A stretch of DNA of 45,013 bases, from sequence record OZ035811.1. One strand, given 5' to 3'. Within the stretch, counting starts at the first letter, position 1. Each line of letters starts with the position of its first letter. Source of the stretch: Dhillonvirus LM40P1. Below the pieces are notes generated by a model. The model did not search any database and was not told the DNA's origin. It worked only from the letters and a program-made list of their open reading frames with translations. The position numbers were made by a program, and so were the translations under genes. Positions 1-45,013 of the stretch are shown one piece after another.

Positions 1-29
1 CGGCGCATATGCATAAAGGGGTTATTATC

Positions 30-581
30 ATGGCAGAAATCAAGGTAAAAGGCCGTCGTGCGAAGTTAGACGGGCGAGTCGCAGTCACTCCACGCCGCAA
101 ACCGGGCGAGCAAACCGAACACACCAATCTCGGACCTGAAATCGAGTACGGCAAACGCCGGAAAGGGGGCAAGTGTGGTCGTCCTACTGATTATCGGTCT
201 GTTTATTGTCGCCAGTTGCGAGATTATTTTGCTTCAGCCGACGCATGGCAAGTCAACTACTCGGACAAGGGTGCGGCGCAAGTTATCCCACGTAACAAGA
301 TGCCAACACTTGGGCGCTTTGCGGCGGAAATCGGGGTAGGCGTAGCATGTCTGTATCGCTGGGCGCGTAAGCACGAAGAATTTGCCGAGGCGATGGCGGA
401 CGCGATGGAACTGCAAAAGACCTTTCTCATGGAAGCGGGTGGCGTGACTATTGCTGCGGGCTTTGCTGCATTCCTGCTTAAAGCCAACCACGGCGTACGC
501 GACGATGCACCGCTGGAAGATGACGACGATGATAACGGCGACGTCACTGTGGAGCCAGCCGGTAAAGGGCAGGGCGAGTAA
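30..581 (+). CDS. putative terminase small subunit
   Basis: ATG at 30 with AAAGGGG SD 8 nt upstream; basic N-terminus, acidic C-terminus; sits immediately upstream of and overlaps (TAATG) the large terminase gene. Confidence 0.45.
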   Translation: MAEIKVKGRRAKLDGRVAVTPRRKPGEQTEHTNLGPEIEYGKRRKGGKCGRPTDYRSVYCRQLRDYFASADAWQVNYSDKGAAQVIPRNKMPTLGRFAAEIGVGVACLYRWARKHEEFAEAMADAMELQKTFLMEAGGVTIAAGFAAFLLKANHGVRDDAPLEDDDDDNGDVTVEPAGKGQGE

Positions 582-1966
582 TGCGTAACTACGCGGCAGA
601 GCACCGCGCACTAGATCGCAAGCTGGCGAAACGCAACCGTCCGCCTAAACCTACCCGTGTAGCGCAAGCGGTCCGGCTATACCAGCCGGATTGCCTGCCG
701 CACCAGGTAGAGCTACTCCGCGACACGAAGACCAAAATCCTCGGCCTGTGTTCCGGCTTCGGCGGTGGAAAGTCATGGTCGGCGGCCCGTAAAGTCGTCC
801 AGCTTCTGTGCCTGAATCCTGGCTATGACGGCATTGTGACCGAGCCGACAATCCCGCTTCTGGTTAAAATCATGTACCCGGAGCTAGAGAAGTCTTTCGA
901 CGAGGCCGGTTTGCGCTGGAAGTTCAATAAACAGGATAAGATTTATAACGTACTGGTGAAGGGTAAATGGACCCGCGTAATTTGCGAGTCAATGGAGAAC
1001 TACACCCGCTTGATCGGTATTAACGCCGCGTGGATTGTTGCCGATGAGTTCGACACCACGAAGCAGGACGTCGCTATGGCGGCGTATCACAAGCTACTCG
1101 GTCGTTTGCGTGCCGGTAATGTGCGTCAGTTCGTCATCGTATCCACGCCAGAAGGCTTCCGGGCGATGTATCAGATTTTCGAAGTGGAGAAGGATAGCCA
1201 GAAACGTCTGATCCGGGCGAAGACTACCGACAACTTCCACTTACCGCCAGACTTCATCGACACGCTGCGAAGCCAGTACCCGGCAAACCTGATTGACGCA
1301 TACCTGGACGGTAAATTCGTCAACCTTACATCAGGTGCGGTGTACAAGATGTTCGACCGTGAGCAGAACGCCAGTACCGAGGAAGTGCAGCCAGAAGACA
1401 CGCTAATCATTGGCATGGACTTTAACGTCACGAAGATGGCGGCTGTGGTGTACGTCAGACGGCAGCGAGTCACGGAGGCGAAGGAGTTCCGCGACGAAAT
1501 CCACGCAGTCGATGAGTTTGTTGACTTGTTCGATACGCCTGCAATGATTGACGAGATTGAGGCACGCTACCCCGATCATTGTGCTGCCGGTAAGGTGGTG
1601 ATTTACCCGGATAGCAGTGGCAAGTCCCGTAAGACGGTCAACGCGTCCTCTTCGGATATTGCACAACTGGAAGACGCAGGCTTTGAGGTGGAATATGACA
1701 GCGTTAACCCGCCGGTAAAAGACCGCCTGATTGCCATGAATACGATGATGTGTAACTCGAAGGGTGTGCGTCAGTATTTTGTGAATATGGCTAAATGCCC
1801 TACACTGGCAAAATGTTTAGAACAGCAGGTTTACGACCTGAAGAAAGGCGAGCCGGATAAAACGGCCGGTGTGGACCACATGAATGACGCCGCGGGCTAT
1901 CCGATTGTGCACCTGTTCCCTGTGATTCGACCGATTGCCGTTGTTCCGACCGTCGATTTCTACTAA
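581..1966 (+). CDS. terL: terminase large subunit
   Basis: Walker A-like GFGGGKSW and Walker B-like WIVADEFD in the translation; position ahead of portal. Confidence 0.8.
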   Translation: MRNYAAEHRALDRKLAKRNRPPKPTRVAQAVRLYQPDCLPHQVELLRDTKTKILGLCSGFGGGKSWSAARKVVQLLCLNPGYDGIVTEPTIPLLVKIMYPELEKSFDEAGLRWKFNKQDKIYNVLVKGKWTRVICESMENYTRLIGINAAWIVADEFDTTKQDVAMAAYHKLLGRLRAGNVRQFVIVSTPEGFRAMYQIFEVEKDSQKRLIRAKTTDNFHLPPDFIDTLRSQYPANLIDAYLDGKFVNLTSGAVYKMFDREQNASTEEVQPEDTLIIGMDFNVTKMAAVVYVRRQRVTEAKEFRDEIHAVDEFVDLFDTPAMIDEIEARYPDHCAAGKVVIYPDSSGKSRKTVNASSSDIAQLEDAGFEVEYDSVNPPVKDRLIAMNTMMCNSKGVRQYFVNMAKCPTLAKCLEQQVYDLKKGEPDKTAGVDHMNDAAGYPIVHLFPVIRPIAVVPTVDFY

Positions 1967-1978
1967 GAGGATAATTTA

Positions 1979-3499
1979 ATGTCTGTAAACGTGGACAACC
2001 AACACCCACTCTACGCGCGCATTGCGCCTGAGTGGAAGATGATCCGTGACTGCGTTGCAGGTGAAAGGGCCGTTAAAGCGTGCGGCCCGCTTTACTTGCC
2101 GTTTCCGTCCAGTGGCGACAACACCGACCCAAAAGCGAAGGCCCGCTACAATGCATACAAGCAACGTGCGGTCTTCCTGAACGCCACCGCTCGCACGCTT
2201 AACGCGTTGCTGGGTATCGCCTTTGCGAAGCCAGTCACCATGAAGCTGTCCGGTAAAATCGCCGAGCTTATCGACGACGTAGACGGCAGCGGAATGCCAT
2301 TGCCGCAGTTACTGCGTGGAGCGATGTCGGAAGTGCTGCAATCCGGGCGAGCCGGTTTTATGGTGGACTATGACCGCCAGGCGCATTTTGACGAACTGGG
2401 TAACGTCGTGCCGCAAACCGCCGCAGAGATGGCGATGCACCGTCCGCTCATTAAGCTGTACACGGCAGAGCAGATCATCAATTGGCGACAGACCCACGGG
2501 CAGGACACCTTGATCGTGCTGAAAGAGTGCGACGAAATCAGCACCGAAGATACCGACGATTTCGCAAACCACGAAGTTACGATATGGACCGAGCTACGAA
2601 TGGTCAACGGCAAAGCACACGCCCGCCGCTGGTTTTTCAACGCAGACACGTCCGAAGTGCAGATGGATTTACCGCGTGGCTTTACCAAAACCGACCTGGT
2701 GCCGCTGGTAGATTCTGCCGGTCGCGCACTGGATAGCCTGCCGTTTTGCTGGTGTGGTGCGGTTGATAACAACGCCACCCCGGACGCCGCACCGCTGGCT
2801 GATATTGCGTCCATCAACATTAAGCACTACAACGCGGAAGCGGACGTTGCTGAGATTGCGCACATCGTAGGCCAGCCGACGCTAATCACTACCGGCCTGA
2901 CCCAATCATGGGCTGATAAAAACCTGAAGGGTGGCATCGCGCTCGGTGCGACGAAGGGCGTTATCCTGGGCCAGAACATGGACGCCAAACTGCTTCAGGC
3001 CGAAGAACGCAACCTGTCCGTGGCATTGTGTGAACGCCGTGAGAAACAGATGGCTAAACTCGGTGCGGCGCTGGTGGAGAAGGGGAGCGCACCTAAAACG
3101 GCAACAGAAGCGGCCTACGACGCGCAGACTGATAACAGTATCTTGTCGCTGATTGCCGGTAACGTTGAGAAGGCATTCAACAAGGCGCTTCAGATCGTGC
3201 AGTTGTTCACTGGTGACACCGCCGAGCAGACTGTAACCCTGAACAAGTTCTACACCGAAATCACGGTGGATGCGCAGTTGATGACAGCAATGATGAGCGG
3301 TGTACAGACTGGGACGGTCCGTCTTTCTGATTTCATCAAATGGATGATGGCACAGGGTGTAATCGACGATTCGCAGACTGTAGACCAGGTGGAAGACGAC
3401 TTGCGGAATCAGAATCCGTTGCCGCAAATGTCACCGGATGCGGTAAACTTGGACGATGACGAATCGGACAAGGTAGATGACGATGCCGAGGAAAATTAA
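1979..3499 (+). CDS. portal protein
   Basis: 506 aa ORF directly after terminase with AGAGGA SD; size and gene order typical of portal; acidic C-terminus. Confidence 0.7.
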   Translation: MSVNVDNQHPLYARIAPEWKMIRDCVAGERAVKACGPLYLPFPSSGDNTDPKAKARYNAYKQRAVFLNATARTLNALLGIAFAKPVTMKLSGKIAELIDDVDGSGMPLPQLLRGAMSEVLQSGRAGFMVDYDRQAHFDELGNVVPQTAAEMAMHRPLIKLYTAEQIINWRQTHGQDTLIVLKECDEISTEDTDDFANHEVTIWTELRMVNGKAHARRWFFNADTSEVQMDLPRGFTKTDLVPLVDSAGRALDSLPFCWCGAVDNNATPDAAPLADIASINIKHYNAEADVAEIAHIVGQPTLITTGLTQSWADKNLKGGIALGATKGVILGQNMDAKLLQAEERNLSVALCERREKQMAKLGAALVEKGSAPKTATEAAYDAQTDNSILSLIAGNVEKAFNKALQIVQLFTGDTAEQTVTLNKFYTEITVDAQLMTAMMSGVQTGTVRLSDFIKWMMAQGVIDDSQTVDQVEDDLRNQNPLPQMSPDAVNLDDDESDKVDDDAEEN

Positions 3500-4586
3500 C
3501 CAACGACTGGCGGATCGCATGATTCGCCGTCACATATTCACCCAGCGCCTGAGCAATGAGCAGGCGCGTAAAGTGCTGGCAATGTGGCAAAAATTCCGTC
3601 CTACGTTACTTGGTAAGCTGACCGAATTACTTGAGGGCAAGAAGTCAATGAGCAATAAGGCGCTTACCACTCTGCTAACCCAAATCGACAAAACGGTTAA
3701 GACCGAACTGCGCGACGAGTTTAAAGTGCTGGCTGAAGGTCTGGCGGAGTTTGCCGATACCGAGGCTGAATATCTGACCGACACATTAACGGCAGCACTG
3801 CAACCTGCGCTTTCAGTCCCTGCCGTTGAGGTGGTTGGTGTAGTGACAGGTGCGCAGATTGCAGCGACGGCTATGAAAAATCCATTCCAGGGCAACACGC
3901 TTATGCAATGGCCTGATTCTCTGTCAGAATGGACCAGAACGCAGATCAGCAATCAGGTGCGCGCCGGATTTATCCAGGGCAAACCTACTATGCAAATTAT
4001 TGCGGACGTCAAGCGCGCGTTGGGCGGTCGTAGCGCGCAGGCCATTTCAAGCGTGGTCAAGTCCGCAGTCAACCACTATGCAGCGACCGCACGCGAATTA
4101 ATGGTAAAAGCAAATGATGATATTCTCGACGGTCGCCAGTGGCTTTCTACACTGGATACTCACACCTCAACGCTCTGTCAGTTACGCGATCGCCTGTTTT
4201 ATCCGGTTGATGTTACCCCCGAAACAAAAGGGAAACGGGACGGGAAAGTGGTGGCTGGATCACAGTATGGCGCTGGTCCGGGCAAGCTACATTATTGTTG
4301 CCGTTCTACCGAGACGTGGAAAGTCAAGGGTATGGAAGATTGGCCCAGTGGTAAGCGTCCGGCACTGAAGGCCGAAGCGGGTAAACTGCTAAGTGAGCAG
4401 GTCAGTGCTAAGACGGACTTCTTCTCCTGGGTACAGCGCCAGCCGCGGCATATCCTTGAGGAATTATACGGAGTGCAGCGCGCGGACCAGATCTTGCGGG
4501 GCGTGAAAGTTCCGACCATGTTTAACGACGCGGGCGAGCTTATGACGATTCAACAACTGAAAAATAAGGGGTTATGGCGTGATTAA
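3477..4586 (+). CDS. minor head / head morphogenesis protein (SPP1 gp7 or Mu F-like position)
   Basis: 369 aa ORF overlapping portal 3' end; conserved position after portal. Confidence 0.45.
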   Translation: MTMPRKINQRLADRMIRRHIFTQRLSNEQARKVLAMWQKFRPTLLGKLTELLEGKKSMSNKALTTLLTQIDKTVKTELRDEFKVLAEGLAEFADTEAEYLTDTLTAALQPALSVPAVEVVGVVTGAQIAATAMKNPFQGNTLMQWPDSLSEWTRTQISNQVRAGFIQGKPTMQIIADVKRALGGRSAQAISSVVKSAVNHYAATARELMVKANDDILDGRQWLSTLDTHTSTLCQLRDRLFYPVDVTPETKGKRDGKVVAGSQYGAGPGKLHYCCRSTETWKVKGMEDWPSGKRPALKAEAGKLLSEQVSAKTDFFSWVQRQPRHILEELYGVQRADQILRGVKVPTMFNDAGELMTIQQLKNKGLWRD

Positions 4587-4887
4587 ATACGCAGCAGTCG
4601 GATTGATTCTCGGCCTTGTAATTGGGTTCTGGCAAGGTGACAACTATCGTGCTGGCGTGGTGGCGGAGGCGGCGCAGGAAGCGCAAGCCAAAGCCCAACG
4701 GCAGCAAACTAAGGTAATCCATGAGTCGGTACAGAAAGAGCAGGCCCGCGAAGTGGAGTTCCGCACAGTTGAGAAAGAGGTGATTAAATATGTCACGCGT
4801 CCTGATCGCGATAATTGTAAGTTTGATGCTGACCGCGTGCGGATCAAGCAACGTGCCGTTGATGCCGCTAACGGAATCAGCAATTAA
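4579..4887 (+). CDS. i-spanin (Rz-like)
   Basis: GTG start with AAGGGG SD; N-terminal TM helix AAVGLILGLVIGFW followed by Ala/Gln/Glu-rich coiled-coil region and C-terminal Cys. Confidence 0.6.
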   Translation: MIKYAAVGLILGLVIGFWQGDNYRAGVVAEAAQEAQAKAQRQQTKVIHESVQKEQAREVEFRTVEKEVIKYVTRPDRDNCKFDADRVRIKQRAVDAANGISN

Positions 4888-5020
4888 GCCGCCGTGTAAG
4901 TTTGAGTCGCCATCGGAAGATCCGGACGAAGATTTAGCGATTGATGTGCGAAATATGAAATGCGGGGCGGAGTTAAGGGCACAAGTGCTGGATTTGCAGA
5001 AATTAATTAAGGGGCCGTAA
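4790..5020 (+). CDS. o-spanin (Rz1-like outer membrane lipoprotein)
   Basis: Starts inside the Rz-like gene in another frame; signal peptide with lipobox LTAC; short Pro-containing mature part; GAGGTG SD. Confidence 0.6.
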   Translation: MSRVLIAIIVSLMLTACGSSNVPLMPLTESAIKPPCKFESPSEDPDEDLAIDVRNMKCGAELRAQVLDLQKLIKGP

Positions 5021-5032
5021 TGGCCCCTTTCT
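5008..5032. terminator. bidirectional rho-independent terminator
   Basis: AGGGGCC...GGCCCCT hairpin followed by T-run, flanked by A-run; sits between convergent genes. Confidence 0.5.
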
Positions 5033-5033
5033 A

Positions 5034-5795
5034 TTAGCGCGGAATACCGCAGATTTCGTTTAGTGTCTTCACGTCAAGCGCTACTGCCGTTGACTTCTTC
5101 TCTTCCTGCGGGATGAACTGTTTCACTTCAGGCCATGCCTTAATAAGTTTGGTGTCTGTAGTGTACTTATTCAGAGTACCCATAACTGACAATTTAAACT
5201 CATCGTATTTAGCACGTAAATCGCGGCGCGCCTTGTCGTTCTTATCCAGACGTTTGCAAAATTCATGCTCTGCCGGGTAATCTGCACGACCGCGAGGCTT
5301 GTAGATCGGCACTTGCTCACCTTCCGCGTTAATTTCCACCAGCGCCGTAAGTAGCGCAGTTTCAAACCCAGGTACGATTTCGCCAATGTCCGGGGCCATC
5401 GAGTTATTGTAGCGGTCTTCCCAGTAGCCTCGGTGACAGCGGCTGCTGTAGTTATCACCGCTCAATGACAGTGTGCGGATGTTACCACCCATGTTGACTT
5501 CGAACGTTGCATCGTACACAGCACCAATGCCGTGGGGCATGTCCTTGTTATGGCTGAAGGTTGCACGGCTGGCGTACACGCTTATGCTAAACATGCCGTT
5601 ATTTGTGTCTTGATAGCTGCGCATCATTTTCTGCAACCCAACGAAGCTGGTAACACCTTTCGGCATCTGATCCAGAGTGATAGCCAGCGCCAGGTCGCGC
5701 GATTCGGTCATTAACTTTTTGGCCTGCTTCGTGATTTCGTGGCCTGCCAGGATGTTAGCCAGGATTTGCTTTTTAATGTCTTTAGTCAGTCTCAT
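5034..5795 (-). CDS. hypothetical protein (antisense insert in the late block)
   Basis: ATG at 5795 (internal to listed ORF) with GAGGAAA SD; 253 aa; own promoter and terminator; no motif recognised. Confidence 0.6.
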   Translation of the reverse strand: MRLTKDIKKQILANILAGHEITKQAKKLMTESRDLALAITLDQMPKGVTSFVGLQKMMRSYQDTNNGMFSISVYASRATFSHNKDMPHGIGAVYDATFEVNMGGNIRTLSLSGDNYSSRCHRGYWEDRYNNSMAPDIGEIVPGFETALLTALVEINAEGEQVPIYKPRGRADYPAEHEFCKRLDKNDKARRDLRAKYDEFKLSVMGTLNKYTTDTKLIKAWPEVKQFIPQEEKKSTAVALDVKTLNEICGIPR

Positions 5796-5825
5796 TGTTG
5801 TTTCCTCGTTTGTTGGTGTGCAACC

Positions 5826-5854
5826 AATATATTGCAACCAATTAGCCAATGCAA
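5826..5854 (-). promoter_or_regulatory. sigma70-like promoter (TTGCAT-17-TATATT) with ATTGGTTGCA repeats
   Basis: -35/-10 hexamers at 17 bp spacing on minus strand, about 30 bp upstream of the 5795 start; same architecture as four other leftward promoters. Confidence 0.5.
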
Positions 5855-5944
5855 GCAAATTTTGTGATTATTTTTATCACTGATAATATTAAGGGCGTGA
5901 AGTCGAGCGGGTGGCCCGCTCTGCCACAATCCCTGGGGGATGTT

Positions 5945-6649
5945 ATGAAACTGACTAAAGCAGAATATGACGCGTTGCCTGAAGGCATGAAAGCATTGTT
6001 TGTTGCCGATGGTGACGGGTACAAGGCGACGTTTATGACCGCCGAAGAAGTACAGGCCGAGATCAAAGGTCTGAAGGATAACAACGCGAAGCTGGTAGGC
6101 GAGAAAAAGGCAGAAGCCGAACGCCGTGCCGAAGCGGAGCGACTCGCTAAAGAGAAAGAGGAAGCCGCAGCGCGCAAGAACGGCGACCTTGAAGCGATCG
6201 ATAAGTCCTGGCAGGACAAGTTTACTAAATACGATGCGGATACGAAGGGCAAAATCGAAGCCTACCGCAAACAGATTCACGATCTTACCATCGGCAGCAC
6301 TGCCAAAGACCTGGCATCAAAGCTGTTCGGTAAGAACGCTGGCATTATGCAACGCCACGTCATGGACCGCCTTGCGCTGGAAGAAGGCGAAGACGGCAGT
6401 CTGAAAGTGCGCGTATTGCAGGACGGCAAACCATCCGCACTGACTCTGGAAGAACTGGAGAAAGAGTTCCGTAGTAACGAAGATTTCGCGTCCGTCCTGG
6501 CGGGTACGCCTGCCGGTGGTGCGCCGAGCAAACCGACCCATGTAATCGACGATCCGAAATCTAAGATTCAGATGGGTCATAGCTTCGGCATCACTGACTT
6601 GACCAAACAGGCCAGCGATATTATCGCCAAACTGGGCGACGACGAGTAA
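5945..6649 (+). CDS. putative capsid scaffolding protein
   Basis: ATG at 5945 with GGGGGA SD; charged coiled-coil-type sequence (KKAEAERRAEAERLAKEKEE); directly upstream of major capsid gene. Confidence 0.5.
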   Translation: MKLTKAEYDALPEGMKALFVADGDGYKATFMTAEEVQAEIKGLKDNNAKLVGEKKAEAERRAEAERLAKEKEEAAARKNGDLEAIDKSWQDKFTKYDADTKGKIEAYRKQIHDLTIGSTAKDLASKLFGKNAGIMQRHVMDRLALEEGEDGSLKVRVLQDGKPSALTLEELEKEFRSNEDFASVLAGTPAGGAPSKPTHVIDDPKSKIQMGHSFGITDLTKQASDIIAKLGDDE

Positions 6650-6654
6650 GCAGG

Positions 6655-6678
6655 TTGCCCGCGAAAGCGGGCAATTTT
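6655..6678 (+). terminator. rho-independent terminator / attenuator
   Basis: TTGCCCGC gaaa GCGGGCAA hairpin followed by TTTT. Confidence 0.5.
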
Positions 6679-6746
6679 GCGAGCGTGAAAAATTAGGGTA
6701 ACATTAAAAGCACTGGGCGATTGCTCTCTACTCAAAGGATAAACTT

Positions 6747-7868
6747 ATGTCTTTAACAGTGTTCCAGCGTAAACTCGTCACCGCGGTTACGCAAATGATC
6801 CCCGACAACTTGAACGTCTTCAACGCTGCCGCTAACGGCGCGGTCGTTCTCGGTACTGGCGAAGTGCTGAAAGATGTTGTCGAGAAGATGTCTGTAGGTC
6901 TGATCGCCAACCTGGTGTCTGACCGTAACGCATATGCCCCGGTTGGTACTCCTGCCGATGCGAAAGTGCTGGCGCGTATGCTGACCAACTCCGTTAACCT
7001 GTCCGCGAAAGTCGGTCCTGTTGCAATCACCAAAGCTATGATGGCTAAAATCGAAACCAACGTTAACAGCGTTGCGGCTGAGATTGCGGCACAGGCTACT
7101 CAAGCTATCTTGCTGCACTACCTGAAAGCGGGTATCGGCGCTGGTAAAGCTGCGATCGACTCTAACGCTGCGGCGAAATATACCCAACCGGCGCGCGTTG
7201 ACGGTGTAGGCGGTCGTACCTTCCCGACCCTGGCAGACTTCCCGCTGGCGGCGGCTAAGTTCGGCGATCAGGCATCTCTGATTAAGTCCTGGTTTATGGA
7301 CGGTGTGACCTGGGCTAACTTCATTGCATATCAGGCGCTGCCTTCTGCTGAGCAGGTGTTCGCGATCGGCGACCTTCAGGTAATGGGTGATGGCTTAGGC
7401 CGCCGCTTTATTATCTCCGATGCCGCTGCCGATGCAATGGGCGCTGGCAAAATGCTGGGTCTTGTTCCGGGCGCGGTAGCAGTTACTACCAACGGTCTGG
7501 ATATGCTGGCGCAGGAGCGTGGTGGTAACGAGAACATCGAGCGCTGGTGGCAGGGTGAGTTTGACTTTAACGTCGCTGTTAAAGGCTATCGCATGACCGC
7601 GGCAGCACGCGCAGGCGTTGAAGGCGTCCGTTCCTTCAAACTGGCTGATATTACCAATACCAGTAACTGGGAACTGGATCAGGGCCAGGTCGATAACGCG
7701 CCGTACACTACCTACGACGTTGGCGGCACGGATACTGAAGAGGGATCTACCACTTCACTGAAAGAGAAAGGTCGTCGTCGTAAGCAGGACGCGCAGGCCG
7801 TACCGACCCGCCACATCAAGGAAACTGCCGGTGTGTTGGTAACTCTGACGGCAACCACCGCATCTTAA
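6747..7868 (+). CDS. major capsid protein
   Basis: 373 aa ORF with strong AAAGGA SD, flanked by terminators on both sides, positioned after scaffold gene. Confidence 0.7.
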   Translation: MSLTVFQRKLVTAVTQMIPDNLNVFNAAANGAVVLGTGEVLKDVVEKMSVGLIANLVSDRNAYAPVGTPADAKVLARMLTNSVNLSAKVGPVAITKAMMAKIETNVNSVAAEIAAQATQAILLHYLKAGIGAGKAAIDSNAAAKYTQPARVDGVGGRTFPTLADFPLAAAKFGDQASLIKSWFMDGVTWANFIAYQALPSAEQVFAIGDLQVMGDGLGRRFIISDAAADAMGAGKMLGLVPGAVAVTTNGLDMLAQERGGNENIERWWQGEFDFNVAVKGYRMTAAARAGVEGVRSFKLADITNTSNWELDQGQVDNAPYTTYDVGGTDTEEGSTTSLKEKGRRRKQDAQAVPTRHIKETAGVLVTLTATTAS

Positions 7869-7886
7869 TCGGTGCATACCCAAACG

Positions 7887-7912
7887 GGGCGGGCTTAAGC
7901 CCGCCTTTTTTA
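7887..7912 (+). terminator. rho-independent terminator
   Basis: GGCGGGC ttaa GCCCGCC hairpin followed by TTTTTT. Confidence 0.6.
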
Positions 7913-7925
7913 TAGGAGCAATATC

Positions 7926-8426
7926 ATGTATGGCGACCCACAAACATTTGTAGATTATGCCAACGCGCGAGGCGTAGAAGTCACATTGGGTGATGCAACG
8001 CAGCACTTGACCGTCGTTAACGACTTCCTGAACGGCCTCGACTGGATCGGCGACCCTGCGGACCCTCTCGGCGTCGATGCGTGGCCTCGTATGAATTTCA
8101 CCTCCGACGGTAAGCCAATCCGCGAAACGGACACGCTTGACATCACCACTATTCCGAAAGGCCAGCAAGTCGAGTTTTCTGCAATTCCCGTTGCCGTTGA
8201 GCAGGCGGTTTATCGACTTGCCTTGCTGGTGGCGGACGGCATTGATATTTCACCCATCGGCGGTGGTAAAGAAACAATCCGCGAAACGGTTGGCCCGATT
8301 ACGATGGAATATGACCCGTCTACCTTTGGCGGTTATGTTTCGTTCCCGTGGTGGGACGGTATGCTGAGCTACTGGTTGAACACCGAAGGCAACGCAGCCG
8401 GTAACTTTGACGTATACAGAGGTTGA
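7926..8426 (+). CDS. structural protein (head completion / connector candidate)
   Basis: ATG with AGGAG SD; position between capsid and tail genes. Confidence 0.4.
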   Translation: MYGDPQTFVDYANARGVEVTLGDATQHLTVVNDFLNGLDWIGDPADPLGVDAWPRMNFTSDGKPIRETDTLDITTIPKGQQVEFSAIPVAVEQAVYRLALLVADGIDISPIGGGKETIRETVGPITMEYDPSTFGGYVSFPWWDGMLSYWLNTEGNAAGNFDVYRG

Positions 8427-8428
8427 TT

Positions 8429-8548
8429 ATGAATCCTGCAATCATCGTAGCGATGCTGGCGGCGTTGGCTACTAAAGAAGACGAGCCAGAAGTAGAACAA
8501 CCGGAGCCGGAACAACCAGAAGGAGGCGAAGAGGATGGCGGGCTTTGA
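8429..8548 (+). CDS. small acidic protein (39 aa), unlisted short ORF
   Basis: ATG at 8429 with AGAGG SD; translation MNPAIIVAMLAALATKEDEPEVEQPEPEQPEGGEEDGGL; fills gap and overlaps next start. Confidence 0.3.
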   Translation: MNPAIIVAMLAALATKEDEPEVEQPEPEQPEGGEEDGGL

Positions 8549-8888
8549 CTATCGGGCGTTGAAACGGAAAGTTAATCCGTTGATTAAGAAATTTGGCATG
8601 AAGGTGATGGCATCACGTCCAGGCGGCGTGGTGCGCGTGGGCGGCGAGGAAGTGGTGACGCCGCCGTTATCGTTTGAAATCGTCGGCCTGCGTGAAGAAT
8701 ACAAGCCGCATGAGATAGACGGAACGCGTGTCCTTTCCGGGGACGTTAAATTTTTATGCCAGGCTACCGAGCAGTTGCAGGTTGGTGACACGGTTAATCT
8801 GAATAACATCGACTACCGCGTGGTGGATCCTAACCCCCTGCAACCGGCAGCTACAACAATGCTGTTCCAGTTACAGCTAAGGGGCTAA
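8535..8888 (+). CDS. head-tail joining protein candidate
   Basis: 117 aa ORF in conserved head-tail connector position. Confidence 0.4.
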   Translation: MAGFDYRALKRKVNPLIKKFGMKVMASRPGGVVRVGGEEVVTPPLSFEIVGLREEYKPHEIDGTRVLSGDVKFLCQATEQLQVGDTVNLNNIDYRVVDPNPLQPAATTMLFQLQLRG

Positions 8889-8889
8889 C

Positions 8890-9480
8890 GTGGCAGAACA
8901 GTATTCTTTCGCGGCTACGATCGCAACGTGGGTAGAGAAGACGAAAGAGAACAACGATAAGGCGGTGCGGGCGGTGGGTATGCAAATCCTCGGTCGCCTT
9001 ATCGAGATCTCGCCAGTTGGCGACCCGAAGCGCTGGAAGATTAACCGCGCTTTCGCCCTTGCGCGGGAACACGCTAACAGAGTTAACGCCGCACAGCGCA
9101 AGAAGAACGGCGGCAAACTGAAGCGAGGCCAGAAGAAGCACGCAAGCGTACTGGTTAGCTTCACGACGAAGAAAGGGCAGGTGACTTTCCGCCAGCGTGG
9201 CTGGGCAGCTAAGAATTACACCGGCGGGCGCTTCCGGGGAAACTGGCAGGTGTCATTTGATCGCCCGGCTACCGGTACAGTTGACCGCATCGACAAGGCG
9301 GGGGCCGCCACACTTGCCGCAGGGCGTGAGATTCTGGTGCAGTATGATTCGGACACGTACGGGTCGATCTGGTTTACTAACAATGTGCCGTATGCGCAGC
9401 GACTGGAGTACGGCTGGAGTAAACAAGCGCCCGCGGGCATCGTCCGCGTAGTGGCGGCAGAAATTAATTCGAAGGTGTGA
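8890..9480 (+). CDS. tail completion / neck protein candidate
   Basis: GTG start with AAGGGG SD; 196 aa; position before tail terminator-like gene. Confidence 0.4.
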   Translation: MAEQYSFAATIATWVEKTKENNDKAVRAVGMQILGRLIEISPVGDPKRWKINRAFALAREHANRVNAAQRKKNGGKLKRGQKKHASVLVSFTTKKGQVTFRQRGWAAKNYTGGRFRGNWQVSFDRPATGTVDRIDKAGAATLAAGREILVQYDSDTYGSIWFTNNVPYAQRLEYGWSKQAPAGIVRVVAAEINSKV

Positions 9481-9481
9481 T

Positions 9482-9904
9482 ATGAGCAATACTAAAATCC
9501 GGAAGGCGCTGAATAGCGTAGTGGAAGAGTTAGCCGCGGAATTGCAGACGGGTACGCGCATTATCCGCATCAACTGGGAGAATATTGCGGGCGACCACGC
9601 AGACGGCAACGGCATCTACCTAGAGCCGTACCTGCTACCGGCCCCGACCCAGTTTGTTGGCCTACAGCAGAAGGGCCGGATCTACGCGGGCGTGTATCAG
9701 GTTGCCGTAGTGTTCCCCGCGGACACGGGCACGCAGTATGCCAGTGAACTGGCGGACACCATTGCCGAGTCGCCAAAGTGGCAGAACGTGAAAATTGACG
9801 GCATGACGTTCCAGTTACAAGATGCACCGTACACCAGTCCGGTGACTGAAGATATTGACGCGGCGCGCATTGTAATCACGGTTATGTACCACGGTTGCGC
9901 CTGA
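9482..9904 (+). CDS. tail terminator-like protein candidate
   Basis: 140 aa ORF immediately upstream of major tail protein gene. Confidence 0.4.
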   Translation: MSNTKIRKALNSVVEELAAELQTGTRIIRINWENIAGDHADGNGIYLEPYLLPAPTQFVGLQQKGRIYAGVYQVAVVFPADTGTQYASELADTIAESPKWQNVKIDGMTFQLQDAPYTSPVTEDIDAARIVITVMYHGCA

Positions 9905-9965
9905 TTTGGCGCAATTCAGCGTGTGCGGTATCATTAATCGGAATAACTAAACAGGAGCATTCATT

Positions 9966-10691
9966 ATGGGTTATCAACTTCCTAACGGGTCCAGCGTCCA
10001 AATCGGGTCCGTACAGGGTGCAGGCATCGCAGTTACGGCAGCGTCGAACGCGGCGGCATCTATCAGCGACCTGACTCAAGGTTGCGTAATCACCTGCGCC
10101 GCTTCACATGGTCTGGCGGTTGGCGACGTGGTTATGTTCACGAAATCCCCGTGGGTCCGTGCGCTTAACCAGGCTTTCATCGTGGGTAAAGTAGACACCA
10201 ACGACGTGACGCTGGCGCGCTTCGACACGTCTGATACGACTAAGTATCCGAACGGTGCGTTCCAGGCAGGCACACCGGGTGAGGTCGTGAAGATTTCGAG
10301 CTTTATCGACTTCCCGTTTATCACCAACGTTGCCGTGTCCGGTGGCGACCAGCAGACGACGACCTTCCAGCCGTTGCAGGTGAATACCGCGATCAGTCTG
10401 AACACCACGAAAAACCCGTTGGTACAGACCTATACCTTCACCCACGACGAAGAAGACCCGATCCGTCCGATTCTGGAAGACCTGGACGACACGCAGAAGA
10501 CAACGGTAATTAAGTTCACTAACCCGGCAGCGTCCAGCGGTAAAGGTGAAATCCGTATCTATGCGGCTAAGGTGTCCTTCCAGAAGATTCCGTCTGCGGA
10601 AGTAAACAACGTCGAAACGGTACAATCCACTCTGACCATGCAGTCGGAAATGATGATTTACCGCAAAGACCTTGTTGAAGCCTTATCCTGA
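9966..10691 (+). CDS. major tail protein
   Basis: 241 aa ORF with CAGGAGC SD, followed by strong terminator and then chaperone/frameshift pair and tape measure. Confidence 0.6.
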   Translation: MGYQLPNGSSVQIGSVQGAGIAVTAASNAAASISDLTQGCVITCAASHGLAVGDVVMFTKSPWVRALNQAFIVGKVDTNDVTLARFDTSDTTKYPNGAFQAGTPGEVVKISSFIDFPFITNVAVSGGDQQTTTFQPLQVNTAISLNTTKNPLVQTYTFTHDEEDPIRPILEDLDDTQKTTVIKFTNPAASSGKGEIRIYAAKVSFQKIPSAEVNNVETVQSTLTMQSEMMIYRKDLVEALS

Positions 10692-10722
10692 TTTGGTCGG
10701 GTAAATGGCGAGTGTTAACATT

Positions 10723-10743
10723 GGGGGCGTAAGCCCCTTTTTT
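10723..10743 (+). terminator. rho-independent terminator
   Basis: GGGGC gtaa GCCCC hairpin followed by TTTTTT. Confidence 0.6.
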
Positions 10744-10758
10744 AATGGAGAGAATATC

Positions 10759-11121
10759 ATGGCTAAACAATCCCTTTTCACCCTCGACCCAAAACCGACT
10801 TTCAAGCTGCCGATTGAAATCCCGCGTCCGGGCGAGAAAGAGCCGGGTAAGCTGACTTTCACCGTCCGCCACCGTCCGATCGACGAGTTCTCGCAGACCA
10901 TGCAGGAGACTGAACGCAAGCTGTCAGAGTATGACCAGAATGACCCGGACGGCTTTAACGTTATGGTCGAGGCCATCATGCATGTGGCTGAAGGCTGGAA
11001 TCTGCCGGATGAGTTCACTGAAGAGAACGTACGCCGCCTGGTGGTGAACTATCCGCGTGCGTTCGGCGTGTTCCATACGTCGTACTATCTCGAATTGATG
11101 GGCTTGCGTGAAAAAAACTAA
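10759..11121 (+). CDS. tail assembly chaperone (lambda G-like)
   Basis: ATG at 10759 with GGAGAG SD; ends at slippery A AAA AAC followed by stop; position before tape measure. Confidence 0.6.
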   Translation: MAKQSLFTLDPKPTFKLPIEIPRPGEKEPGKLTFTVRHRPIDEFSQTMQETERKLSEYDQNDPDGFNVMVEAIMHVAEGWNLPDEFTEENVRRLVVNYPRAFGVFHTSYYLELMGLREKN

Positions 11122-11435
11122 TTGAGGCGGCGCGACGCTTCTATGGTCCGCCGCCACCGTCCGAAGACCTTGCCGCTAGTTTATGGGGTGCGGCCCCCGA
11201 AGATATTTGTCCGCCAGTTGCATTATGGCCTGATAACGTACAGGTCGTTGCCGTTTTCACTGACTGCTCAACGCAGTGGCGCACCGGTTTTAACGGCGCA
11301 TACGGCATCGACTACGGCGTGCTGGAATGGCTATTTAAAATGCACGGCATCGAAAATGAGAAGCGAGCTTTTAAAGATATCAAGTTAATGGAGCGTATTG
11401 CACTCGACGAAATTGCAGCACAACAGGCCGGGTAA
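10759..11435 (+). CDS. tail assembly chaperone frameshift fusion product (lambda GT-like)
   Basis: -1 frame continuation to TAA at 11433-11435 with protein-like composition; the same-frame ORF after the stop is Arg-rich junk. Confidence 0.5.
11112..11118 (+). other. programmed -1 ribosomal frameshift slippery heptamer A AAA AAC
   Basis: 0-frame codons GAA AAA AAC TAA; -1 frame is open from 11112 to 11435 and encodes a sensible protein. Confidence 0.55.
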
Positions 11436-11448
11436 TTCCGGCCTTTTT
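11426..11448 (+). terminator. rho-independent terminator
   Basis: GGCCGG...CCGGCC hairpin followed by TTTTT. Confidence 0.55.
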
Positions 11449-11452
11449 CATA

Positions 11453-11576
11453 GCGGGACGTCCTGCTTGTCCCGTTTTTGTCCCGCTGTCCCGCCCCGCC
11501 AAAAACTGCATACCTATTCAGAAATACTGCATAAAACCAAAACGGGACAAAAACGGGACAAGCAGGACGTCCCGCC
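11453..11576. repeat. inverted repeat pair (about 32 bp arms) built from TTGTCCCG/CGGGACAA iterons and GGGACGTCC
   Basis: 11453-11484 is the reverse complement of 11543-11576. Confidence 0.7.
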
Positions 11577-11599
11577 TCAAAAGTGCATATCTATGCAGT

Positions 11600-11772
11600 T
11601 TTCATGCATAAAACGAACGGGACAAAAACGGGACAAACTGCAAGCGGGACAGAGCGGGACGTCCCGCCGTCCCTGCCAGAGCTGCCGCGGGTTTCAGCCG
11701 ATCGGGACAGGCGGGACAAAGCCCAGTCTTTCAGACTAGACGGGGGTCAATGGCCCCCTCCGTCTGAGACTG
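11600..11772 (+). repeat. non-coding module copy 1: TGCATAAAAC, CGGGACAA iterons, GGGACGTCCCGCC palindrome, GCGGGTTT box, conserved hairpin
   Basis: About 170 bp with roughly 80 percent identity by eye to 39959-40131; iterons at 11 bp spacing. Confidence 0.7.
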
Positions 11773-11839
11773 AATAAGGTTGGTTGCAAAATGACTGATA
11801 CAATACAAACGGCAACTTGCATAAAAAGGGGACTGCATA

Positions 11840-14482
11840 ATGGCAGATCAAGCGGCAGGCATCACGCTAAAGGCGGATGTTGCACAAATCAGAACGGCGA
11901 ATACTGTGCTTGATTCATTCGCACAGAAATCCGAGAACACAGAAAACAAGGTTAAGAAATTAAACAACACCCTCGGCAACTCTAAAAAGGTGACGAGTGA
12001 TGCCGCTGGCGGAATGGAAAAGCTGGCGAACGAATCGCATCGAGCAGCCGATGGCATGACGAAACAGGAGCGACTCGCCAACCGGTTAGGCATGTCGACC
12101 AAAAACCTGGGCTTTGCCTCGCGTAACGCCGCATTCCAGTTACAGGATATAGCGGTTACGCTTGAGATGGGTATGCCGGTGCACCGCGTCATGCTTCAGC
12201 AGTTACCACAGCTTACGGGGGCGTTCGGTGGGTTTGGTAACACGCTGCGTTATGTTGCTGGCTTCCTCGGCCCAGTAGGGATCGGAATTGCAGCACTAAC
12301 GGCAACGTTAGGCGTAGGGGTGGCAATTACGTCACGTGCCGAAAACCAGGTAGCAGCGCTTAACAAGACGCTGGCGCTATCCGGTAACATTTCCGGCCTA
12401 ACTGCAAACCAGATCCTGGTGCTATCCGAGAACGCCGAGCGCATGGGCGGGTCGTTCCGCAAGACGCGTGACACAATCCAGGCGCTGGCGGCGGCGGGTG
12501 TGAAAGCGGGTGCAGACTTCGGCACGCTGGCGAAAGTGGTGAATGATTTTGCGAAGGCGTCCAGCCAGCCGATCGAGGATGTGGTCGCGGCGGTGGCGAA
12601 GCTGTCTACCGACCCGGTAGGTGGCTTGCGAGCATTGGCTGATAAGTATCACGTAGTAAACGAAGCGCAGATCCAGCAGGTGCAGTCACTAGTGACGGCT
12701 GGTCGCGAAACCGAAGCGGTGGCGCTGGCTAACAAAACAGCCGCAGCGTCGTTTACCACTATGACCAATGAGATCAAGTCCAACATGGGTACGCTTGAGC
12801 GGTCGATGAACGTCGTTACATCGGCAGCTAAATCTATGTGGGATGCCATCCTGGATGTTGGACGCGCGCAGTCCTCGAATGAGTCAGAGATGAAAGCGCG
12901 TGAATCATTGCAGCGACTGACCACGGCTTACTATGCCGAGATGAAAGCGGTAAACGCTGCCGGTGGGGTGATGACCGAAGCGCAGAAAGCGCGTATTAAC
13001 ATGCTTTACAGCGAACTGGTCGCCCAGGAGAAGGTGGTGGCGTCGCTCACCATGCGCAACCGTGCCGAGCGGGACAACGCCAGCGCCGCGGACGCAGCAG
13101 CAAAGGCGAACGAAGAGGCAAACCGCACCGCCCGCGACCGCGCTGCGTTTGAGAAGGAGTACGCAACCAACGCGAAGAGGCGCGCCGACGAGATCGCCCG
13201 CCTCAATTTGCTTAATAAGCGCGGCGTGATTGACGAGAAAGAGCTTGCCGAGGCGGTGAAGCAGGTAAACGAGCGTTACAAAGACCCCGCCCCGAAGAAG
13301 GCCGCCGCTGTTCGAGTCGATGCCGGGCTGAAAATGCTGGAAGTAGCACGGAGCGAACTGGCACAGCTTCGTGAGTCTGGAAAGCAGATCGAAGCCAACT
13401 CCTCGACGCAGACCCGAACGCAACGCGCGCAAGCGGCCCTGAACAAGCTGATCGCGGATAATGAGCAGTTAATCGCCGCAAGCAAAGAAAGAGCACTAAC
13501 GGCAGCCGAAAAGCAGCAGATGGTCGAATTCGGACGCGTGAAGGAAGTACGCGAGCAGATCGTCGAAGAAGCCAAATTGCTGGACGCGAAAGAGAAGCAG
13601 GTCAAGGCGCACGCGCAGATCGACGCCTTCGTTAAGAACCAGAACGCCGAGCTAAAAGCCACCGCGGCGGGCTATGCGCTTTCCACTCGCGAAGCGGCAA
13701 ACCTGCGTGAAGAATTGCAGCTAATTGACCGCCTGAAGCGGGTGGGCGCTAGTGATACCGATATTGATCTGGCGGTGTCTAAACTGCGCGAAGTGCAGGA
13801 AGCACAGACCGGTGCTAACGCCTCACTATGGGATGGGTTCAGCCGTGGGCTTAAGGATAGCGTGGATGAAATGGGTAACGGCTATACGCAGATGGTATCG
13901 GCAACGAAATTTACATTCGGCGCTATGATGAACACGATGAATGAATTTTTCGAGACTGGTAAATTCAACGCGAAGGAAATGATTAAATCCATCCTGAGCG
14001 AATTTATCAAGCTGGCTACCTCGCAGGCGTTCAAGTCCGTAATCAACGCATTCGGCGGTGACGGTGGGAAGAATGGTCTGTTCGGGGCAATCTTCTCCGG
14101 TCTGACGAAGAATGCCGACGGTGGAGCGTACGCTGGCGGCAACCTGTCCGCATATTCCGGTCAGATCGTAAGCCAGCCAACCTTTTTCAATTACGGCGTT
14201 AAGGCGTTCGCTAACGGCGCGGGATTGATGGGTGAGGCTGGGCCGGAGGCCATCATGCCGCTGAAGCGCGGGCCGGACGGTAAACTGGGCGTTGCCGCAA
14301 GTGGGGCTGGTGGTGGTATCGTCGTGACAACGAACGTGAACATGGGTACAGGGCAGGCTGACACCAGCGTTAAAGGGACCGACCCGCGAATGGGGCAGGT
14401 ATTCGGCAAGCAGATCACGGAAGCGGTTAAGGCCGAAATCGTGAAAGCGACTAAACCAGGTGGAGTACTTTACAAACGATGA
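11840..14482 (+). CDS. tail tape measure protein
   Basis: 880 aa, Ala-rich, extended coiled-coil-type central region, Gly-rich C-terminal part; position after chaperone pair. Confidence 0.8.
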   Translation: MADQAAGITLKADVAQIRTANTVLDSFAQKSENTENKVKKLNNTLGNSKKVTSDAAGGMEKLANESHRAADGMTKQERLANRLGMSTKNLGFASRNAAFQLQDIAVTLEMGMPVHRVMLQQLPQLTGAFGGFGNTLRYVAGFLGPVGIGIAALTATLGVGVAITSRAENQVAALNKTLALSGNISGLTANQILVLSENAERMGGSFRKTRDTIQALAAAGVKAGADFGTLAKVVNDFAKASSQPIEDVVAAVAKLSTDPVGGLRALADKYHVVNEAQIQQVQSLVTAGRETEAVALANKTAAASFTTMTNEIKSNMGTLERSMNVVTSAAKSMWDAILDVGRAQSSNESEMKARESLQRLTTAYYAEMKAVNAAGGVMTEAQKARINMLYSELVAQEKVVASLTMRNRAERDNASAADAAAKANEEANRTARDRAAFEKEYATNAKRRADEIARLNLLNKRGVIDEKELAEAVKQVNERYKDPAPKKAAAVRVDAGLKMLEVARSELAQLRESGKQIEANSSTQTRTQRAQAALNKLIADNEQLIAASKERALTAAEKQQMVEFGRVKEVREQIVEEAKLLDAKEKQVKAHAQIDAFVKNQNAELKATAAGYALSTREAANLREELQLIDRLKRVGASDTDIDLAVSKLREVQEAQTGANASLWDGFSRGLKDSVDEMGNGYTQMVSATKFTFGAMMNTMNEFFETGKFNAKEMIKSILSEFIKLATSQAFKSVINAFGGDGGKNGLFGAIFSGLTKNADGGAYAGGNLSAYSGQIVSQPTFFNYGVKAFANGAGLMGEAGPEAIMPLKRGPDGKLGVAASGAGGGIVVTTNVNMGTGQADTSVKGTDPRMGQVFGKQITEAVKAEIVKATKPGGVLYKR

Positions 14483-14488
14483 TAAAAT

Positions 14489-14518
14489 GGCCCTCACACA
14501 CAACGTGAGGGCTTTTTT
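14489..14518 (+). terminator. rho-independent terminator whose 3' arm contains the SD of the next gene
   Basis: GGCCCTCAC...GTGAGGGC hairpin followed by TTTTTT, with ATG at 14519 directly after the T-run. Confidence 0.55.
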
Positions 14519-15118
14519 ATGGCACAAGGTACAATCACAGTGACGAATGGTAGTAAGACCGTCACAGGCGCGGGCACAGCGTTTTTAAGCGCATTGGGTA
14601 AGGTATTCGTGCTGGCCACCATCGACGGCAACGACTACATTGCTAAAATCGCGTCATTCAACTCTAACACTTCAATCACACTGGTGGACAATTGGCCCGG
14701 ACCGACTAAATCCGGCGCTGCATACGACTTGATTGAGGCGCACGACCAGCGGGCTAATGAGTGGCCCTACTATTGGCATATGCAATTGCAAGGCGGTGGC
14801 GACGTGCAGTTATCATTCCGCACCGAAGAATTGCAATTTGGCAACGGGTACGGGCAGAACATCGCAGATGGGCCGAACGCCGAGACGAAACAATTCCCGA
14901 TCCAGTTTGTAGGCTTGACTAACGACAAGTGGAATAACCCTAAGCTGGTCTATAACTTCCTGCGCGCGCATTTTGTAAAGCCGTTTATTGTCACCGCGCC
15001 GGATGGGGAGAAGGGGCTTTACGTTGTAGAGCGGTCGAGCTTGTCGTACACTGACAACGGACACTATACGGCAACCGTATCAGCGACACTTAAAACCGCA
15101 ATTGGATTCGTGCAATGA
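14519..15118 (+). CDS. distal tail / minor tail protein (lambda M position)
   Basis: First gene after tape measure; N-terminus MAQGTITVTNGSKTVTGAGTAF resembles the N-terminus of the 21999 fiber. Confidence 0.45.
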   Translation: MAQGTITVTNGSKTVTGAGTAFLSALGKVFVLATIDGNDYIAKIASFNSNTSITLVDNWPGPTKSGAAYDLIEAHDQRANEWPYYWHMQLQGGGDVQLSFRTEELQFGNGYGQNIADGPNAETKQFPIQFVGLTNDKWNNPKLVYNFLRAHFVKPFIVTAPDGEKGLYVVERSSLSYTDNGHYTATVSATLKTAIGFVQ

Positions 15119-15903
15119 ATAAACTTTACCGTGAGGCAACGCGCTTCGACCCGTCCGGGCGCGTTCGACTGATTCACATTGATGCGCAGGACGTCGATCC
15201 TGGCGACGGCGCTATCGGGGCAGGACACCACTATTTCCACTACTGCTTTATCCCGCACACCGCGGAAGATATTGCCGCTGCCGGTGGGGATGAGTCGAAG
15301 CTGAAGCCTAAATCTCTGTTCTTTGACGGACAGGAGTATGAATTTTGGCCCTTTGATTTAACCGGCCTTAATTTCTCCACCTCAACGGCGGCAGATCCGC
15401 AGCTAACTATCGTCGATATTGGCGGCGTTATCACTCGCCTGTCACTGAATCACGACCAGCTACTGGGCGCAAAGGTTGAGGTTATCGACACGTTTGCGAA
15501 GTTCCTGGACCACGGCGAAGATCCAGACCCAACGCAAAAACGCGTACAGGAGTTTTACATTGATTCGCAGGTTGGTCGCAATCCGGGTCGACAAATTACG
15601 TTTGCGCTTTCCTCGCCTGCGGATATGGAAGGGCAGGTGGTCCCGCGCCGCCAGATCATGAATATGTGCGAGTGGGCGCTTAATGGCAAATACGCCAGCG
15701 GGGACGGGTGTACGTGGAATCTGGCGGCCCCCGGCATCAAGTATTACGACGAGCGGGGCAACGAAGTCATAGCGATGAACATGGACCGCTGCGGTGGCTG
15801 TTTGTCAGACTGTTATCTTCGTTTTGGTCAGGGGCTGGCTGACCCTAAATCGGCAGTGCTGGACTTCGGCGGCTTCCCCGGATCTAAACTTATCAAGGGG
15901 TAA
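15115..15903 (+). CDS. minor tail protein L-like
   Basis: 262 aa; C-terminal Cys cluster DRCGGCLSDC; position in M/L/K/I/J order. Confidence 0.55.
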   Translation: MNKLYREATRFDPSGRVRLIHIDAQDVDPGDGAIGAGHHYFHYCFIPHTAEDIAAAGGDESKLKPKSLFFDGQEYEFWPFDLTGLNFSTSTAADPQLTIVDIGGVITRLSLNHDQLLGAKVEVIDTFAKFLDHGEDPDPTQKRVQEFYIDSQVGRNPGRQITFALSSPADMEGQVVPRRQIMNMCEWALNGKYASGDGCTWNLAAPGIKYYDERGNEVIAMNMDRCGGCLSDCYLRFGQGLADPKSAVLDFGGFPGSKLIKG

Positions 15904-15905
15904 TC

Positions 15906-16646
15906 ATGTTAACTAAGAAAGTGAGAAGTGAGATTACCGCGCATGTCGCGTCTTGTCTGCCTGAAGAGGCCTGCGGGCTTGTCGTCATGGTCGGGCGCAA
16001 GCAGGTTTTCGTACCCTGCCTGAACGTGTTCGAAGACCCCACCGGCGCGCGCACCAGGAAAGACGCATTCACTATCAGTGATATGGCATGGATGGATGCC
16101 GAAGATATGGGCGAAGTCGTACGCGTGGTGCACTCGCACCCCGGACAGCGCGAACTAACACCATCGTTAGGCGACGTCAACGGATGCAACGGCAGCGGCA
16201 TTACCTGGACCATCGTTAACGAGTTTGGCGACCTTATCGAGATAGACCCGGAAGACCCGCCGCTGGTAGGCCGCCGTTTTGTGCTGGGTATTACTGACTG
16301 CTACGGCCTCGTCATGGACTGGCACAAGAAGAATGGCGTAAACCTGCCGGACTTCCGCGTGCCGTATAACTGGTGGGAGAGCGGGGAGAATCTCTACATG
16401 GACAACTGGTATAGCGCCGGTTTCCGTGAATGCGCTGAGAACACCCCAGGCGCAATGGTCATCATGCAGATTAGCTCCGAGGTGCCAAACCACGCAGGGA
16501 TCTACCTTCCGGGCGACCAACTGCTACACCACATCTACGGCAGCTTGTCCAGTGTTATCCCGTTCCGGGCAGGCTTTTTCCGTGAAAATGTGGTTAAATG
16601 GGTAAGACACAAAGACCTACCGGAGAAAATTGCGATATGGCAATGA
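15906..16646 (+). CDS. tail tip protein K-like (JAB/MPN plus NlpC/P60 domains)
   Basis: JAMM-type motif HSHPGQRELTPSLGD and Cys...His pattern (ITDCYG, NHAGIY) typical of NlpC/P60. Confidence 0.7.
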   Translation: MLTKKVRSEITAHVASCLPEEACGLVVMVGRKQVFVPCLNVFEDPTGARTRKDAFTISDMAWMDAEDMGEVVRVVHSHPGQRELTPSLGDVNGCNGSGITWTIVNEFGDLIEIDPEDPPLVGRRFVLGITDCYGLVMDWHKKNGVNLPDFRVPYNWWESGENLYMDNWYSAGFRECAENTPGAMVIMQISSEVPNHAGIYLPGDQLLHHIYGSLSSVIPFRAGFFRENVVKWVRHKDLPEKIAIWQ

Positions 16647-17254
16647 CCACGTTTAAATTATACGGCGTCTTAGGACGCCGTTTTGGTAAAGAGCATAAGC
16701 TGGACTGTTTCACACCAGGCGAGGGAATTACCGGTCTGTGTGTGAAATTGCCCGGCTTACAGGAATTTTTAATGTCTGCGCACCTGGACAATATGATGTT
16801 CAAAGTGCGTAAAGGCGGCCACACAATGGGAAGCACCGATGAACTGGGCGAATCCCACGGCAACCGCGTCATTACCATCGCGCCAGTTATGACGGGTGCA
16901 AAAAGCGGCTTAGGCCAATTGCTGGCTGGCGTGGCTATCGTAGTAGCCTCGTTCTATACGGGTGGTCTTGCAACTGCCGCTTTCGGAGCTTCCGCCGCCA
17001 CCGCTGCCGCGATCGGGACCGCCACATTCTCATTCGGTATGTCAATGGCGCTGGGTGGTGTTATGCAGCTACTATCACCGCAACCGAAAGGATTGCAGAC
17101 ACGCCAGGATGTTGATAACAAAGCATCGTACGCGTTCGGCGGGCCAGTAAACACGACTGCGCAAGGGACCGCACTTGGTGTATTATGGGGCGAGCGTGAG
17201 ATCGGCGGCGCTATTATTTCTGCCGGTATCGTAACTGAGGATTTACACGAATGA
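16637..17254 (+). CDS. tail assembly protein I-like
   Basis: ATG at 16637 overlapping K stop; hydrophobic Gly/Ala-rich segment; between K-like and J-like genes. Confidence 0.5.
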   Translation: MAMTTFKLYGVLGRRFGKEHKLDCFTPGEGITGLCVKLPGLQEFLMSAHLDNMMFKVRKGGHTMGSTDELGESHGNRVITIAPVMTGAKSGLGQLLAGVAIVVASFYTGGLATAAFGASAATAAAIGTATFSFGMSMALGGVMQLLSPQPKGLQTRQDVDNKASYAFGGPVNTTAQGTALGVLWGEREIGGAIISAGIVTEDLHE

Positions 17255-20200
17255 CTATCGTCTATTCCGTAACGGGCCATAAGGGCGGTGGCGGGAAACA
17301 GCATACCCCGCAAGAAACACCCGACAGCCTGCACTCGCTGGCTAAAATCCGCATTCTGCTAGCACTGGGAGAAGGGGAATTTGAAGGAATCCCGTCGGCA
17401 GCCGAGCTACGCAAGCGTGTCTATCTGGACGGCACGCCGATCATGAACGAGGATAACTCGGAAAACTTCCCTGGCGCGCGCGTTGAGTTCCGCCCTGGCA
17501 CACAGCACCAGGACGTGATTCACGGATTTTCAGCCGTGGAAAGCGAGTCGTCGGTAAACGTCAAGCTGGAGCAGGGCGCACCGTGGGTACGTCAAATAAC
17601 CGACACCAGTCTGGACGCTGTGCGCATTCGTATTGGCATTCCTGCGTTGTACACCAACGAAGATAACGGCGACCTGGTTGGTGGGCGTATCGACTATAAG
17701 ATCGTGGTGTACACCGACAACGCCGATCCGCGTGAGTTTGCATTCGCTGCCGTTGGTAAAACAATGTCGCTGTATGAGCGCGACCACCGCATCGAATTAC
17801 CGTCGAACGTTAACACTGGCTGGCGCGTCGAAGTGCACCGCATCACCGCAGACTCCACCTCGGCGAAAGTGGTAAACGATATTCGCGTACAATCTATCAC
17901 CGAGATAATCGACGCCCGTTTGCGCTACCCGCTAACCGCGTTGCTGTTCGTTGAGTTTGATGCGAAGGCTTTCCAGGATATCCCGCGCGTGTCTATCAAG
18001 TGCAAAGGCCGCAAAGTGCTGATCCCGACCAACTACGACCCGATCGCACATACCTATAGCGGCGACTGGGACGGCACTTTCAAGCGTGCATGGACGGATA
18101 ACCCTGCGTGGCACTGGTACGATATTTGTATTACGGAACGCTTCGGCCTCGGTCGTCGCATCAAGCCGCAGATGCTAAACCGCTATGCGCTTTACCAGAT
18201 TGCACAACGCTGCGATCAGATGGTTAGTGACGGCAACGGCGGACAAGAAATCCGGTTTAAGAATGATATGTACATACAGTCGCAGACCGACGCATGGACC
18301 GTTCTGAAGGACTTAGCCGCCATCTTCGCTGGAATGACCTGGTGGGGCAATCAGATGCTGAATATTGTCAGTGACCAACCAGTCGCTGCGGTTTCGCACA
18401 CCATTACGAATGCCTCCGTTATTGATGGGCGATTCGATTATGCGTCTGGCAGCCAGAAGACTCGCTATTCAACATTCGCGGTGGCATACGGCAATCCGGC
18501 TAACCACTACGATGACGCAATCGCAACGGGCCAGCGCGTGGAACTGGTGCGCCGCCACAAGATTAACCGCCTTGATATTACGGCGATCGGCTGTACGCGT
18601 GAATCTGAAGCGCAACGCCGCGGTCACTGGGCGCTTATTTCAAACCAGCTTGACCAGCAGGTGAGCTTTAAAGTAGGTATGGAAGGTCTGTTCTTCATTC
18701 CGGGGAGCGTGGTCGCTATCGCCGACACCAACATTTCCGGCGGTTTCGAGATTCGCGGCGGTCGCTTACTGGAAGACCCAGGCACGCGCACGGTGCTTAA
18801 CACAGACGAAGAAATCACATTCCGCCCAGGTGATAAATTCCTGGTGCGCACTGCGAACGGTAGTGTCGAGACTCGCGCAATATCAAGCGTCAACGGCAAC
18901 AAGGTTACGTTATCCAGTGCCCTGGACGCAGACCCGATCCCGTTCCAGCCGTTTTGCGTCGACGGTGATGATATTCAGGTGCAGAAGTTCCGCATCACCG
19001 ATCTGGAGTATGACGACGCAACCAGCACTTTCTCGGTGCGCGGGATTGAGTACAACGACAGCAAATATGATGCCGTTGATAATGGCGCTCGTCTTGATCC
19101 TGGCATCTTTACGCAAATGCCGGACGGTGTGCTGAAGGGGCCGGAATCCGTAACCATTACCCCGTCGCAGATTTCAAGCCAGGGTCAGTTAATCACCAAC
19201 GTGGATATTGTCTTTCCACCGGTGAAAAATGCCGTTGTATATGAAATCCAGTGGCGAAGGACCAGCCTTCAGAATATGGCGTTGCAGTGGGGTAACGACT
19301 GGGTAAACTTGCCTCGTACGCCGTCGAACGGTGCACACATCCCCAACGTGTTCTCCGGTAACTACCAGGCGCGCGTCCGCGCAATCGGTATGGGTGAAAT
19401 CTCATCCCCGTGGGTAGAGTCTGCCATCACGCCGATCGAGGGTCGTTTAGGTGGGCTGAATGCGCCAATCATTACGGCGGCAGTTTCCGGTTTGCATCAG
19501 ATCTTGTGGAAGTGGAATCACAACAACGCTGCGACCGATATTTCATACACAGAGCTTGAAGTGCGCAAGCCAGGGACTGAAGAGTGGCACTTCCTCACTA
19601 ACGTGCCGTACCCAGGCGCGGAGTACGCGCAGACTTCGCTTGAGTTCGGGATTTACCAGCAGTTGCGAGCACGCGTAGCAGATAAAATCGGCAACCTGTC
19701 CGATTGGTCCGCACCGTTTGAAGGCCAGGTGAGCGATAAAGTTGACGACTACATGAAGGGACTCGACGATGAGTTTCTTACTTCTGAAGACGGCAAGCAC
19801 TTCCAGGAACAGATCGACACGTTCCCGCAAGGCATTTACGAGTCAATGCTTACGGACGCGCAGCAGTTGCTTAACGCACGTGCCGAGTATCAAGGTATTT
19901 ACGCCGAGATCAAAGTGGCCTATACCGTTGCTGCCGATGCGCACCAGGCGGTCGCTGAACTGGAAACGCTGATCGGCACGCGCCTTGATGATGCGGAAGC
20001 CGCAATCCATACGCTACAGACTGCGCAGAGCACACACGAACAGGCGTTCGCTCAGTACCAGCAAACGGTGTCAGCTAAGTTTGGCGATCAGGAAGCCGCA
20101 ATCCAGTCAGTGCAAACGGCAACGAGTGATGTAGCCAGCGCTCTGGCGACCTACAAAACACAGGTAGCCGCGCAGTTCGGGCAACAGTCCGCCGCGATCG

Positions 20201-20697
20201 AGCAGAAAATGACGTCTACGTTTAACCACTCTGGTGGTAACGCAACCTACAGCCTGAAAGCTGGAGTGACGTACAACGGGACGTATTATGATGCCGGTAT
20301 GCAGCTTTCGGTAGTTGCCGAAGGGAACTCGGTTAAATCGCGCATCGCGTTCAAGGCGGACCAGTTCTACATCATGCACCCGTCGAACGGTACGCTATCC
20401 TCCGCGTTCATCGTTGACGGCGGGCAGGTGTACATCGACACGGCCCGAATCAAGAACGCGTCCATTAACTTTGCGCAGATCACGGACACGCTGCAATCCA
20501 ACAACTGGCAGCCTGGCAGCCAGGGGTGGCGAATCGCGAAGGATGGCGGCGCGGAGTTTAACAACGTGACAATCCGCGGCAACGTGTATGCGCAGACTGG
20601 TAACTTCGGTTTTTCAAGTGGGTCGGTACAAATCGACTGGTCGGGGGTAAACGTGCCGTTGCCTGGCGGAGGGCGGGTTAAAGTGGGGGTGTGGTAA
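17251..20697 (+). CDS. central tail fiber / host specificity protein J-like
   Basis: 1148 aa ORF after I-like gene with ATGA overlap; size and position of lambda J-type tip protein. Confidence 0.8.
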   Translation: MTIVYSVTGHKGGGGKQHTPQETPDSLHSLAKIRILLALGEGEFEGIPSAAELRKRVYLDGTPIMNEDNSENFPGARVEFRPGTQHQDVIHGFSAVESESSVNVKLEQGAPWVRQITDTSLDAVRIRIGIPALYTNEDNGDLVGGRIDYKIVVYTDNADPREFAFAAVGKTMSLYERDHRIELPSNVNTGWRVEVHRITADSTSAKVVNDIRVQSITEIIDARLRYPLTALLFVEFDAKAFQDIPRVSIKCKGRKVLIPTNYDPIAHTYSGDWDGTFKRAWTDNPAWHWYDICITERFGLGRRIKPQMLNRYALYQIAQRCDQMVSDGNGGQEIRFKNDMYIQSQTDAWTVLKDLAAIFAGMTWWGNQMLNIVSDQPVAAVSHTITNASVIDGRFDYASGSQKTRYSTFAVAYGNPANHYDDAIATGQRVELVRRHKINRLDITAIGCTRESEAQRRGHWALISNQLDQQVSFKVGMEGLFFIPGSVVAIADTNISGGFEIRGGRLLEDPGTRTVLNTDEEITFRPGDKFLVRTANGSVETRAISSVNGNKVTLSSALDADPIPFQPFCVDGDDIQVQKFRITDLEYDDATSTFSVRGIEYNDSKYDAVDNGARLDPGIFTQMPDGVLKGPESVTITPSQISSQGQLITNVDIVFPPVKNAVVYEIQWRRTSLQNMALQWGNDWVNLPRTPSNGAHIPNVFSGNYQARVRAIGMGEISSPWVESAITPIEGRLGGLNAPIITAAVSGLHQILWKWNHNNAATDISYTELEVRKPGTEEWHFLTNVPYPGAEYAQTSLEFGIYQQLRARVADKIGNLSDWSAPFEGQVSDKVDDYMKGLDDEFLTSEDGKHFQEQIDTFPQGIYESMLTDAQQLLNARAEYQGIYAEIKVAYTVAADAHQAVAELETLIGTRLDDAEAAIHTLQTAQSTHEQAFAQYQQTVSAKFGDQEAAIQSVQTATSDVASALATYKTQVAAQFGQQSAAIEQKMTSTFNHSGGNATYSLKAGVTYNGTYYDAGMQLSVVAEGNSVKSRIAFKADQFYIMHPSNGTLSSAFIVDGGQVYIDTARIKNASINFAQITDTLQSNNWQPGSQGWRIAKDGGAEFNNVTIRGNVYAQTGNFGFSSGSVQIDWSGVNVPLPGGGRVKVGVW

Positions 20698-20702
20698 AAC
20701 GC

Positions 20703-20726
20703 AAGGGGCCGTTTGGCCCCTTTCTT
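20703..20726. terminator. bidirectional rho-independent terminator
   Basis: AGGGGCC gttt GGCCCCT hairpin flanked by A-run and T-rich run between convergent genes. Confidence 0.55.
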
Positions 20727-21690
20727 AATACATATTAGGAAGGACAATCAGCGGTGTTGGTACGACAACATTGCGGTTAGGCATCTGGAATTGCTGCCGT
20801 GAATAGTTGCCAATGACGCGGTTTTTCGCTGCACCAACGACGCTACCCGCCATGCGTATCCCGTTCATGCGTACGTGGTTATAACCGCTATTGTTTTCAA
20901 TAAGCGCGCCCGTGTATGAAAGCTGAATAAGGCTGTTACCGATATTCTGCCACCCTGCGCTAAGGTCAACCGTCCCGTTAAACACAAACGGCTTATTGAC
21001 GGTGGAGAATGTAACCTGGCCTGCGTTGTTGGTCATCGTGATACCGGTTCCGGGGCTTGGCGGTGTGTTATTGAATATAACCAATTCCATGTCAACGGCA
21101 GCACCCACATCATCAATCCCGCCGTAAGCCGCATTGCGGACGATAATACTGCCTCCATCGAAGCCAACCGACACGTTAGGGTCATCCCAACGGGCGAACG
21201 GAACACCTCCGACCGGCAGCGGCATACTTCCGTTCACATGGACGCGCTGCGCGTAGCGACAGGTCATCAGCCGAGCGACGTTTGATATGGCGGTGAAGTC
21301 CGTCGAGTTAGCCACCAGAAGCCCAGCATTACGCGACCCCACCGGCAGCACTTCCATAATCGTTCCCGCCCAGGTTGGAAGCCCGCTATAAGCGCCCAGC
21401 GCGTCAGCACCGTGCAGCGTAATTCCGCCATCACCATTTCGAGATATTGACGTTACAAACATCGGATCGGGTATTACCAGTGTTTGGTCGAACACTTCCA
21501 CCACTTCAACGGGATTAGTTAGCACGACTATAAGCTGCGATCCAGGCGTTAGCGGAGTATTGACTGTTAGCGTCTTGTCAGATTGGCAGCGCTGATTAAA
21601 ATTGGTACAAAAAGACGGAGCACGAAGCCCCGCCGTAATTTCCATTCTTGGACGTCCATCGTTGTATTCGATAAGGATACCTGCACCCAT
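20725..21690 (-). CDS. hypothetical beta-rich protein (receptor-binding protein candidate)
   Basis: ATG at 21690 with GGGAG SD; 321 aa, Gly/Asn/Thr/Val-rich; co-transcribed downstream of a lipoprotein gene. Confidence 0.4.
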   Translation of the reverse strand: MGAGILIEYNDGRPRMEITAGLRAPSFCTNFNQRCQSDKTLTVNTPLTPGSQLIVVLTNPVEVVEVFDQTLVIPDPMFVTSISRNGDGGITLHGADALGAYSGLPTWAGTIMEVLPVGSRNAGLLVANSTDFTAISNVARLMTCRYAQRVHVNGSMPLPVGGVPFARWDDPNVSVGFDGGSIIVRNAAYGGIDDVGAAVDMELVIFNNTPPSPGTGITMTNNAGQVTFSTVNKPFVFNGTVDLSAGWQNIGNSLIQLSYTGALIENNSGYNHVRMNGIRMAGSVVGAAKNRVIGNYSRQQFQMPNRNVVVPTPLIVLPNMY

Positions 21691-21692
21691 AA

Positions 21693-21917
21693 TTACCACT
21701 CCCGTGATTTAACTGATACCGTACCAGAGAAGTTACCGTCTGAATCTGCCGCCAAACCGGTGAATCGCATGTCAATGTCTCCGGCAGCGACCTTTTGCCC
21801 GTCAACATAACGCAACATGCAGCTTCCCGCAACGTAGGTAACGCAATCGCCATTATGACGCTCAACAGCACAACCAGACAGCATAGCAACGACTAAAATA
21901 CTTAATAAAGTTTTCAT
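21693..21917 (-). CDS. small lipoprotein (superinfection-exclusion candidate)
   Basis: ATG at 21917 with GGAGAT SD; signal peptide MKTLLSILVVAMLSGC with lipobox; 74 aa. Confidence 0.55.
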   Translation of the reverse strand: MKTLLSILVVAMLSGCAVERHNGDCVTYVAGSCMLRYVDGQKVAAGDIDMRFTGLAADSDGNFSGTVSVKSREW

Positions 21918-21946
21918 GGTATCATCTCCTTTGTTTTGACAACTTA

Positions 21947-21975
21947 AATATAGTGCAACCAATACGTGATTGCAA
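21947..21975 (-). promoter_or_regulatory. sigma70-like promoter (TTGCAA-17-TATATT) with ATTGGTTGCA repeats
   Basis: Minus strand reads ATTGGTTGCAATCACGTATTGGTTGCACTATATT, about 30 bp upstream of the lipoprotein start. Confidence 0.55.
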
Positions 21976-21998
21976 CCAATTTATGAGGAGTTTTCGCT

Positions 21999-24020
21999 AT
22001 GGCAGCGGGTACACTTAACGTAACAAACAACAGCAAGGCCGTAACGGGGTCGGGCACGACGTTTACGTCATTGAAAGCGGGCGACTTTTTATCGCTGGTG
22101 GTGGGGCAAGTCCCGTACACCGTCGCGATTGAGTCAATCCAGAGCAACACGGCGCTTACGCTGGCGCTGCCGTTTGACGGCCCAACGTCTACCGGTCTGG
22201 CGTGGGACTCCGTATCCCGCGATACGATGTCGCTGGCGACTATGGGTGTGACCGTACAGGCGCAGAAAGCGCTACGCATGTTGATTGCTGACGAAAAAAA
22301 CTGGCGAGCAATCTTCGGCGACGCAGAGCAAATCAGCGTGACACTGCCAAACGGCGCGGTTATGCAGGGTATGTCGTGGGGCTATTTGTCCAGCCTTCTA
22401 AAAGACGTCGATCCGGTTGAGCTTCAGAATATTGCCAACCAGGCGGTTAACGCTAAAAACCAGGCTGTAACGGCGAAGAACGACGCCGTGTCTGCTAAGA
22501 ACGATGCGCAGACTGCGAAGACTGCCGCAGAAACAGCGCGCACACAGGCCCAGTCGGCTAAAACTGCAGCCGAGTCCGCCCGCGATGAAGCACAGTCAGC
22601 TAAGACCGCCGCCGAGACTGCACGCACCCAGGCGCAGACCGCGAAGACCGCCGCCGAGACGGCGCAGGGTGCTGCGGAAGACGCACGGGATGAGGCAAGG
22701 CAATACGCAGAGCAAGCAGGAGCGCCGTATAAGCAGGTATTACAGCCTCTGCCGGACGTATGGATTCCGTTTAACGATTCACTGGATATGCTTTCTGGTT
22801 TCGCGCCTGGATATAAAACGGTTACGGTCGCCGACGACGAGGTTACGATGCCTAGCGACAAGGTGGTGTCGTTCAAGCGCGCATCAACGGCAACATATAT
22901 TAACAAGTCCGGCGAGTTTAAAATCGCAGAGATTGACGAGCCGCGATTCGAGAAATACGGCCTGCTCATTGAAGGCCAACGCACTAACTATTTCTCCAAC
23001 TCCAACACGCCGGAATCATGGAATCCAAATCCTGGTCTGACGCGCAGCGAAACTAAGACTGACAGTCGCGGTTTTACTTACGCAACATTTACGCCTGGAA
23101 GTTATGTAGGACAGGTCGGTACGTACTCGATTATTGCGGGATCGTCGGCAAGTCCCATTGACGCAGTGCAAGACGACCATGTAACCATTTCGTTTAGGGC
23201 TAAGGGTGCTAAGCTGCGAATTGGTGCGCGATTTGACAAGGGAAGCCCACTAACCACGGTAGCGATCATGTACGTGGATATGGACGACCTTTCCATATCC
23301 ACATCGGGGGCTGACGCTGATAATATGGTGGTTAAAAACGTATCCCGCGATGGGGAATGGGTGCTGGTTGAAGCTATTTATAAGGTGACGGACGCCTCCG
23401 CCCAGGTTCGCGGGGTGGTCTTGATGGCTAACCAACTCGGCGGCGCTCTGTTTGACGCAACCAGCACCGTCGATGTCACTACTCCGCAGGTTGAGTTAGG
23501 GATCGGGGCGTCTTCATATATCATCTCCGGCACATCTCCAACCACACGCGCCAGCGATATGGTGACGGTACCGGCTAACCGCAACCTGTATAACCTGCCG
23601 TTTACGGTGCTTGTAGAAGCGCACAAGAACTGGTCTAAGGCGCCGAACGCAGCGCCGCGTGTATTCGACACCGTCGGTTATCAATCGGGTGCGGCTATTA
23701 TCCTGGGATTCGGGTCTGGCGCTATTGACGGGTATCCGTACTGCGACATCGGCGGTGCTAACAGACGTGTGAATGAAAACGCAGGGCTTAAGCATATGGT
23801 TATGGGTATGCGTGTGAAAGAAAACCAGGACACTTGCGCGGTGAGTAACGGCACTCTTTCGACCGAATCTAAAACCACATGGACCTACCTGCGAGGGTCT
23901 GCAACGCTGCGAATCGGCGGGCAAACCACGATCGGAGACAGACACCTGTTCGGGCACGTCCGTAACTTCCGTATCTGGCATAAAGCACTGACCGACTTAC
24001 AAATGGGGGAATTAGTGTGA
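21999..24020 (+). CDS. tail fiber protein
   Basis: GAGGAG SD; conserved fiber-type N-terminus MAAGTLNVTNNSKAVTGSGTTF; Ala-rich repeat shaft; beta-rich C-terminal domain. Confidence 0.7.
   Translation: MAAGTLNVTNNSKAVTGSGTTFTSLKAGDFLSLVVGQVPYTVAIESIQSNTALTLALPFDGPTSTGLAWDSVSRDTMSLATMGVTVQAQKALRMLIADEKNWRAIFGDAEQISVTLPNGAVMQGMSWGYLSSLLKDVDPVELQNIANQAVNAKNQAVTAKNDAVSAKNDAQTAKTAAETARTQAQSAKTAAESARDEAQSAKTAAETARTQAQTAKTAAETAQGAAEDARDEARQYAEQAGAPYKQVLQPLPDVWIPFNDSLDMLSGFAPGYKTVTVADDEVTMPSDKVVSFKRASTATYINKSGEFKIAEIDEPRFEKYGLLIEGQRTNYFSNSNTPESWNPNPGLTRSETKTDSRGFTYATFTPGSYVGQVGTYSIIAGSSASPIDAVQDDHVTISFRAKGAKLRIGARFDKGSPLTTVAIMYVDMDDLSISTSGADADNMVVKNVSRDGEWVLVEAIYKVTDASAQVRGVVLMANQLGGALFDATSTVDVTTPQVELGIGASSYIISGTSPTTRASDMVTVPANRNLYNLPFTVLVEAHKNWSKAPNAAPRVFDTVGYQSGAAIILGFGSGAIDGYPYCDIGGANRRVNENAGLKHMVMGMRVKENQDTCAVSNGTLSTESKTTWTYLRGSATLRIGGQTTIGDRHLFGHVRNFRIWHKALTDLQMGELV
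22447..22700 (+). repeat. imperfect tandem repeats encoding Ala-rich AKTAAETARTQAQS-type units
   Basis: Repeating units visible in both DNA and translation of the fiber gene. Confidence 0.5.
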
Positions 24021-24274
24021 AAGACTTAACGCTGAAGTTTGAAAGCAAGGCCGCTTTTGCGGCCTTCAAAGCGCAATTAAACTGGGATGAGAACGAGGCG
24101 TTGCAGGATGATATTCTGCTTGATGTCATCGGCAACGTGTATGAGGGTGATGAGGATAATCTCGTTGCCGTTGAGGGCTACTTCGTTAACGTGCGCATTC
24201 TTGACGACGACCACGGCATTAACTTTGAGCAGTATGCCGTTGCGTTAGACTCACCACTTCGTCAATGGGCTTAA
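24017..24274 (+). CDS. hypothetical protein (fiber-associated)
   Basis: 85 aa acidic ORF between the two fiber genes, ATGA overlap with upstream stop. Confidence 0.4.
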   Translation: MKDLTLKFESKAAFAAFKAQLNWDENEALQDDILLDVIGNVYEGDEDNLVAVEGYFVNVRILDDDHGINFEQYAVALDSPLRQWA

Positions 24275-24285
24275 GAGGGTAAATC

Positions 24286-25167
24286 ATGGTTACTAAAACA
24301 AACATCCCAGCGGATATTACGGCGCTGAAAAATTCTACTTCATCATTGTCGTCTGACAAGATGGATAAGTCAGCCAATTTGTCGGACCTGGCAGACAAAA
24401 CTGAGGCGCGAAGTCATCTTGGTTTAGGGTCAGCAGCCACGTTGGACGTAGGGGATAGCAGCGGAAACGCGATGAAGGTTGGTGATTTTGGATTGGGGCG
24501 ACCTAACGGCGCTAAGGTTTTCTATACTACCTCGCAAGACACGCTACTTACTGGACTGGACCAATACGGTTTATGTGTGTTCAGGAACGACCTGCAGATC
24601 GCTGCGCCGTGGGATATTTGGAACTATTCATCAAACCTGTTCTTCCGCGCCGGAGATACTTACAGTATGCTAAGCATACCGTTTGAGGCGGCTGGTAAGG
24701 TGAAGGTTTTCGGAGGTGCCGCGGGTTACGGGTGGAAAACCGGGCGAACACTGCTCGATAACACAACGACGACTATTGACACTAACGGATTTGTCAAGCA
24801 AGCATCGCCGATTGTTAAAGTATTTGGTGATGGTAAATTTGAGGTTAATGAAGAGTCGAAAGGGGCTAGTGTAGATCGCATATCCGTCGGCGTTTATCGT
24901 ATCTCTGGTGTTCTCGGTCTTAACTCAGATGCGGCCTGGGGTGGCGTAGGCGGTGGCTTCGAGATTCCGGTAGACATCAACAAGCAGCCGCGGGTGTGGG
25001 TTGACTTCGAGGTTGAGCCTGAAGGGTCTATCATTCTTAAAACGTACCACCGGACACACGACACGGCTCCGTCTTTTGCAAAAAACATAATTGACGGCGT
25101 TAATGACGGCGATCCGGTAGATATTCCATCAGACGCTTTTATCTCAGTTCGCGTTAACATGCCGTAA
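24286..25167 (+). CDS. tail fiber protein (second fiber)
   Basis: AAGAGGG SD; N-terminal segment ADKTEARSHLGLGSAA typical of phage fiber N-termini; Gly-rich beta-type remainder. Confidence 0.55.
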   Translation: MVTKTNIPADITALKNSTSSLSSDKMDKSANLSDLADKTEARSHLGLGSAATLDVGDSSGNAMKVGDFGLGRPNGAKVFYTTSQDTLLTGLDQYGLCVFRNDLQIAAPWDIWNYSSNLFFRAGDTYSMLSIPFEAAGKVKVFGGAAGYGWKTGRTLLDNTTTTIDTNGFVKQASPIVKVFGDGKFEVNEESKGASVDRISVGVYRISGVLGLNSDAAWGGVGGGFEIPVDINKQPRVWVDFEVEPEGSIILKTYHRTHDTAPSFAKNIIDGVNDGDPVDIPSDAFISVRVNMP

Positions 25168-25171
25168 GTGG

Positions 25172-25196
25172 AAAGGGGCCAAACGGCCCCTTTTTC
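25172..25196. terminator. bidirectional rho-independent terminator
   Basis: AGGGGCC aaac GGCCCCT hairpin followed by TTTTT, between convergent late and early blocks. Confidence 0.6.
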
Positions 25197-25770
25197 ATTG
25201 TGCGGATTCCCAGTCTATCTTTCGGCGTATTGTAGGACTTTCGAAATACTCTTTGCCGTCTACTTCAACCAAAGGCCAGTCGTTCACAATGGCGTATGGA
25301 TCTGCGACCTCTTCGATTATGCCGGTGGCTTTATGCTGACCAAACTCTACCAGCACCAGAATCACCCCGGCAACGCGACGCTCCATATATTCGTATGCGC
25401 AGCGCGCTTCAACCAGACCGCGACGGATGCCGGTAGTGGCCTTCACTTCGTACGACCAGACGGCATCAATAACCTGGTCTTTGTAATCCGGCCCTACTTT
25501 CACTTTGCGCTTACCCAGCATTACCACATCGCCACGGTTCATGGTGTTGCCGCTAAATAATCCGGTGCGCTGGAGTAAGCCTTGCGGGATGCAACTGCGA
25601 CCGCCGGTTTGCCCTTCCAGATACATCCCTGCGAACATCTCGCCCAGTACACCAACGAGACGGCTTTGCTTGCACGCGTCGGAACGGTTACGCCAGTAGT
25701 CAAACTCAATGCTTGCAATCAACGATGCCAGATGAAATGCTTTGCCAGATAATTCATATTCACCGTACAT
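25195..25770 (-). CDS. hypothetical protein (possible nuclease)
   Basis: ATG at 25770 with AAGGAG SD; D...EVK-like segment (DAVWSYEVK) compatible with a PD-(D/E)XK fold but weak. Confidence 0.4.
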   Translation of the reverse strand: MYGEYELSGKAFHLASLIASIEFDYWRNRSDACKQSRLVGVLGEMFAGMYLEGQTGGRSCIPQGLLQRTGLFSGNTMNRGDVVMLGKRKVKVGPDYKDQVIDAVWSYEVKATTGIRRGLVEARCAYEYMERRVAGVILVLVEFGQHKATGIIEEVADPYAIVNDWPLVEVDGKEYFESPTIRRKIDWESAQ

Positions 25771-25814
25771 GATTAAACTCCTTCAGGTTGCGGGCCGAAG
25801 CCCGCGATTAATGA

Positions 25815-26285
25815 TTATTTAAGTGCGCGAGTTACCAGTGTTTTTTCCATATTGCGGAAGTCTTCCTCGGTCATCTGGATTTTCGACCCGTCTTCACCGT
25901 ACAGCGTCACCAGCGGTTGAGCTTTCGCTAAAACTCCCTTCGGCAGCGACCACGCATCAACCTGTTTCTTCAGGCTTTCCAACTGCGCTGCCGTTACGTC
26001 GATCTGGATCTCGTCATGCACAGTTGTGTAAGACTCACCCAGTAGCGCGGAATATGCCACTAAATCCACAATGTTATCTTCCTGGTGTTTACGGGTCTGG
26101 CGTACCAGCTTCAGGCAAATCATAAATACCCAGGCTTCTTGCTCGGTAAGGTCACGACCGGTTAGTGCGTTGAATACGGCAGCGATCTGTTTAGCGCTGC
26201 GTTCTTCTTTGCTGTCATATCCATTTTCTTTCCCGCGCTGTTCCATAGTGGTGGCGGCGTTTTTGCAGTATTCGAATGCTTTCAT
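25815..26285 (-). CDS. hypothetical protein
   Basis: ATG at 26285 with AAGGAGAT SD; first gene downstream of promoter at 26331-26359. Confidence 0.5.
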   Translation of the reverse strand: MKAFEYCKNAATTMEQRGKENGYDSKEERSAKQIAAVFNALTGRDLTEQEAWVFMICLKLVRQTRKHQEDNIVDLVAYSALLGESYTTVHDEIQIDVTAAQLESLKKQVDAWSLPKGVLAKAQPLVTLYGEDGSKIQMTEEDFRNMEKTLVTRALK

Positions 26286-26330
26286 GGTTTATCTCCTTGA
26301 GGGGCGGCGGTATTGCCTCCCGATGTGGTT

Positions 26331-26359
26331 AATATAGTGCAACCAAATACGGATTGCAA
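26331..26359 (-). promoter_or_regulatory. sigma70-like promoter (TTGCAA-17-TATATT) with ATTGGTTGCA repeats
   Basis: Minus strand ATTGGTTGCAATCCGTATTTGGTTGCACTATATT. Confidence 0.55.
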
Positions 26360-26363
26360 CCAA

Positions 26364-26585
26364 TTATTTTAATTCCTCAATCAAATTGGCACGGACAATA
26401 CGGGCCGAGAAGGCATCGCACACAAGATGGCAACGCGCCGTCATGACAAGCCAGCCGGTTAGGTCACGGCCTAGCAATTGCTCCGGGCGGCTTACCCGCA
26501 ATACTTTATTTCCAGGGAAAACCTGGTAACGTTTAATGATCTCATCCACGACGCGCGGACTGCGATCGACGACTAAGATATTCAT
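26364..26585 (-). CDS. hypothetical protein
   Basis: ATG at 26585 with AAGGAG SD; 73 aa. Confidence 0.45.
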   Translation of the reverse strand: MNILVVDRSPRVVDEIIKRYQVFPGNKVLRVSRPEQLLGRDLTGWLVMTARCHLVCDAFSARIVRANLIEELK

Positions 26586-27051
26586 GTAGTTCTCCTTCGC
26601 TCATTATCTTGATTTGTGCGCTGCCGTTTGGTGGCGCTTCTTCAAAGATTATCAGTTGCTGACACTTGTTGTTGCTCGGTCCAACCTCGCCAGTGACGGC
26701 ATGGATAAACCGGATCCGCCAGTCCAGCAATATAATCAGGTTGGCGGTTTTCCGCGCCAGTTTGGCCCACTTCGTGGTCGTGTCCTGGTTAAGCAGCATT
26801 ACCGTTTTGCGACCCTGCGATGCGCAAGTCACCCACGGCAGCGGGTCGGAATACGGCGGATTGCACCACTTCCACCCGTTTAACTCTGACCAGTCCGCAT
26901 CAAGCGCGCTGTGCTCTTTCGTGAAGTAGCGCGGTAGCAAATGGTTGTGGTCACTCGCCGCCATGTCGTAACGGAATTTAAACGCCTTGCGCAGTGGTTT
27001 GAATAAGGCTGGCGGAGTGCGCCAGCTATCCTTCTGCTCATTCTCCGTCAT
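26542..27051 (-). CDS. DNA N6-adenine methyltransferase (phage Dam-type)
   Basis: NPPY motif in WCNPPYSDPLPW; ATG at 27051 chosen over the upstream in-frame extension. Confidence 0.6.
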   Translation of the reverse strand: MTENEQKDSWRTPPALFKPLRKAFKFRYDMAASDHNHLLPRYFTKEHSALDADWSELNGWKWCNPPYSDPLPWVTCASQGRKTVMLLNQDTTTKWAKLARKTANLIILLDWRIRFIHAVTGEVGPSNNKCQQLIIFEEAPPNGSAQIKIMSEGELHEYLSRRSQSARRG

Positions 27052-27502
27052 GCTGCGGATCCAGTGCGTAAAGTGGGATCTGTTTGGCGCTTTCCCACAG
27101 GCGTTTAATCCTTTCCTGCTCGCCTTTACCCATCGGGCGCATGTCCGTACTATAGTTGCCGTTGGTGGTGTCACGCCACGCGATCAGCACCAGGTCTTTA
27201 CGGTCGATCTTCGTTGTTCGGCCTTTCGGACGGACGTATTCTTCAGCACGTTTGCACTGCTCGCGTAGCCCTTCGGCGGTTATCCGGGTGAGCGATACGG
27301 ATGTTGTGTACCCGGTGCGCTGCATAATGGTGATCAGTTCGCCCAGCAGTTCGAAGCGTTCCTCTAATTCCAGCAATTGCTTGTTGGTATCCTGGAATTT
27401 TTTATACATATCTTCGGCGTGGCTACGTGCTTCTTCCGCCTTCTCGCGGGCTTCCAGACACTGTGAAGCCCAGTACGCTTTTTCTTCTTGTAAAATTTTC
27501 AT
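27038..27502 (-). CDS. hypothetical protein
   Basis: ATG at 27502 with GGAGAC SD, TAATG overlap with upstream gene; charged coiled-coil-type N-terminus. Confidence 0.5.
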   Translation of the reverse strand: MKILQEEKAYWASQCLEAREKAEEARSHAEDMYKKFQDTNKQLLELEERFELLGELITIMQRTGYTTSVSLTRITAEGLREQCKRAEEYVRPKGRTTKIDRKDLVLIAWRDTTNGNYSTDMRPMGKGEQERIKRLWESAKQIPLYALDPQHDGE

Positions 27503-27744
27503 TATTTAGTCTCCGTCATGCGAATCTCATTTTGTGGGATAAATTTGCCGTTCATCTCTACCCAGCAGGATCCGTACCGCCACTGGGTGTTACGACCGGT
27601 TTGCTCCGCATACACAGTCACGCATTCGTACTTCTCGAAGTAATACGTGCAGGAGGAAGGCATAATGATGCAAAAAACAACTAATAGCACCATCCACACC
27701 CATAACCGCAAAGCACCGTCGTAATCTAAAAAGAATCGTTTCAT
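27502..27744 (-). CDS. small membrane protein
   Basis: ATG at 27744 with GAGGA SD; hydrophobic helix LRLWVWMVLLVVFCIIM. Confidence 0.45.
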   Translation of the reverse strand: MKRFFLDYDGALRLWVWMVLLVVFCIIMPSSCTYYFEKYECVTVYAEQTGRNTQWRYGSCWVEMNGKFIPQNEIRMTETK

Positions 27745-27791
27745 CGTCAAATCCTCATATTAAAAAAGGGCGTTCCCTTCAGAACACCCCC

Positions 27792-27820
27792 AATATAATG
27801 CAACCAATCTCGCAATGCAA
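27792..27820 (-). promoter_or_regulatory. sigma70-like promoter (TTGCAT-17-TATATT) with ATTGGTTGCA repeats
   Basis: Minus strand ATTGGTTGCATTGCGAGATTGGTTGCATTATATT. Confidence 0.55.
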
Positions 27821-27825
27821 CCAAT

Positions 27826-28149
27826 TTATTCGAAGAAATTTGGGTCGCTCATCACATCCACTAGATAAAGGTTGTTAAGGCGGTTGCCGTAATGGCCTGG
27901 CGTGCGCTGACGGCACACAACAGCGTAACCAGGGGGGATGGTATTTCCGGTCGCCAGAATCCACGCCACGCGCGCGCCGTTTAGTGATTTACCGTTGTAT
28001 TCTATGCGGGTGCCGCCATCTGCAGTGTTAAGGCTGCCAATCTTCTGACCGGTAGAATTGAGACGGATAACACCAGTCTGGCTATCGTAATTAAACAGTT
28101 GTTTGGTCAGTGCTACCGAAAAATCAATTGGATCAAAGATAGTGTTCAT
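27826..28149 (-). CDS. HNH endonuclease-like protein (possibly degenerate)
   Basis: Segment ARVAWILATGNTIPPGYAVV...GHYGNRLNNL resembles the HRLxW...IPxG...DHxNGN...NL pattern of phage HNH proteins. Confidence 0.4.
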   Translation of the reverse strand: MNTIFDPIDFSVALTKQLFNYDSQTGVIRLNSTGQKIGSLNTADGGTRIEYNGKSLNGARVAWILATGNTIPPGYAVVCRQRTPGHYGNRLNNLYLVDVMSDPNFFE

Positions 28150-28862
28150 TTTAAATTTTCCTCATTGACTGCAATTGCGAAGCCGCGCGGTGTGAGCGAC
28201 CTGATTAATTTAGTGCGGGCGGACTTACCACCGAGCAGACTATACTGTTTGGAGTAACCTTTTTCAACAAATACCGGCTTCTTCTCCGGCATCCTGAAGC
28301 CGTTCCCCGTCCATAAGCAAGTCAGCTTCGGATATGAATCACGCGCGTTGATATATTCCGGGAATAGCGGGTGCACATCATCTTCCGGCAGGTAGCCGCC
28401 ATACTCCCACGGGTTAAACGAGTGATCTGGCTTGCGCCACTGGGTGGATAGCACACTGCGCGGATTCTCTATCATATATGGCACTTCGAAGAAGTCACCG
28501 AGAAAGGCCGCTATCTTAGCGGTGCGCACTGCCTTAATCTGGAATGCTGGGTCTTTAGCGCGTTTGCGCGGGAAAGCTGGCGCGCCGCTAACTGCCAGGT
28601 CGGTGCACGGCGGAAAGGCGTAAATAATATCAGGCGTGCCAAACTCACCCTCCATAGCGCGGTCAACGAAGTCCAGATCGATAAACACGTTCTTATAACG
28701 AATGCCGCGCCCGTAAAGCCGGTAGTGATTGTAGGAGCCGTGGTCGGCCCCGTCGAAGTTAAAACAGGTGCACTTATGCCCCATCTCGGCAGCACGCTCG
28801 ATCATAAGGCCGCTGCCGTCGAATAATGACCAGATGTTTAGTATCCTAACTCGCTTATTCAC
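28146..28862 (-). CDS. mini DNA cytosine-C5 methyltransferase-like protein
   Basis: Motif I SLFDGSG, motif IV FPPC (Pro-Cys), motif VI IENP in canonical order and spacing; GTG start overlapping helicase stop (GTGA); only 238 aa. Confidence 0.5.
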   Translation of the reverse strand: MNKRVRILNIWSLFDGSGLMIERAAEMGHKCTCFNFDGADHGSYNHYRLYGRGIRYKNVFIDLDFVDRAMEGEFGTPDIIYAFPPCTDLAVSGAPAFPRKRAKDPAFQIKAVRTAKIAAFLGDFFEVPYMIENPRSVLSTQWRKPDHSFNPWEYGGYLPEDDVHPLFPEYINARDSYPKLTCLWTGNGFRMPEKKPVFVEKGYSKQYSLLGGKSARTKLIRSLTPRGFAIAVNEENLK

Positions 28863-30319
28863 TTGCGGCCCCGCTTCTTCTCTTTCATGTAGTCCATCAG
28901 TTCATCCTGGATGTCGCGCTTACCATCACGGCGGCTTGCCACTAACTCGTCGAGCGTGCCGCGGGCCTGGATAATGTAGACGAATACCGGGCGCGGGTGT
29001 CCGGCCTGCATCTGGCGCACCGGTCCGATACGTTCGACGATCTGCGCGAAGTGCTCAAAGTTCCACGTATCCGAGAAGATAGCGAGGTGGTGTCCGCCGT
29101 CCTGTAAGTTAAGACCGTGGCCTGCCGATGCCGGGTGTGCAAACATGATCGGAATCTCGCCCCGGTTCCACGCTTCCATATCCTTAACGCCTTGCTTGCC
29201 CTTACCCATTGCGACACCCTGCGGGAATTTCTTCTTAAGGCGGGCTAGGTCGTGCTTGTACTGGTAGGCCACAAGCAGCGGTGCGCCGTTAAGTTCTTCT
29301 ACGATACTTTCCAGGGCGTCAAGTTTGGCGTCGTGGATTTTCTCCCACTCGTCGGTCCGCTCGCCGTCGTCGTCAACCTTATACACAGCGCCAGATGCAA
29401 GCTGGAGGCATTTAATCGTCTTAGCGGCAGCGTTGGCGGCCTCCACTGTTCCGCTTTCCAATTCGGCGAATAGCTCGCTTTCAAACTGGTCGTAGATCTT
29501 GCGGGCTTTCTTCGGTAGGTCTACCAGTACCGGCGTATAGATCGGCTTGTCGCAACCGAAGTATTCAGCCGCGTCAACGGTTAGCGAAATGTCAGCCAGC
29601 TTTGCGTGAATCTCTTTTTCGGAGTTTTTCAGCGGGGCGTGCTGCATAGTGAAGCTGCCAGGTGCAACCGGTTTACTGATAAACCAGCGGTCGGTGAATG
29701 CCTTATAGCTACTGCCGAGGCGTTCGCCACCGTCAACAAACCAGTTTTGCCCCCACACGTCCTTAAGCCCGTTTGGTGCTGGCGTGCCCGTCAGGTTAAT
29801 CCAGCGCTTGACGTGCTTATGTGCGATCGCCGCCAGGGCGCGTGCGCGTTTACTCCCCTGCGTGCTGCGATATCCTTTCAGCTTAGTTGATTCATCGGCA
29901 ACAACGACCGTAAAGGGCCATTCCTCTCCGCAATAGTTCACAAGCCACTCAACCACATCATAATTCACGCACACGACGTTAGCGCCGCTCTCAAGCGCTG
30001 TAATGCGGTCCTTCTCTGGTCCCGTGCCGTCCACCACCTGAAGCGATGAGAATCCCCATTTATCTTGTTCCGGGGGCCACGTACCGGACGCAACGCGCAA
30101 CGGGGCCAGCACCAGCACGCGGTCTTCTCCGTGGTTCAGTATGCCGGTCTGGAACATTTTGTTCAGCGCCCACATGGTAGCGCCAGTCTTTCCCGATCCC
30201 ATCGTCGCCCAGATATTACAGCGGGCGTGTTTAATGATGAAAGACGTGATTAACTTCTGGTACTCGCGCCTGCGAAAACGTGCCATCTTGTTACGCCTTT
30301 TTCCAGACTTCTGTTTCAT
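28859..30319 (-). CDS. SNF2-family ATP-dependent helicase
   Basis: DExx box VVADEST, motif III LTGTPAPNG, C-terminal helicase motif HGLNLQDGG; start at 30319 (GAGGAA SD), alternative 30286. Confidence 0.75.
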   Translation of the reverse strand: MKQKSGKRRNKMARFRRREYQKLITSFIIKHARCNIWATMGSGKTGATMWALNKMFQTGILNHGEDRVLVLAPLRVASGTWPPEQDKWGFSSLQVVDGTGPEKDRITALESGANVVCVNYDVVEWLVNYCGEEWPFTVVVADESTKLKGYRSTQGSKRARALAAIAHKHVKRWINLTGTPAPNGLKDVWGQNWFVDGGERLGSSYKAFTDRWFISKPVAPGSFTMQHAPLKNSEKEIHAKLADISLTVDAAEYFGCDKPIYTPVLVDLPKKARKIYDQFESELFAELESGTVEAANAAAKTIKCLQLASGAVYKVDDDGERTDEWEKIHDAKLDALESIVEELNGAPLLVAYQYKHDLARLKKKFPQGVAMGKGKQGVKDMEAWNRGEIPIMFAHPASAGHGLNLQDGGHHLAIFSDTWNFEHFAQIVERIGPVRQMQAGHPRPVFVYIIQARGTLDELVASRRDGKRDIQDELMDYMKEKKRGRK

Positions 30320-30512
30320 GGTGCCAATTCCTCGTCGTAGCGGTCCAGTTAAATTCGTGCCCCACATGCACGCCGGTCGCCCGGAAGCCTTTAAACTTCT
30401 GCCAGCACACAGTTAACGGCAGCGGCTCGCGCATTGCGGCGATATACCATACGCGATCGCCGGGTTTGCAGTCGCCCAGTGTGGTAAGGCGGTAATGTTC
30501 TTTCATCGTCAT
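30291..30512 (-). CDS. hypothetical small protein (KPGDRVW motif)
   Basis: ATG at 30512 with GGAGAC SD; 73 aa. Confidence 0.45.
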   Translation of the reverse strand: MTMKEHYRLTTLGDCKPGDRVWYIAAMREPLPLTVCWQKFKGFRATGVHVGHEFNWTATTRNWHHETEVWKKA

Positions 30513-30548
30513 GTCTCCAAAAAAGGCGGGACTAGCCCGCCATGTTGA

Positions 30549-30722
30549 TTATTCGCGTTCTTCACGATAGCGGCGCTGCCGTTCTCGTTCGGCCTTGTTA
30601 CGGCACGATTTACACTGCGCACGATACCCGTCGGGGCTACGTGCTGTTTTGCCAGTGTACTTATGAAATTGCGATAGCGGTTTAACACAGCCGCATTGGC
30701 TGCAACGTTTTTCTTCAATCAT
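30549..30722 (-). CDS. zinc-ribbon protein
   Basis: CSQCG...CKSCRNK Cys pairs; ATG at 30722 with ACGAGG SD. Confidence 0.4.
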   Translation of the reverse strand: MIEEKRCSQCGCVKPLSQFHKYTGKTARSPDGYRAQCKSCRNKAERERQRRYREERE

Positions 30723-30752
30723 CTTAAATGCCTCGTTAGTCCTAACCTGCAC

Positions 30753-30781
30753 ACTATAACTTTATGCGACCAATTCCGCAA
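30753..30781 (-). promoter_or_regulatory. sigma70-like promoter variant (TTGCGG-17-TATAGT) with ATTGGTTGC/ATTGGTCGC repeats
   Basis: Minus strand ATTGGTTGCGGAATTGGTCGCATAAAGTTATAGT. Confidence 0.4.
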
Positions 30782-31040
30782 CCAATAAATCAGCGTCGTG
30801 AATGTTGTCGATTACGCGAACGTCGGCCCCGCGCTTCGCCATGCGCTCATGTTCACGTACCTGGTGCGGCTTCGGCTTACCACCGGGGCGCTTCACTTCA
30901 ACGAATACGACTCTGCCGTTGATGATGATAATCAGGTCGGGCGCGCCGGTACGCCCTTCCCATGCCATTTTACGGCAGAATCCACCTGCCTCTTTTACCT
31001 CTTTCATCAGGTGACTTTGCACCTTGCCTTCAGGAGTCAT
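30762..31040 (-). CDS. VRR-NUC domain nuclease
   Basis: Segment VFVEVKRPGGKPKPHQVREHERMAKRGADV matches the VRR-NUC E.K...Q pattern; TAATG coupling to polymerase gene. Confidence 0.65.
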   Translation of the reverse strand: MTPEGKVQSHLMKEVKEAGGFCRKMAWEGRTGAPDLIIIINGRVVFVEVKRPGGKPKPHQVREHERMAKRGADVRVIDNIHDADLLVAELVA

Positions 31041-33328
31041 TATTTTCTGTACCTGTACATTATGTCGCCTTCAGCGGCGAGCGGGAAGCCCTTAGCCCAC
31101 ACCGGCAGATCGCACATTAACCGGCATAACTCTTCGGTCGTGTAATCGTCCGTGTCCGGCACTTCGGTGATTAATTCATCGTGCACCGACAGGACGATTT
31201 CGTATCCCGCCGCTTCGACGCCAGGCATTGCCCATGCGAGAATATCGCGGCACAGCGCCTGCACGATGTTCTCCGTCAGTTTGCCGCCGTAGGTGTACTG
31301 GAAGCCCCACTGGCGCGTCGTCTGATTCTCGCCCTGATATTTAATGCGGGTGCTGGTTTTCTTCTTGCCAGTATCCTCATCGATTTCAGTCGTGACAGAC
31401 AGCGCAATCCCCGGATAGCTCATGATACGACCGGACGGCAACTCCACTTTCAACCACCAGCCTGGCGCGTCCGGGTCGTCCCGCTCATCGTCAAACGTAG
31501 GGTCGTGCTTCGCCTTCGTGCGCATGATTTTAAGCGCCTGTTTGCCGTCTGGACGCACGTTAGCACCGGCCCAGTATGATTTGCCCGGATTGCGGATTGC
31601 GCACAGCACAGCGTCTTCCAGTTCGGCCCAGAATCTAACCGTTTCCGGGTGGGACTCACGCCACATACGCTTGATCGCATCGCAGGTAAGCCACACGTTC
31701 TTCGGCAGGATGTAAGTCGGTCGCTCGTCTTTCTTGCCAGGCTTCGGCGGACGCTTCGCTTCATTAATCCTCGCGTACTCGTACCCGCGTTTCGCTGCGG
31801 CCCATATGTGATCCGGGAACGTGCCTTTCATCACGTCTGCCATCGCATACAGGTCAAGACCAAGGTTTTTGGCAAACTGCAAGAACGCCGCAACGCCACC
31901 ACCATAGCCGAGGCCCAATTCACAGGCCTTACCGATCTGGCGGAGGTCTTTGCGGTTGGCCTTGATATAATCCGGGTCGAGGCCGAACATCTTACCGGCA
32001 GTTTCGCAATAAATATCGCGTCCCGCCTTAAAGACCATCAACGCAGTTTTCTCGCCCGCAATCCAGGCAAGGCCGCGTCCTTCCACGTTGGAGTAGTCCG
32101 CTACAACAAACTTCTTACCCTTAGCCGGGATAATGCAGCCGCGTACGGTCGATGCTGTCAGCTTAGATATGTCGTACGCCCAGTGTGCGGTCCCGCGTAA
32201 TAGGGAATTGATGCCGTTGGTTAGCATGTGCGACCGGACCCAAAACGACACGTCGCTTTCACCATCACGGCGCTTGATCTTGCCTTCGTGGTCGTCGCTG
32301 TACTCGCCACGCGCCAGGTTTTGAGGCTGAAAACCTTTACCGGCCCAGCGCAATGTTCGTTTAGCACCACCATACTGAAGACAACCACGGCGGCGACCGT
32401 CAGACGACAGACCGTTAACGAGCGGATTGTATTTGGTCGACGCCGTTGATGACGCACCGAGGCGCATTTCAATCAGAACTTTGCCCTCGTCCGGGAAGTC
32501 CGGGTCTTCCAGCAAATCATTCAGTGTGGATTTCTGCGCGTTATGGATAGTGAAAGCTGGCGCAATATCTCGTAACAACGGCAGGAAATCATTTCCGGTC
32601 AGCTTACCGCCAAACTTCTCCATCGCTTCTTCTTTCAGTTCTTCCTTGTGCGCTTCAACGGCCTTGATGGCGGCGTAGGCCAGTTCGGTGTCCACGTTGA
32701 AGCCGCGGTCGTTGATCAACTGGTCAATTGCCAGTATCTGGTCTTCCTTCGGAGTATTACCCCAATCCGGGATACGCCAGTATACTTCACGCATCGCGAT
32801 AATATCGAAGCGTGCATACTTGAGGAATTTGGCCCACTCTTCCGGGTGAGTCTCGCGAGTGTAGCGACGGACTTTGTAAGTCTTCGGCGTTGGCTTACAG
32901 AATCGCTTAATCAGCGCCTTGCCCGCTTTATCTTTCGCATGTTCAGCGTCAACGCCCAATACCTGGCATTGCATGTCAAGGCTGCCGGGGAGGGCGTGGC
33001 GGAAGGCCATAATCATGGTGTCTTCGATCTGGCAAACCGGCAGGTCAATACCCCACTTCTCACGGATAACCAGGCGGTCAAACAGGAGGCCGTTAGCCAT
33101 TACGATTTTTGCTTTCTTGCGGACTACCGCACGCAATGCCTTACGCAGTTCACTCGGCATCTTCGGCGATTCAGTAGCGTCCCACGTCTGAACACGGCCT
33201 TCATCAATGGCGTAGGTGCAGATCATGATTTCCGTGGTTGGGTGTTCTGCATACGCGTATGCGCCGACCTTCTTCAGATCAACGCCGCTAAACGTTTCGG
33301 TATCGAGGAATAGTCGTTCGAAGTTCAT
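31040..33328 (-). CDS. DNA polymerase I (family A) with 3'-5' exonuclease domain
   Basis: Exo motif LFLDTETFSG; pol motif A DYSNVEGR, motif B RQIGKACELGLGYGGG, motif C VHDELI; start at Met 42 of listed ORF (ATGA overlap). Confidence 0.85.
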   Translation of the reverse strand: MNFERLFLDTETFSGVDLKKVGAYAYAEHPTTEIMICTYAIDEGRVQTWDATESPKMPSELRKALRAVVRKKAKIVMANGLLFDRLVIREKWGIDLPVCQIEDTMIMAFRHALPGSLDMQCQVLGVDAEHAKDKAGKALIKRFCKPTPKTYKVRRYTRETHPEEWAKFLKYARFDIIAMREVYWRIPDWGNTPKEDQILAIDQLINDRGFNVDTELAYAAIKAVEAHKEELKEEAMEKFGGKLTGNDFLPLLRDIAPAFTIHNAQKSTLNDLLEDPDFPDEGKVLIEMRLGASSTASTKYNPLVNGLSSDGRRRGCLQYGGAKRTLRWAGKGFQPQNLARGEYSDDHEGKIKRRDGESDVSFWVRSHMLTNGINSLLRGTAHWAYDISKLTASTVRGCIIPAKGKKFVVADYSNVEGRGLAWIAGEKTALMVFKAGRDIYCETAGKMFGLDPDYIKANRKDLRQIGKACELGLGYGGGVAAFLQFAKNLGLDLYAMADVMKGTFPDHIWAAAKRGYEYARINEAKRPPKPGKKDERPTYILPKNVWLTCDAIKRMWRESHPETVRFWAELEDAVLCAIRNPGKSYWAGANVRPDGKQALKIMRTKAKHDPTFDDERDDPDAPGWWLKVELPSGRIMSYPGIALSVTTEIDEDTGKKKTSTRIKYQGENQTTRQWGFQYTYGGKLTENIVQALCRDILAWAMPGVEAAGYEIVLSVHDELITEVPDTDDYTTEELCRLMCDLPVWAKGFPLAAEGDIMYRYRK

Positions 33329-33495
33329 TGTTTCACCCTTACCACGGCCTCGGCGTCCCCTTTCAGAGAGTAGATGCCGTCGGTTATTGTGATTATGTCG
33401 TCGTTCTGTTTCACTTCGGCAACCGTGAAGTATTCGCCCAGGAATTTGGACCACACGCGCATTCCCGGTTTCACATCTTTAGCTTTAATTCTCAT
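33325..33495 (-). CDS. small protein (56 aa, KPGMRVW motif), unlisted short ORF
   Basis: ATG at 33495 with AGGACA SD; stop overlaps polymerase ATG; shares KPGxRVW with the 30291-30512 product. Confidence 0.4.
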   Translation of the reverse strand: MRIKAKDVKPGMRVWSKFLGEYFTVAEVKQNDDIITITDGIYSLKGDAEAVVRVKQ

Positions 33496-33507
33496 TACAT
33501 TGTCCTA

Positions 33508-33533
33508 TGAAAAAGCCCGCATAAAGCGGGCTT
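33508..33533 (-). terminator. intra-operon rho-independent terminator / attenuator
   Basis: On minus strand AGCCCGC ttta TGCGGGCT followed by TTTTT. Confidence 0.45.
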
Positions 33534-33551
33534 GAGTAGTGGGCTTTGCCC

Positions 33552-34271
33552 TTAGCGGCGTCGACGTTTACGTGGTGCTTCGTCTTCGTCATCGTCGTCA
33601 TCTTCATCACGGCGGCGCTTAGACTTGCGCGGTTTTTCATCTTCATCATCGTCGTCACGACGTTTTGACTTTTTGGATTTACGCGGTGCTTCGTCTTCGT
33701 CATCATCCAGGTCGTCGTCAGAGCAATATGCACCGCCGCCGCCACCGAAGGAATCCCCATCATCACGGAAGCGCATACCCAGCAGACCACAGCCTAAGCC
33801 TTTGCCGTTGGTATTGTTCCAGGCCCAAATATCTAAGGAAACGTTGCAATAGCAACCGGAATAGATTTCCTTCCCTTCGATTTCGTCGCCGTCGATGGTC
33901 AGACCCTGCTCCGTCTGCTTCTCGCCTTCGGAAGTCTGGATGATCGGCTGTTTGAATGATTTAGCGTTGATATACAGCTTACCTTCAAACTCTTCCGTTA
34001 CTTCTTCACGCTCATCTCCATCTCGAACGGCACATTCTTTCGAATCCTGCGCGTAGTGGCGGTCCATCCACTTATCGGCGTTCTTCTCAGACTTCAGTTT
34101 TTCGGTGAGCACTGCGCGTGCCGCCGCTTCCACTTTGTCCACCTGCGGATCTTCTTTATCAAGAATAATCACCGCACGATATGCCGGTTTTTGTCCATCC
34201 TGTTTAGGGGTATCACGCTCCCAAATTTTCAGGAAGCATACACGTACATTTTTCAGGTTGACTTTAGCCAT
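33552..34271 (-). CDS. putative ssDNA-binding protein with repetitive charged C-terminal tail
   Basis: ATG at 34271 with GAGGAA SD; T7 gp2.5-like overall layout; three tandem DDDEDEAPRKSKRRR-type units at C-terminus. Confidence 0.4.
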   Translation of the reverse strand: MAKVNLKNVRVCFLKIWERDTPKQDGQKPAYRAVIILDKEDPQVDKVEAAARAVLTEKLKSEKNADKWMDRHYAQDSKECAVRDGDEREEVTEEFEGKLYINAKSFKQPIIQTSEGEKQTEQGLTIDGDEIEGKEIYSGCYCNVSLDIWAWNNTNGKGLGCGLLGMRFRDDGDSFGGGGGAYCSDDDLDDDEDEAPRKSKKSKRRDDDDEDEKPRKSKRRRDEDDDDDEDEAPRKRRRR

Positions 34272-34367
34272 TTTCCAATTCCTCATTTCACATGTATCGG
34301 GGTTATTAGAAGCCACCCCGTCCGGCTTGGTTGCTAATGTACTTGGTTGCGTTTCCGCGGTCAAGTG

Positions 34368-34601
34368 TTATTTATCAAAAAGTTTTAAAATCAGGTCGAG
34401 ATATTTGTGCAGCCACACCAGTGGAGGGCGGTGCACGTTGTTTTCCATCCAGTTCAAACAGGCTTCGTTATAGCCGTCGTCCCATAAGCGGGATGGGTGG
34501 CGAATCATCCAGGCCAGCGCCAGCAGACCGCCGCAGGTATGTACTACGAATCCCAGCGCCGCAAGCGGCAGCACCATAATCATTGCCATAATCTTATTCA
34601 T
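34368..34601 (-). CDS. small membrane protein
   Basis: ATG at 34601 with GAGGAT SD; hydrophobic helix IMAMIMVLPLAALGFVV. Confidence 0.4.
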   Translation of the reverse strand: MNKIMAMIMVLPLAALGFVVHTCGGLLALAWMIRHPSRLWDDGYNEACLNWMENNVHRPPLVWLHKYLDLILKLFDK

Positions 34602-36024
34602 CGCCCAAATCCTCGTCGCTTGCTTCTTGCCATTCCGGGCGCGGGTCGTCAACTGGTGCCAGGACCGGTTTCGCCGGCGCACGCGTGATTTTATCTTGCA
34701 GTTTCGCCCACACTTTCGGTTTCTCATCCTTCAGCACCTTCTCGGCATCAGTAGGGCTGATTAATGATTCCTTGTACATCAGGTCGCGCTTGATCCGGGC
34801 CGTTGTGAATACAGCGATAACTTCGCTTTCATCCTTCCACTTACGCGCACCTTCACGACCAGCTACCAGCTTCAGGCCCAGCGCTTCGCCGTCACCGGCT
34901 AACACTGCTTTGAATACGGCAGCCTCGATCGCTTTGATGTGCTGGCGCATGGTTTCCAGGCCGTCGTAAGCCTTCTTCAGTTCTTCCGTGGTCATAGCAC
35001 CGGCTGGCGCTTCTTTCTTTCCACGCTTCGCACGTCGGGCAGCTTTCCGGGCTTCGAGGTCCATGTTCTGGTCGTGGTTTTTGCATTCTTCCTCGGCGGC
35101 AATGCTTACATCGTCGCCCAGGTCTTCGTCGGTTGCCGTTGGTGGCGTCATTGTGTCGATGGCGGCTTTAGCGCGGGCACTACATTGGTCCGCAAATCGA
35201 CACCACTGACACGCATCGGCGCTCGGACGGAAGTCTGCACGGGTGAGATTCTTCTTACCCTTAGCGAGGGCATCCAGGGCGGCTACTGCGCGTTTTGCCG
35301 CGTACTTGGCGAAGATTTCCAGTGCTTCCACTGAAATATCCCACTCCGATGCACCGCCGCAATACGGCTGGAAGATGACCAGGCGAACGGTGGTAATGTC
35401 GTACATCTTTTGCAGCTTGCGCAGCAGGCCGAGCGCATACAGCATAAGCTGTTTGTTCTCTTTCGCCTCGACCTTATGGCGTCCGGTCTTCAGGTCGCCC
35501 ACAATGAGCATGTACGTGCCGTCGGTCTTCTTCATGACCATAACCATATCGGCAGTACCGAAGGTCTTGATCGCTTCGCCGTCAATCTCGTAGCCTTTGT
35601 GCAGGACGCGAGTCAGATCCGCGCGCATCTCAAGCTGCACAAACTCGGCAACTTCAAGCAGCGGTCGCCAGTGGTCGATGTACGCGTCGCACTGTTTCAC
35701 CATGTCGTCAGTTACCAGGATGGCGTCCTTAGGTGCTTTCGCTGCTGCTTTAACTGGTCCTTTACCCTGATTTTCGACGTAGCACCCTTTATATGTCTTC
35801 GCCGTGATGTGGTCTTCGCCTGCAATGATGCGGTTTAGTACCACTTCAGATACGGTGTGCATACTCGTACCGTTGATCGCGGCTTGCCCGGATTCGTTCG
35901 GAATACCTTTCTCCACCACCAGGGCGGCGGGACACCCCATCCATTTTTTAGCGCCGGATGGGCCGAGTAATGAGTGTTCTGTGTTACTGCCGGATTGCGT
36001 CTTGCGCTTCGCTTTGATAGCCAT
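34594..36024 (-). CDS. PD-(D/E)XK exonuclease (RecB/Cas4-like) with C-terminal Cys cluster
   Basis: GTADMVMV...IVGDLKTG...EAKENKQLMLYALG nuclease core and CQWCRFADQC cluster. Confidence 0.6.
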   Translation of the reverse strand: MAIKAKRKTQSGSNTEHSLLGPSGAKKWMGCPAALVVEKGIPNESGQAAINGTSMHTVSEVVLNRIIAGEDHITAKTYKGCYVENQGKGPVKAAAKAPKDAILVTDDMVKQCDAYIDHWRPLLEVAEFVQLEMRADLTRVLHKGYEIDGEAIKTFGTADMVMVMKKTDGTYMLIVGDLKTGRHKVEAKENKQLMLYALGLLRKLQKMYDITTVRLVIFQPYCGGASEWDISVEALEIFAKYAAKRAVAALDALAKGKKNLTRADFRPSADACQWCRFADQCSARAKAAIDTMTPPTATDEDLGDDVSIAAEEECKNHDQNMDLEARKAARRAKRGKKEAPAGAMTTEELKKAYDGLETMRQHIKAIEAAVFKAVLAGDGEALGLKLVAGREGARKWKDESEVIAVFTTARIKRDLMYKESLISPTDAEKVLKDEKPKVWAKLQDKITRAPAKPVLAPVDDPRPEWQEASDEDLGDE

Positions 36025-36206
36025 TATTCGACCCTCGTAAACTGTACAATTACATATTTTCGAAAACTCTGAACGCCTGCCTTCTCAATGCGGCGCTTTA
36101 ATTCTTGTTGTGCGTCGTGCCAGCATTTGGCGGCGTCGATAATACCGACAATAAAGGATGTATGGTCGTTTGCTTCGTGGCATGTTGCCAGGACGAAAAA
36201 TTTCAT
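36024..36206 (-). CDS. hypothetical protein
   Basis: ATG at 36206 with GGGAGA SD; TAATG coupling on both sides. Confidence 0.4.
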   Translation of the reverse strand: MKFFVLATCHEANDHTSFIVGIIDAAKCWHDAQQELKRRIEKAGVQSFRKYVIVQFTRVE

Positions 36207-36457
36207 TATGGTGTCTCCCAACGGTCAATAGTTTTTGCTTCAGACCCCACTGCAAAGCGAACATATTCGTGATTCGAGTCCGCCCATAAATAAAAGTCTG
36301 GATTAGCGAAGGTCGTGCGTTTAATTTGTGCCGGTGTTTCCCGCTTCTTACTAATTACGGCAACGCGGGATTGAAAGGGGCCGGTGCGCTCGAATAGCCA
36401 GTAGTACGGGCGCTGGTCGCGCGAGTCCACCGCTTCAATTAATGTGAATCGTGCCAT
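36206..36457 (-). CDS. hypothetical protein
   Basis: ATG at 36457; 83 aa. Confidence 0.4.
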   Translation of the reverse strand: MARFTLIEAVDSRDQRPYYWLFERTGPFQSRVAVISKKRETPAQIKRTTFANPDFYLWADSNHEYVRFAVGSEAKTIDRWETP

Positions 36458-36472
36458 TGTCTCGTCTCTTTA

Positions 36473-36500
36473 AAAATAGGCCCGCAGAATAGCGGGCCGG
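36473..36500 (-). terminator. intra-operon rho-independent terminator
   Basis: On minus strand CGGCCCGC tattct GCGGGCC followed by TATTTTT. Confidence 0.45.
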
Positions 36501-36505
36501 GTATA

Positions 36506-37009
36506 TTAGTCTTCCAGTTCGAAATAGGTTTCGACAATTTCTTTCAGTTCGGTGTGGAAGTCTTCAACGTCGTCATCTTCCAGCTTAGCCACAGTCTTGA
36601 TTTCGAACGATTCCAGCAGGTCGTCAAATTCGTCGTTCGCGTCGTCATCGTCGCCGCCTGCAATGATTGCCGCGTATTGTGCAATTTCATCGCGCATTTC
36701 TTTCAGCGGATCGGCGTCTTTCTTAGCCTTCACTTTGCCCTTGCCTTTGGCTGGCTTTTCTTCCGGTTCGTCTTCGTCGTCGTCATCTTCTACGACTTCT
36801 TTTTTCGCCTTGCCCTTAGCCGTGGACTTCTTAGCAGGTTTCTTATCTTCCTGCTCGTCATCTTCGTCTTTGGCTTCTTCTTTCTTAGCCTTAGACGGTT
36901 TCTTATCTTCCTGCTTACCAACGGCAGCGCCCTGGGTTTCGTAATGTTTAGCGATGGTTTCCAGTGCTACTACGCCGCGAGTAATCAGATTCAGGATTTG
37001 CTCAAACAT
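36506..37009 (-). CDS. highly charged low-complexity early protein
   Basis: ATG at 37009 with GGAGAC SD; first gene of leftward early operon; K/E/D-rich with acidic C-terminal half. Confidence 0.5.
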   Translation of the reverse strand: MFEQILNLITRGVVALETIAKHYETQGAAVGKQEDKKPSKAKKEEAKDEDDEQEDKKPAKKSTAKGKAKKEVVEDDDDEDEPEEKPAKGKGKVKAKKDADPLKEMRDEIAQYAAIIAGGDDDDANDEFDDLLESFEIKTVAKLEDDDVEDFHTELKEIVETYFELED

Positions 37010-37056
37010 GGTGTGTCTCCGTTTAGTTAAAAGTGAATGTCGTTTCGACGAGGTGA

Positions 37057-37086
37057 ATAATAGATTGGTTGCAGGATGGGTGTCAA
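37057..37086 (-). promoter_or_regulatory. strong sigma70-like early promoter (TTGACA, 17-18 bp spacer, TATTAT)
   Basis: Perfect -35 on minus strand; spacer contains TGCAACCAAT; A11 tract immediately upstream. Confidence 0.55.
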
Positions 37087-37096
37087 CAACTAATTT

Positions 37097-37107
37097 AAAA
37101 AAAAAAA
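37097..37107. repeat. A11 homopolymer in divergent promoter region
   Basis: Eleven consecutive A on plus strand. Confidence 0.9.
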
Positions 37108-37202
37108 TCCCCGAAGCAAAACGCAACGGGGATAACCATAAGAGACAATGAGACTGGTTTTATTATTACACGCGCGCGCACCCGTTTCAATATACAAAAC
37201 AG

Positions 37203-37231
37203 TTGACACCGGTTTAATTTGGGTGTAGTTT
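37203..37231 (+). promoter_or_regulatory. sigma70-like promoter (TTGACA-17-TAGTTT)
   Basis: Perfect -35 and 17 bp spacer, about 30 bp upstream of the 37263 gene. Confidence 0.5.
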
Positions 37232-37262
37232 CTTTGGTCATTAACCAACAGGAGACTGAATT

Positions 37263-37556
37263 GTGAATACGACTAAATTGAATGCTTTGTTAGATATGGT
37301 TGAGAATGGTGTTGATGTTGGTGCGGCCCGCGACGCTATTAACGTTGCGTTCAAAGACCTGGCCTACAAACTGGAATTACTGAACGGTACGGCAGCGAGC
37401 AAGCTGCAAAAGCATAACGAAGAAATGGAAGAATACAAAAAGCAGGTTATCAGACTGCGCGAAGAGGGTAAGTCCTGGGCAATGATTGCCGAGTTAACGG
37501 GTATTAATCAGAGCACCGTTCGTTCTTGGGTACGCAATACTAAAACTGCTAAGTAA
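37263..37556 (+). CDS. HTH DNA-binding protein (candidate transcription regulator)
   Basis: GTG start with GGAGAC SD; C-terminal helix-turn-helix-like segment SWAMIAELTGINQSTVRSW. Confidence 0.5.
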   Translation: MNTTKLNALLDMVENGVDVGAARDAINVAFKDLAYKLELLNGTAASKLQKHNEEMEEYKKQVIRLREEGKSWAMIAELTGINQSTVRSWVRNTKTAK

Positions 37557-37568
37557 GGAATTGAGACA

Positions 37569-39833
37569 ATGAGAAATATAGAATTTGCGATCACACCCCC
37601 CGCTAAGAAAGGCGAATCTGCGGTAGCTCATAACCAGTCCATGACTACCGCCGAGTTTTTCGAATTTATCCAGGATGCACCGGTAGTGTCGTCAGTTTGC
37701 ATTAACGGTACTGAAGATAAAAAAGAATATGCGCGACGTAAGCGTAAAGGCGACGGCATTGTGGCTACAACCGCCGATGGCACGCGTAAAAAGACTGGCG
37801 TGGTTAGCCGCTCGATCCTGTTCTTCGACCTGGACCGTGCTGACAACCGCACACTTACCCGCTGCCGCAGGGCTTTCCGCAAGTCCGGCCTGGAATATGT
37901 CTACCACACCACCACCGGCGACCGCCACCCGTTGAAAGACGGCAAGCGCTGTGTGCGTTTCCTGGTGCTGACAAACAAGCCAGTTCCGGCGGAAGACCTG
38001 GGCCGCGCGCAGGCTGCACTGCTTGAGCAACTGGGTCTTACCGACGCGGGCTTTGATGACTGCTCGAAAGACACAAACCGCCTTATGTACCTGCCCCACC
38101 AGCAGGCTAAGGTCGAGTGCCATGAAGGTAAACGCGCTAACGTGCGTCGTCTGCTTCGCCTGGCTGACAAGATGGGTATTGAGCAGGAAACGTTTCGCCG
38201 TGAACTGGTGCAGGGCGACGACGAGCAGATGAACGGCATCCTCGACTGGTGTTTCCAGGCTGGTTTTGAGCCGTTACCATCCGGGCGCGGTTATGAAGTA
38301 CCGTGCCCAAACGAACATCTGCACTCTGGTGAAGGGTCTACCGCTATCATGCTTAAGGATGGCGAGATTCGTTTCAAATGTATGCACACCGGCAACGGAT
38401 GCTGTTCTGAACTGAACAAACACCAACACCTGGCGCTGCGAATGATTGGTATCCCGGATATTTATAACGTGGAGCCACACAACATGTCACGCAAACAGAT
38501 CTCGGCAATCCTGCCGGGTCTGGACGACGAAGAAGTGGACGCGCAGTACGAGCACATGGTTGACCTGGTGGGTGAAGGTGAGGATTATGCGTCCTGTACT
38601 GACGCAGACCTGGAAGACGAACCGACGGCGTTGTTCTCGAAGCACGACCCGATCATCGAAGGTCTGATTAACTTCAAATCGACCTGGTACGCAGCGGGTG
38701 AGTCGAACATTGGTAAGTCCTTCTTTGTCATGGGTCAGATGGCTGCCGTTGCCGCTGGCATCCCGTTCGGCGGCGCGAAGGTCGTCCAGTCCCATTGCTT
38801 CTACTTCGATGCGGAAGGTGGCGAGGCGTCACTGCAACGTAAAGAAGCGTTGCAGATTAAATATGAGCACGACCTGGACAAGCTGCACATTATCGACCTT
38901 CAGGCACGCGGCTGGGATATTACGAGCAAGTCCGGCCTGCGTGAAGTCATCAGCTTTATCAACCGCACCGCGGATGGTGAGCCGGTCGGCCTGGTGGCGT
39001 TCGACTCCCTTAACCAGACCGTAGCGCTGCGTTCGGCTGACGCCAAACCGTTCGATGAGAACAACGCCAGCGATATGGGTGAGATTGTCAAGGCGCTGAA
39101 AGCCATTGCGGAAAACACAGGCGGCAGTGCGGGCGTCATCCACCACCCGGCGAAGGGTGCAAACGGCAGCAGATCCCCGCGTGGGTCCGGTGCGCTACAT
39201 GGCGCGGTGGATTCTGCATTCTTCCTGGAACAGCCAGACGAGAATCAGCCAGGCCAGCTTAACCTCTATCATGAGAAAGCCCGTAACGGCGTGAAACAGG
39301 GTCCGCGCGGCTTCGTGCTACTGAAGTGCAAAGTGTCCATTAACGAGCGCAAGTCCGACACGTTCGAAGCGCACCAGTCCACTAACCCTGGTCCAGACTT
39401 CGGCGATGTAGTTGCCGGTTGGGACGTCAAGCCAATCCAGGCCACCCCGCGTGATGAGACTCTGTACCTTGTACCGGTAGCTCTGGCCCCGTTCGCTATC
39501 GAACAGGCGAAGGCCGCGGGCAAGCAGGCTGTTAAGGAAGAAAACCCCGCCGGTCCGCGCAATGAAAAAGAGAAAGTGCTTTACGCAGCGCTCGAAGCGT
39601 TGATGGAAGAGAATCCGGGACACCATGGCTTCAGCAAATCGGCAATCGTCCGCAAAGCCGGACTGGCGAAAGGTGGCACATCGACGAAGCCAATAGACGA
39701 TATGCGTGAGCGCGGAATCATCGGCTTTTACAAAGACCCGGACACCGGGGCCATTTACGGGTCGTCGAATCTGGTTATCAATTCACAAATACCTATGCAA
39801 TTGACGGCGACGGATGATGATTTGAAAGATTAA
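37569..39833 (+). CDS. primase-helicase (N-terminal primase-like domain, zinc motif, RecA-type ATPase)
   Basis: Walker A GESNIGKS, Walker B-like VGLVAFDSL, Cys/His cluster CPNEHLH...CMHTGNGC. Confidence 0.65.
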   Translation: MRNIEFAITPPAKKGESAVAHNQSMTTAEFFEFIQDAPVVSSVCINGTEDKKEYARRKRKGDGIVATTADGTRKKTGVVSRSILFFDLDRADNRTLTRCRRAFRKSGLEYVYHTTTGDRHPLKDGKRCVRFLVLTNKPVPAEDLGRAQAALLEQLGLTDAGFDDCSKDTNRLMYLPHQQAKVECHEGKRANVRRLLRLADKMGIEQETFRRELVQGDDEQMNGILDWCFQAGFEPLPSGRGYEVPCPNEHLHSGEGSTAIMLKDGEIRFKCMHTGNGCCSELNKHQHLALRMIGIPDIYNVEPHNMSRKQISAILPGLDDEEVDAQYEHMVDLVGEGEDYASCTDADLEDEPTALFSKHDPIIEGLINFKSTWYAAGESNIGKSFFVMGQMAAVAAGIPFGGAKVVQSHCFYFDAEGGEASLQRKEALQIKYEHDLDKLHIIDLQARGWDITSKSGLREVISFINRTADGEPVGLVAFDSLNQTVALRSADAKPFDENNASDMGEIVKALKAIAENTGGSAGVIHHPAKGANGSRSPRGSGALHGAVDSAFFLEQPDENQPGQLNLYHEKARNGVKQGPRGFVLLKCKVSINERKSDTFEAHQSTNPGPDFGDVVAGWDVKPIQATPRDETLYLVPVALAPFAIEQAKAAGKQAVKEENPAGPRNEKEKVLYAALEALMEENPGHHGFSKSAIVRKAGLAKGGTSTKPIDDMRERGIIGFYKDPDTGAIYGSSNLVINSQIPMQLTATDDDLKD

Positions 39834-39842
39834 ATTTTGCGC

Positions 39843-39921
39843 GCATTGGTTGCCAATATGGTTAATTTGTGCGCGCATTGGTTGCCAGATTGGGTATTAA
39901 ATCTATATCGCATTGGTTGCC
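39843..39921 (+). repeat. three direct repeats of GCATTGGTTGCC at 32-35 bp spacing
   Basis: Copies at 39843-39854, 39875-39886, 39910-39921, each followed by an A/T-rich hexamer. Confidence 0.75.
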
Positions 39922-39958
39922 GTGTAGTGCTAAATAAGTGAATAGTTATGCAAAATAA

Positions 39959-40131
39959 GTGCATAAAACAAACGGGACAAAAACGGGACAAACGACAAAC
40001 GGGACAAAACGGGACGTCCCGCCGTCCCCCTCAGGAGTGGCGCGGGTTTGAGGCAAACGGGACAAGCGGGACAGACCACAGTCTTTCAGACTAGACGGGG
40101 GGTATTGTCCCCCCTCCGTCTGAGACTGCAT
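39959..40131 (+). repeat. non-coding module copy 2: TGCATAAAAC, CGGGACAA iterons, GGGACGTCCCGCC palindrome, GCGGGTTT box, conserved hairpin
   Basis: Matches 11600-11772 in element order; hairpin stem conserved while loop differs (tattgt versus tcaatgg). Confidence 0.7.
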
Positions 40132-40288
40132 AAAATCTCTGGTTGCATAATCAACGGCAGCATAGTGAAAAATGCGGCGGGGGTAGATCTCGGCAACCAA
40201 TGCGGGTTGAAGAGTGGAGAGTGAAAAATGCAGTTTGGTAATGACAACTGATAGCGATCAGCATTTTCATGCGCGTGATTAATATTGG

Positions 40289-40317
40289 TTGCATTCGTCC
40301 TGCCAGGGTGTTAGATT
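40289..40317 (+). promoter_or_regulatory. sigma70-like promoter (TTGCAT-17-TAGATT) flanked by ATTGGTTGCA motifs
   Basis: ATTGGTTGCATtcgtcctgccagggtgTTAGATTGGTTGCAC about 30 bp upstream of the 40346 gene. Confidence 0.5.
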
Positions 40318-40345
40318 GGTTGCACACCAACATGAGGACTGAACG

Positions 40346-40651
40346 ATGAGAGCATTAATCTGGAATTACACAATGGCTGTGGCGAAGCTGTACGAAGCGA
40401 AGCACACAAACGGCAACGCAGACGACGCGCGCCAGGCTGTCATCCTGGCCCAGCAGGGAATCATGAACGCGTTCGACAATATGTTTGCCAGCCTGGACGA
40501 ACTGGAACCGCTGCGCGTGGCAATCTGCGAATATGCGATGGCATTTGCCCGTGAACGCCTGGCATACCGGTTTGGTATCGGGAAAACGGCAGTGGCTAAC
40601 ATCGCCCGCATTCAGGCCCAGCGTGAGCTGCACGCCATACTCGCGAAATAA
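40346..40651 (+). CDS. hypothetical protein
   Basis: ATG with GAGGA SD; 101 aa. Confidence 0.5.
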   Translation: MRALIWNYTMAVAKLYEAKHTNGNADDARQAVILAQQGIMNAFDNMFASLDELEPLRVAICEYAMAFARERLAYRFGIGKTAVANIARIQAQRELHAILAK

Positions 40652-40660
40652 GGGGCCAAA

Positions 40661-40930
40661 ATGACACGCAGACGCGCTCAATGGCTTTCATGGCACATTC
40701 CCCTACATAGCATCCGTTTATGGGCGCAGAACGCGATTGAGGGCGATTCTGTGTTCTGGAGCTATCGGGATGACGTCAAGCCGCTGACGCAGACCAGAAA
40801 GCTGCACCAGTTCATGAACGAACACGGACTGCCGGTGAAAACATCATTGCAACCAATCGGCATCCGTATTACATTACGCCGTAAGCCAATCGTTGAGCAG
40901 GTTGGCAAACACAGGAGACTGACAAAATGA
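40661..40930 (+). CDS. hypothetical protein
   Basis: ATG with AAGGGG SD; 89 aa. Confidence 0.45.
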   Translation: MTRRRAQWLSWHIPLHSIRLWAQNAIEGDSVFWSYRDDVKPLTQTRKLHQFMNEHGLPVKTSLQPIGIRITLRRKPIVEQVGKHRRLTK

Positions 40931-41523
40931 AATTGATCTTCCGCCATAAACATAATGGGCGATTCCTTACCCCAATCCAGGTGCTGCCGAACTATGTGCG
41001 CCTGCACCACGAAGCCAGCGACCGCGTATTCTGGTTTAAGAAAGCCACTCTGCCGAAATATTTGCAGGTTGTGCATCATGACGTCCGCGTCGGCGATGTG
41101 CTGCGGGATATTCGGGACGGTGCGCTGTTCGTAGTACAGCGTGTGACTACCTTCGGCGTTGTACTGCAATGCGGAGCGATCCGACGCCGTCTATTTTCTG
41201 TCGGCCTGGTGAACTACACTCGCGTGGGCCGGAACTATGTGCCTAAGCTGTTCAAGCGCTACGACGCCAACCAGGTGCAAGCGAAGATGGGTCGCGCCGT
41301 ACACAAAATCGTCAATCGCTTTGATGCCGTGACGAACGCACAGCGCCATGCGCAGGAATACGGTGTGGGATTCATCCGGGTAGAACGAGACGGCAGTATG
41401 ACGTCCATCGACCCGCGCTCGACCCAACTGAAGATAGTCGAAGTGAGCAAATGTTGCCGGGCAGAAGTTGTGCGCGACCCCGGCGGGCAAGCCTTCTGTC
41501 GCGAGTGTGCGGGTGTGATATGA
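40927..41523 (+). CDS. hypothetical protein with C-terminal Cys pairs
   Basis: ATGA overlap with upstream gene; C-terminus CCRAEV...CRECAG. Confidence 0.45.
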   Translation: MKLIFRHKHNGRFLTPIQVLPNYVRLHHEASDRVFWFKKATLPKYLQVVHHDVRVGDVLRDIRDGALFVVQRVTTFGVVLQCGAIRRRLFSVGLVNYTRVGRNYVPKLFKRYDANQVQAKMGRAVHKIVNRFDAVTNAQRHAQEYGVGFIRVERDGSMTSIDPRSTQLKIVEVSKCCRAEVVRDPGGQAFCRECAGVI

Positions 41524-41660
41524 GCGCAACCATCCGTGATATGCTTATGCATAACCGCTTTGAGATTGGCGGTCGTGTATTCCGTAACTACTTCGTTGCG
41601 CGCGCCTGGGCGCGCCATATTGGCAAACCGGAGAGTGAAATTAAATGCTACACGATGTGA
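41519..41660 (+). CDS. hypothetical small protein (46 aa)
   Basis: ATG at 41519 overlapping upstream stop (ATGA). Confidence 0.3.
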
Positions 41661-41932
41661 TGTTTTGGTTTGGTATATTCTGCGCAACCTTGCTGGTTGG
41701 CGCTGTCACCCTGGTTATTGCAGTCTGGTTTATATGGCCTGCCGTTGAGGCCGTGAGCATTACCCGCATGACCTTCGCCTACTACAAGAAACACAGCATC
41801 ACGCAACATTCCAGCAGGCTTAGGGTGTGGTGGCTGTGGTATCGCGATATGCTCGGAGGCAGGCGGTTCGAGGCCATCAGGTCACACGGTTGGGAATGGC
41901 AAGGCGTAGGACGCTGGTCAATTTCAGAATAA
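41645..41932 (+). CDS. small membrane protein
   Basis: ATG with GAGAGTGA SD; hydrophobic N-terminal helix. Confidence 0.45.
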   Translation: MLHDVMFWFGIFCATLLVGAVTLVIAVWFIWPAVEAVSITRMTFAYYKKHSITQHSSRLRVWWLWYRDMLGGRRFEAIRSHGWEWQGVGRWSISE

Positions 41933-41952
41933 TTATGCAGTCGTGATATAGT

Positions 41953-41986
41953 CCCCAGTGAGGTTTAATCTTACTGGGGCTTTTTT
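41953..41986 (+). terminator. rho-independent terminator
   Basis: CCCCAGT...ACTGGGG hairpin followed by TTTTTT, ending at the holin start codon. Confidence 0.55.
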
Positions 41987-42289
41987 ATGGAAGTTTTCCA
42001 CAAATTAGATGAATGGGTAATTATCGCCGCTGCCGGGGTGGCGGGTGGCTTCGTAGGTGCGCGTATGCACCCGGAAGCTGCACAAGGACCGGTAAACTTT
42101 GTGCTGTTCGTCGTCGTTGGCTTCCTGTGTGCGGTATTCGGCGCACCAGCCATCGCCGAACTGACCGGATTGACCAGTCAGCGCATGATCGCAGGTCTTG
42201 GATTCGTAACGGCAATCTTCTGGATGCCGATTGCGGCACGGATCCGAGAGCTAATCGCTAATGCCCGCTTTCCGGGAGGTGCCAAATGA
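41987..42289 (+). CDS. holin candidate
   Basis: 100 aa with multiple hydrophobic helices, first gene of a membrane-protein/lysozyme cassette; start has no clean SD. Confidence 0.45.
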   Translation: MEVFHKLDEWVIIAAAGVAGGFVGARMHPEAAQGPVNFVLFVVVGFLCAVFGAPAIAELTGLTSQRMIAGLGFVTAIFWMPIAARIRELIANARFPGGAK

Positions 42290-42552
42290 TTTTCGGCGTC
42301 GATGTTTGTGCGTGGTTTGGCGTTATGTTCTTCCTCATCGTCGGCGTGTCGTCGCTGTACAACGTCTACGCCGCATCCGTGAATGACGGCCTTGTTGGTC
42401 GTGTGCTCTATCTCTTAACGGCAGTCTTCTGCGTGGTCGGCTTGATGCAAACCGGGCATGTGGAGAACGCCACTATCAACGCCATTTGCTGGCTGTTTGC
42501 ATTGCGCACCCTGCGCAATGCTGTTTTGAAAGGTGTAAAACATGCAATTTAG
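42286..42552 (+). CDS. holin / antiholin candidate
   Basis: 88 aa with hydrophobic helices, ATGA overlap with upstream gene, directly upstream of endolysin. Confidence 0.45.
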   Translation: MIFGVDVCAWFGVMFFLIVGVSSLYNVYAASVNDGLVGRVLYLLTAVFCVVGLMQTGHVENATINAICWLFALRTLRNAVLKGVKHAI

Positions 42553-43027
42553 TGAGAATGGTTTGCGGTTTACTGCCGCATGGGAGACGTTTAGCCCTGT
42601 GCCCTACTTCGCCACGAAGAAAGAGCAGGAGCAAGGTCTTTATACCTGGGGCTTCGGTCATACGGGCACTAACCCGCCGCGCAGCATTACCCGCACTGAG
42701 GCAATGGAACTACTGCGCAAGGATATTGCCATTGCTGAGAAGTTTGTTCAGCGCGCAATGCCGATCGGGGCGTTCAACCAGGCCCAGTACGACGCGCTTG
42801 TGGATCTTGTCTTCAACGCAGGGCCGCGTGCCATCGGTGCTAATACCGGAACTGGTCGTGCAGTTCGTGCCGGAGATATTCAGACGATCCGTGCTAAACT
42901 GCCTCAATTCCGTATGCAATCCGGGGTTGTTGTCAAGGGTCTGGTGCGTCGCGCTAACGGACGCCTGGCACTATTCGACGGTAAGCAGTGGGATGTTGCC
43001 GAGCGTATCGGTCGTAATTCAGTTTAA
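42542..43027 (+). CDS. endolysin (phage lysozyme fold)
   Basis: N-terminal ENGLRFTAAWE...GLYTWGFGHT and QAQYDALVDLVFNAG segments match the phage lysozyme pattern. Confidence 0.8.
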   Translation: MQFSENGLRFTAAWETFSPVPYFATKKEQEQGLYTWGFGHTGTNPPRSITRTEAMELLRKDIAIAEKFVQRAMPIGAFNQAQYDALVDLVFNAGPRAIGANTGTGRAVRAGDIQTIRAKLPQFRMQSGVVVKGLVRRANGRLALFDGKQWDVAERIGRNSV

Positions 43028-43036
43028 GGGGGAGAT

Positions 43037-43444
43037 ATGTTAAAAAGTATTCTTGATCATAATGCGGACGCGCTTGACGCGTTGGCTAAAACGGACGACG
43101 CTGGCGCGCGTCGCATCATCGCAGACACCATCAGCCATGCCGGGGTGTTTGGTGCAAGCCTTCCGGGACCGAAGCCTGATGTGAAGGTGACAAGCGCAAC
43201 GGTATCGGTAGAGCCAGAGGCTGTTAAAATCGGCACCCAGTCTAAGGCTACGGTGGCGGTGCAACCGGCAGGGGCAACCGATAAATCCGGCGTGTGGATT
43301 AGTGGGTCGCCTACCATCGCCACCGTTGACGCTTCGGGTAATATCGACGGCAAAACTCCAGGTTCTGTCGATATTATTTGGGTGGCTAAGGATGGAAGCG
43401 GGGTGTCGGGCCGAAAAACGGTAACTGTGTCAAACTCCGAGTAA
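43037..43444 (+). CDS. Ig-like (Big_2-type) domain protein
   Basis: C-terminal beta-rich segment VTSATVSVEPEAVKIG...TVTVS typical of bacterial Ig-like domains. Confidence 0.45.
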   Translation: MLKSILDHNADALDALAKTDDAGARRIIADTISHAGVFGASLPGPKPDVKVTSATVSVEPEAVKIGTQSKATVAVQPAGATDKSGVWISGSPTIATVDASGNIDGKTPGSVDIIWVAKDGSGVSGRKTVTVSNSE

Positions 43445-43450
43445 AGATCA

Positions 43451-43476
43451 AGCCCGCAACTATGGCGGGCTTTTTA
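43451..43476 (+). terminator. rho-independent terminator
   Basis: AGCCCGC...GCGGGCT hairpin followed by TTTTT. Confidence 0.6.
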
Positions 43477-43562
43477 TTGCTTGACTTGCAACCAATTAAT
43501 AGCTCATACTTCTGTCGCCGTGGTATATTGATCGCGGTCAAACTGAATCAGGAAAATATACG

Positions 43563-44705
43563 ATGCACCCTCAAACCAAAATTACAGACGAGCAGTTGAT
43601 CGCCGAAATCCAGGCGGGAACGACCGCGAAAGATATTGCTAAGAAATACGGGATTGCACTGCGCAATGTTTATATGCGCAAAGCACGCTTATCTAAAAAG
43701 GGGATTGGGCACGGTAACGATGCCGTAATTCGTAAGCGGGTTGCCGATGGCTTCGGCGTGAAACGTGTATCCGCCCTGGTGCGTGGCAATGGCGAAGAGG
43801 TCATGTCGTGGGTTATCACCGAGCAGGACAAAGAGCGCCAGCTTGAGGCGATGCGTGCAGTGCTGGACGGCATGAACAGCGAAATCACACCGGCAGCACC
43901 CGTAAGCGCGCCACCAGTTCCGATCCAGGCGCTGGACCTGCTAAACCTGTACACCGTGTCCGACTTCCACCTGGGGATGCTGGCATGGGGAGAAGAGACT
44001 GGCGAGGATTGGGATATGGCTATTGCCGAAGACCTGTTCTACCGCTGGTTTGTCGAAGCCTTTGCCCGCGCCCCGGATGCCGGAACAGGCGTGATTAACA
44101 TCCTCGGTGATATGGCCCACTTTGACAGCCTGGATGCCGTTACCCCCGCAAGTGGTCACGTCCTGGATGCTGATACCCGCTATCAGAAGCTGGTGCGCTA
44201 CATGATTCGCATGGTCCGCCACGTTGTCGAACTGGCATTGCAGAAACACCACAAGGTTAAACTGCTAATCGTGCAGGGCAACCATGACGAAAGCGGTATG
44301 ATCTGGCTGGCTGAGATGTTCGCTACGCTGTACGAGAACGAGCCGCGCGTTGAGGTGGATACGTCGCCGGATGTCTATAAGATGGTCCAGCACGGTAAGA
44401 CTACGCTGTTCTTCCATCACGGGCACAAGGCTAAATTCGACGCTATCGAGCCGGTCATGATTTCGAAATTTCGTGAGGCGTTCGGATCCAGCCAGTACAG
44501 CTATGCTCACGTAGGCCACCTGCACCACCAGAAGATTATCGAATCGCGCAACATGATTGTTGAACAGCACCGCACGCTTGCCGCGAAGGATGCCTACGCC
44601 AGCCGAGGCGGTTGGATGAGCGGACGCAGTGCAAACGTGATAACCTATAGCGCGAACTACGGTGAAGTAGCACGCTTAACCATTAGCCCGGAGATGTTGA
44701 AATGA
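43563..44705 (+). CDS. HTH-containing metallophosphoesterase (calcineurin-like)
   Basis: Phosphoesterase motifs in order DFH, GDMAHFD, GNHDE, HHGH, GHLHH; N-terminal HTH-like segment. Confidence 0.6.
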   Translation: MHPQTKITDEQLIAEIQAGTTAKDIAKKYGIALRNVYMRKARLSKKGIGHGNDAVIRKRVADGFGVKRVSALVRGNGEEVMSWVITEQDKERQLEAMRAVLDGMNSEITPAAPVSAPPVPIQALDLLNLYTVSDFHLGMLAWGEETGEDWDMAIAEDLFYRWFVEAFARAPDAGTGVINILGDMAHFDSLDAVTPASGHVLDADTRYQKLVRYMIRMVRHVVELALQKHHKVKLLIVQGNHDESGMIWLAEMFATLYENEPRVEVDTSPDVYKMVQHGKTTLFFHHGHKAKFDAIEPVMISKFREAFGSSQYSYAHVGHLHHQKIIESRNMIVEQHRTLAAKDAYASRGGWMSGRSANVITYSANYGEVARLTISPEMLK

Positions 44706-44914
44706 TCAGACAAGTATTCATGAGCACGCAGGCCGCACGCCTGGCTGAATTACGCAAACAACTGGAAGGACTGCGCCGATTCGAGCGCACAGCGGCAGCG
44801 GTAGGCATGAGTATGTCGGAACGGATCGAGATACTCACTCAAATTCGCCACACAGAGGGCGCAATCGAGGCAGTTAAGGCTATGCTAACCCGATACTACG
44901 GTCGACCCGTTTAA
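44702..44914 (+). CDS. hypothetical protein
   Basis: ATGA overlap with upstream gene, GGAGATG SD; 70 aa. Confidence 0.4.
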   Translation: MIRQVFMSTQAARLAELRKQLEGLRRFERTAAAVGMSMSERIEILTQIRHTEGAIEAVKAMLTRYYGRPV

Positions 44915-44925
44915 TCTCACCACAG

Positions 44926-44947
44926 GCCCGCTTACGCGGGCTTTTTT
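44926..44947 (+). terminator. rho-independent terminator
   Basis: GCCCGC ttac GCGGGC hairpin followed by TTTTTT. Confidence 0.6.
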
Positions 44948-44973
44948 GTGTCTGCAATTCTCCCTGATATAAT
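44946..44973 (+). promoter_or_regulatory. extended -10 promoter (TGATATAAT) reading off the window end
   Basis: TGnTATAAT at 44965-44973; would drive the terminase genes if the genome is circularly permuted. Confidence 0.4.
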
Positions 44974-45013
44974 CGTGACAGGTGGTTGGGCCACCTCCTA
45001 TGTTGCCGATGGT

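Follow-up and report, generated by a model that had tools for sequence, protein, structure and literature searches.

A probable Jersey-type two-component spanin at the end of the predicted packaging and head unit of a Dhillonvirus genome

Background

Nearly all experiments on phage spanins have used lambda Rz/Rz1, and the complementation tests reported by Kongari and colleagues covered T4 PseT.3/PseT.2 and T1 gp11 only (Kongari 2018, PMC6139136). The same work described the Jersey family of overlapped spanins, which includes those of HK578, JL1, EP23 and SO-1 and in which the o-spanin has two constant cysteines 22 residues apart, and a predicted C-terminal helix-forming segment was reported for the Jersey-type o-spanin in comparison to the unstructured Rz1 of lambda (PMC6139136). 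In T4 the two-component spanin PseT.3/PseT.2 is encoded at a distance from holin gene t and endolysin gene e, showing that linkage of these genes is not required (PMC6139136). Our search of the literature on the Jersey-type family found no experiment on any member. Dhillonvirus genomes, which concern us here, are packaged by a headful mechanism and terS is the conventional point at which their records are opened (PMC9022532).

The DNA analysed here, referred to as the window, is a stretch of 45,013 nt that represents an essentially complete Dhillonvirus genome given as a linear record cut just 5' of terS. Over the spanin locus it was 99.7% identical to Dhillonvirus LM40P1. A sequence-only reading had proposed an overlapping i-spanin/o-spanin pair of Rz/Rz1 type, flanked by the head morphogenesis gene and an antisense insert and unusually far from the holin and endolysin genes. 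The pair and its neighbours are compared below with 16 Dhillonvirus genomes read through the spanin region and with spanin systems from other phages.

Results and Discussion

The spanin genes and their overlap

Our analysis of the region following the head morphogenesis gene recovered both overlapping ORFs exactly as they had been delimited, with matches to PHROG families of Rz-like spanins (Table 1), and the antisense gene beyond them encodes Nmad5 (PF18757, 1.1e-42). Taken with the comparisons that follow, it is very probable that the pair is a two-component spanin of the Jersey overlapped family, belonging to its short EP23-to-SO-1 subfamily, and that it constitutes the last genes of a predicted packaging and head unit, a placement that is unremarkable.

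Table 1. Positions of the spanin genes, the lysis cassette and the predicted control elements in the window.
Feature	Position	Strand	Details
Head morphogenesis gene (SPP1 gp7/Mu F-like)	3477..4586	+	phrog_241 5.4e-112; directly upstream of i-spanin
Head morphogenesis/i-spanin junction	4566..4586	+	SD-like AAGGGG; GTG at 4579; upstream stop TAA at 4584-4586
i-spanin, 102 aa	4579..4887	+	GTG start; ORF begins MIKYAAVGLILGLVIGFWQGDNYR; phrog_2536 Rz-like spanin 9.9e-31
i-spanin/o-spanin overlap, 98 nt	4790..4887	+	different frames; dual-coding
o-spanin, 76 aa	4790..5020	+	ATG start; N-terminus MSRVLIAIIVSLMLTAC, then GSS; phrog_5672 1.9e-22, phrog_1267 1.3e-9
G+C-rich hairpin	5009..5029		AAGGGGCC-GTAAT-GGCCCCTT; covers last o-spanin codons and stop; between convergent o-spanin and Nmad5
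Other lipoprotein ORF	21693-21917	-	downstream of tail-tip gene; overlaps 324-aa phrog_1265 gene
Predicted lysis-unit control element	41944..41979	+	extended -10-like TGATATAGT; 12-bp hairpin directly after; T-run ending at holin ATG
Holin, 100 aa	41987..42289	+	phrog_2359 6.9e-27
Second holin or antiholin candidate, 88 aa	42286..42552	+	phrog_2508 holin 1.6e-20
Endolysin, 161 aa, phage lysozyme	42542..43027	+	PF00959 1.8e-22; phrog_7 1.5e-34; without N-terminal hydrophobic segment
Terminator-like hairpin after Big_2 gene	43450..43472	both	bidirectional; predicted lysis-unit end
terS upstream region	44924..44997	+	terminator-like hairpin 44924-44943; extended -10 TGATATAAT 44965-44973; short hairpin ~44981-44997

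The i-spanin was predicted to carry a transmembrane helix at approximately residues 4–18, with a hydropathy maximum of 2.19 over 15 aa at residues 1–15, followed by a helical periplasmic domain. This N-terminal helix was kept in all 16 genomes, in which its single conserved cysteine (Cys80) was also invariant. A single-sequence AF2 model placed helices at residues 5–72 and 84–97 around a loop at 73–83 and, given its low confidence (pLDDT 66.6, pTM 0.22), was used solely for secondary structure. The start of the i-spanin gene overlaps the end of the head morphogenesis gene by 8 nt throughout the sample and the junction sequence, GGCGTGATTAA, was identical in 16/16 genomes; translation of the i-spanin is probably coupled to that of the head morphogenesis gene.

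The o-spanin begins with the signal peptide MSRVLIAIIVSLMLTA, which is followed by C17 and GSS and completes the lipobox L-T-A-C17, and with glycine rather than aspartate at position +2 the mature lipoprotein would be expected to sort to the outer membrane. Both the lipobox, in the form L[TS]AC, and the +2 glycine were invariant in every genome compared (16/16), as were the periplasmic Cys36 and Cys58, whose spacing of 22 residues is that reported for Jersey o-spanins, and a proline-rich linker is present.

As the o-spanin gene begins 211 nt into the i-spanin gene and runs 133 nt past its end, the pair is overlapped and not embedded, and this overlapped geometry was kept in each of the 16 genomes. 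Synonymous divergence was approximately 0.86–1.02 outside the overlap in comparison to 0.22–0.26 inside it in both frames, while dN/dS values calculated outside the overlap were 0.16 for the i-spanin and 0.15 for the o-spanin, indicating that both genes are maintained under purifying selection.

Relationship to described spanin families

Placement in the Jersey family follows its curated membership, as the relatives HK578, JL1, EP23 and SO-1 are all assigned to it (Kongari 2018, PMC6139136). In comparison to the EP23 genome (L015) the i-spanin was 75% and the o-spanin 78% identical, within the range found for Dhillonvirus homologues outside the close clade of the window (72–76% for the i-spanin and 67–78% for the o-spanin), and identities to the closest relatives were 94–100%. 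The window shares with the EP23-SO-1 subfamily its overlapped genes, a short i-spanin for which two helices are predicted, the spacing of the o-spanin cysteine pair and a location downstream of the head morphogenesis gene, and differs from it in nothing of substance. Within Dhillonvirus the window, Ioannina, LM40P1, PaulFeyerabend and SECphi18 form a clade with an i-spanin of 102 aa and an overlap of 98 nt, whereas in most other members the i-spanin has 109 aa and the overlap 119 nt. At the same position in the GenBank record of phage PaulFeyerabend the pair already bears the labels i-spanin and o-spanin, and it is known and curated in a well-sampled group of E. coli phages.

The proposed Rz/Rz1 type holds as a functional class, but not as a sequence family or an architecture. 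A Pfam scan of both proteins returned no family at E<=0.01, so neither the lambda Rz nor the Rz1 model was matched; membership in the lambda sequence families was therefore rejected and the identification is carried by PHROG and the curated Jersey family. Common to the pair and lambda Rz/Rz1 are the predicted topology of a type II inner-membrane protein with an outer-membrane lipoprotein, periplasmic cysteines and a presumed role in membrane fusion after wall degradation. In lambda, however, the o-spanin gene is embedded and the genes stand at the end of the lysis cassette, whereas here they are overlapped and do not adjoin the endolysin gene, which lies 6.5 kb upstream. The T4 pair PseT.3/PseT.2 differs in having a separated architecture and belongs to another sequence family in another genomic neighbourhood.

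More distant homologues were found in Jerseyvirus and Kagunavirus-like phages of the Guernseyvirinae (ZCSE9 gp08, Bas70_0008/0009, SeF1 Gp_009/010), which possess a homologous C-terminal half of the i-spanin (VxKYVxxPxRxxCxFD) and a homologous o-spanin; tblastn against Jerseyvirus ZCSE9 gave E values of 7e-13 and 5e-9 for the two spanins. The same PHROGs describe the spanins and both holins in these phages, and the gene order is alike, with holin, holin and endolysin upstream of terS and the spanins lying after the head morphogenesis gene and before the scaffold gene. Their i-spanin, in contrast, is 128 aa long and approximately 36% identical overall, and a Hoc-like decoration gene together with small ORFs separates it from the head morphogenesis gene, so that no direct overlap occurs.

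Spanin genes were missed in many Dhillonvirus and Jerseyvirus GenBank records, the i-spanin being unannotated in Ioannina and SECphi18 and the o-spanin in ZCSE9.

The spanin function is assigned from topology, from family membership and from the architecture of the genes. The pair could alternatively be an inner-membrane protein and a lipoprotein with another envelope role, such as superinfection exclusion or a membrane function linked to head assembly, for which its location in the head module, the lack of a Pfam match and our failure to find a published test of Jersey-type spanins could be cited. This we regard as very improbable, as every class-defining spanin feature that can be tested in sequence is present and conserved, and as the phage encodes holins and an endolysin with no other candidate for outer-membrane disruption. 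In Klebsiella phage VLCpiS13d, moreover, an i-spanin homologue directly follows the endolysin and holin genes and is accompanied by an overlapped lipoprotein ORF, and in the window a separate lipoprotein ORF, downstream of the tail-tip gene, fits the superinfection exclusion role, which is assumed for it from position.

The lysis cassette and the search for a competing spanin

PHROG and Pfam matches agreed with the earlier assignment of holin and endolysin candidates to a cassette ending with the endolysin gene (Table 1). The possibility that another spanin accompanies the endolysin was rejected, as the next two genes downstream are those for a Big_2 Ig-domain protein and a phosphoesterase, and no lipobox ORF was found near the cassette in the circularised genome under relaxed criteria. 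Across both strands of the circularised genome only two of 2,676 start/ORF combinations carried a credible lipoprotein signal, one of which was the o-spanin, and for this reason its occurrence beside an i-spanin is beyond chance. The first lipobox filter was too strict and returned the o-spanin alone, the relaxed scan adding the minus-strand ORF at 21693-21917. The latter was rejected as a spanin, as it has no i-spanin partner, stands beside the tail-tip gene and is far from the lysis genes.

These results also bear on whether a second outer-membrane disruptor, either a unimolecular spanin or a disruptin-like peptide, lies beside the endolysin and leaves the pair redundant or vestigial. Small membrane-protein ORFs do surround the cassette, for example a 95-aa ORF at 41645-41932 (phrog_2531, unknown function), but the result of the lipobox search, the Ig-domain product of the gene after the endolysin and the strong purifying selection on the spanin pair, which is hence not vestigial, make this extremely improbable.

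Genome geometry and predicted transcription units

The spanins and the holin-endolysin cassette had been placed about 37 kb apart, a figure true only of the linear stretch, the two ends of which adjoin each other in circular relatives. The separation is an artefact of linearisation, because the circular map was opened at terS, and on that map 6,564 nt separate the endolysin stop from the i-spanin start on the same strand, in the order endolysin, Ig-domain gene, phosphoesterase gene, terS, terL, portal, head morphogenesis gene and spanins. Distances between genes will in general be misleading near opposite ends of linearised, circularly permuted phage genomes.

Nor could the proposal that such splitting of lysis genes is unusual be upheld, as the layout was invariant across the Dhillonvirus sample (16/16), was also present in Jerseyvirus and Kagunavirus-like phages and has the precedent of T4. 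The spanin locus matched 157 phage records, and the split layout was seen in Jerseyvirus ZCSE9, Jerseyvirus SeF1 (with the same four PHROGs), Bas70 and Dhillonvirus P78.

The element preceding the holin gene (41944..41979) was conserved in 9 relatives and is predicted to be the start and control of the lysis unit. The region upstream of terS is predicted to start a unit comprising terS, terL, portal, head morphogenesis gene and spanins; 9 relatives also keep its TGnTATAAT motif and its hairpin, in which stem changes preserve pairing. The lysis unit and terS are separated by two conserved terminator-like hairpins, the first of which stands at the same place, with a changed stem, in the relative L016. 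The G+C-rich hairpin at the end of the o-spanin gene is predicted to serve as terminator for both o-spanin and Nmad5. It was flagged on the minus strand in the window and on both strands in L016, and it is conserved in relatives, which have a better T-run; on the plus strand of the window it was not flagged by a simple scan because the T-run is weak (TCTATT). In both the lysis and the packaging unit, an extended -10 promoter of similar type appears to precede a 5' hairpin.

The extended -10 motifs were spotted by eye and then tested by pattern searches, a generic sigma-70 scanner having missed them with match counts no higher than in shuffled sequence. TGATATART gave 3 matches against 0.29 expected, while matches to the pattern TGNTATAAT by itself lacked significance and a search for GTGATATAGT allowing one mismatch was uninformative. 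The earlier suggestion that the spanins come under late structural transcription fits the conserved terminator and promoter predictions and the 8-nt overlap with the head gene; a position at the 3' end of the packaging and head unit is plausible as a prediction, the promoter and terminator calls being consensus matches only.

Transcription could instead be continuous, with the spanins carried on one long late transcript from the holin-proximal promoter that is antiterminated through the hairpins at 41953-41979, 43450-43472 and 44924-44943, giving one lysis-packaging operon with no functional split. Lambda pR'/Q provides comparable antitermination read-through, and the extended -10 with its immediate terminator-like hairpin upstream of the holin recalls pR'-tR'; the genes from holin to o-spanin also share one strand with no antisense gene between them. 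We judge such read-through rather improbable, as a separate and better extended -10 (TGnTATAAT) stands just upstream of terS and is conserved in the 9 relatives, as the two intervening hairpins keep their positions while their stem sequences are altered, and as no antiterminator gene was identified in a search that was not systematic.

Proposed mechanism and significance of the placement

Under the preferred reading of the pair as a Jersey-type spanin, a mechanism can be taken from the lambda and T4 paradigms and applied to this phage by inference. The i-spanin would be anchored in the inner membrane through its N-terminal helix and extend its helical domain into the periplasm, while the o-spanin would receive its lipid at Cys17 and be directed to the outer membrane, in its inner leaflet. 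Binding between the C-terminal parts of the two proteins may then produce disulfide-stabilised complexes that span the periplasm and are restrained by the peptidoglycan mesh until holin triggering is followed by wall degradation by the endolysin, whereupon the spanins would fuse inner and outer membranes and complete lysis. Both genes would close the predicted terS-terL-portal-head morphogenesis unit, with the hairpin at 5009-5029 marking its putative end.

The split itself may be a conserved regulatory design of Dhillonvirus and Guernseyvirinae, in which translational coupling ties spanin dose to packaging and head expression and the holin and endolysin are gated separately by a promoter-proximal, terminator-like hairpin that also sequesters the holin ribosome-binding site; this interpretation is tentative and on balance unlikely. 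In Klebsiella phage VLCpiS13d the endolysin, holin and spanin genes all occupy the interval that separates the head morphogenesis gene from the scaffold gene, and on the same tentative reading this interval may be an ancestral slot for lysis genes.

The identification of the pair matters little beyond annotation quality. Spanins do not set the timing of lysis and their late accumulation is enough, so that a place in the lysis cassette is not required of them. The Dhillonvirus layout would thus provide a further example that spanins require late expression but can be unlinked from holin and endolysin.

The spanin pair and its conservation

The overlapping i-spanin and o-spanin genes proposed in the sequence-only reading are a real spanin pair and were rightly recognised. 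Both ORFs were recovered from the ORF listing and the raw sequence, share 98 nt in different frames and matched 'Rz-like spanin' families in PHROG (i-spanin phrog_2536, 9.9e-31; o-spanin phrog_5672, 1.9e-22), and no Pfam family was matched by either protein. The sole strongly hydrophobic segment of the i-spanin is its extreme N-terminus and its only cysteine is Cys80, while the o-spanin has a classical lipoprotein signal with the lipobox L-T-A-C17 and Gly at +2, together with Cys36, Cys58 and seven prolines; topology and lipidation are predicted from these features. A single-sequence AlphaFold model of the i-spanin, used only as secondary-structure support because of its low confidence (pLDDT 66.6), placed helices at residues 5–72 and 84–97 on either side of a loop (73–83) containing Pro75 and Cys80.

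Features of the spanin pair, the lysis region and associated elements
Feature	Position	Strand	Description
i-spanin ORF	4579-4887	+	GTG start, 102 aa, begins MIKYAAVGLILGLVIGFWQGDNYRAGVV
o-spanin ORF	4790-5020	+	ATG start, 76 aa, begins MSRVLIAIIVSLMLTACGSSNVPLMPL
second lipoprotein ORF	21693-21917	-	74 aa, begins MKTLLSILVVAMLSGC; phrog_4281, family without assigned function
95-aa ORF	41645-41932	+	hydrophobic N-terminal half; phrog_2531, family without assigned function
extended -10 motif	41944-41952	+	TGATATAGT; adjoins holin hairpin
terminator-like hairpin	41953-41979	+	directly 5' of holin ATG
holin	41987-42289		phrog_2359, 6.9e-27
second holin	42286-42552		phrog_2508, 1.6e-20
endolysin (lysozyme)	42542-43027		PF00959, 1.8e-22
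Big_2 Ig-like domain protein gene	43037-43444	+	PF02368, 2.8e-12; directly 3' of endolysin
terminator-like hairpin	43450-43472	bidirectional	after Ig-domain gene
terminator-like hairpin	44924-44943	+	before terS
extended -10 motif	44965-44973	+	TGATATAAT; between terminator-like hairpin and terS, short hairpin after

The geometry of the pair was invariant in all 16 Dhillonvirus genomes compared (12 IMG/VR contigs and three GenBank records in addition to the window). In each, the i-spanin GTG sits inside GGCGTGATTAA and has an 8-nt overlap with the head morphogenesis stop, and the o-spanin ATG follows 211 nt further on. The lipobox keeps the form L[TS]AC with G after it, the three cysteines outside the lipobox are all retained, and a G+C-rich hairpin takes in the last o-spanin codons and stop. 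Pairwise Nei-Gojobori estimates between the window and 12 diverged relatives gave dN/dS values of 0.16 and 0.15 for the i-spanin-only and o-spanin-only parts, and dS was about four-fold lower inside the overlap in both frames (0.22–0.26 versus 0.86–1.02), the pattern expected of genuine dual coding.

The pair is already known, being annotated in GenBank and curated in the spanin literature. Positions 3400–6700 share 99.7% identity with Dhillonvirus LM40P1 and 99.6% with Escherichia phage Ioannina, and were matched by 157 phage records, nearly all Escherichia/Shigella Dhillonviruses of 44–45 kb. Orthologous ORFs at the equivalent position in PaulFeyerabend (Bas15) are annotated as i-spanin and o-spanin, and other records label one ORF 'Rz-like spanin', 'putative spanin' or 'o-spanin'. 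In their curated set, Kongari et al. 2018 assign the Dhillonviruses HK578, JL1, EP23, SO-1, SSL-2009a and EK99P-1 to the 'Jersey' overlapped spanin family, which also takes in Jersey-like and K1G-like phages; its shorter EP23-to-SO-1 subfamily has two helices, and two cysteines, at positions 45 and 67 of the alignment, are constant in its o-spanins (PMC6139136). These are 22 residues apart, as are Cys36 and Cys58 here. Identity to the homologues in a Dhillonvirus contig taken as the EP23 genome was 75% (i-spanin) and 78% (o-spanin).

Public spanin annotation is patchy. The i-spanin is absent from the Ioannina and SECphi18 records, and the o-spanin from those of ZCSE9 (homology present at 6227–6451) and VLCpiS13d (lipobox ORF at 7394–7639). 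The o-spanin start annotated in Bas70 (5839) is probably too far downstream, which would make the protein too short, as a lipobox-containing GTG start lies at 5719.

The lysis cassette and the search for another spanin

The holin and endolysin candidates at 41987–43027 were likewise borne out by PHROG holin and PF00959 lysozyme matches. When the genome was circularised and all start codons of all ORFs on either strand were scanned for lipoprotein signals (2,676 combinations), only two convincing ones emerged, the o-spanin and the ORF at 21693–21917, and the genes 3' of the endolysin code for a protein with a Big_2 Ig domain and for a metallophosphoesterase; therefore no second spanin pair was found beside the endolysin.

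The second lipoprotein ORF overlaps by 7 nt a 324-aa phrog_1265 'membrane protein' ORF (locus 20725–21917, minus strand) that closely follows the J-like tail-tip gene. This position is typical for receptor-binding and superinfection-exclusion genes of small siphoviruses (PMC8594841), and judged by its position the locus probably encodes a receptor-binding protein and a superinfection-exclusion lipoprotein. The Big_2 gene, called 'major tail protein' in some records, is an odd passenger within the predicted lysis unit and may encode a capsid or tail decoration protein. The 95-aa ORF just upstream of the holin promoter-like motif and hairpin is kept in relatives and might encode a lysis-associated or exclusion protein.

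Distance on the circular map and predicted transcription units

The window, of 45,013 bp, starts just upstream of terS (9–581) and ends past the lysis and phosphoesterase genes, and is therefore in effect the whole genome. Dhillonvirus assemblies circularise, PhageTerm predicts headful packaging and, by convention, the records begin at terS (PMC9022532; PMC13348001). When the end was joined to the start, the BLAST alignment to the SECphi18 record was unbroken across the junction, and that circular record runs on one strand through holin, holin, endolysin, Ig-domain gene(s), phosphoesterase, terS, terL, portal, head morphogenesis and spanins. The separation of about 37 kb between spanins and lysis cassette that was originally proposed is thus a linearisation artefact; from endolysin stop to i-spanin start the gap is (45013-43027)+4578 = 6,564 nt on the same strand.

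The three tabulated hairpins recur at the same positions in a relative of about 82% identity with differing stem or loop sequences. From terS to the o-spanin stop only short, weak plus-strand terminator candidates were flagged, the next convincing hairpins being at 5009–5029 and, following the capsid gene, 7886–7907. TGATATART occurred three times against 0.29 expected, a count reached in 0 of 100 shuffles. Both extended -10 motifs and their associated hairpins are kept in nine relatives. Upstream of terS, relatives have TGTTATAAT for TGATATAAT, and the stem nearest terS, AGGTGG/CCACCT in the window, becomes AGATGGC/GCCGTCT with pairing preserved. These hairpins and motifs suggest three transcription units, the first comprising holin-holin-endolysin-Ig, the second the phosphoesterase gene and a small ORF, and the third terS-terL-portal-head morphogenesis-i/o-spanin. 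The suggestion that the spanins are under late structural transcription agrees with this packaging/head unit, at the level of prediction. Transcripts reading through from the holin promoter might also reach them.

In the holin leader (41944–41986, plus strand), TGATATAGT is followed by a 12-bp hairpin (CCCCAGTGAGG/CTTACTGGGG) and CTTTTTT running into the holin ATG, and the holin's only SD-like run (GGGG) sits in the 3' arm. This element could terminate transcription close to the promoter (compare lambda pR'-tR'), stabilise the 5' end or gate translation of the holin. The terS leader (44924–44997, plus strand) comprises terminator hairpin, extended -10 and short hairpin, and the promoter-plus-5'-hairpin layout shared with the holin may mark a late promoter class of Dhillonviruses. 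The 'antisense insert' beyond the o-spanin is an Nmad5 gene (5034–5858, minus strand; PF18757, 1.1e-42) that is convergent with the o-spanin gene, the two having the 5009–5029 hairpin in common; a missense mutation in Dhillonvirus Nmad5 leads to escape from the Tmn defence system (PMC11846954).

Spread of the layout and proposed mechanism

The remaining separation had been considered unusual, but it is the norm in Dhillonvirus and its relatives, and spanins unlinked to other lysis genes are well known (PMC6139136). The published description of Dhillonvirus vB_EcoS_P78 has the same layout (holins 0031 and 0032, endolysin 0033, spanin 0040), and tblastn with the i-spanin matched 609 phage records, including 347 from Salmonella, 202 from Escherichia and 23 from Klebsiella. 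Jerseyvirus ZCSE9, with terS at 40, has holin-holin-endolysin at 39694–40733 and spanins at 5968–6451, with the head morphogenesis/Hoc-like genes on one side and the scaffold gene on the other, a slot that also holds the spanins of the Kagunavirus-like phage Bas70. In Jerseyvirus SeF1 the spanins Gp_009/010 belong to phrog_2536 and phrog_5672 and the holins Gp_063/064 to phrog_2359 and phrog_2508 (PMC9409062), the same four families as in the window. Klebsiella phage VLCpiS13d carries endolysin, holin and a homologous i-spanin, together with an overlapped, unannotated lipoprotein ORF, downstream of its head morphogenesis gene. Because the split is found in Dhillonvirus, Jerseyvirus and Kagunavirus-like phages, it is, on the gene orders compared, an old, conserved synteny common to at least two phage groups.

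By analogy with lambda Rz/Rz1 and T4 PseT.3/PseT.2 (established knowledge and PMC6139136), both subunits would build up in the envelope during late expression and, passing through the peptidoglycan mesh, connect the inner membrane with the outer one as a complex stabilised by disulfide bonds. They would act only after holin triggering and removal of the wall by endolysin, and would then fuse the two membranes. Spanins would not be timing determinants, so their location in another late unit would carry no obvious cost, which would explain how the layout has stayed the same in different genera.

Follow-up and report, generated by a model that had tools for sequence, protein, structure and literature searches.

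An antisense open reading frame of 253 codons lies within the late genes of a Dhillonvirus genome, between the spanin genes and the scaffold gene, and it raises the question of what a gene with its own apparent expression signals does at this position. A preliminary description of this DNA, made from the sequence and its open reading frames, had regarded it as a gene of unknown function under an early-type promoter, with the signature of a moron or host-takeover gene. The gene, nmad5, is in fact already known and annotated, and is an ordinary conserved gene. What we add is an account of residue invariance and fold in its product, the recognition of the C-terminal tail as the best-conserved part, and the finding of an empty operon slot in Dhillonvirus. 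The explanation that we favor, at somewhat better than even odds, is that nmad5 is an Nmad5-family early gene of the replication module that was moved to the head region, and that its product is likely a non-catalytic adaptor that docks through its tail. The question has a wider bearing in two respects. The family is widespread and carries a name that implies DNA modification, though no activity has ever been shown, and nmad5 of Dhillonvirus is among the few phage genes that are genetically linked to the poorly understood Tmn defence.

The nmad5 gene and its family

The window (the whole 45,013-nucleotide stretch of DNA that was analyzed) is a Dhillonvirus genome. The 2.2 kb that was tested is 99.8-99.9% identical to phages LM40P1 and Ioannina and about 81-82% identical to more than 100 further Dhillonvirus genomes, with 140 records matching this region. 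Gene order in the Ioannina record is identical, running from terminase through portal, head-morphogenesis protein, spanins, the antisense gene, scaffold and major capsid protein to the tail genes, beyond which come an early region read leftward and a primase-helicase block read rightward. The 253-residue coding sequence was correctly recognized in the preliminary description as a real antisense gene between the spanin and scaffold genes. It occupies positions 5034-5795 on the minus strand, from the ATG at 5795-5793 to the TAA at 5036-5034, as supported by the list of open reading frames, the sequence itself, matches to Pfam PF18757 and phrog_1965, dN/dS values and the Ioannina annotation. On one side it is flanked by i-spanin (4579-4887, plus strand) and the overlapping o-spanin (4790-5020, plus strand), both annotated alike in relatives, and on the other by the scaffold gene, the conserved true start of which is at 5946 and not at the upstream ATG at 5849. 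G+C content is 0.497 for nmad5, 0.511 for the spanin genes and 0.536 for the window. The spanin genes themselves (4579-5020, plus strand) stand among the head genes, some 37 kb away from the holin/endolysin genes near the other end of the map.

A Shine-Dalgarno sequence, GAGGA (5807-5803, minus strand), precedes the ATG with a spacing of 7 nt and is invariant in six Dhillonviruses, in agreement with the strong ribosome-binding site noted previously. A TTG-initiated reading of 274 residues from position 5858 was rejected, as it begins upstream of the promoter. The MRLT... N-terminus is conserved across the family, and the ATG at 5795 is thus the real start.

The preliminary description recognized no known motif in the protein, and this does not hold. 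The product matches the Pfam family PF18757 (Nmad5) at a score of 147.3 bits, where the cut-off is 27 (E = 8e-43), with residues 1-252 aligned to positions 1-206 of the 206-position profile, and it also matches phrog_1965 (E = 3e-50); the record of phage Ioannina already labels the gene Nmad5. The name stands for 'nucleotide modification associated domain 5', and the family is reportedly that defined by Iyer et al. in 2013. Its signature is present in full, namely the N-terminal RLTxxIRxxIxxN helix (R2-L3-T4...I7...I11...N14), the central GG beta-hairpin (G103-G104) and the C-terminal AWPE...P...LNxxCG[LI]P (A220-W221-P222-E223 and L245-N246...C249-G250-I251-P252). An exhaustive profile search found 618 representative clusters of the family at 50% identity. 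Most of these are proteins of about 200 aa with two matching stretches, one in the N-terminal helix and one in the last 90 residues. In the tblastn results, members occur in phages of Escherichia, Pseudomonas, Bordetella and Vibrio.

With tblastn, about 147 phage records, essentially all of them Dhillonviruses, were found to carry the gene intact, over at least 80% of the protein, and the single apparent truncation, in phage jat, falls at the end of a linear record. Absence or a frameshift in close relatives would have refuted the preliminary reading, and the gene is instead intact there; nmad5 is a core gene of the genus Dhillonvirus, found in essentially every sequenced member. It is under purifying selection, with pairwise dN/dS of 0.06-0.2 over the whole gene; for the C-terminal third, the five main-group relatives give values of 0.00-0.04. 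The window allele is only about 63% identical to the main group, the examined members of which are 85-95% identical to each other. The divergence extends over nmad5 and the scaffold gene together (5034-6649), both proteins being only about 60-63% identical to their main-group counterparts, whereas the portal, head-morphogenesis and major capsid proteins are 88-91% identical. Since the scaffold protein is as diverged as Nmad5 while the portal and capsid proteins remain near 90%, the divergence marks a mosaic two-gene block and is not a property specific to nmad5. An arms race as the cause of the 63% identity was discarded, given the equally diverged scaffold gene next door and the low dN/dS throughout.

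Expression signals and the ATTGGTTGCA motif

A sigma-70-type promoter is predicted for nmad5 at 5854-5826 on the minus strand by a regular-expression scan, with a -35 element TTGCAT (5854-5849), a 17-nt spacer and a -10 element TATATT (5831-5826); relatives have TTGCAA, a spacer of 17-18 nt and TATATT at the same place. A motif search located an exact copy of ATTGGTTGCA within the spacer (5833-5842, minus strand), where it is invariant in relatives, and a second exact copy (5819-5828, minus strand), which forms part of the palindrome TTGGTTGCACACCAA (5827-5813) and overlaps both the -10 element and the point where transcription likely starts. The promoter matches the consensus at 8 of 12 positions, which is why a general promoter scan did not report it. 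Six Dhillonviruses share the 150-bp divergent intergenic region at about 95% identity, although their Nmad5 proteins are only 63% identical to that of the window, and this contrast argues for functional control sequences in the region. Two small coding sequences annotated in Ioannina (5744-5875 and 5834-5980) overlap the promoter region and are probably spurious.

The preliminary description had assigned nmad5 the same promoter type as the early replication genes, and the window as a whole bears this out. At up to one mismatch, ATTGGTTGCA has 21 matches in the window, compared with 3.6 +/- 1.8 in shuffled sequences, and none of 100 shuffles reached 21. A targeted scan of the window for TTGCA[AT]-17 nt-TA[TG]ATT found five promoters of this design, all with ATTGGTTGCA, at 5854-5826, 21975-21947, 26359-26331 and 27820-27792 on the minus strand and at 40289-40317 on the plus strand. 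The replication-operon promoter (37086-37057, minus strand; TTGACA-18-TATTAT, 11 of 12 consensus matches) carries the motif inverted in its spacer. Judged by promoter similarity, nmad5 is probably expressed early. A literature search brought up no apparent report of a Dhillonvirus transcriptome. A strong hairpin, ATCCCCG...CGGGGAT followed by 12 T, lies directly upstream of the replication-operon promoter on the same strand (37057-37135, minus strand), and this terminator-like element would shield the replication operon against leftward transcripts that arrive from upstream.

Copies of ATTGGTTGCA are found in either orientation, their placement with respect to the -35 and -10 elements varies, and three of them form an array away from promoters (39845-39921), which makes a regulator site likelier than a polymerase-recognition element. 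Such a regulator would be common to the early promoters. An RNA structure at the 5' end of nmad5 was rejected, since the palindrome folds only to -3 kcal/mol (z = -0.3) as an RNA hairpin; given this weakness, it is more likely a DNA site.

The palindrome TTGGTTGCACACCAA(CA) covers the -10 element and the start site at nmad5 (5813-5827, minus strand) and again at 40316-40330 (plus strand), in the promoter of a rightward operon of small genes that starts at 40346. It is missing from the other three motif promoters, which suggests that the palindrome-bearing promoters may form a sub-class with extra regulation. The second copy lies in a noncoding stretch of about 500 bp (39834-40345) after the primase-helicase gene, in which three direct repeats of tgcgcgcATTGGTTGCC are spaced by 32 and 35 bp. 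Motif copies in this stretch are at 39845-39854, 39877-39886, 39912-39921, 40284-40293 and 40315-40324 on the plus strand and at 40192-40201 on the minus strand. The stretch may serve as a replication origin, or else as a set of operators for whatever factor would bind ATTGGTTGCA.

Downstream of nmad5, the terminator scan and folding identified a G+C-rich hairpin terminator at 5009-5029, between the converging o-spanin and nmad5 genes, with the o-spanin stop codon in its loop. It has 8 pairs (6 of them G-C), folds to -15.9 kcal/mol on the minus strand and -15.7 kcal/mol on the plus strand, begins 4 nt past the nmad5 stop codon and is kept in five relatives. The T-tract rule of the scan is satisfied on the minus strand only. 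The earlier proposal of a bidirectional terminator is therefore upheld in the direction of nmad5, with a conserved hairpin followed by a T-tract, and is weaker, if plausible, in the direction of o-spanin. With a predicted promoter at 5854-5826 and a hairpin at 5029-5009 on the same strand, nmad5 has the makings of an autonomous cassette, in which host RNA polymerase would transcribe the gene early from the sigma-70-type promoter with ATTGGTTGCA and stop at the hairpin.

On its plus strand, at 5860-5945, the conserved intergenic region also holds a promoter-like element, TTGTGA-16-TAATAT, in overlap with the inverted repeat GTGATTATTTTTATCAC; it is followed, just upstream of the scaffold start, by a conserved GCGGGTGGCCCGC hairpin. 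The segment may be the promoter and leader of the scaffold/capsid operon, an operon that would need its own promoter because of the terminator at 5009-5029.

Genomic setting and a proposed relocation

Ten varied neighborhoods, one of them an N4-like contig, place Nmad5 beside replication and recombination genes. The neighbors encode a DEAD/ResIII helicase, AAA_24, SSB, PD-(D/E)XK, DUF2800 or DUF3799 nucleases, VRR_NUC or RuvC, primase and PolA. Three metagenomic contigs (L015, L016 and L017) are the most instructive, for their replication operon is orthologous to that of the window, with identities of 60-65% for PolA, 50-55% for the DUF2800 protein, 44-50% for the AAA_25 protein, 43-44% for the Enc34-type SSB and 31-36% for an acidic 168-aa protein, and with an identical set of Pfam domains; L016 stops short of the SSB and PolA genes. 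All three have Nmad5 within the operon, directly adjoining the homologue of the acidic protein. The corresponding slot in the window, between positions 36457 and 36509, is about 50 bp long and contains no Nmad5 (flanks: 36209-36457 and the acidic-protein gene at 36509-37012). A Dhillonvirus-like contig (L018), with a major capsid protein 83% identical to that of the window, has an antisense cassette at the head-region position that nmad5 occupies in the window, composed of a 105-aa open reading frame, Nmad5 and a VG64-family open reading frame.

The acidic protein is highly charged, is encoded at 36509-37012 on the minus strand and has no Pfam match; it is conserved at 27-36% identity, with homologues in L015 (5462-5950), L016 (5452-5952), L017 (6661-7179) and a further contig, L019 (12-551). 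As it adjoins Nmad5 in L015, L016 and L017, it is a candidate functional partner.

These arrangements are most simply read as the relocation of nmad5, by this view an early replication-module gene, to the head region in the Dhillonvirus lineage. It would originally have stood with the early replication/recombination module and would now form an independent antisense cassette between two blocks of head genes. The direction of the move is suggested by synteny in a handful of contigs. A relocated early gene would account for an early promoter amid late genes, and no foreign origin need be assumed. The moron origin proposed in the preliminary description finds no support in a core gene of the genus that belongs to a widespread family (618 clusters), resides in the replication operon elsewhere and is not sporadic in its distribution. 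The host-takeover half of that proposal fares better, in that nmad5 appears as an autonomous early-type cassette that is dispensable, apparently toxic and involved with Tmn.

Position between the head-morphogenesis and scaffold genes, and nothing else, would speak for Nmad5 as a head-assembly or structural protein. We regard such a role as extremely improbable, given the opposite strand and early-type promoter of nmad5, the homologues in replication modules elsewhere and the viability of a deletion mutant (PMC11846954). In proteomics of Dhillonvirus EE09, the genes between scaffold (CDS29/30) and spanin (CDS34) are also not represented among the virion proteins or the 24 lysate proteins detected, a weak negative in which the genes were matched by presumed gene order. 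A standard structural protein would have refuted the preliminary reading, and these findings speak against one.

Protein function and comparison with known systems

An AlphaFold2 (AF2) model built with 18 homologues has a mean pLDDT of 86 and a pTM of 0.81. Residues 1-230 comprise a helical hairpin at the N-terminus, a sheet of four strands, one long helix (178-208) and a pair of short ones, while pLDDT falls below 50 at residues 232-241 and 250-253, on either side of a short helix (242-248). Fold searches of solved structures with this model gave no match to an enzyme fold and no likeness to known inhibitors, a search of BFVD matched only other Nmad5 proteins, and a profile search of PDB sequences gave best E values of 0.5 or worse. 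The PADLOC and NCBIfam libraries held no match for the protein.

Among 42 diverse members, invariance is limited to L217, W221 and N246, with G104, P222, P229, L245 and G250 near-invariant, and it extends to none of the acidic, basic, His, Cys or Ser residues. Within the closer subfamily, N246, H19, D187, R190-R191 and Y197 are conserved, and these may form an unusual enzymatic site. The conserved core, TTxxKLxEAWPE...P...T..AL....LNxxCG[LI]P, ends within a few residues of the stop codon. The C-terminal tail (residues 236-253, TAVALDVKTLNEICGIPR; 5037-5090, minus strand) is the most conserved segment of the family in the alignments, and in all DNA examined the motif LNxx[CI]G[LI]P is confined to Nmad5 proteins, where it always stands at the very C-terminus. 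A strongly conserved terminal peptide that is largely modeled at low confidence is typical of a docking motif, so a binding or adaptor protein is inferred over an enzyme; this adaptor reading draws on negative evidence, namely no catalytic residues and no known fold. The proposed protein would thus have an ordered body of helices and beta-strands (residues 1-230) and a flexible tail (...AWPE...LNxxCG[LI]P) that docks on a conserved partner, either the replication/recombination machinery of the phage or a component of the host.

The genetics of nmad5 have been published for phages SM_S22 and SM_A8, in which escape from Tmn, a defence based on a membrane KAP NTPase, maps to a single Lys-to-Glu change in nmad5 (PMC11846954). 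Reversion of the change restored sensitivity to Tmn, and engineering it conferred escape. Deletion of nmad5 left a viable, plaque-forming phage that did not escape Tmn, and attempts to clone the gene failed, apparently owing to its toxicity (PMC11846954). The escape change is K216E in SM_A8 and K296E in the numbering of SM_S22, and it corresponds to K216 in the window protein (codon 5148-5150, minus strand), as placed by BLASTP alignment with an offset of 80 residues. The SM_S22 gene (PP627283.1; 2036-3040, minus strand) is annotated 80 codons too long, into the scaffold gene, which accounts for the two numberings. K216 is kept in at least 90% of 13 close Nmad5 sequences, and it directly precedes L217 and W221-P222.

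The same study termed nmad5 'a DNA modification enzyme' (PMC11846954), a wording that rests on the family name alone. Taken at its word, Nmad5 would be a base-modification enzyme, or an obligatory subunit of one, that acts on Dhillonvirus DNA, and Tmn would sense the modification. The family name derives from genomic association with modification genes, the M6-like homologue is found in a thymidine-hypermodification cassette with aGPT-Pplase, a kinase, a radical-SAM enzyme, a PLP enzyme and a hydroxymethylase, and the window encodes adenine and cytosine methyltransferases elsewhere. Such a hypermodification cluster surrounds Nmad5 only in the M6-like Pseudomonas phage JM2, however, one of 13 neighborhoods examined (that of C130_2 is mostly unannotated); in the window, no base-modification gene lies near nmad5, the neighbors being spanin and head genes. 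The lack of an invariant acidic, basic, His, Cys or Ser residue, together with the lack of a match to a solved fold, leaves the label unsupported. The BASEL study contrasts the restriction-modification-sensitive Dhillonvirus and Drexlerviridae with the resistant, 7-deazaguanine-modified Queuovirinae (PMC8594841). The nmad5 deletion mutant, moreover, stays sensitive to Tmn (PMC11846954), which is hard to square with a defence that senses an Nmad5-made modification. We consider a modification enzyme improbable on balance, although a minor or unusual chemistry is conceivable. Without conserved catalytic residues or a known fold, and with its usual membership in replication operons, the family directs the focus away from nucleoside chemistry and toward protein partners.

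One such partner could be a host protein, and Nmad5 would then be an effector of host takeover or counter-defence, perhaps one that inhibits a host nuclease or another conserved host protein. Its own predicted early-type promoter and terminator would suit an effector, as would a gene that is dispensable in the laboratory, apparently toxic when cloned, and able to defeat Tmn by a gain-of-function K-to-E change (PMC11846954). The lambdoid homologue resides in the pL accessory region, from N/Nun to cIII-kil, where host-interaction genes cluster, and the invariant tail suggests a partner that is conserved across Escherichia, Pseudomonas, Bordetella and Vibrio hosts. We rate this alternative as unlikely, though less so than a modification enzyme: PADLOC and the fold searches found no kinship with known defence-related proteins or inhibitors, strong purifying selection with dN/dS of at most 0.2 everywhere carries no signature of an arms race, and the placement of the family beside phage replication genes would suit a phage partner just as well. 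The effector alternative overlaps our favored explanation if the partner of the tail is a host protein.

The more specific version of our favored explanation is tentative, if less doubtful than the effector alternative. Nmad5 would be a non-catalytic accessory of replication or recombination that docks through LNxxCG[LI]P, and K216E would rewire this contact and thereby neutralize Tmn. Proposed docking partners are the acidic protein, the nuclease, the primase-helicase or a host protein of DNA metabolism.

Among characterized systems, the closest is nmad5 of SM_S22 and SM_A8 (Yamashita et al. 2025, Commun Biol, PMC11846954), an orthologue in the same position and orientation. The SM_S22 protein is 62.6% identical to that of the window over the full length, the promoter region is alike and the escape lysine is kept as K216, while the window allele is a divergent one, at about 63% identity to the main group. 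Ksap1, the Dhillonvirus trigger of KpAvs2, was considered as an identity for the gene and rejected, being a different gene of 74 aa. It is likewise a small early Dhillonvirus protein in which mutations alter the outcome of a bacterial defence (PMC11564622). Ksap1 binds its sensor directly and its deletion leads to escape (PMC11564622), in contrast to deletion of nmad5, which gives no escape from Tmn.

Further afield, the Nmad5 of M6-like Pseudomonas phages also belongs to PF18757, and its C-terminal 80 residues are about 40% identical to those of the window protein; it lies inside a thymidine hypermodification cassette, whereas the window is without such a cluster. Contigs L015-L017 share the operon gene set of the window, which comprises an HTH protein, the AAA_25 primase-helicase, the acidic protein, the DUF2800 nuclease, the Enc34-type ssDNA-binding protein and PolA. 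Their Nmad5 bears the family signature and is encoded in the operon, but nmad5 of the window is 30 kb away among late genes, with its own promoter. The Dhillonvirus protein is further distinguished by a larger middle domain (approximately residues 60-170), which is poorly aligned or much shorter in the members of about 200 aa. Homologues in lambdoid phages (mEp235 gp37, HK244 and Stx phages) are 36-37% identical in the C-terminal module, over residues 156-252, and are encoded in the pL region between N/Nun and cIII-kil-Erf-SSB-exo. These are likewise early (pL) operon genes, but they encode proteins of about 207 aa and belong to temperate phages.

Follow-up and report, generated by a model that had tools for sequence, protein, structure and literature searches.

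Introduction

In P4, the alpha protein combines primase and helicase, the latter of the SF3 type, with a C-terminal winged-helix origin-binding domain, and ori and crr share a short iteron. The oriV of RSF1010 (IncQ) comprises iterons, an AT-rich region and the hairpins ssiA and ssiB, and is served by the separate proteins RepC, RepA and RepB'. In lambdoid phages iterons and the DNA-binding domain of the initiator O are exchanged together, leading to mosaic initiators with matched origins; ori-lambda lies inside the O gene and O is neither a helicase nor a primase.

How does the locus described here compare with these systems? The DNA analysed (the window, 45,013 nucleotides in all) is a complete ~45-kb Dhillonvirus genome with the small terminase gene as its first gene. 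Like P4 with ori, crr and alpha, it has one multidomain primase-helicase-winged-helix protein and, at two separate places in a single genome, clusters of one iteron (11454-11717 and 39973-40072); paired clusters are also found in Edwardsiella phage eiAU. The iteron differs from that of P4, being CGGGAC in the window, the two sites are 17 or 28 kb apart, and the helicase is of the RecA/RepA type (AAA_25) as opposed to SF3. Homology to alpha was seen neither in the PDB sequence search, in which the helicase-primase yielded only a weak match to RepA, nor among the listed fold matches. With RSF1010 oriV the window shares a RepA-type helicase and a RepB'-type AEP primase, but the three functions are fused in one polypeptide, recognition of the iterons apparently falls to the winged helix instead of a RepC, and each element has one long hairpin where RSF1010 has two ssi signals on opposite strands; neither a separate RepC-like binder nor a pair of ssi hairpins was found, and no separate candidate protein tracks the iterons. 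The swapping of iteron and initiator DNA-binding domain together between related phages resembles lambdoid O and ori-lambda, but in the window the array follows the gene and is duplicated. By analogy, P4 ori/crr with alpha and RSF1010 oriV with RepA/RepB'/RepC seem the best functional counterparts, the homologies that define either system being absent; this uncharacterised element fits best into the class of iteron origins.

Dhillonviruses and the related Guernseyvirinae belong to the coliphages and Salmonella phages that are isolated most frequently, and they are used in therapy and biocontrol. No mapped replication origin or initiator specificity was found for either group in the searchable literature. 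The comparison below offers such an assignment, namely a candidate initiator domain (the C-terminal winged helix), a putative recognition sequence for each clade and probable origins.

A Non-Coding Insert in the Tail Module

The gene for the tail assembly chaperone G (10759-11121, + strand; Pfam Phage_TAC_4, E=1.2e-24) is extended by a -1 frameshift at the slippery heptamer A_AAA_AAC (11112-11118), from which the -1 frame stays open up to 11435. This T part of GT (11112-11435, + strand; stop codon 11433-11435) is 64-99% identical among relatives. As the tape measure gene (11840-14482, + strand; Pfam TMP_2, E=1.5e-43, and Tape_meas_lam_C) begins with the ATG at 11840, 404 bp are intergenic (11436-11839). 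An earlier note on this DNA had described these 404 bp as a non-coding insert, and both the coordinates and the comparison of orthologues agree with it. The note had also assumed that the G/GT genes normally abut the tape measure gene, and this is so in Serratia phage Smarc2, which has a related chaperone and a different replication module (GT end 11651, tape measure start 11655), as well as in Salmonella phage SE1, whose tail module has no gap between the two genes. Since GT abuts the tape measure gene in Smarc2 with its similar chaperone, the insert is unusual for such tail modules.

Could the insert conceal a gene? In 15 Dhillonvirus orthologues of the gap the longest open stretch switches frame and strand, and the lengths of gap runs in their alignment are 1 mod 3 in 79 cases, 2 mod 3 in 21 and 0 mod 3 in 4. 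With no frame kept and indels rarely a multiple of three, a hidden ORF or frameshift was rejected; that relatives might carry the region as coding sequence, which the earlier note had named as the observation that would overturn its reading, was not borne out in these 15 orthologues. The ~1.7 kb around the gap are 99% identical to Dhillonvirus LM40P1 and to Escherichia phage Ioannina and align as one piece at ~85% identity with ~150 other Dhillonvirus records. The insert is found at the same place in 158 of 158 Dhillonvirus records.

Anatomy of the Insert

Two arms of 33 nt (11453-11485 and 11543-11575), 100% complementary and 57 nt apart, form an inverted repeat that had been reported previously as 32 bp long with essentially the same coordinates (11453-11484/11543-11576). 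The repeat consists of oppositely oriented copies of the iteron CGGGAC(A). The importance given to it as the key feature, with a potential cruciform, was misplaced, as the arms are not conserved at the site in other Dhillonviruses, where perfect palindromes or inverted repeats of 17-20 nt, or a 33-nt repeat at 88%, are found instead. Judged by comparison with these relatives, the perfect 33-nt repeat is a lineage-specific arrangement of the same iterons, and the feature conserved across Dhillonviruses is an array in which CGGGAC iterons of either orientation surround AT-rich spacers.

The left iteron block (11452-11493), which includes the left arm, has the near-palindrome GCGGGACGTCCTGC, followed by three minus-strand iterons (11469, 11480, 11488). 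AT-rich spacer 1 (11494-11542, ~30% GC) holds the box TGCATACCTATTCA (11507-11520) and a TGCATAA half-box (11528-11534), and the right arm (11543-11575) has direct iterons at 11543 and 11554, 11 bp apart, and the near-palindrome GCAGGACGTCCCGC. Spacer 2 (11576-11617, ~32% GC) is a tandem copy of spacer 1 at 77% identity with the box TGCATATCTATGCA (11584-11597) and TGCATAA at 11605-11611. The core iteron array (11618-11717), which is homologous to 39973-40072, contains iterons at 11618, 11629 and 11645, a palindromic pair at 11655/11661 (GGGACGTCCC, a palindrome made by some iteron pairs), the conserved CGCGGGTTT at 11686-11694 and a further iteron pair at 11703/11712.

Within the window, iteron clusters occur at two sites only. 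CGGGAC is present 38 times in the window as compared to 25 expected, with 14 copies in the 264 bp of 11454-11717 and seven in 39973-40072, and CGGGACA 18 times as compared to 6.3 +/- 2.3, with ten copies in 11468-11718 and five in 39973-40073. Pairs of CGGGACA spaced by 11 bp (11468/11479, 11543/11554, 11618/11629 and 39973/39984) provide the short direct repeats at helical-repeat spacing of an iteron origin, and the AT-rich region that adjoins the iterons in such origins is present too: the spacers at 11500-11542, 11577-11617 and 39925-39972 have 30%, 32% and 25% GC against 53.6% for the window. The spacer boxes follow the pattern TGCATA-NN-TAT(T/G)CA and are succeeded by a TGCATAA half-box at a distance of 21 bp, and the full palindromic box TGMATANNTATKCA occurs three times in the window (0.01 expected), always in the gap or its paralogue. 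The GC skew of the window yielded no origin signal and is uninformative in this respect, since it follows gene orientation and hence the direction of transcription.

Boxes of the more general form TG(A/C)ATA-NN-TAT(G/T)CA, accompanied at 21 bp by another box or half-box, are kept across clades with differing iterons, in the window at 11507-11534, 11584-11611 and 39939-39966 and 3' of the helicase-primase gene in the loci L067, L055 and L064. These palindromic boxes may therefore be read by something conserved, such as a factor of the host or a different part of the helicase-primase. Their sequence and 21-bp spacing resemble those of paired E. coli ARG boxes.

The Paralogous Site and the Helicase-Primase

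A second copy of the element, not noticed in the earlier note, is found at 39939-40133. It comprises the box TGAATAGTTATGCA, iterons at 39973, 39984, 40000, 40010/40016, 40058 and 40067, CGCGGGTTT at 40041 and a hairpin at 40079-40128 (z = -5.2). Positions 39935-40135 are 84% identical to 11590-11790 over ~190 bp, and the sub-elements follow each other in the same order, that is, AT-rich palindromic boxes, iterons 11 bp apart, the GGGACGTCCC palindrome and a hairpin of ~50 nt. The copy in the tail module is the richer one: it has 14 iterons versus seven, a hairpin of its own and two further AT-rich spacers, which carry palindromic boxes. On the circular map the two sites are separated by 17 or 28 kb.

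The paralogue begins ~100 bp 3' of the stop codon of the helicase-primase gene (37569-39833, + strand; PHROG 3228, Pfam AAA_25), the product of which we propose as the iteron-binding initiator. This single protein of 754 aa unites an AEP primase (aa 1-~200), a Zn motif, a RepA-like helicase (aa 355-531), a winged helix and an acidic tail, as indicated by the AEP fold, the AAA_25 match and structure models; models and fold searches predict the winged helix at aa ~666-737 (nt 39564-39779). The Cys/His cluster between primase and helicase is invariant (C246, H252, C271, H273, C279, H285, H287), and the acidic C-terminal tail (D-x-D-L) is conserved and reminiscent of tails that contact polymerases or SSB.

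The record of Sodalis phage SO-1 (GQ502199) flags a 'region A' (11214-11597) between gp16 and the tape measure gene and a 'region B' (40178-40657) after the helicase/primase gene gp48, and mentions direct, inverted and palindromic repeats as well as the similarity of region A to region B. By position and sequence these regions are direct orthologues of the two sites of the window. The record holds an annotation note only, with no binding protein named and no comparison across clades, and no paper on SO-1 regions A and B turned up in the literature that could be searched. In addition, the stretch from the stop codon of the helicase-primase gene to the core of region B in the window has three direct repeats of GCGCATTGGTTGCC (39843-39922), which are kept in SO-1 and other Dhillonviruses and have no counterpart in region A.

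Conserved Architecture With Changing Iterons

In other Dhillonviruses region A consists of a palindromic module, CGGGAC-aag-CGGGACGTCCCG-tttt-GTCCCG, present twice and each time with an AT-rich spacer behind it, and of a region-B-like core downstream of the second spacer. The annotators of WF5505 labelled the first palindromic iteron pair a terminator, and some records annotate small hypothetical ORFs inside the region. The present assignment would explain this recurrent annotation problem, in which spurious small ORFs are annotated across a 'gap' in the tail module. Two records, MG065648.1 ('Campylobacter phage A144') and OQ221563.1 ('Acinetobacter phage NJ01'), are ordinary Dhillonviruses with ~85% identity over the region, and their host labels look doubtful.

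Beyond the Dhillonviruses, the architecture is kept after the same gene with different iterons in Guernseyvirinae, Eiauvirus and metagenomic relatives. The helicase-primase of SE1 (Guernseyvirinae) is 45% identical to that of the window, and directly 3' of its gene is a single element with the iteron GGGGAGA, in which boxes (GTGAATAGTTAT..) are followed by iterons 11 bp apart, a palindromic pair, ..GGGTTTG.., further iterons and a G/C-rich hairpin. A second cluster is absent from SE1, and since Guernseyvirinae such as SE1 manage with one copy, a second copy is not generally needed for this replication system. In eiAU (Eiauvirus) there are gaps at both positions with a common 55-nt block built on a repeat of its own, TCGCCCCG. 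Among IMG/VR loci, 40 with a full-length homologue carry clade-specific iterons in the 560 bp 3' of the gene (CGGGACA, ACTCGCAA, GGGGAGA, CGGACAA, TCCGACA and AGGGATA); in one IMG/VR clade with different downstream genes no iterons were found in these 560 bp.

The GT/tape measure gap seems to tolerate or attract gene insertions, as eiAU (L006, 42140-42900) and a divergent Dhillonvirus-like contig (L021, 2830-3300) have a minus-strand ORF there, each with its own TTGGTTGC-type promoter. The GenBank record of eiAU is linearised inside this gap.

Proposed Recognition of the Iterons

Which protein reads the iterons? Each iteron type is paired with a distinct start of the third helix of the C-terminal domain of the helicase-primase (KGGTSTK, KGGDRYK, GGGN(Q/S)RRR, DGGRRRP or AGGNRRP). 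Especially informative are pairs of loci with nearly the same protein core and different iterons. L050 and L067 compared with L055 have 96% identity in the core and 44-45% in the C-terminus, and L058, L060 and L061 compared with L063 have 98-99% in the core and 48% in the C-terminus. Pairs with the same iteron have a C-terminal identity of 55-100%, even where the core is only 70-83% identical, and within the Salmonella-phage clades of 63-100%. The iteron type is thus seen, in the loci compared, to track the C-terminal domain and not the core of the protein. Part of this co-variation across clades is confounded by phylogeny, which the recombinant pairs lessen, though they come from few lineages. 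Moreover, L060 and L063 lose DNA similarity ~300 nt ahead of the stop codon and regain it immediately past the hairpin, and these limits imply that the exchanged unit consists of winged helix, iterons and hairpin. That these three travel together is of use in interpreting mosaicism and the incompatibility or interference of relatives that infect the same cell, and for phage engineering it shows what to keep or to co-transfer when modules are swapped.

Other proteins were considered as binders. The XRE-type HTH protein encoded upstream was rejected because it is identical in L067, L055 and L068 with their three iteron types, and with it its counterpart in the window, the product of a small HTH gene at 37263-37556 (HTH_23 / sigma-70 region 4-like). 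Conversely, the first small gene downstream was rejected because it varies among loci with a single iteron type. The comparative data support the view that the winged helix of the helicase-primase has its cognate sites in the CGGGAC repeats and that the insert in the tail module adds a second full array of them.

Hairpin, Terminator-Like and Promoter-Like Elements

The earlier note, which had proposed a secondary-structure prediction for the gap, had missed a significantly stable, conserved hairpin of ~50 nt, a long imperfect palindrome at 11724-11772 of the form CAGTCTTTCAGACTAGACGGGGG-loop-CCCCCTCCGTCTGAGACTG. Folded as DNA, it has a z of -4.0 on the + strand and -3.1 on the - strand. Among 21 distinct Dhillonvirus copies the 5' arm is invariant and the loop variable, and one and the same 56-nt variant of the hairpin may be located at site A of one genome and at site B of another. 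A hairpin of different sequence is found at the same relative position in all clades examined; in seven clades its stability exceeds that of shuffled sequence (z from -2.8 to -5.9), and the stems differ between clades while complementarity is retained. These values come from folds of individual sequences, which were used because RNAalifold on a MAFFT alignment of the hairpins of all clades recovered five pairs only, indels having misaligned the arms. G.T wobble pairs number ten on the minus strand versus four on the plus strand, a bias that is not significant. A search of the whole window against Rfam 15 gave 0 matches at the gathering score. Salmonella-phage clades have a T-rich run directly 3' of the long hairpin, which in these clades could be a terminator, judging from this run.

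The apex of the hairpin holds an inverted copy of the clade's own iteron in several Salmonella-phage clades (L062/L063, L060), for example TGTCGGA in the TCCGACA clade and TGTCCG in the CGGACAA clade, and the loop of the region-B hairpin of the window holds TTGTCCCC, one mismatch away from the iteron.

At the upstream border of the gap, a consensus scan detected an intrinsic-terminator-like hairpin on the + strand (11425-11449; AGGCCGG-gtaa-TTCCGGCCT), with the stem-loop at 11425-11444 and TTTTT directly after it. The terminator placed by the earlier note at 11426-11448 is therefore present, but it is not a conserved part of the insert: it is shared by the lineage of the window, L020, L021 and eiAU and absent from most Dhillonviruses.

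On the other side of the hairpin, an extended -10 promoter-like element, TGATACAAT (11796-11804, + strand), which the earlier note had also overlooked, is situated 36 nt upstream of the tape measure ATG and is followed by a ribosome-binding site and the ATG. It was found via conservation alone, CTGATACAAT being invariant in 15 Dhillonvirus orthologues; a sigma-70 scan in which both the -35 and the -10 hexamer were required returned no promoter match in either region.

A Possible Mode of Action and Its Alternatives

What could such an element do? The earlier note had taken the odd insert for a regulatory or replication element, and a replication or regulatory role is still the best reading. More specifically, we hold with somewhat better than even confidence that the insert is a cis-acting array of sites for the helicase-primase, a duplicate of the element 3' of the gene for this protein, which would serve as a second origin or loading site joined to a promoter. 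It could be imagined that the C-terminal winged helix recognises the CGGGAC(A) iterons and that the opposed iterons, flanking AT-rich spacers of ~40 nt (25-32% GC), delimit a zone of unwinding and helicase loading, on which the bound protomers would assemble the helicase. As the iterons of region A face each other across the spacers, loading might occur head-to-head and lead to bidirectional unwinding, by analogy with viral initiator-helicases. The ~50-nt hairpin would be extruded as a structural signal and may be the site of priming by the AEP domain, as are ssiA and ssiB for RepB'. In this way the insert would act as a second replication origin or, alternatively, as an origin-accessory site like crr of P4. 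In addition, the gap would be a boundary of transcription, with a terminator in this lineage and the conserved extended -10 element as the point of restart for the tape measure and distal tail genes. Physical binding, unwinding, priming and origin activity are what we infer from the anatomy, paralogy, conservation and co-variation observed in the sequences; no binding or initiation experiment with a phage of this group turned up in the literature searched.

Could the tail copy be merely accessory? As an enhancer resembling crr, it would bind the helicase-primase and loop to the true origin, and initiation would not take place at the tail copy. This would fit with the copy beside the helicase-primase gene being ancestral and the sole one in SE1-like phages, with the same iteron in both clusters, as in ori and crr of P4, and with the identical hairpin variants at either site, which suggest sequence exchange or functional coupling. 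Yet the tail copy is the more elaborate one in iterons, spacers and hairpin and seems to miss no part of an origin, and the distance of 17 or 28 kb far exceeds the ~4.5 kb of P4, which makes such a division of labour unlikely in our view, if still worth taking seriously. Purely transcriptional control is a more improbable alternative. The repeats would then be operator or activator sites for a promoter at ~11796-11804 and the hairpin a terminator or attenuator, in line with the terminator-like hairpin at 11425-11449, the invariance of TGATACAAT in all orthologues, the location of both copies ahead of + strand gene blocks, the T-rich run after the long hairpin in Salmonella-phage clades and the terminator label in WF5505. 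Such control would leave unexplained why it is the helicase-primase winged helix, and not the HTH regulator next to it, that the iteron type follows, and why the ancestral copy resides at the 3' end of the helicase-primase gene; furthermore, phased iterons beside AT-rich spacers are the anatomy of an origin, and the promoter is separated by the hairpin from the last iteron, which is at least 80 bp upstream.

A structured RNA, the hairpin being transcribed as a small RNA or as an element of a 5'-UTR, comes to mind in view of z scores from -2.8 to -5.9 relative to shuffled sequence in seven clades and of stems that change between clades and remain complementary. The palindrome folds about equally well on both strands with no significant wobble bias, no Rfam family reached the gathering threshold, the conserved promoter is downstream of the hairpin, and an RNA role accounts neither for the iterons nor for their link to the winged helix, so that we give this reading very little credence. 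Even less probable, close to negligible, is a mobile element or MITE, a packaging site, a hidden ORF or an assembly artefact. The arms look like terminal inverted repeats, small hypothetical ORFs are annotated in some records and the eiAU record is cut inside the equivalent region, but the arms are simply iterons, no ORF is conserved and the indels are not in multiples of three, and the terminase genes are 11 kb away. The position is fixed in 158 of 158 Dhillonvirus records, 72,556 plasmids and 20,395 E. coli genome records gave no match, so that the dispersed copies in host or other replicons expected of a MITE were not seen.

The helicase-primase site array thus remains the preferred reading. 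A broader picture, which we put forward tentatively as a possibility that has the odds against it, is that of a virulent siphovirus with a two-origin system, or an origin with a distant enhancer, in which one helicase-primase is brought by its winged helix to arrays 17 or 28 kb apart. One array would be part of the tail operon, so that initiation of replication and restart of late transcription would share a 400-bp module, and the matched cassette of winged helix, iterons and hairpin would constitute a portable unit of specificity recombining between phage genera.

Additional Observations on the Genome

A second repeated motif, (A)TTGGTTGC(A), occurs 28 times in the window as compared to eight expected. 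Its sites (5820-5840(-), 21955-21978(-), 26339-26362(-), 27800-27823(-), 30778(-), 34328-34350(+), 37066(+) and 40286-40323(+)) are mostly pairs spaced by 14-17 bp (31 bp at 40286/40317), and the pairs overlap sigma-70-like promoters (TTGCAA-17-TATATT) upstream of early-region genes. They look like a promoter family with a repeated operator, for which the small HTH protein encoded at 37263-37556 is a possible binder. Many copies of the motif are also present in eiAU (GCAACCAA), and its analogue in the Salmonella-phage clades is TGTTGGCTG. Finally, the 380-aa protein encoded at 43563-44705, which in SO-1 is labelled 'putative transcriptional regulator', has very weak N-terminal HTH matches (E about 0.06-0.07) and a sub-threshold match to Metallophos_2, a calcineurin-like phosphoesterase family (E=6.8e-5; 23.4 bits versus a cut-off of 27).

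Follow-up and report, generated by a model that had tools for sequence, protein, structure and literature searches.

Known replication sites for comparison

In the Sulfolobus plasmid pRN1 a stem-loop downstream of the ORF904 gene is needed for replication, and the same stem-loop arrangement is predicted in the phages BIP-1/BPP-1 (PMC4234260). The pRN1 order is a gene for a small DNA-binding protein, a gene for a protein that joins an AEP prim-pol, a helicase and a C-terminal winged helix, and then the stem-loop. The locus described here comes from a Dhillonvirus, an HK578-like E. coli siphophage (OZ035811.1; the whole 45,013-nt stretch analysed is referred to as the window), and it has matching parts, namely an HTH gene, an AEP fold, a helicase, a predicted winged helix and a downstream hairpin. 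The pRN1 helicase belongs to superfamily 3, whereas the helicase here is AAA_25/RepA-like, of RecA type and outside that superfamily; the module would therefore work like the pRN1-type family and is not a member of it. Further differences are the length of the stem-loop (about 100 nt in pRN1, about 49 nt here), the iterons (none in pRN1, 8-16 boxes in the module here) and the second copy in Dhillonvirus, and there is no detectable sequence homology between pRN1 and the module.

The alpha protein of the satellite phage P4 likewise joins primase, helicase and a C-terminal winged helix in one polypeptide, and it is by the winged helix that it binds short origin repeats. P4 ori and crr are two separated clusters of the same repeat, direct and inverted, and both are needed in cis. 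Unlike the protein here, alpha combines a Toprim primase with an SF3 helicase, and the two proteins share no homology beyond general fold classes. The P4 repeats are TGTTCACC, their clusters are 4.5 kb apart as against 28 kb here, and P4 has no conserved hairpin.

A third comparison is with SPP1, a 44-kb virulent pac-type siphophage with two origins, oriL and oriR, each combining direct repeats with an AT-rich unwinding element (PMC6316719). OriL lies within the initiator gene; oriR interrupts the late virion-assembly genes, with transcription signals on either side, and is proposed to stall forks and to switch replication from theta to sigma (PMC6316719). The likeness consists in two similarly organised sites, one at the initiator gene and one among late genes. 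In SPP1, however, origin binding falls to a protein of its own, the initiator gp38, which acts with a loader and a DnaB-type helicase, and the host DnaG primes; oriL is inside the gene whereas copy 2 here is downstream of it, no hairpin element is described for SPP1, and the sequences are unrelated. Finally, oriV of RSF1010 (IncQ) has iterons beside GC-rich and AT-rich segments, and two hairpins, ssiA and ssiB, that are exposed by the RepA helicase and recognised by an AEP-like primase. RSF1010 uses three proteins (RepC, RepA and RepB') where a single fused protein is found here, and it has 20-bp iterons and two hairpins on opposite strands, compared to one hairpin per module here.

A duplicated non-coding module

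The features of the window that are relevant to the module are as follows, with the basis of the assignment in brackets.

11425-11449, + strand: intrinsic terminator, GGCCGG-gtaatt-CCGGCC and a T run (terminator scan)
11453-11575, no strand assigned: extra box array, in copy 1 only (box and palindrome positions, repeat search)
11584-11614, + strand: left edge of module copy 1 (pattern count, operator likeness)
11618-11673, no strand assigned: box (iteron) array of copy 1 (boxes conserved in all copies)
11674-11702, + strand: central spacer of 29 nt, with GCGGGTTT at 11687-11694
11703-11718, + strand: pair of direct CGGGACA boxes (9 nt apart), next to the hairpin on its 5' side
11724-11772, no strand assigned: long imperfect hairpin of copy 1 (fold z-score, covariation)
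11773-11816, + strand: AT-rich stretch up to and including CGGCAAC, copy 1
37263-37556, + strand: gene for a small HTH protein, directly upstream of the primase-helicase gene (Pfam HTH_23 / Sigma70_r4_2)
37569-39833, + strand: primase-helicase gene, 754 aa, candidate initiator (Pfam, PHROG, AlphaFold/Foldseek)
39939-40161, + strand: module copy 2 (alignment; same module beside the orthologous gene in other genera)
39939-39952 and 39960-39969: ARG-box-like palindrome and TGCATAAAAC half-site of copy 2
39973-40028, 40042-40049 and 40058-40073: direct and inverted boxes, GCGGGTTT of the spacer, and two boxes of copy 2
40079-40128, 40129-40154 and 40155-40161: hairpin, AT-rich stretch and CGGCAGC of copy 2

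A first-pass annotation of the window had pointed to two copies of the module about 28 kb apart, and the duplication is real. The repeat search of the window finds a direct repeat of 178 nt (11581-11758 and 39936-40113, identity 81%), the copies 11581-11800 and 39936-40150 align at 81-84% identity, and in a MAFFT alignment the column identity between them is 84%, with homology continuing about 30-45 nt beyond the hairpin. Comparison of copy 1 of the window with copy 2 of the near-identical phage Ioannina (L004) by blastn gives E = 8e-57. The elements had been described as following the same order in both copies; order and internal spacing are indeed identical. The module does not end with the GAGACTG of the hairpin, as an AT-rich stretch and a conserved CGGCARC follow. 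A larger region (11445-11839) includes copy 1; the tape-measure ATG is at 11840. The left boundary of this region A is the terminator at 11425-11449, right after the tail-chaperone reading frame, and the annotation of phage WF5505 has a terminator at the same site. The statement that no coding sequence explains the module holds as well: the program-made ORFs 11398-11739 and 11583-11777 lose their frame to 1-nt indels in almost every other copy, so that no conserved small ORF spans the module.

A nucleotide search of related phages, in which absence of the module would have counted against it, finds at least one place covering at least 80% of the query in 158 of the 158 related phage records with a match. 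The related-phage records listed have two places each, the sole exception being a partial record of 28.7 kb, and every complete genome checked holds exactly two copies at fixed positions. Between genomes, the identity is 81% for copy A with copy A and 83% for copy B with copy B, compared to 69% for A with B inside one genome. Judged from these identities, both copies appear to be under selection. Across genomes A is orthologous to A and B to B (81-83%), but the two are just 69% alike within one, so that there has been no recent mobility. Strong concerted evolution of the copies was considered and rejected, the identity of A and B being 69.2% within a genome and 66.5% between genomes. The GenBank record of Sodalis phage SO-1 already marks the two copies as "region A/B"; searches of the literature on these SO-1 regions, on Dhillonvirus origins and repeats and on the repeats of eiAU found nothing on their function.

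The same module is found directly downstream of the orthologous primase-helicase gene, and in the same orientation, in Dhillonvirus, Cornellvirus, Eiauvirus and at least 8 further lineages, while the genes beyond it differ among those lineages. Copy 2, which starts 106 nt past the primase-helicase stop codon, is the ancestral position. Copy 1 is, on comparison of the sequences, a second copy of the module that usually sits just after the primase-helicase gene, and it appears to be an old duplicate that all Dhillonviruses, the L012 lineage and eiAU have retained. The association with the gene has exceptions: in the relatives L169-L173 the module is absent beside the gene, in L175 it is displaced by about 1.5 kb, and in Jerseyvirus and Kagunavirus, where only the helicase part is shared and the gene order is different, there is no module beside the gene. 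The shared architecture begins with ARG-box-like palindromes and 7-bp boxes in both orientations; a spacer and two more boxes come next, then the hairpin, an AT-rich stretch and CGGCARC. The boxes themselves are not shared, in that the same positions hold different sequences in different lineages (CGGGACA, CGCCCCG, GGGGAGA, CGGACAA, TCCGACA, AGGGATA, GGGGATR, CTCGCAA and TTCCGCACA).

Boxes, spacer and left edge

The two regions contain 15 of the 18 CGGGACA sites of the 45-kb window, for which the whole-window expectation is 6.3 +/- 2.3. Counted as GGGAC, there are 10 forward and 6 inverted boxes in 11445-11718, and 6 forward and 2 inverted boxes in 39973-40073. As in iteron origins, short repeats are thus clustered in non-coding DNA. 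In both copies the direct GGGAC boxes are spaced 11, 16 and 10 nt from start to start, followed by inverted GTCCC boxes, a spacer of 29-30 nt with GCGGGTTT, and two boxes 9 nt apart. The four direct boxes of copy 1 have their starts at 11619, 11630, 11646 and 11656; the fourth forms the palindrome GGGACGTCCC with an inverted box at 11661-11665, and a further inverted box lies at 11669-11673.

The first-pass annotation had emphasised the palindrome GGGACGTCCCGCC and an 11-bp phasing of the repeats, and neither is borne out as a key element. The distance of 11 nt applies to the first pair of boxes alone, and most Dhillonviruses have GGGACAGCACCCC(T)GTCCC at the position of the palindrome. A scan of IMG/VR with GGGACGTCCCGNNGTCCC returns 7 stretches only, which marks the palindrome as lineage-specific; a scan with CGGGACGTCCCGCC returned mostly unrelated GC-rich contigs. 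The two further CGGGACA boxes reported before the hairpin (11703-11718) are confirmed, and 2-3 boxes directly precede the hairpin in all lineages. From this pattern of conservation, the functional unit is probably the GGGAC box, and the palindrome GGGACGTCCCGCC is not conserved. A function of the boxes as CsrA-type GGA motifs in RNA was rejected, as GGA is absent from the boxes of eiAU.

The spacer retains GGGTTT in Cornellvirus-type modules. In some lineages it is AT-rich and resembles an IHF site; L179 has AAATCAATAGCTTA and eiAU and L012 have related sequences. By a raw count of 8 of 9 positions, the sequences TTATGCAGA and TTATGCACC may be likened to the DnaA box.

At the left edge of copy 1, an ARG-box-like palindrome, TGCATATCTATGCA (11584-11597), is followed by the half-site TGCATAAAAC (11605-11614), 21 nt downstream from start to start. 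The pattern TGMATNNNNATKCA occurs three times in the window, all within the two regions, with 0.19 expected. Sequence and 21-nt register resemble the ArgR operator of E. coli carAB, and Cornellvirus-type modules have TGTGAATAGTTATGCAGAAAAAGTGAATAGTTATTC, which is identical in 27 of 39 positions to a sequence 10 nt upstream of E. coli carA. Measured against the standard for an ArgR operator, which is two imperfect palindromes TGAAT-N4-ATTCA at 21 bp centre to centre, each module in the window has one full ARG-box-like palindrome and one half-site at the 21-nt spacing. The extra array of copy 1 is built around a perfect inverted repeat of 33 nt (11453-11485 and 11543-11575; arms 100% complementary) that contains CGGGACA boxes and GGACGTCC. 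Its arms flank another ARG-box-like palindrome (11507-11520) and a TGCATAAAAC half-site (11528-11537).

Hairpin and AT-rich stretch

Against shuffled sequences, the hairpins 11724-11772 and 40079-40128 reach z = -3.6 and -4.1, respectively. The top of the stem is G-rich with a bulged T, and the loop is variable. A 5-nt element, AGTCT, has two possible partners: with an adjacent AGACT it would make a mini-hairpin, whereas pairing with the 3'-terminal AGACT closes the long stem. Within the Dhillonvirus lineage the 5' arm is invariant save for single substitutions in the 21 aligned copies. Beyond it, imperfect hairpins of 40-70 nt stand at the same relative position in at least 10 lineages (z from -2.2 to -5.1), and the structure is retained with changed sequence in more than 10. 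Three complementary segments of the hairpin change in concert across lineages, and covariation exceeds that of 500 out of 500 shuffles. The case for selection on structure, which had been made from a conserved stem with differing loops, has become much stronger with this. As in pRN1, the conserved large stem-loop is immediately downstream of the replication gene.

The pairs of the hairpin are almost all Watson-Crick (0-2 G-U among 15-25 pairs), and in 12 of 14 cases the fold of the minus strand is equally good or better. Both properties are as expected for a hairpin that acts as an inverted repeat at the level of DNA. Several other assignments were rejected. Neither module hairpin is among the sites of the terminator scan, for which a T run must follow the stem; the hairpins are followed by GAATAAGG and GCATAAAA, with no T run directly after the stem, and the true terminator is the one at 11425-11449. 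A symmetric operator for a dimeric protein does not fit arms that are asymmetric and bulges that are conserved. Rfam, searched at a permissive threshold, gives only spurious miRNA and Trp-leader matches below gathering scores, the miRNA matches arising from the 33-nt inverted repeat. The hairpin also differs from antitermination RNAs of the nut/put type, given that there is no relevant Rfam match, G-U pairs are rare, both strands fold and no upstream promoter was found within the two regions.

The stretch that follows the hairpin is a candidate unwinding element. In copy 1, 11773-11809 is 70% A+T; for both copies (37 and 26 bp) the value is 69-70%, compared to 34-39% in the box arrays. The stretch of copy 1 contains an extended -10-like element, TGATACAAT (11796-11804), 36 nt before the tape-measure ATG, and is followed by CGGCAAC at 11810-11816; both are invariant across the Dhillonvirus A copies. 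CGGCARC is present after the hairpin in every lineage. Over the whole genome it is about 4.7-fold in excess of dinucleotide shuffles and about 3-fold in excess of a synonymous-codon shuffle, and no strand polarity of CGGCARC was seen around the modules. A sigma-54 promoter at GGCAGC was rejected, as the spacing is wrong. The GC-skew profile tracks gene orientation and is uninformative on origins.

The primase-helicase and the specificity of the boxes

The primase-helicase is annotated as helicase-primase in PHROG. Its helicase domain is Pfam AAA_25, RecA-type and RepA/DnaB-like (E = 1.3e-20). The N-terminal part has an AEP PrimPol fold with a Cys/His cluster (AlphaFold model, pLDDT 86.5), for which Foldseek returns the S-2L PrimPol 6zp9 (E = 1.7e-5), then LigD and Prim-PolC. 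A divergent winged-helix domain is predicted at the C-terminus (about residues 668-740, DNA 39570-39788), modelled as H-beta-H-H-beta-wing-beta with pLDDT 80-87. Its best structural matches in Foldseek are all winged-helix DNA-binding domains (MarR, histone H1, ORC, DnaD), none of them with E <= 0.001. The pRN1-type combination of AEP prim-pol and C-terminal winged helix is thus present, with winged-helix matches that are weak in E-value. Compared by sequence with the PDB, the whole protein gives a single marginal match, that of its helicase domain to RepA of RSF1010 (1g8y, E = 0.54).

By itself the 125-aa C-terminus retrieved just 2 fragments in a protein search, and a search with the full-length protein was used in its place. 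The C-terminal 75-105 residues or so are far more divergent than the core of the protein, and the divergence goes along with the box type. L182 and PhiSTP1, whose boxes differ, share 90% identity in the core and 54-55% in the C-terminus, whereas L182 and L178, with the same box, share 78% and 78-83%, respectively. When C-terminal identity is divided by core identity, pairs with the same box average 0.95 and pairs with different boxes 0.66. We note that this correlation is confounded, because the C-terminal codons abut copy 2 and recombination would move both. Copy 1 is 28 kb from the gene, and yet its box is that of copy 2 within each genus (GGGAC for Dhillonvirus, CGCCCCG for eiAU); linkage to the gene is no explanation for this match. 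Lineage-specific boxes in a constant scaffold are the pattern expected if iterons and initiator coevolve.

On these comparisons, the box is most likely read by the winged-helix C-terminus of the primase-helicase and not by the small HTH protein (37263-37556), which is an alternative candidate for box binding or as a regulator. The HTH protein is disfavoured as box reader because the lineages with the module do not have it in common as an orthologue; Cornellvirus-type lineages have an unrelated Cro/C1-type HTH at the position of its gene.

Function of the module

Three options had been put forward for the module: a replication origin, a binding array for a phage regulator, and a structured RNA. 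A combination of origin and binding array for a phage protein is favoured here, and structured RNA is disfavoured. We consider the chances about even that the module is a cis-acting replication site, in which iterons and a stem-loop are used by a self-loading AEP-primase/helicase/winged-helix protein. The winged helix of the primase-helicase would bind the lineage-specific 7-bp boxes, and the protein would oligomerise on the direct and inverted arrays, where help may come from host factors, at the conserved ARG-box-like palindromes and also, in certain lineages, at the IHF-like site. The bound complex would open the adjacent inverted repeat and the AT-rich stretch; the primase-helicase would then load its own helicase ring and prime nearby, perhaps at the conserved CGGCARC. 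Copy 2 would be the ancestral origin, and copy 1 either a second origin or a partner site bound by the initiator, for which oriR of SPP1 and crr of P4 are precedents. Against an origin stands the AT-rich candidate stretch, which is short (26-37 bp) and moderately AT-rich, and in which no repeated 13-mers were seen.

Copy 1 lies between a terminator and the tape-measure gene, contains an extended -10-like element and is followed by a gene cluster in need of a promoter, so that a transcriptional role is equally natural for it. The module as a whole could control transcription at the start of two rightward gene clusters, its boxes binding a phage regulator that activates, represses or blocks the polymerase, though we regard this as unlikely. 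Copy 2 and its hairpin would part the early operon (HTH and primase-helicase genes) from later genes; copy 1 would part head/tail-tube genes from tape-measure/tail-tip genes and supply or regulate the promoter of the latter. Gene clusters on the + strand do follow both copies, and the strong terminator before copy 1 and the conserved TGATACAAT within it fit such a role. In L012 and eiAU an opposite-strand gene is located between the chaperone genes and the module, and the tape-measure cluster therefore needs its own promoter there. Moreover, a 7-bp repeat with a 4-bp A-rich spacer is the architecture of winged-helix activators such as PhoB. Yet copy 2 and all Cornellvirus-type modules are followed by genes with near-consensus sigma-70 promoters (TTGACA-17-TATTGT, TTGCAA-17-TAATAT), 70-200 bp past the module, which are too distant and too strong to need an upstream activator. 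A sigma-70 scan finds no promoter in either of the two regions. The -10-like element is not conserved in eiAU, and Cornellvirus has no module ahead of its tape-measure gene. A regulator site would have no need of a conserved bulged hairpin, of sites resembling those of host factors or of CGGCARC, and the neighbouring small HTH protein has no orthologues throughout the lineages with this scaffold.

Since no terminator precedes copy 2, the early primase-helicase transcript reads through it, and the hairpin is also made as RNA, as part of the 3' UTR of the early operon. The functional form might be the transcribed hairpin, two neighbouring stem-loops with one long form as the alternative; it would act in the 3' end of the primase-helicase mRNA and within the tape-measure mRNA leader, as an RNase III processing or stabilising site, as a terminator/antiterminator switch or as a polymerase modifier similar to HK022 put. 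The covariation and the two mutually exclusive pairings are switch-like, several lineages have a U-rich run, UUAUUCAUUU, after the long hairpin, and the stem, about 20 bp long and with internal loops, matches an RNase III substrate in its dimensions. We nevertheless consider an RNA function quite improbable. Rare G-U pairs and a minus strand that folds equally well are unexpected for selection on one RNA strand, there is neither a credible Rfam family nor a site in the terminator scan, and boxes in both orientations, their helical phasing and the DNA sites resembling those of host factors would all be left unexplained; furthermore, the hairpin of copy 1 is upstream of the sole promoter-like element. 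Other DNA transactions seem very improbable. Arrays of short repeats with a bend site in between are known from lambda cosB and P1 pac, but neither copy is beside the terminase genes (9-1966 of the window). The left edge resembles a double ARG box, and ArgR is an accessory factor at cer of ColE1; an ArgR/PepA-assisted, cer-like recombination site, however, has no recombinase gene nearby, and recombination between direct repeats 28 kb apart would delete half of the genome. A functionless mobile repeat would agree with the copying of the module to a second locus at least once, and is at odds with exactly two copies at fixed positions in each complete genome checked and the lack of recent mobility.

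A more far-reaching form of the origin reading is speculative and probably does not hold in full. It would define a widespread, previously unrecognised class of one-protein origins, in which a single protein reads the lineage-specific iterons by a swappable winged helix, opens a conserved bistable hairpin, loads its own helicase ring and primes by its AEP domain at a CGGCARC selected across the genome. If it were true, the copy in the tail cluster would couple replication to late genes or to a theta-to-sigma switch, and the host ArgR would be an architectural cofactor.

Implications

Dhillonviruses are common model coliphages and candidates for therapy (BASEL collection, SECphi phages). Even if the origin reading is wrong, no non-coding feature of these genomes is more conserved than the module, which is then likely a regulatory hub. 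Should the origin reading be true, it would provide a testable origin for a clade of siphophages that includes Dhillonvirus, Eiauvirus, Cornellvirus and many uncultured relatives. The copy among the tail genes would be a Gram-negative parallel to oriR of SPP1, and the genome-wide excess of CGGCARC could show for which template a phage AEP primase is specific. Winged-helix variants and the boxes that go with them would constitute matched specificity pairs, of use for the evolution of initiators and origins and for orthogonal replicons, and the module together with the primase-helicase would be the counterpart, in viruses of bacteria, of the archaeal primase-helicase/stem-loop system of pRN1.

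Genome layout and anatomy of the duplicated module

The window is the complete genome of a Dhillonvirus, an HK578-like virulent siphophage of E. coli (98% identity to phage Ioannina), organized as follows.

Before region A, plus strand: terminase, head, tail tube and chaperone genes
11437-11839: region A with module copy 1, between chaperone and tape-measure genes
From 11840: tape-measure gene, then tail-tip genes
After the tail-tip genes, leftward: replication/modification block
37263-37556, rightward: HTH gene
37569-39833, rightward: primase-helicase gene, after the HTH gene
39834-40345: region B with module copy 2, after the primase-helicase gene
Beyond region B: small genes, lysis genes and wrap-around to the terminase

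Long acidic tracts, encoded by stretches of repeated GAC/GAT/GAA codons (TCGTCATCGTC on the plus strand) in minus-strand genes at 33567-33720 and 36542-36915, are found in an Enc34-type ssDNA-binding protein and a 206-aa protein of unknown function beside the early promoter region.

The duplication of a non-coding module claimed by the first-pass annotation is real: copies 1 and 2 align over ~220 nt with 81-84% identity and have the same element order and internal spacing. Regions A and B together hold 15 of the 18 CGGGACA sites of the window (6.3 expected over the whole window), and both hairpins fold much more stably than shuffles (z = -3.6 for copy 1, -4.1 for copy 2). The homology does not end at the hairpin, as had been described, and reaches a conserved CGGCARC on the far side of an AT-rich stretch (69-70% A+T). 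The proposed 11-bp repeat spacing applies to the first two boxes, but later spacings are 16, 10, 8 and 9 nt. The GGGACGTCCCGCC palindrome, listed as a shared element, is lineage-specific; most Dhillonviruses carry GGGACAGCACCCC(T)GTCCC at that place, and the conserved unit is therefore a GGGAC/GTCCC box in either orientation. No CDS explains the module, in agreement with the annotation, as mechanically called ORFs across copy 1 are broken by 1-nt indels in nearly every other copy. Region A alone contains an inverted repeat of box sequences with perfectly complementary 33-nt arms (11453-11485 and 11543-11575, 57 nt between them), whose arrangement varies among Dhillonviruses and which gives rise to spurious matches to plant and animal miRNAs in Rfam.

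Searches of related phages found the module in all 158 related records, at two places per complete record among those listed. A scan of IMG/VR with the hairpin arm returned 33 stretches on 17 contigs, two per contig in all complete-length contigs but one. The duplication was noticed before this analysis: the GenBank record of Sodalis phage SO-1 (2009) already annotates "region A" and "region B" as mutually similar direct, inverted and palindromic repeats, with the wording "possible ...". Our literature search found no study of such regions.

The module in other lineages

The comparison drew on primase-helicase relatives with 38-79% amino-acid identity in phage records, IMG/VR and metagenome assemblies. 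In most of them the architecture recurs in the same orientation, directly 3' of the primase-helicase stop codon, with the following order of elements.

1: one or two palindromes of type TGAATAGTTATGCA, 21 nt apart
2: two to four direct 7-bp boxes
3: inverted boxes
4: spacer of ~27-29 nt, with GGGTTT in most lineages; the others have an AT-rich, IHF-like sequence (AAATCAATAGCTTA) instead
5: two or three further boxes
6: long imperfect hairpin
7: AT-rich stretch
8: CGGCARC
9: near-consensus sigma-70 promoter, then the next gene

The box is CGGGACA in Dhillonvirus, CGCCCCG in Eiauvirus (phage eiAU) and GGGGAGA in Cornellvirus; unnamed lineages have CGGACAA, TCCGACA, AGGGATA, GGGGATR, CTCGCAA or TTCCGCACA. 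The module is thus much older than the genus and has its home beside the primase-helicase gene. Cornellvirus has a single copy, after that gene, whereas Dhillonvirus, the divergent lineage of phage sequence L012 and eiAU also carry one upstream of the tape-measure gene; hence copy 2 is ancestral and copy 1 derived. The duplication, too, is old. Across 16 genomes, identity is 81% among A copies and 83% among B copies, versus 69% between A and B within a genome, so that selection maintains both copies. In a GC-rich relative (L175, 6740-6980) the module lies ~1.5 kb from the primase-helicase gene, displaced by inserted opposite-strand genes, and has six tandem copies of GGCAGCAT, an expanded CGGCAGC motif, after it.

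Conservation of the hairpin

The first-pass annotation had argued for selection on structure from a conserved stem and a variable loop, and both observations stand. Among Dhillonvirus copies the loop differs and the 5' arm hardly varies; across lineages a bulged hairpin of 15-25 bp is kept at the same place despite sequence change (z = -2.2 to -5.1 in nine of ten lineages). With 14 diverse copies as input, RNAalifold predicts a 5' mini-hairpin, with compensatory changes at four of eight predicted pairs (three of the five mini-hairpin pairs). In this alignment 90% of cells pair, compared to 74.9 +/- 2.4% in shuffles, and the covariation score is 0.39 compared to 0.16; none of 500 shuffles reaches either value, and slid controls collapse. 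The 5-nt element opening the hairpin has complementary copies both adjoining it and at the far 3' end, and all three segments vary in concert across lineages (AGTCT, TCATC, TCCTC, TCTCC), therefore two alternative conformations are conserved. The asymmetric arms and conserved bulges argue for a single-strand fold rather than a symmetric duplex operator. Watson-Crick pairs make up nearly the whole stem (0-3 G-U among 15-26 pairs), and in 12 of 14 cases the minus strand folds no worse than the plus strand, which is more in keeping with an inverted repeat at the DNA level than with RNA under selection on a single strand.

The primase-helicase and its proposed reading of the boxes

The N-terminal model of the primase-helicase (pLDDT 86.5) has cyanophage S-2L PrimPol (AEP domain; E = 1.7e-5) as its first match, with LigD and Prim-PolC next; the middle is a RepA/DnaB-like helicase (Pfam AAA_25). 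The last ~100 residues (pLDDT 80-87) are modelled as helix-strand-helix-helix-strand-wing-strand and match winged-helix DNA-binding domains only (MarR, histone H1, ORC, DnaD, LexA), with weak E-values. No part of the protein diverges more than this C-terminal domain, which tracks box type, not core phylogeny. For example, the proteins of relative L182 and PhiSTP1 share 90% identity in the core and 54-55% in the C-terminus, with different boxes; those of L182 and L178 share 78% and 78-83%, respectively, with the same boxes. Over 43 pairs the C-terminal/core identity ratio is 0.95 for same-box and 0.66 for different-box pairs, a correlation confounded by the C-terminal codons adjoining copy 2. 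This is countered by copy 1, which is 28 kb away and also has the genus-specific box in both Dhillonvirus and eiAU. The small upstream HTH protein is a poorer candidate box-reader, since it is of HTH_23 type in Dhillonvirus and Cro/C1 type in Cornellvirus-like lineages, and not orthologous across lineages with a common scaffold.

Genome-wide motifs beside the module

No word in the whole genome is more over-represented than CGGCARC, the heptamer ending each module: 102 copies are spread over both strands and all reading frames (e.g. 11810-11816, 40155-40161, 40191-40197), compared to 21.9 +/- 4.6 in dinucleotide shuffles and 35.0 +/- 4.9 in synonymous-codon shuffles. The three commonest 7-mers of the window are CGGCAGC, CGGCAAC and AACGGCA, and CGGCARC copies are spaced more regularly than by chance (CV 0.68). 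The excess (18-29 per 10 kb) is common to every phage with an orthologous AEP-primase-helicase and absent (7.5-12 per 10 kb) from Jerseyvirus and Kagunavirus, which have only the helicase part in common, and from E. coli. It is tempting to guess that CGGCARC might be a site recognised by the primase.

Two further families of sites were found.

11507-11520, 11584-11597, 39939-39952: ARG-box-like palindromes
17024-17066 of related phage sequence L130: ARG-box-like palindromes
5826-5863, 21947-21984, 26331-26368, 27792-27829, minus strand: double-ATTGGTTGCA sites
39847-39920, 40284-40323, plus strand: double-ATTGGTTGCA sites

The three ARG-box-like palindromes of the window (TGMATNNNNATKCA; 0.19 expected) all lie inside regions A and B, where a further site, full or half, accompanies them in 21-nt register. 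The Cornellvirus form is identical at 27 of 39 positions to the ArgR-regulated carAB operator just upstream of E. coli carA. Host ArgR may thus bind the module. The separate promoter-like family, two tandem ATTGGTTGCA motifs, drives the leftward genes and those after region B; the first motif provides a -35 hexamer TTGCAA/T, followed by 17 nt and TATAnT. ATTGGTTGCA is conserved in eiAU, with TGTTGGCTGC at the same places in Cornellvirus-like phages, and an early regulator may use the double sites as a common operator.

Possible functions

A transcription control element is a rather unlikely explanation and most credible for copy 1, which comes after a strong terminator and carries, 36 nt ahead of the tape-measure ATG, a conserved TGATACAAT; in L012 and eiAU it must also lie close to the promoter serving the tail-tip cluster. 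In these two (Dhillonvirus-like contig L012, 2865-3245; eiAU, L131, 42365-42718) the tail-chaperone genes are separated from the module by an inserted opposite-strand gene with a double-ATTGGTTGCA promoter, and simple read-through therefore cannot express the tape-measure cluster. However, copy 2 and all Cornellvirus-type modules have separate strong sigma-70 promoters 70-200 bp beyond them. Origins are often activated by transcription, thus both roles are not exclusive. A structured RNA is conceivable, as early transcription must continue into copy 2, but we consider it improbable: no Rfam family matched, hairpin folding lacks strand asymmetry, and boxes in both orientations are left unexplained. 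Least probable is a packaging site, recombination site or selfish repeat, each a poor fit with position, copy number and orthology pattern.

We give about even chances to the module being an origin-type site on which the primase-helicase docks, loads and primes. With clustered repeats, an adjoining AT-rich stretch and a putative initiator gene nearby, its sequence would fit the description of an iteron origin. The protein would dock on the boxes through its winged helix, and its oligomerisation on direct and inverted arrays would open the hairpin and AT-rich stretch, possibly assisted by host proteins at conserved flanking sites; it would then load its own helicase and prime. Such a mechanism would combine features of pRN1, P4 alpha and RSF1010, systems experimentally studied or proposed. 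In P4 alpha a winged helix binds origin repeats, and the RSF1010 origin combines iterons with primase-specific hairpins. Replication of pRN1 requires a stem-loop downstream of the gene for an AEP-primase/helicase/winged-helix protein, and a pRN1-like layout was noted in BIP-1 phages (PMC4234260). The module would work alike, but its helicase is not of superfamily 3, a defining feature of the pRN1 class, and it is therefore not a member. For copy 1 the closest precedent is SPP1 oriR: SPP1 has oriL in its initiator gene and a similarly organised oriR that interrupts late assembly genes, bracketed by transcription signals, where bound initiator, according to a proposal, stalls replication forks and sets off the change to concatemer synthesis (PMC6316719).

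Follow-up and report, generated by a model that had tools for sequence, protein, structure and literature searches.

Phage LM40P1, a Dhillonvirus, carries two tightly packed ORFs on the minus strand (20725-21917) between its gpJ-like gene and its lateral tail fibre gene, a lipoprotein gene upstream and a gene for a putative receptor-binding protein (RBP) downstream. This raises the question of what such a pair does among tail genes and which host structure it addresses. In annotated relatives the two genes bear the labels 'hypothetical protein' or 'membrane protein' and 'putative lipoprotein'. The window that we analysed is the whole stretch of 45,013 nucleotides in record OZ035811.1, for which an earlier, sequence-only reading had proposed a receptor-binding or exclusion role of the pair. 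Gene structure, synteny, orthology and fold were established directly here, and binding of the RBP and of the lipoprotein Rtp45 to LptDE is taken from the literature on relatives. On this basis we put at about 90% the probability that the pair is the LptD-specific allele of the RBP locus following gpJ in small siphoviruses (Drexlerviridae, Dhillonvirus and Queuovirinae).

The layout of the locus is summarized in Table 1, and the leftward pair does lie, as had been proposed, between the genes for the central and the side fibre. A nucleotide comparison of positions 20400-22300 showed 100% identity to Dhillonvirus LM40P1 and 99.7% to Escherichia phage Ioannina, while about 60 other Dhillonviruses match the region at 77-79%. 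The same synteny is found in Bas83, Ioannina, Oekolampad and Rtp. The product of the gene preceding the pair is annotated as tail protein or J-like tail tip protein, and that of the gene beyond it as tail fibre or lateral tail fibre protein, in Ioannina, Bas83 and Oekolampad. The pair begins directly downstream of the end of the gpJ homologue at 20697, as is characteristic of an LptD-type locus, and the gene order from lipoprotein to RBP, with both genes antisense to J, matches that of Oekolampad (bas18_0026/0025) and Rtp (rtp45/rtp44). Only 2 nt separate the two genes (TAA-TT-ATG), which fits a single operon with coupled translation, and an 81-bp spacer lies between the lipoprotein gene and the divergent lateral tail fibre gene. 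The latter belongs to a lateral fibre module (21999-25167) of three plus-strand ORFs of 673 aa (21999-24020), 85 aa (24017-24274) and 293 aa (24286-25167). Ioannina has the same three-ORF module, although its annotation begins the third gene further downstream, and Oekolampad and Bas83 carry a single fibre gene of different size at this position; such differences fit the known hypervariability of the lateral fibre locus.

Table 1. Features of the post-gpJ locus of LM40P1 and the basis of their assignment.
Feature	Position	Strand	Basis
gpJ-like central tail fibre / tail tip protein, 1148 aa	17251..20697	+	ORF; relatives' annotation
GC-rich hairpin, likely bidirectional terminator	20703..20722		RNA fold
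receptor-binding protein, 321 aa, Pfam DUF6453	20725..21690	-	orthologue of Oekolampad bas18_0025 (RBP-Oeko)
superinfection-exclusion-type lipoprotein, 74 aa, Pfam PF24052	21693..21917	-	orthologue of bas18_0026, homologue of Rtp45
sigma-70-like promoter candidate, lipoprotein-RBP operon	21947..21975	-	consensus scan
lateral tail fibre gene, 673 aa	21999..24020	+	ORF; divergent to lipoprotein gene

The larger ORF runs from ATG 21690 to the stop codon at 20725-20727. The program-made ORF list places its start at an upstream GTG (324 aa), but we prefer the ATG (321 aa) because it is preceded by a GGAG Shine-Dalgarno motif 8 nt upstream and because homologues as well as the PDB construct begin with MGAGILI. 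The description of its product as a Gly/Asn-rich, beta-type protein is borne out by its composition (Gly 10.9%, Val 10.9%, Asn 9.0%) and by an AlphaFold2 model with a soluble, nearly all-beta fold; signal peptide and hydrophobic segment are absent. Pfam places the protein, over its full length, in DUF6453 (E=3.8e-123), and among PDB sequences its one match was chain C of 9RPT/9RPW/9RQI, with residues 1-321 aligned to 1-321 (E=8.5e-178). These entries are cryo-EM structures of the RBP encoded by bas18_0025 of Oekolampad (Bas18), termed RBP-Oeko, bound to LptDE, the lipopolysaccharide translocon, of Shigella flexneri (Dunbar et al., PNAS 2025; PMC12685063). The LM40P1 protein and RBP-Oeko are identical at 263 of 321 positions (81.9%) in a gapless alignment; identity to the RBPs of Bas83-85 is 82-86%, and to Rtp44 33%. 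A 2026 preprint (10.64898/2026.04.02.716166) delimits the LptD-associated RBP family by more than 30% identity over approximately the full length to an RBP for which LptD has been shown experimentally, and the LM40P1 protein reaches 81.9% over 321/321 aa. Its model has the fold of the solved LptDE-bound RBP, and fold searches revealed no similarity to pb5. The earlier suggestion that the larger protein binds a receptor has thus found a solved orthologue and, with LptDE, a named partner.

What is known of this orthologue allows the receptor to be specified. Purified soluble RBP-Oeko inserts deep into the extracellular side of open-state LptDE, forming an interface of ~1,700 A^2, and LptD point mutants from resistant bacteria abolish both its binding and infection; its tail-proximal part is disordered, as in T5 pb5 (PMC12685063). 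Gln299 of RBP-Oeko, which contacts LptD Ser350 (PMC12685063), is conserved in LM40P1 and is the sole interface residue that was checked. In Drexlerviridae, Dhillonvirus, Nonagvirus and Seuratvirus, the region directly 3' of gpJ holds what Maffei et al. 2021 (PMC8594841) termed 'bona fide RBP loci'. The alleles of these loci matched the experimentally determined terminal receptor with no exceptions, and the same study identified LptD as a new receptor, including that of Oekolampad. According to the 2026 preprint (10.64898/2026.04.02.716166), the locus harbours four unrelated RBP families that correspond to FhuA, BtuB, LptD and YncD, and LptD is assigned to Bas83/84; Humolli et al. 2025 predicted LptD for Bas83-85. 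By extrapolation from the 82%-identical RBP-Oeko, we predict with confidence that LM40P1 uses LptD as its receptor. The published work on LM40P1 that our literature search found concerns defence systems and contains no receptor data. The result permits the same prediction for Dhillonviruses of the LM40P1 type and corrects the uninformative labels 'hypothetical protein' and 'membrane protein/moron'. LptD is essential and conserved, which makes phages using it attractive for therapy and 'phage steering', and it was with an LptD-type RBP that the LPS translocon was first caught in an open state.

The pair is therefore already known: it is explained by the published orthologous pair bas18_0025/0026 from the same genus, with 82% (RBP) and 80% (lipoprotein) identity and the same gene order, and the LM40P1 locus itself adds no new biology. 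LM40P1 differs from Oekolampad by 58 substitutions in the RBP and by its neighbouring lateral fibre module, with no sign of a different function, and the remaining doubt is confined to whether the 58 substitutions alter the behaviour of the RBP. They are concentrated at aa 237-247 and 283-287 (encoded at 20950-20982 and 20830-20844), where variation among 33 relatives (at least 73% identity) also concentrates; at aa 237-247 these relatives carry, for example, FNGTVDLSAGW, LNSVINIGTGG, YDRTINIGTSD or YDRTIYIGGGD. Members of the small LM40P1 sub-clade are 97-100% identical in their RBP and about 82-86% identical to the Oekolampad/Bas83 group. The patch variants are distributed as a mosaic relative to overall identity, with P0011 sharing the LM40P1 patch at only 83% overall identity, which suggests recombination at a specificity or escape hot-spot. 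That the two segments form a mosaically swapped surface patch acting as a specificity hot-spot, making this allele behave unlike that of Oekolampad, is nonetheless a tentative proposal that we consider rather unlikely. If true, the patch could adapt such phages to LptD loops that vary between strains or species, let them escape LptD resistance mutations, or help them evade exclusion by relatives.

The smaller gene extends from ATG 21917 to the stop codon at 21693-21695 and encodes 74 aa with the N-terminus MKTLLSILVVAMLSGC, a typical signal peptide of lipoproteins. The lipobox L-S-G-C noted earlier is present, with Cys16 as the predicted lipidation site and Ala at position +2. The identity of the +2 residue is an established predictor of lipoprotein sorting, and Ala at this position predicts sorting to the outer membrane. 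The protein matches Pfam PF24052 (Phage_lipoprotein, 'Phage lipoprotein family'; E=1.1e-20) and PHROG 4281 (E=5e-29). It is 80% identical to Oekolampad bas18_0026 (SE-Oeko) and 31% identical to Rtp45 of phage Rtp (E=2e-11), and phmmer aligns it with chain D of PDB 9RPS, which is Rtp45 (E=1.3e-6). Cys25 and Cys33 align with the Rtp45 disulfide Cys30-Cys38, and both cysteines are invariant in the alignment. The locus hence contains, next to the RBP gene, a lipobox lipoprotein homologous to Rtp45 and SE-Oeko that has kept the disulfide cysteines.

For Rtp45, the structure of the complex suggests how such a lipoprotein could act on the receptor. It binds periplasmic LptDE between LptE and LptM with a hairpin reaching up the lumen (PDB 9RPS), and displaces LptD extracellular loop 4 by up to 20 A, so that LptD adopts a conformation to which the RBP cannot bind (Dunbar et al., PNAS 2025; PMC12685063). 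Expression of SE-Oeko did not succeed in the same study. The exclusion role of the LM40P1 lipoprotein is modelled on this Rtp45-LptDE structure. After export and lipidation at Cys16, the 74-aa product would reach the inner leaflet of the outer membrane, where it may bind the periplasmic side of LptDE and push its hairpin up the lumen. The hairpin would displace extracellular loop 4, and LptD could consequently no longer accept the RBP. The expected outcome would be that superinfecting phages of the same receptor type are excluded and that progeny are spared wastage on the debris of lysed cells. The earlier idea that the lipoprotein masks the receptor is therefore retained as far as an action on the receptor is concerned, given the relationship to SE-Oeko and Rtp45, but the published mechanism is steric displacement of loop 4 and not masking of the surface. 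We infer an in vivo exclusion phenotype as well as the timing of expression.

Alternatively, the lipoprotein might mainly modulate LptDE to the benefit of the phage, for instance with regard to LPS export or envelope integrity, or protect progeny only at lysis. Rtp45 is bound within an essential machine, in contact with LptE and LptM, and our literature search found no report of an in vivo exclusion phenotype for PF24052 lipoproteins, Rtp45 included. However, the conformation that Rtp45 forces on LptD clashes with the RBP, and the lipoprotein accompanies the RBP, encoded next to it in siphophages and elsewhere in the genome in Kuravirus and Webervirus, as would be expected of a receptor-specific antagonist. 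The analogy to Llp and Cor, from established knowledge, points in the same direction, and we regard the modulation of LptDE as very improbable compared with an LptD-specific exclusion function.

The assignment to LptD would be overturned by the presence of a DUF6453 allele in Dhillonviruses that depend on another receptor. Some Dhillonviruses are FhuA-dependent (Lewis et al. 2023), and the replaced hypervariable patch of the LM40P1 RBP relative to that of Oekolampad might be taken to mean that the 18% divergence reflects a receptor switch, so that the pair would form a receptor-binding and exclusion module for FhuA, for example. The FhuA-dependent JLBYU37, however, carries an unrelated, T1-like allele at the same site, consisting of ~100-aa and ~225-aa genes co-directional with J and an antisense Cor-type gene, which corresponds to the gp32/gp31/cor layout of T1. 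The absence of the DUF6453 allele from this phage argues that LM40P1 carries the LptD allele. Moreover, the DUF6453 family (more than 30% identity, full coverage) is associated only with LptD in published work, with even the 33%-identical Rtp44/Bas01-type proteins going with LptD, and sequence and fold searches found no similarity of the pair to pb5, Llp or Cor, which leaves a different receptor slightly less probable still than a modulatory lipoprotein. Equally improbable is a reading of the 321-aa protein as a host-cell 'membrane protein / moron' that is not a virion component and forms a two-part exclusion or host-takeover system with the lipoprotein, as the label of PHROG 1265 and a transcript antisense to the tail operon and shared with a host-targeted lipoprotein might suggest, since the protein is a predicted soluble all-beta protein without membrane or export signals, its 82%-identical orthologue was purified in soluble form and binds LptDE from the extracellular side, allele type and receptor specificity go together among the phages, and the Kuravirus homologues sit in a structural tail module beside the tail-tip fibre gene. 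The label of PHROG 1265, which covers the RBP family ('membrane protein; moron, auxiliary metabolic gene and host takeover'), is contradicted by the structural work on this family.

JLBYU37 is also informative with regard to the determinant of FhuA specificity. Lewis et al. 2023 took 'the RBP' of FhuA-dependent Dhillonviruses to be the J-like protein and did not address the post-J locus. Owing to the locus rule, the T1-like gp21/gp20 and Cor-type allele right after J in JLBYU37 (OK272488.1) is the more likely determinant.

With LptD as the preferred receptor, the 321-aa protein would be the terminal RBP seated on the tip of the J-like central fibre, and its N-terminal ~30 residues are the probable docking element, judging from their conservation. 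They form the most conserved stretch of the DUF6453 family, with M1, G4, N10, D11, I18, G21 and L22 invariant. On the side of J, the C-terminal 120 aa are 84% identical to Oekolampad J, 45% identical to Rtp43 (LptD type) and 38% identical to T1 gp33 (FhuA type), and the ending ...PLPGGGRVKVG.W is common to Rtp43 and the LptD types and absent from T1. The J C-terminus thus co-varies with the allele type among the phages compared (Oekolampad, Rtp and T1). In Citrobacter phage HCF1 (MN545971.1: 29341-29442), only the first 34 DUF6453 codons remain, 76% identical to the LM40P1 N-terminus and abutting a longer J protein (~1238 aa). This fragment appears to be what is left of an RBP locus after its replacement by a J protein with an extended C-terminus, as known from TolC-type phages, and it would agree with the idea that the N-terminal ~30 aa form a separable module for docking to J.

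Among the systems to which the locus can be compared, the closest after Oekolampad is the LptD allele of Rtp (rtp44/rtp45) and of the Bas01 type, with the same families DUF6453 and PF24052 and with LptD assigned as its receptor. Rtp has the same gene order and orientation after its J homologue rtp43, and the disulfide cysteines of Rtp45 are conserved in LM40P1. Rtp belongs to a different family, the Drexlerviridae, however, and identity is only 33% for the RBP and 31% for the lipoprotein; its two genes overlap, whereas those of LM40P1 are spaced. The likeness to T5 pb5/Llp and T1/phi80 cor noted in the sequence-only reading holds for the functional logic but extends neither to the receptor, which is LptD and not FhuA, nor to sequence or fold. 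In T5, the central fibre carries at its tip the monomeric RBP pb5 (oad), which binds an outer-membrane beta-barrel, and Llp, a small periplasm-facing lipoprotein encoded by the neighbouring gene, engages this receptor from the inside so that the RBP no longer binds. The receptor there is FhuA and Llp acts by long-range allostery, in contrast to the steric loop displacement by Rtp45 in the LptD type (PMC12685063). The FhuA-type locus of T1, phi80 and N15, which also occurs in Dhillonviruses such as JLBYU37, occupies the same slot after gpJ and combines an RBP with an exclusion lipoprotein in the same way, but its proteins and layout are unrelated, the ~100-aa and ~225-aa genes being co-directional with J and Cor being antisense. 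Searches of Pfam, PHROGs, PDB sequences and folds detected no similarity of either LM40P1 protein to pb5, Llp or Cor. The sole Cor signal is a match of the lipoprotein to PHROG 1119 (E=0.015) that covers aa 1-30, the signal peptide only. We therefore rejected homology to T5 pb5/Llp, for want of similarity in sequence or fold, as well as membership in the Cor/FhuA-type locus, since the mature lipoprotein lacks homology to Cor and the T1-like layout is absent.

Two candidate transcription signals frame the operon. Between the convergent stop codons of the gpJ-like and RBP genes lies the hairpin AAGGGGCC-GTTT-GGCCCCTT, with a folding energy of -17.4 kcal/mol (z = -2.98 against shuffled sequences), which is likely a bidirectional terminator. 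A terminator scan made no call at this hairpin because its T-run is short; in some relatives a terminator is annotated at the equivalent position. Upstream of the pair, where an early-type promoter had been proposed, TTGCAA-17-TATATT agrees with the sigma-70 consensus at 9 of 12 positions and lies ~30 nt upstream of the lipoprotein ATG. The proposal of an early-type promoter was not substantiated, however: the two sigma-70-like matches found around the operon are not enriched over the 1.6 +/- 1.3 expected in shuffled sequence, and the -10 element TATATT is not conserved in Oekolampad and Bas83. The -35 element TTGCAA is conserved in both, but it overlaps the 5' end of the divergent fibre gene, which confounds its conservation. 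We thus list the motif only as a candidate promoter of the lipoprotein-RBP operon.

Both protein families also occur outside the small siphoviruses. In Kuravirus (phiEco32-like podoviruses of ~76-79 kb), DUF6453 and PF24052 are both present, at separate loci. Kuravirus vB_EcoP_WFI101126 encodes a 344-aa DUF6453 protein (NC_070991.1: 18871-19905; Pfam E=1.7e-25, 9rpt_C E=1.2e-9), the gene for which directly follows that of the tail-tip fibre, whose product is part of the SU10 virion structure 7Z4B. A 93-aa PF24052 lipoprotein of the same phage (65612-65893 of NC_070991.1; E=3.9e-36) is encoded among early small genes, is 38% identical to the LM40P1 lipoprotein and retains the cysteines. Homology and gene position suggest that LptD may be the terminal receptor of Kuravirus, with an early-expressed exclusion lipoprotein; our literature search found no paper linking Kuravirus to LptD. 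In Klebsiella Webervirus, as exemplified by phiW14 (OK655936.1), a DUF6453 gene (35580-36533, 33% identity) and a PF24052 gene (25368-25592, 44%) lie ~10 kb apart and hence co-occur without forming an operon.

A receptor that is engaged in its open state might also bear on the conditions under which LM40P1 infects. LM40_P1 reportedly infects better on low-density lawns (bioRxiv 10.1101/2024.12.20.629700). In the proposal of Dunbar et al. (PMC12685063), the LptDE state to which LptD-type RBPs bind is open and may be actively exporting, so that growing cells would be favoured. It is tempting to speculate that the preference of LM40_P1 for low-density lawns could reflect a dependence on actively exporting, open LptDE.

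Follow-up and report, generated by a model that had tools for sequence, protein, structure and literature searches.

The DNA at positions 21947 to 21975 raises the question of why several leftward transcription units of one phage should be preceded by nearly the same promoter, each with a short word repeated next to its -10 element. We took up this question over the window, by which we mean the whole stretch of 45,013 nucleotides. Sequence comparison indicates that the window corresponds to a single complete genome, that of an HK578-like E. coli siphophage in the genus Dhillonvirus. A 6-kb probe of it matched Escherichia phage Ioannina at 98% identity and parts of >130 other Dhillonvirus genomes at 77-88%, and the gene order is that of annotated relatives from the small terminase gene to the last gene. 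Dhillonviruses are called lytic in passages of recent papers, and no integrase or immunity module is annotated in the eight relatives whose records were read.

In an unbiased k-mer count of the genome, ATTGGTTGCA ranked first among 10-mers for over-representation. The window contains 12 exact and 9 one-mismatch copies, and this total of 21 compares with 3.59 ± 1.76 in 100 shuffled sequences, the maximum in any shuffle being 9. The comparison of genome-wide count with expectation that the initial annotation had proposed thus gave a clear excess. The copies are also concentrated outside genes. When the gene annotation of relatives was projected onto the window, 5.9% of the genome proved noncoding, and this small fraction holds 11 of the 12 exact copies (binomial P = 3.4e-13) and 6 of the 9 one-mismatch copies (P = 3e-6); for sites with exactly two mismatches, the intergenic share is at background level (2 of 24). 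The initial annotation had named equal frequencies in coding and intergenic DNA as an argument against a regulatory motif, and the two frequencies are far from equal. The coding exceptions are the pair at 30765 and 30777, which overlaps the final codons of the gene preceding promoter E, and the copies at 40848 and 30695. The one-mismatch matches at 30695 and 11779 are probably due to chance, and the latter is not kept in relatives. Inspection of the 19 credible copies revealed that the word is a sharp 9- to 10-bp block: positions 2 to 9 are invariant, position 10 is A or C, and the 8 bases on each side of the 10-mer carry zero information. Positions 7 to 9 (TGC) are as invariant as ATTGGT. We took TTGGTTGC as the core of the word.

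All five leftward sites lie where the initial annotation had placed them, and each has a -35-like hexamer, TTGCA(A/T) or TTGCGG, 17 bp from the -10 element. These hexamers fit sigma-70 geometry, as had been proposed, and a consensus scan independently returned 21975-21947 and 26359-26331 as TTGCAA-17-TATATT. At promoters B, C and D (Table 1), the copy with the 3' half TTGCA(A/T) provides the -35 hexamer, and a second copy 17 bp downstream ends 1 base before TATATT. Other parts of the original description held less well. The site at 5826-5854 has the promoter and the motif, but its -35 copy is degenerate (TTTGCTTGCA). The lead of about 30 bp ascribed to all five units is found at three of them (29 to 30 nt from -10 to start codon), whereas two have 45 to 47 nt. 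The view of a leftward family built on direct repeats proved too narrow, since the rightward promoters I, J and K also carry the motif and copies occur in both orientations. Sites listed as related copies at 37064, 40284 with 40315, and 43487 are in fact exact copies, and the one at 37064 is more than a loose relative: it is an inverted copy, placed in the spacer of a promoter on the opposite strand that is the strongest sigma-70-like one in the region. Further copies, absent from the initial annotation, were found at 5819-5828, at 39845, 39877 and 39912 (plus strand) and 40192 (minus strand), all four of the last being of the subtype CGCATTGGTTGCC, and at 40848 (minus strand).

Table 1. Predicted promoters, motif copies and candidate regulator gene in the window
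Feature	Position	Strand	Sequence and elements	Context
Promoter A	5811-5854	-	Reads TTGCATtggctaATTGGTTGCAaTATATTGGTTGCACACCAACA; -35 TTGCAT 5854-5849; spacer motif 5833-5842; -10 TATATT 5831-5826; second motif 5819-5828 across -10/+1 (TATATTGGTTGCACACCAACA)	Before leftward Nmad5-domain gene embedded in head module
Promoter-like site without motif	6677-6705		TTGCGA-17-AACATT	Before major capsid gene
Extended -10	11796		TGATACAAT	Before tape-measure gene
Promoter B	21947-21980	-	Reads ATTGGTTGCAatcacgtATTGGTTGCAcTATATT; copies 21971-21980 (holds -35 TTGCAA) and 21954-21963 (spacer), the latter 1 nt from -10 TATATT 21952-21947	Before Cor-like lipoprotein gene, ATG at 21917
Promoter C	26331-26364	-	Reads ATTGGTTGCAatccgtaTTTGGTTGCAcTATATT; direct pair 26355-26364 and 26338-26347 (TTTGGTTGCA); -10 TATATT	Before leftward DUF6378-domain gene
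Promoter D	27792-27825	-	Reads ATTGGTTGCAttgcgagATTGGTTGCAtTATATT; direct pair 27816-27825 and 27799-27808; -35 TTGCAT; -10 TATATT	Terminator-like hairpin 27791-27766 directly after
Promoter E	30753-30786	-	Variant ATTGGTTGCGgaATTGGTCGCAtaaagtTATAGT; copies ATTGGTTGCG 30777-30786 and ATTGGTCGCA 30765-30774, 12 bp apart; TTGCGG-17-TATAGT (8 genomes compared)	Before Lar-like gene and SNF2 helicase operon; overlaps final codons of upstream endonuclease gene
Promoter F	37057-37086	-	TTGACA-18-TATTAT; motif 37064-37073 on plus strand, an inverted copy in spacer, 1 nt from -10	Leftward early promoter of replication-gene operon
P_R	37203-37250	+	TTGACA-17-TAGTTT (37203-37231); palindrome TTGGTCATTAACCAA 37234-37248 over start region	Early promoter for HTH gene and primase-helicase; divergent from F
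Candidate binder, 97 aa	37263-37556	+	C-terminal tri-helical HTH, residues 53-92	First gene of P_R operon
CGCATTGGTTGCC-subtype cluster	39845-39921	+	Three direct (G)CGCATTGGTTGCC copies at 39845, 39877, 39912	Left edge of iteron region 3' of primase-helicase gene
Inverted CGCATTGGTTGCC copy	40192-40201	-	Inverted repeats I1-I3	Right edge of the same iteron region
Promoter I	40284-40332	+	Motif 40284-40293 holds -35 TTGCAT; -10 TAGATT; second motif 40315-40324 across -10/+1	Before gp50 and lysis genes
Candidate promoter J	40847-40875	+	TTGCAA-17-TACATT; -35 supplied by inverted copy 40848-40857	Inside 3' end of gp51
Promoter K	43481-43510	+	TTGACT-18-CATACT; inverted copy 43487-43496 abuts -35	After bidirectional terminator
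Extended -10	44965		TGATATAAT	Before small terminase gene

The relation of the word to promoter elements is close throughout the genome. Outside the CGCATTGGTTGCC cluster, at least 14 copies are precisely registered with -35 and -10 hexamers at ten separate promoters, and no motif-bearing promoter lacks a copy in the interval from about -40 to +5. The hexamers are of the sigma-70 type: B, C, F and K pass a consensus scan, and A, D, E, I and J combine TTGCA(A/T) or TTGCGG with a 17-bp spacer and TATATT, TATAGT, TAGATT or TACATT. Promoter F is the best sigma-70 match in a 20-kb consensus scan (11 of 12 consensus positions), and its ortholog is annotated as a promoter at 35370-35396 in the HK578 GenBank record. 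The direct copies fall into the registers -40 to -31, -28 to -19, -23 to -14 and -9 to +1, and the inverted ones into -34 to -25, -29 to -20 and -23 to -14. The copies at F, J, K and locus H run opposite to their own transcription unit, as do those at site C in relatives. F, P_R and K own a near-consensus -35 hexamer, and their site is found only in the spacer or at the start; we know of no activator that acts from either position. At A and I, the copy that spans -10/+1 creates TTGGT-N5-ACCAA, an arrangement that occurs exactly three times in 45 kb (A, I and P_R), each time just 3' of a -10 element. A genome-wide search for TTGGT/ACCAA inverted repeats with spacers of 0 to 12 bp returned only the N5 form. 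The variety of position and orientation is hard to reconcile with a phage-specific -35 box and favors an operator that keeps RNA polymerase off the promoter.

The word is not a feature of every promoter. The small terminase gene and the tape-measure gene are each preceded by a TGn-extended -10 element that has neither a -35 hexamer nor a copy of the motif. Each of these two elements stands just after a hairpin, and both are conserved in almost every genome; the promoter-like site before the major capsid gene also lacks the motif. The motif therefore marks the -35-dependent promoters of nonstructural genes, not all promoters. In the 20-kb structural region, sigma-70-like matches showed no excess (12, versus 12.6 in shuffled sequence). 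The only copies without conserved promoter context are the four of the CGCATTGGTTGCC subtype between 39845 and 40201.

We compared the window with nine relatives, taken in full, and with two metagenomic contigs that are more distantly related (L129 and L131); in all of them, copies lie at orthologous intergenic places. In HK578, Sodalis phage SO-1, KarlBarth, WFI, rolling, Gluttony and CHD5UKE2, such places hold 9-10 exact copies per genome, or 15-18 if one mismatch is allowed. ATTGGTTGCA is the top 10-mer in each relative in which k-mers were counted, and in L129 and L131 the leading 9-mer is the 9-bp core ATTGGTTGC, at the same loci in a differing arrangement. Over seven aligned regions, 151 of 175 motif columns (86%) were invariant, compared with 538 of 874 other intergenic columns (62%; Fisher P = 3e-11). 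The promoter hexamers, with 65 of 73 columns invariant, are on a par with the motif. The alignments show the copies and the -10 hexamers fixed and the bases between them changing. At promoter A, the 20 motif columns show no change among 6 genomes, and the stretch between the -35 hexamer and the motif is TGGCTA, TCCGCGT, TCCAGGT or TACAGGT among genomes; the intervening stretch of promoter D is TTGCGAG or TAATTAG, and its two-copy layout is kept in every genome that has the locus. No variation is seen in the part of the word that lies upstream of the -35 hexamer (ATTGG), nor in the complete copies that lie in the spacer or span the start site. Promoter J is a conserved block amid otherwise variable coding sequence. 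The P_R palindrome is invariant in 6 genomes and missing in HK578, and in L129 one inverted copy stands in its place. Locus I of L129 has the -35 copy plus a spacer copy, and relatives have a second copy at promoter K just after the -10 element.

The arrangement of the copies varies more than the word itself. At site C, other Dhillonviruses have an inverted pair, TTGCAACCAATagGTTGGTTGCAcTATAGT, and at site B relatives have just one good copy, that at the -35 position. The direct-repeat layout of B and C is thus a lineage feature: the 17-bp direct pairs that the initial annotation described at 21947 and 26331 are real here but specific to this phage lineage. From their sequences, B and C in the window look like copies of one cassette. 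This bears on the idea that no extra factor is involved and that the promoters are alike by shared ancestry, or because one strong sigma-70 promoter cassette was copied along with genes. Indeed, B and C are nearly identical over 34 bp and unlike their own orthologs, so cassette replacement does occur. Among the promoters as a whole, however, only the 10-mer and the hexamers are shared, and flanks and inter-copy spacers differ; the copies are in both orientations and some are out of promoter register; and the word is invariant across diverged genomes in which neighboring bases drift. The uninformative flanks and the freely varying sequence between copies point to selection on the word rather than cassette copying, which we consider highly improbable as the general explanation.

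Taken together, these observations suggest that ATTGGTTGC(A/C) is very probably an operator, that is, a site for a sequence-specific protein. The proposal in the initial annotation that the motif exceeds what sigma-70 needs, and so points to an operator overlapping the promoters, appears to be the best reading in view of the conservation, the intergenic confinement and the genus-wide footprint. Such operators would form part of the core of the promoters, -35 dependent and of sigma-70 type, that drive nonstructural genes. Under their control would come both early promoters, which are divergent, the leftward units for replication and DNA modification, two leftward "moron" units embedded in the structural module, and the rightward unit that leads to the lysis genes. 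Because the 3' half of the operator, TTGCA(A/T), doubles as the -35 hexamer, binding by the regulator and by sigma region 4 should be mutually exclusive. The bound protein would act as a competitor of sigma region 4 and of RNA polymerase and would shut the promoters down, resulting in autoregulation and early/middle shut-off, and the extended -10 promoters of the small terminase and tape-measure genes would escape control. Repression would be sensible at A and B, which would fire leftward into rightward structural transcription. Occlusion of RNA polymerase by a bound protein is the simplest single function that would fit the sites. As to the sign of the regulation, we put repression, judged from position alone, at an even chance. 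Many copies lie exactly at -40 to -31, which would equally suit a class-II-type activator, and a repressor that also covers promoters upstream of the lysis genes needs an extra account of timing. The full model, in which a phage-encoded protein binds operators in promoter cores and shuts down the promoters of nonstructural genes, seems to us evenly balanced between being right and wrong.

The regulator in this model would be a small HTH protein made from the early rightward promoter. Among 20 small proteins scanned, the product of 37263-37556 is the sole DNA-binding protein recognizable by Pfam or NCBIfam. It matches HTH_23 (7.8e-7) and Sigma70_r4_2 (1.2e-6) in Pfam and also an NCBIfam ECF-sigma region 4 model, the last below its curated cutoff. 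An AlphaFold model (pLDDT 83.5) has a 49-residue helix leading into the tri-helical HTH. Searches of PDB chains with the protein and of structures with the model (Foldseek) returned generic HTHs alone (IstA, LuxR/GerE and resolvase; E > 0.1), which indicate no function; the Foldseek matches include NarL, GerE, TraR and SdiA. The protein family is small and confined to these phages. Residues 37 to 94, approximately, are almost invariant, and the N-terminal 35 residues are hypervariable; overall identity is 49% in CHD5UKE2, which has the same motif, and 62% in L129 and L131. Neither the HTH segment nor the motif core varies, so covariation among CHD5UKE2, L129 and L131 cannot link the two. We consider the chance that this protein binds the motif to be a little short of even, and it could instead bind the CGGGACA iterons beside its gene. 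Other basic small proteins of the phage, of unknown fold, are gp51, gp52 and gp59.

The same protein is central to a reading of opposite sign, in which the motif at -40 to -31 is a phage-specific -35 box read by a sigma-region-4-like HTH protein. This protein would recruit or retarget host RNA polymerase to middle promoters with weak -35 hexamers (TTGCAT or TTGCGG), and copies in the spacer or at +1 would repress the consensus early promoters, a dual switch like that of phi29 p4 or T4 MotA. B, C, D, E and I do have direct copies in one register: the motif contains the -35 hexamer, and the spacer is 17 bp. These hexamers match TTGACA at only 3-4 of 6 positions, and D and I fail the consensus scan. 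Both early promoters have a true TTGACA and the motif in repressing positions alone, and the candidate protein matches models of Sigma70_r4_2 and ECF-sigma region 4. However, such matches are generic for the HTH class, and those in NCBIfam are below curated cutoffs. Most of the promoters in question have a second copy at -23 to -14 or -9 to +1, which should block polymerase, and the -35 hexamer is provided by inverted copies at J and, in other phages, at site C, which a directional reader would refuse. Moreover, TTGCAA-17-TATATT should work with sigma-70 alone, and homologs of MotA or AsiA are neither annotated in the eight relatives nor found among the 20 proteins scanned. We therefore regard positive control of this kind as unlikely. 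A stricter form, in which the HTH protein stands in for sigma region 4, reads ATTGGTTGCA as a -35 box, thereby passing host RNA polymerase to the middle promoters, and blocks the consensus early promoters, while the extended -10 promoters serve a late phase with -35 recognition disabled, is in our view quite unlikely; if true, it would amount to a three-class temporal program and a sigma appropriation device unrelated to T4 MotA/AsiA.

Occlusion by a bound repressor, which we prefer, would account for the copies in promoters; the four CGCATTGGTTGCC copies raise a different possibility. The word might serve replication or genome organization through an initiator or accessory protein, with its link to promoters secondary. 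The four copies are of a conserved subtype and bracket the CGGGACA-iteron region (39845-40201), and the HTH gene adjoins the primase-helicase gene. Against this, a second iteron region (11440-11725) has no conserved copy of the motif, and the other copies, at least 14, are those in register with hexamers at the ten promoters. A primary role in replication is thus very unlikely, and replication and transcription roles are not mutually exclusive.

We also considered a host transcription factor, such as the FadR-subfamily GntR regulator PdhR, whose box is of the type ATTGGT-N3-ACCAAT. The 5' half of the motif is ATTGGT, three TTGGT-N5-ACCAA palindromes stand at start sites, and the motif is unchanged in Sodalis phage SO-1, so a factor conserved in the Enterobacterales could serve. 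The N2 or N3 spacing of PdhR-type boxes is found in no copy, however, the invariant TGC at positions 7 to 9 is unexplained by such boxes, and the sites are mostly single, direct or variably spaced, unlike fixed dimer operators. A host factor is therefore hardly to be expected here. A PdhR/FadR-type box as such was rejected since it requires a 2- to 3-bp spacer and only N5 was found. Two other known elements were rejected as well. A sigma-54 promoter (TGGCAC-N5-TTGCA) does not fit, as GG and GC are 4 nt apart within a copy, not one helical turn, and the sole match, TGGCTAATTGGTTGCA at 5833-5848, is fortuitous, being present in the window only and absent in relatives. Nor does a lambda CII-type site fit, in which TTGC recurs at 10 bp on both sides of the -35 element: the only TTGC-N6-TTGC in the window, at 39642, is inside a gene. 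An Rfam scan of the window gave zero matches.

In kind, such a site has counterparts in the dispersed asymmetric operators of temperate phages. In cluster A mycobacteriophages, a monomeric repressor binds >20 asymmetric 13-bp sites, which lie in promoters and in short gaps between genes (PMC9283540). The likeness to these stoperators of L5 gp71 and TipsytheTRex lies in the >20 dispersed copies of a short asymmetric word (13 bp there, 10 bp here) and in a single phage HTH protein, which is the binder there and the presumed binder here. The present sites nevertheless do not belong to that family. Stoperator phages are temperate and the protein is an immunity repressor, whereas the present phage is virulent, without an annotated integrase or immunity module. 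Stoperator orientation strictly follows transcription and the sites block elongation, while about one-third of the copies are inverted here; and nearly all sites here are in promoter cores, whereas stoperators lie between genes. The HTH protein, whose binding is predicted, resembles the two-domain L5 repressor neither in sequence nor in domains.

The operators of the P1 C1 repressor are 17 bp long, many, dispersed and asymmetric, overlap promoter elements, are in some cases paired in either orientation, and act in lysogenic repression. The sites here are likewise dispersed, asymmetric, promoter overlapping and in some cases paired in either orientation, but no C1-homologous protein is present. 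The MotA box of T4 has one position (about -30) and one orientation, and replaces the -35 hexamer of a temporal class of promoters in which the sigma-70-type -10 element is kept. The present motif is similar in being a phage-specific word that overlaps the -35 element of promoters with a sigma-70-type -10; it differs in having at least four direct and three inverted registers and in -35 hexamers that are still sigma-70-like. Regulators of the NarL/LuxR-GerE type bind heptamers that are single, direct or inverted with variable spacing, and they have receiver or ligand domains. According to its model, the candidate appears to share their HTH fold class, with structural matches that are weak (E > 0.1); unlike these host response regulators, the phage protein consists of a long helix and an HTH only.

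The motif is real and conserved, and apparently undescribed. Our literature search found no account of it in a phage context, none of Dhillonvirus promoters beyond three consensus promoters in the HK578 record, no published account of Dhillonvirus gene regulation, and, for any member of the genus, no binding, footprint or transcript data. Dispersed operators that overlap promoters are a familiar phage design, so the finding overturns nothing. Its interest lies in the phages themselves, which are common virulent coliphages present in phage defense research and in therapy collections. The regulatory map now comprises about 10 motif-bearing -35-dependent promoters, at least two motif-free extended -10 promoters and one candidate regulator, and would be useful for engineering, e.g., for placing payload genes under early or late control.

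Finally, we scanned the 2.9 million viral contigs of IMG/VR for two copies of the word 2 to 30 bp apart. Outside Dhillonvirus-like contigs, the matches were mainly coding 9-bp tandem repeats, (GCATTGGTT)n, and were uninformative. In the same scan, an iteron-like array was observed in an unrelated contig, L011.

Promoters B and C of the LM40P1 lineage are near-identical 34-mers, unlike the orthologous promoters of other Dhillonviruses, and the gene found upstream of C in those phages is absent from the window. This pattern suggests that a promoter cassette was swapped in. At leftward promoter D, the -10 element is followed immediately by a terminator-like hairpin and T-run. The start site of D probably lies inside the 5' arm of this hairpin, so that read-through from upstream would terminate there and transcripts initiated at D would not contain the hairpin.

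Positions of promoters, repeats, genes and RNA-like elements in the window
Feature	Position	Strand	Description
Iteron region	11440-11725		(A/G)CGGGACA, both orientations
Extended -10 promoter	11796-11804	+	TGn-extended, TGATACAAT; before tape-measure gene
Promoter B	21947-21980	-	34-mer
Promoter C	26331-26364	-	34-mer
Terminator-like hairpin	27766-27791	-	T-run; starts immediately past -10 of promoter D
gp46	36506-37009	-	Extremely acidic, K/E/D-rich, pI 4.5
Small leftward unit	37097-37190	-	Between divergent early promoters
Iteron region	39960-40080		(A/G)CGGGACA, both orientations
gp51	40661-40930	+	Small, very basic, pI 11.6
gp52	40927-41523	+	Basic; C-terminal CxxC...CxxC
gp59	44702-44914	+	Small, very basic, pI 10.8
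Extended -10 promoter	44965-44973	+	TGn-extended, TGATATAAT; before small terminase gene

The two extended -10 promoters lack both a -35 element and ATTGGTTGCA, the 10-base word shared by promoters of nonstructural genes, and each has a hairpin directly ahead of it. Each is kept by nearly all relatives, the one ahead of the small terminase gene as TGTTATAAT and the tape-measure one as TGATACAAT. The two appear to form a distinct class of late promoters.

The promoter of the small leftward unit, TTGAAA-17-AATAAT, is TG-extended; a hairpin with a T-run follows after about 60 nt. The unit is kept in six genomes with compensatory stem changes (TCCCCG/CGGGGA in the window versus GCGCCG/CGGCGC elsewhere). 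An Rfam scan of the window returned no match for the unit, which could be a small RNA or a leader. In the related phage HK578 (35513-35580), no TTGGT-N5-ACCAA palindrome is present downstream of the rightward early promoter, and the HTH protein (142 aa as annotated) has a different and longer N terminus.

Both iteron regions are dense in the repeat, end in the same long hairpin (CAGTCTTTCAGACTAGACGGGGG...CCCCCTCCGTCTGAGACTG) and may be replication origins; the record of Sodalis phage SO-1 annotates them as repeat regions A and B. The iteron word varies among phages, being AAACGGGACAA in the window and AAGCGGGACA in most others.

None of gp46, gp51, gp52 and gp59 matched Pfam or NCBIfam. Because of its extreme acidity and K/E/D-richness, gp46 may be a DNA mimic, and any of the three basic proteins could be an unrecognized nucleic acid-binding protein.

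Another word, TGCCGTTG/CAACGGCA, occurs 28 times genome-wide (about 1.6 expected from base composition), with 18 copies on the plus strand and 10 on the minus strand dispersed in coding sequence; the related phage CHD5UKE2 is likewise enriched in it. A sigma-54 -24/-12 pattern (TGGC-N7-TTGCA) is fitted by TGGCTAATTGGTTGCA at 5833-5848 (-), but relatives do not conserve the match, and the resemblance is therefore probably coincidental. In an unrelated viral contig (L011, IMGVR_UViG_3300038463_000167), ctaATTGGTTGCAtcc occurs seven times at 2795-3159, within about 400 bp of apparently noncoding DNA; this is an iteron-like array built on the same 10-mer as the window motif.
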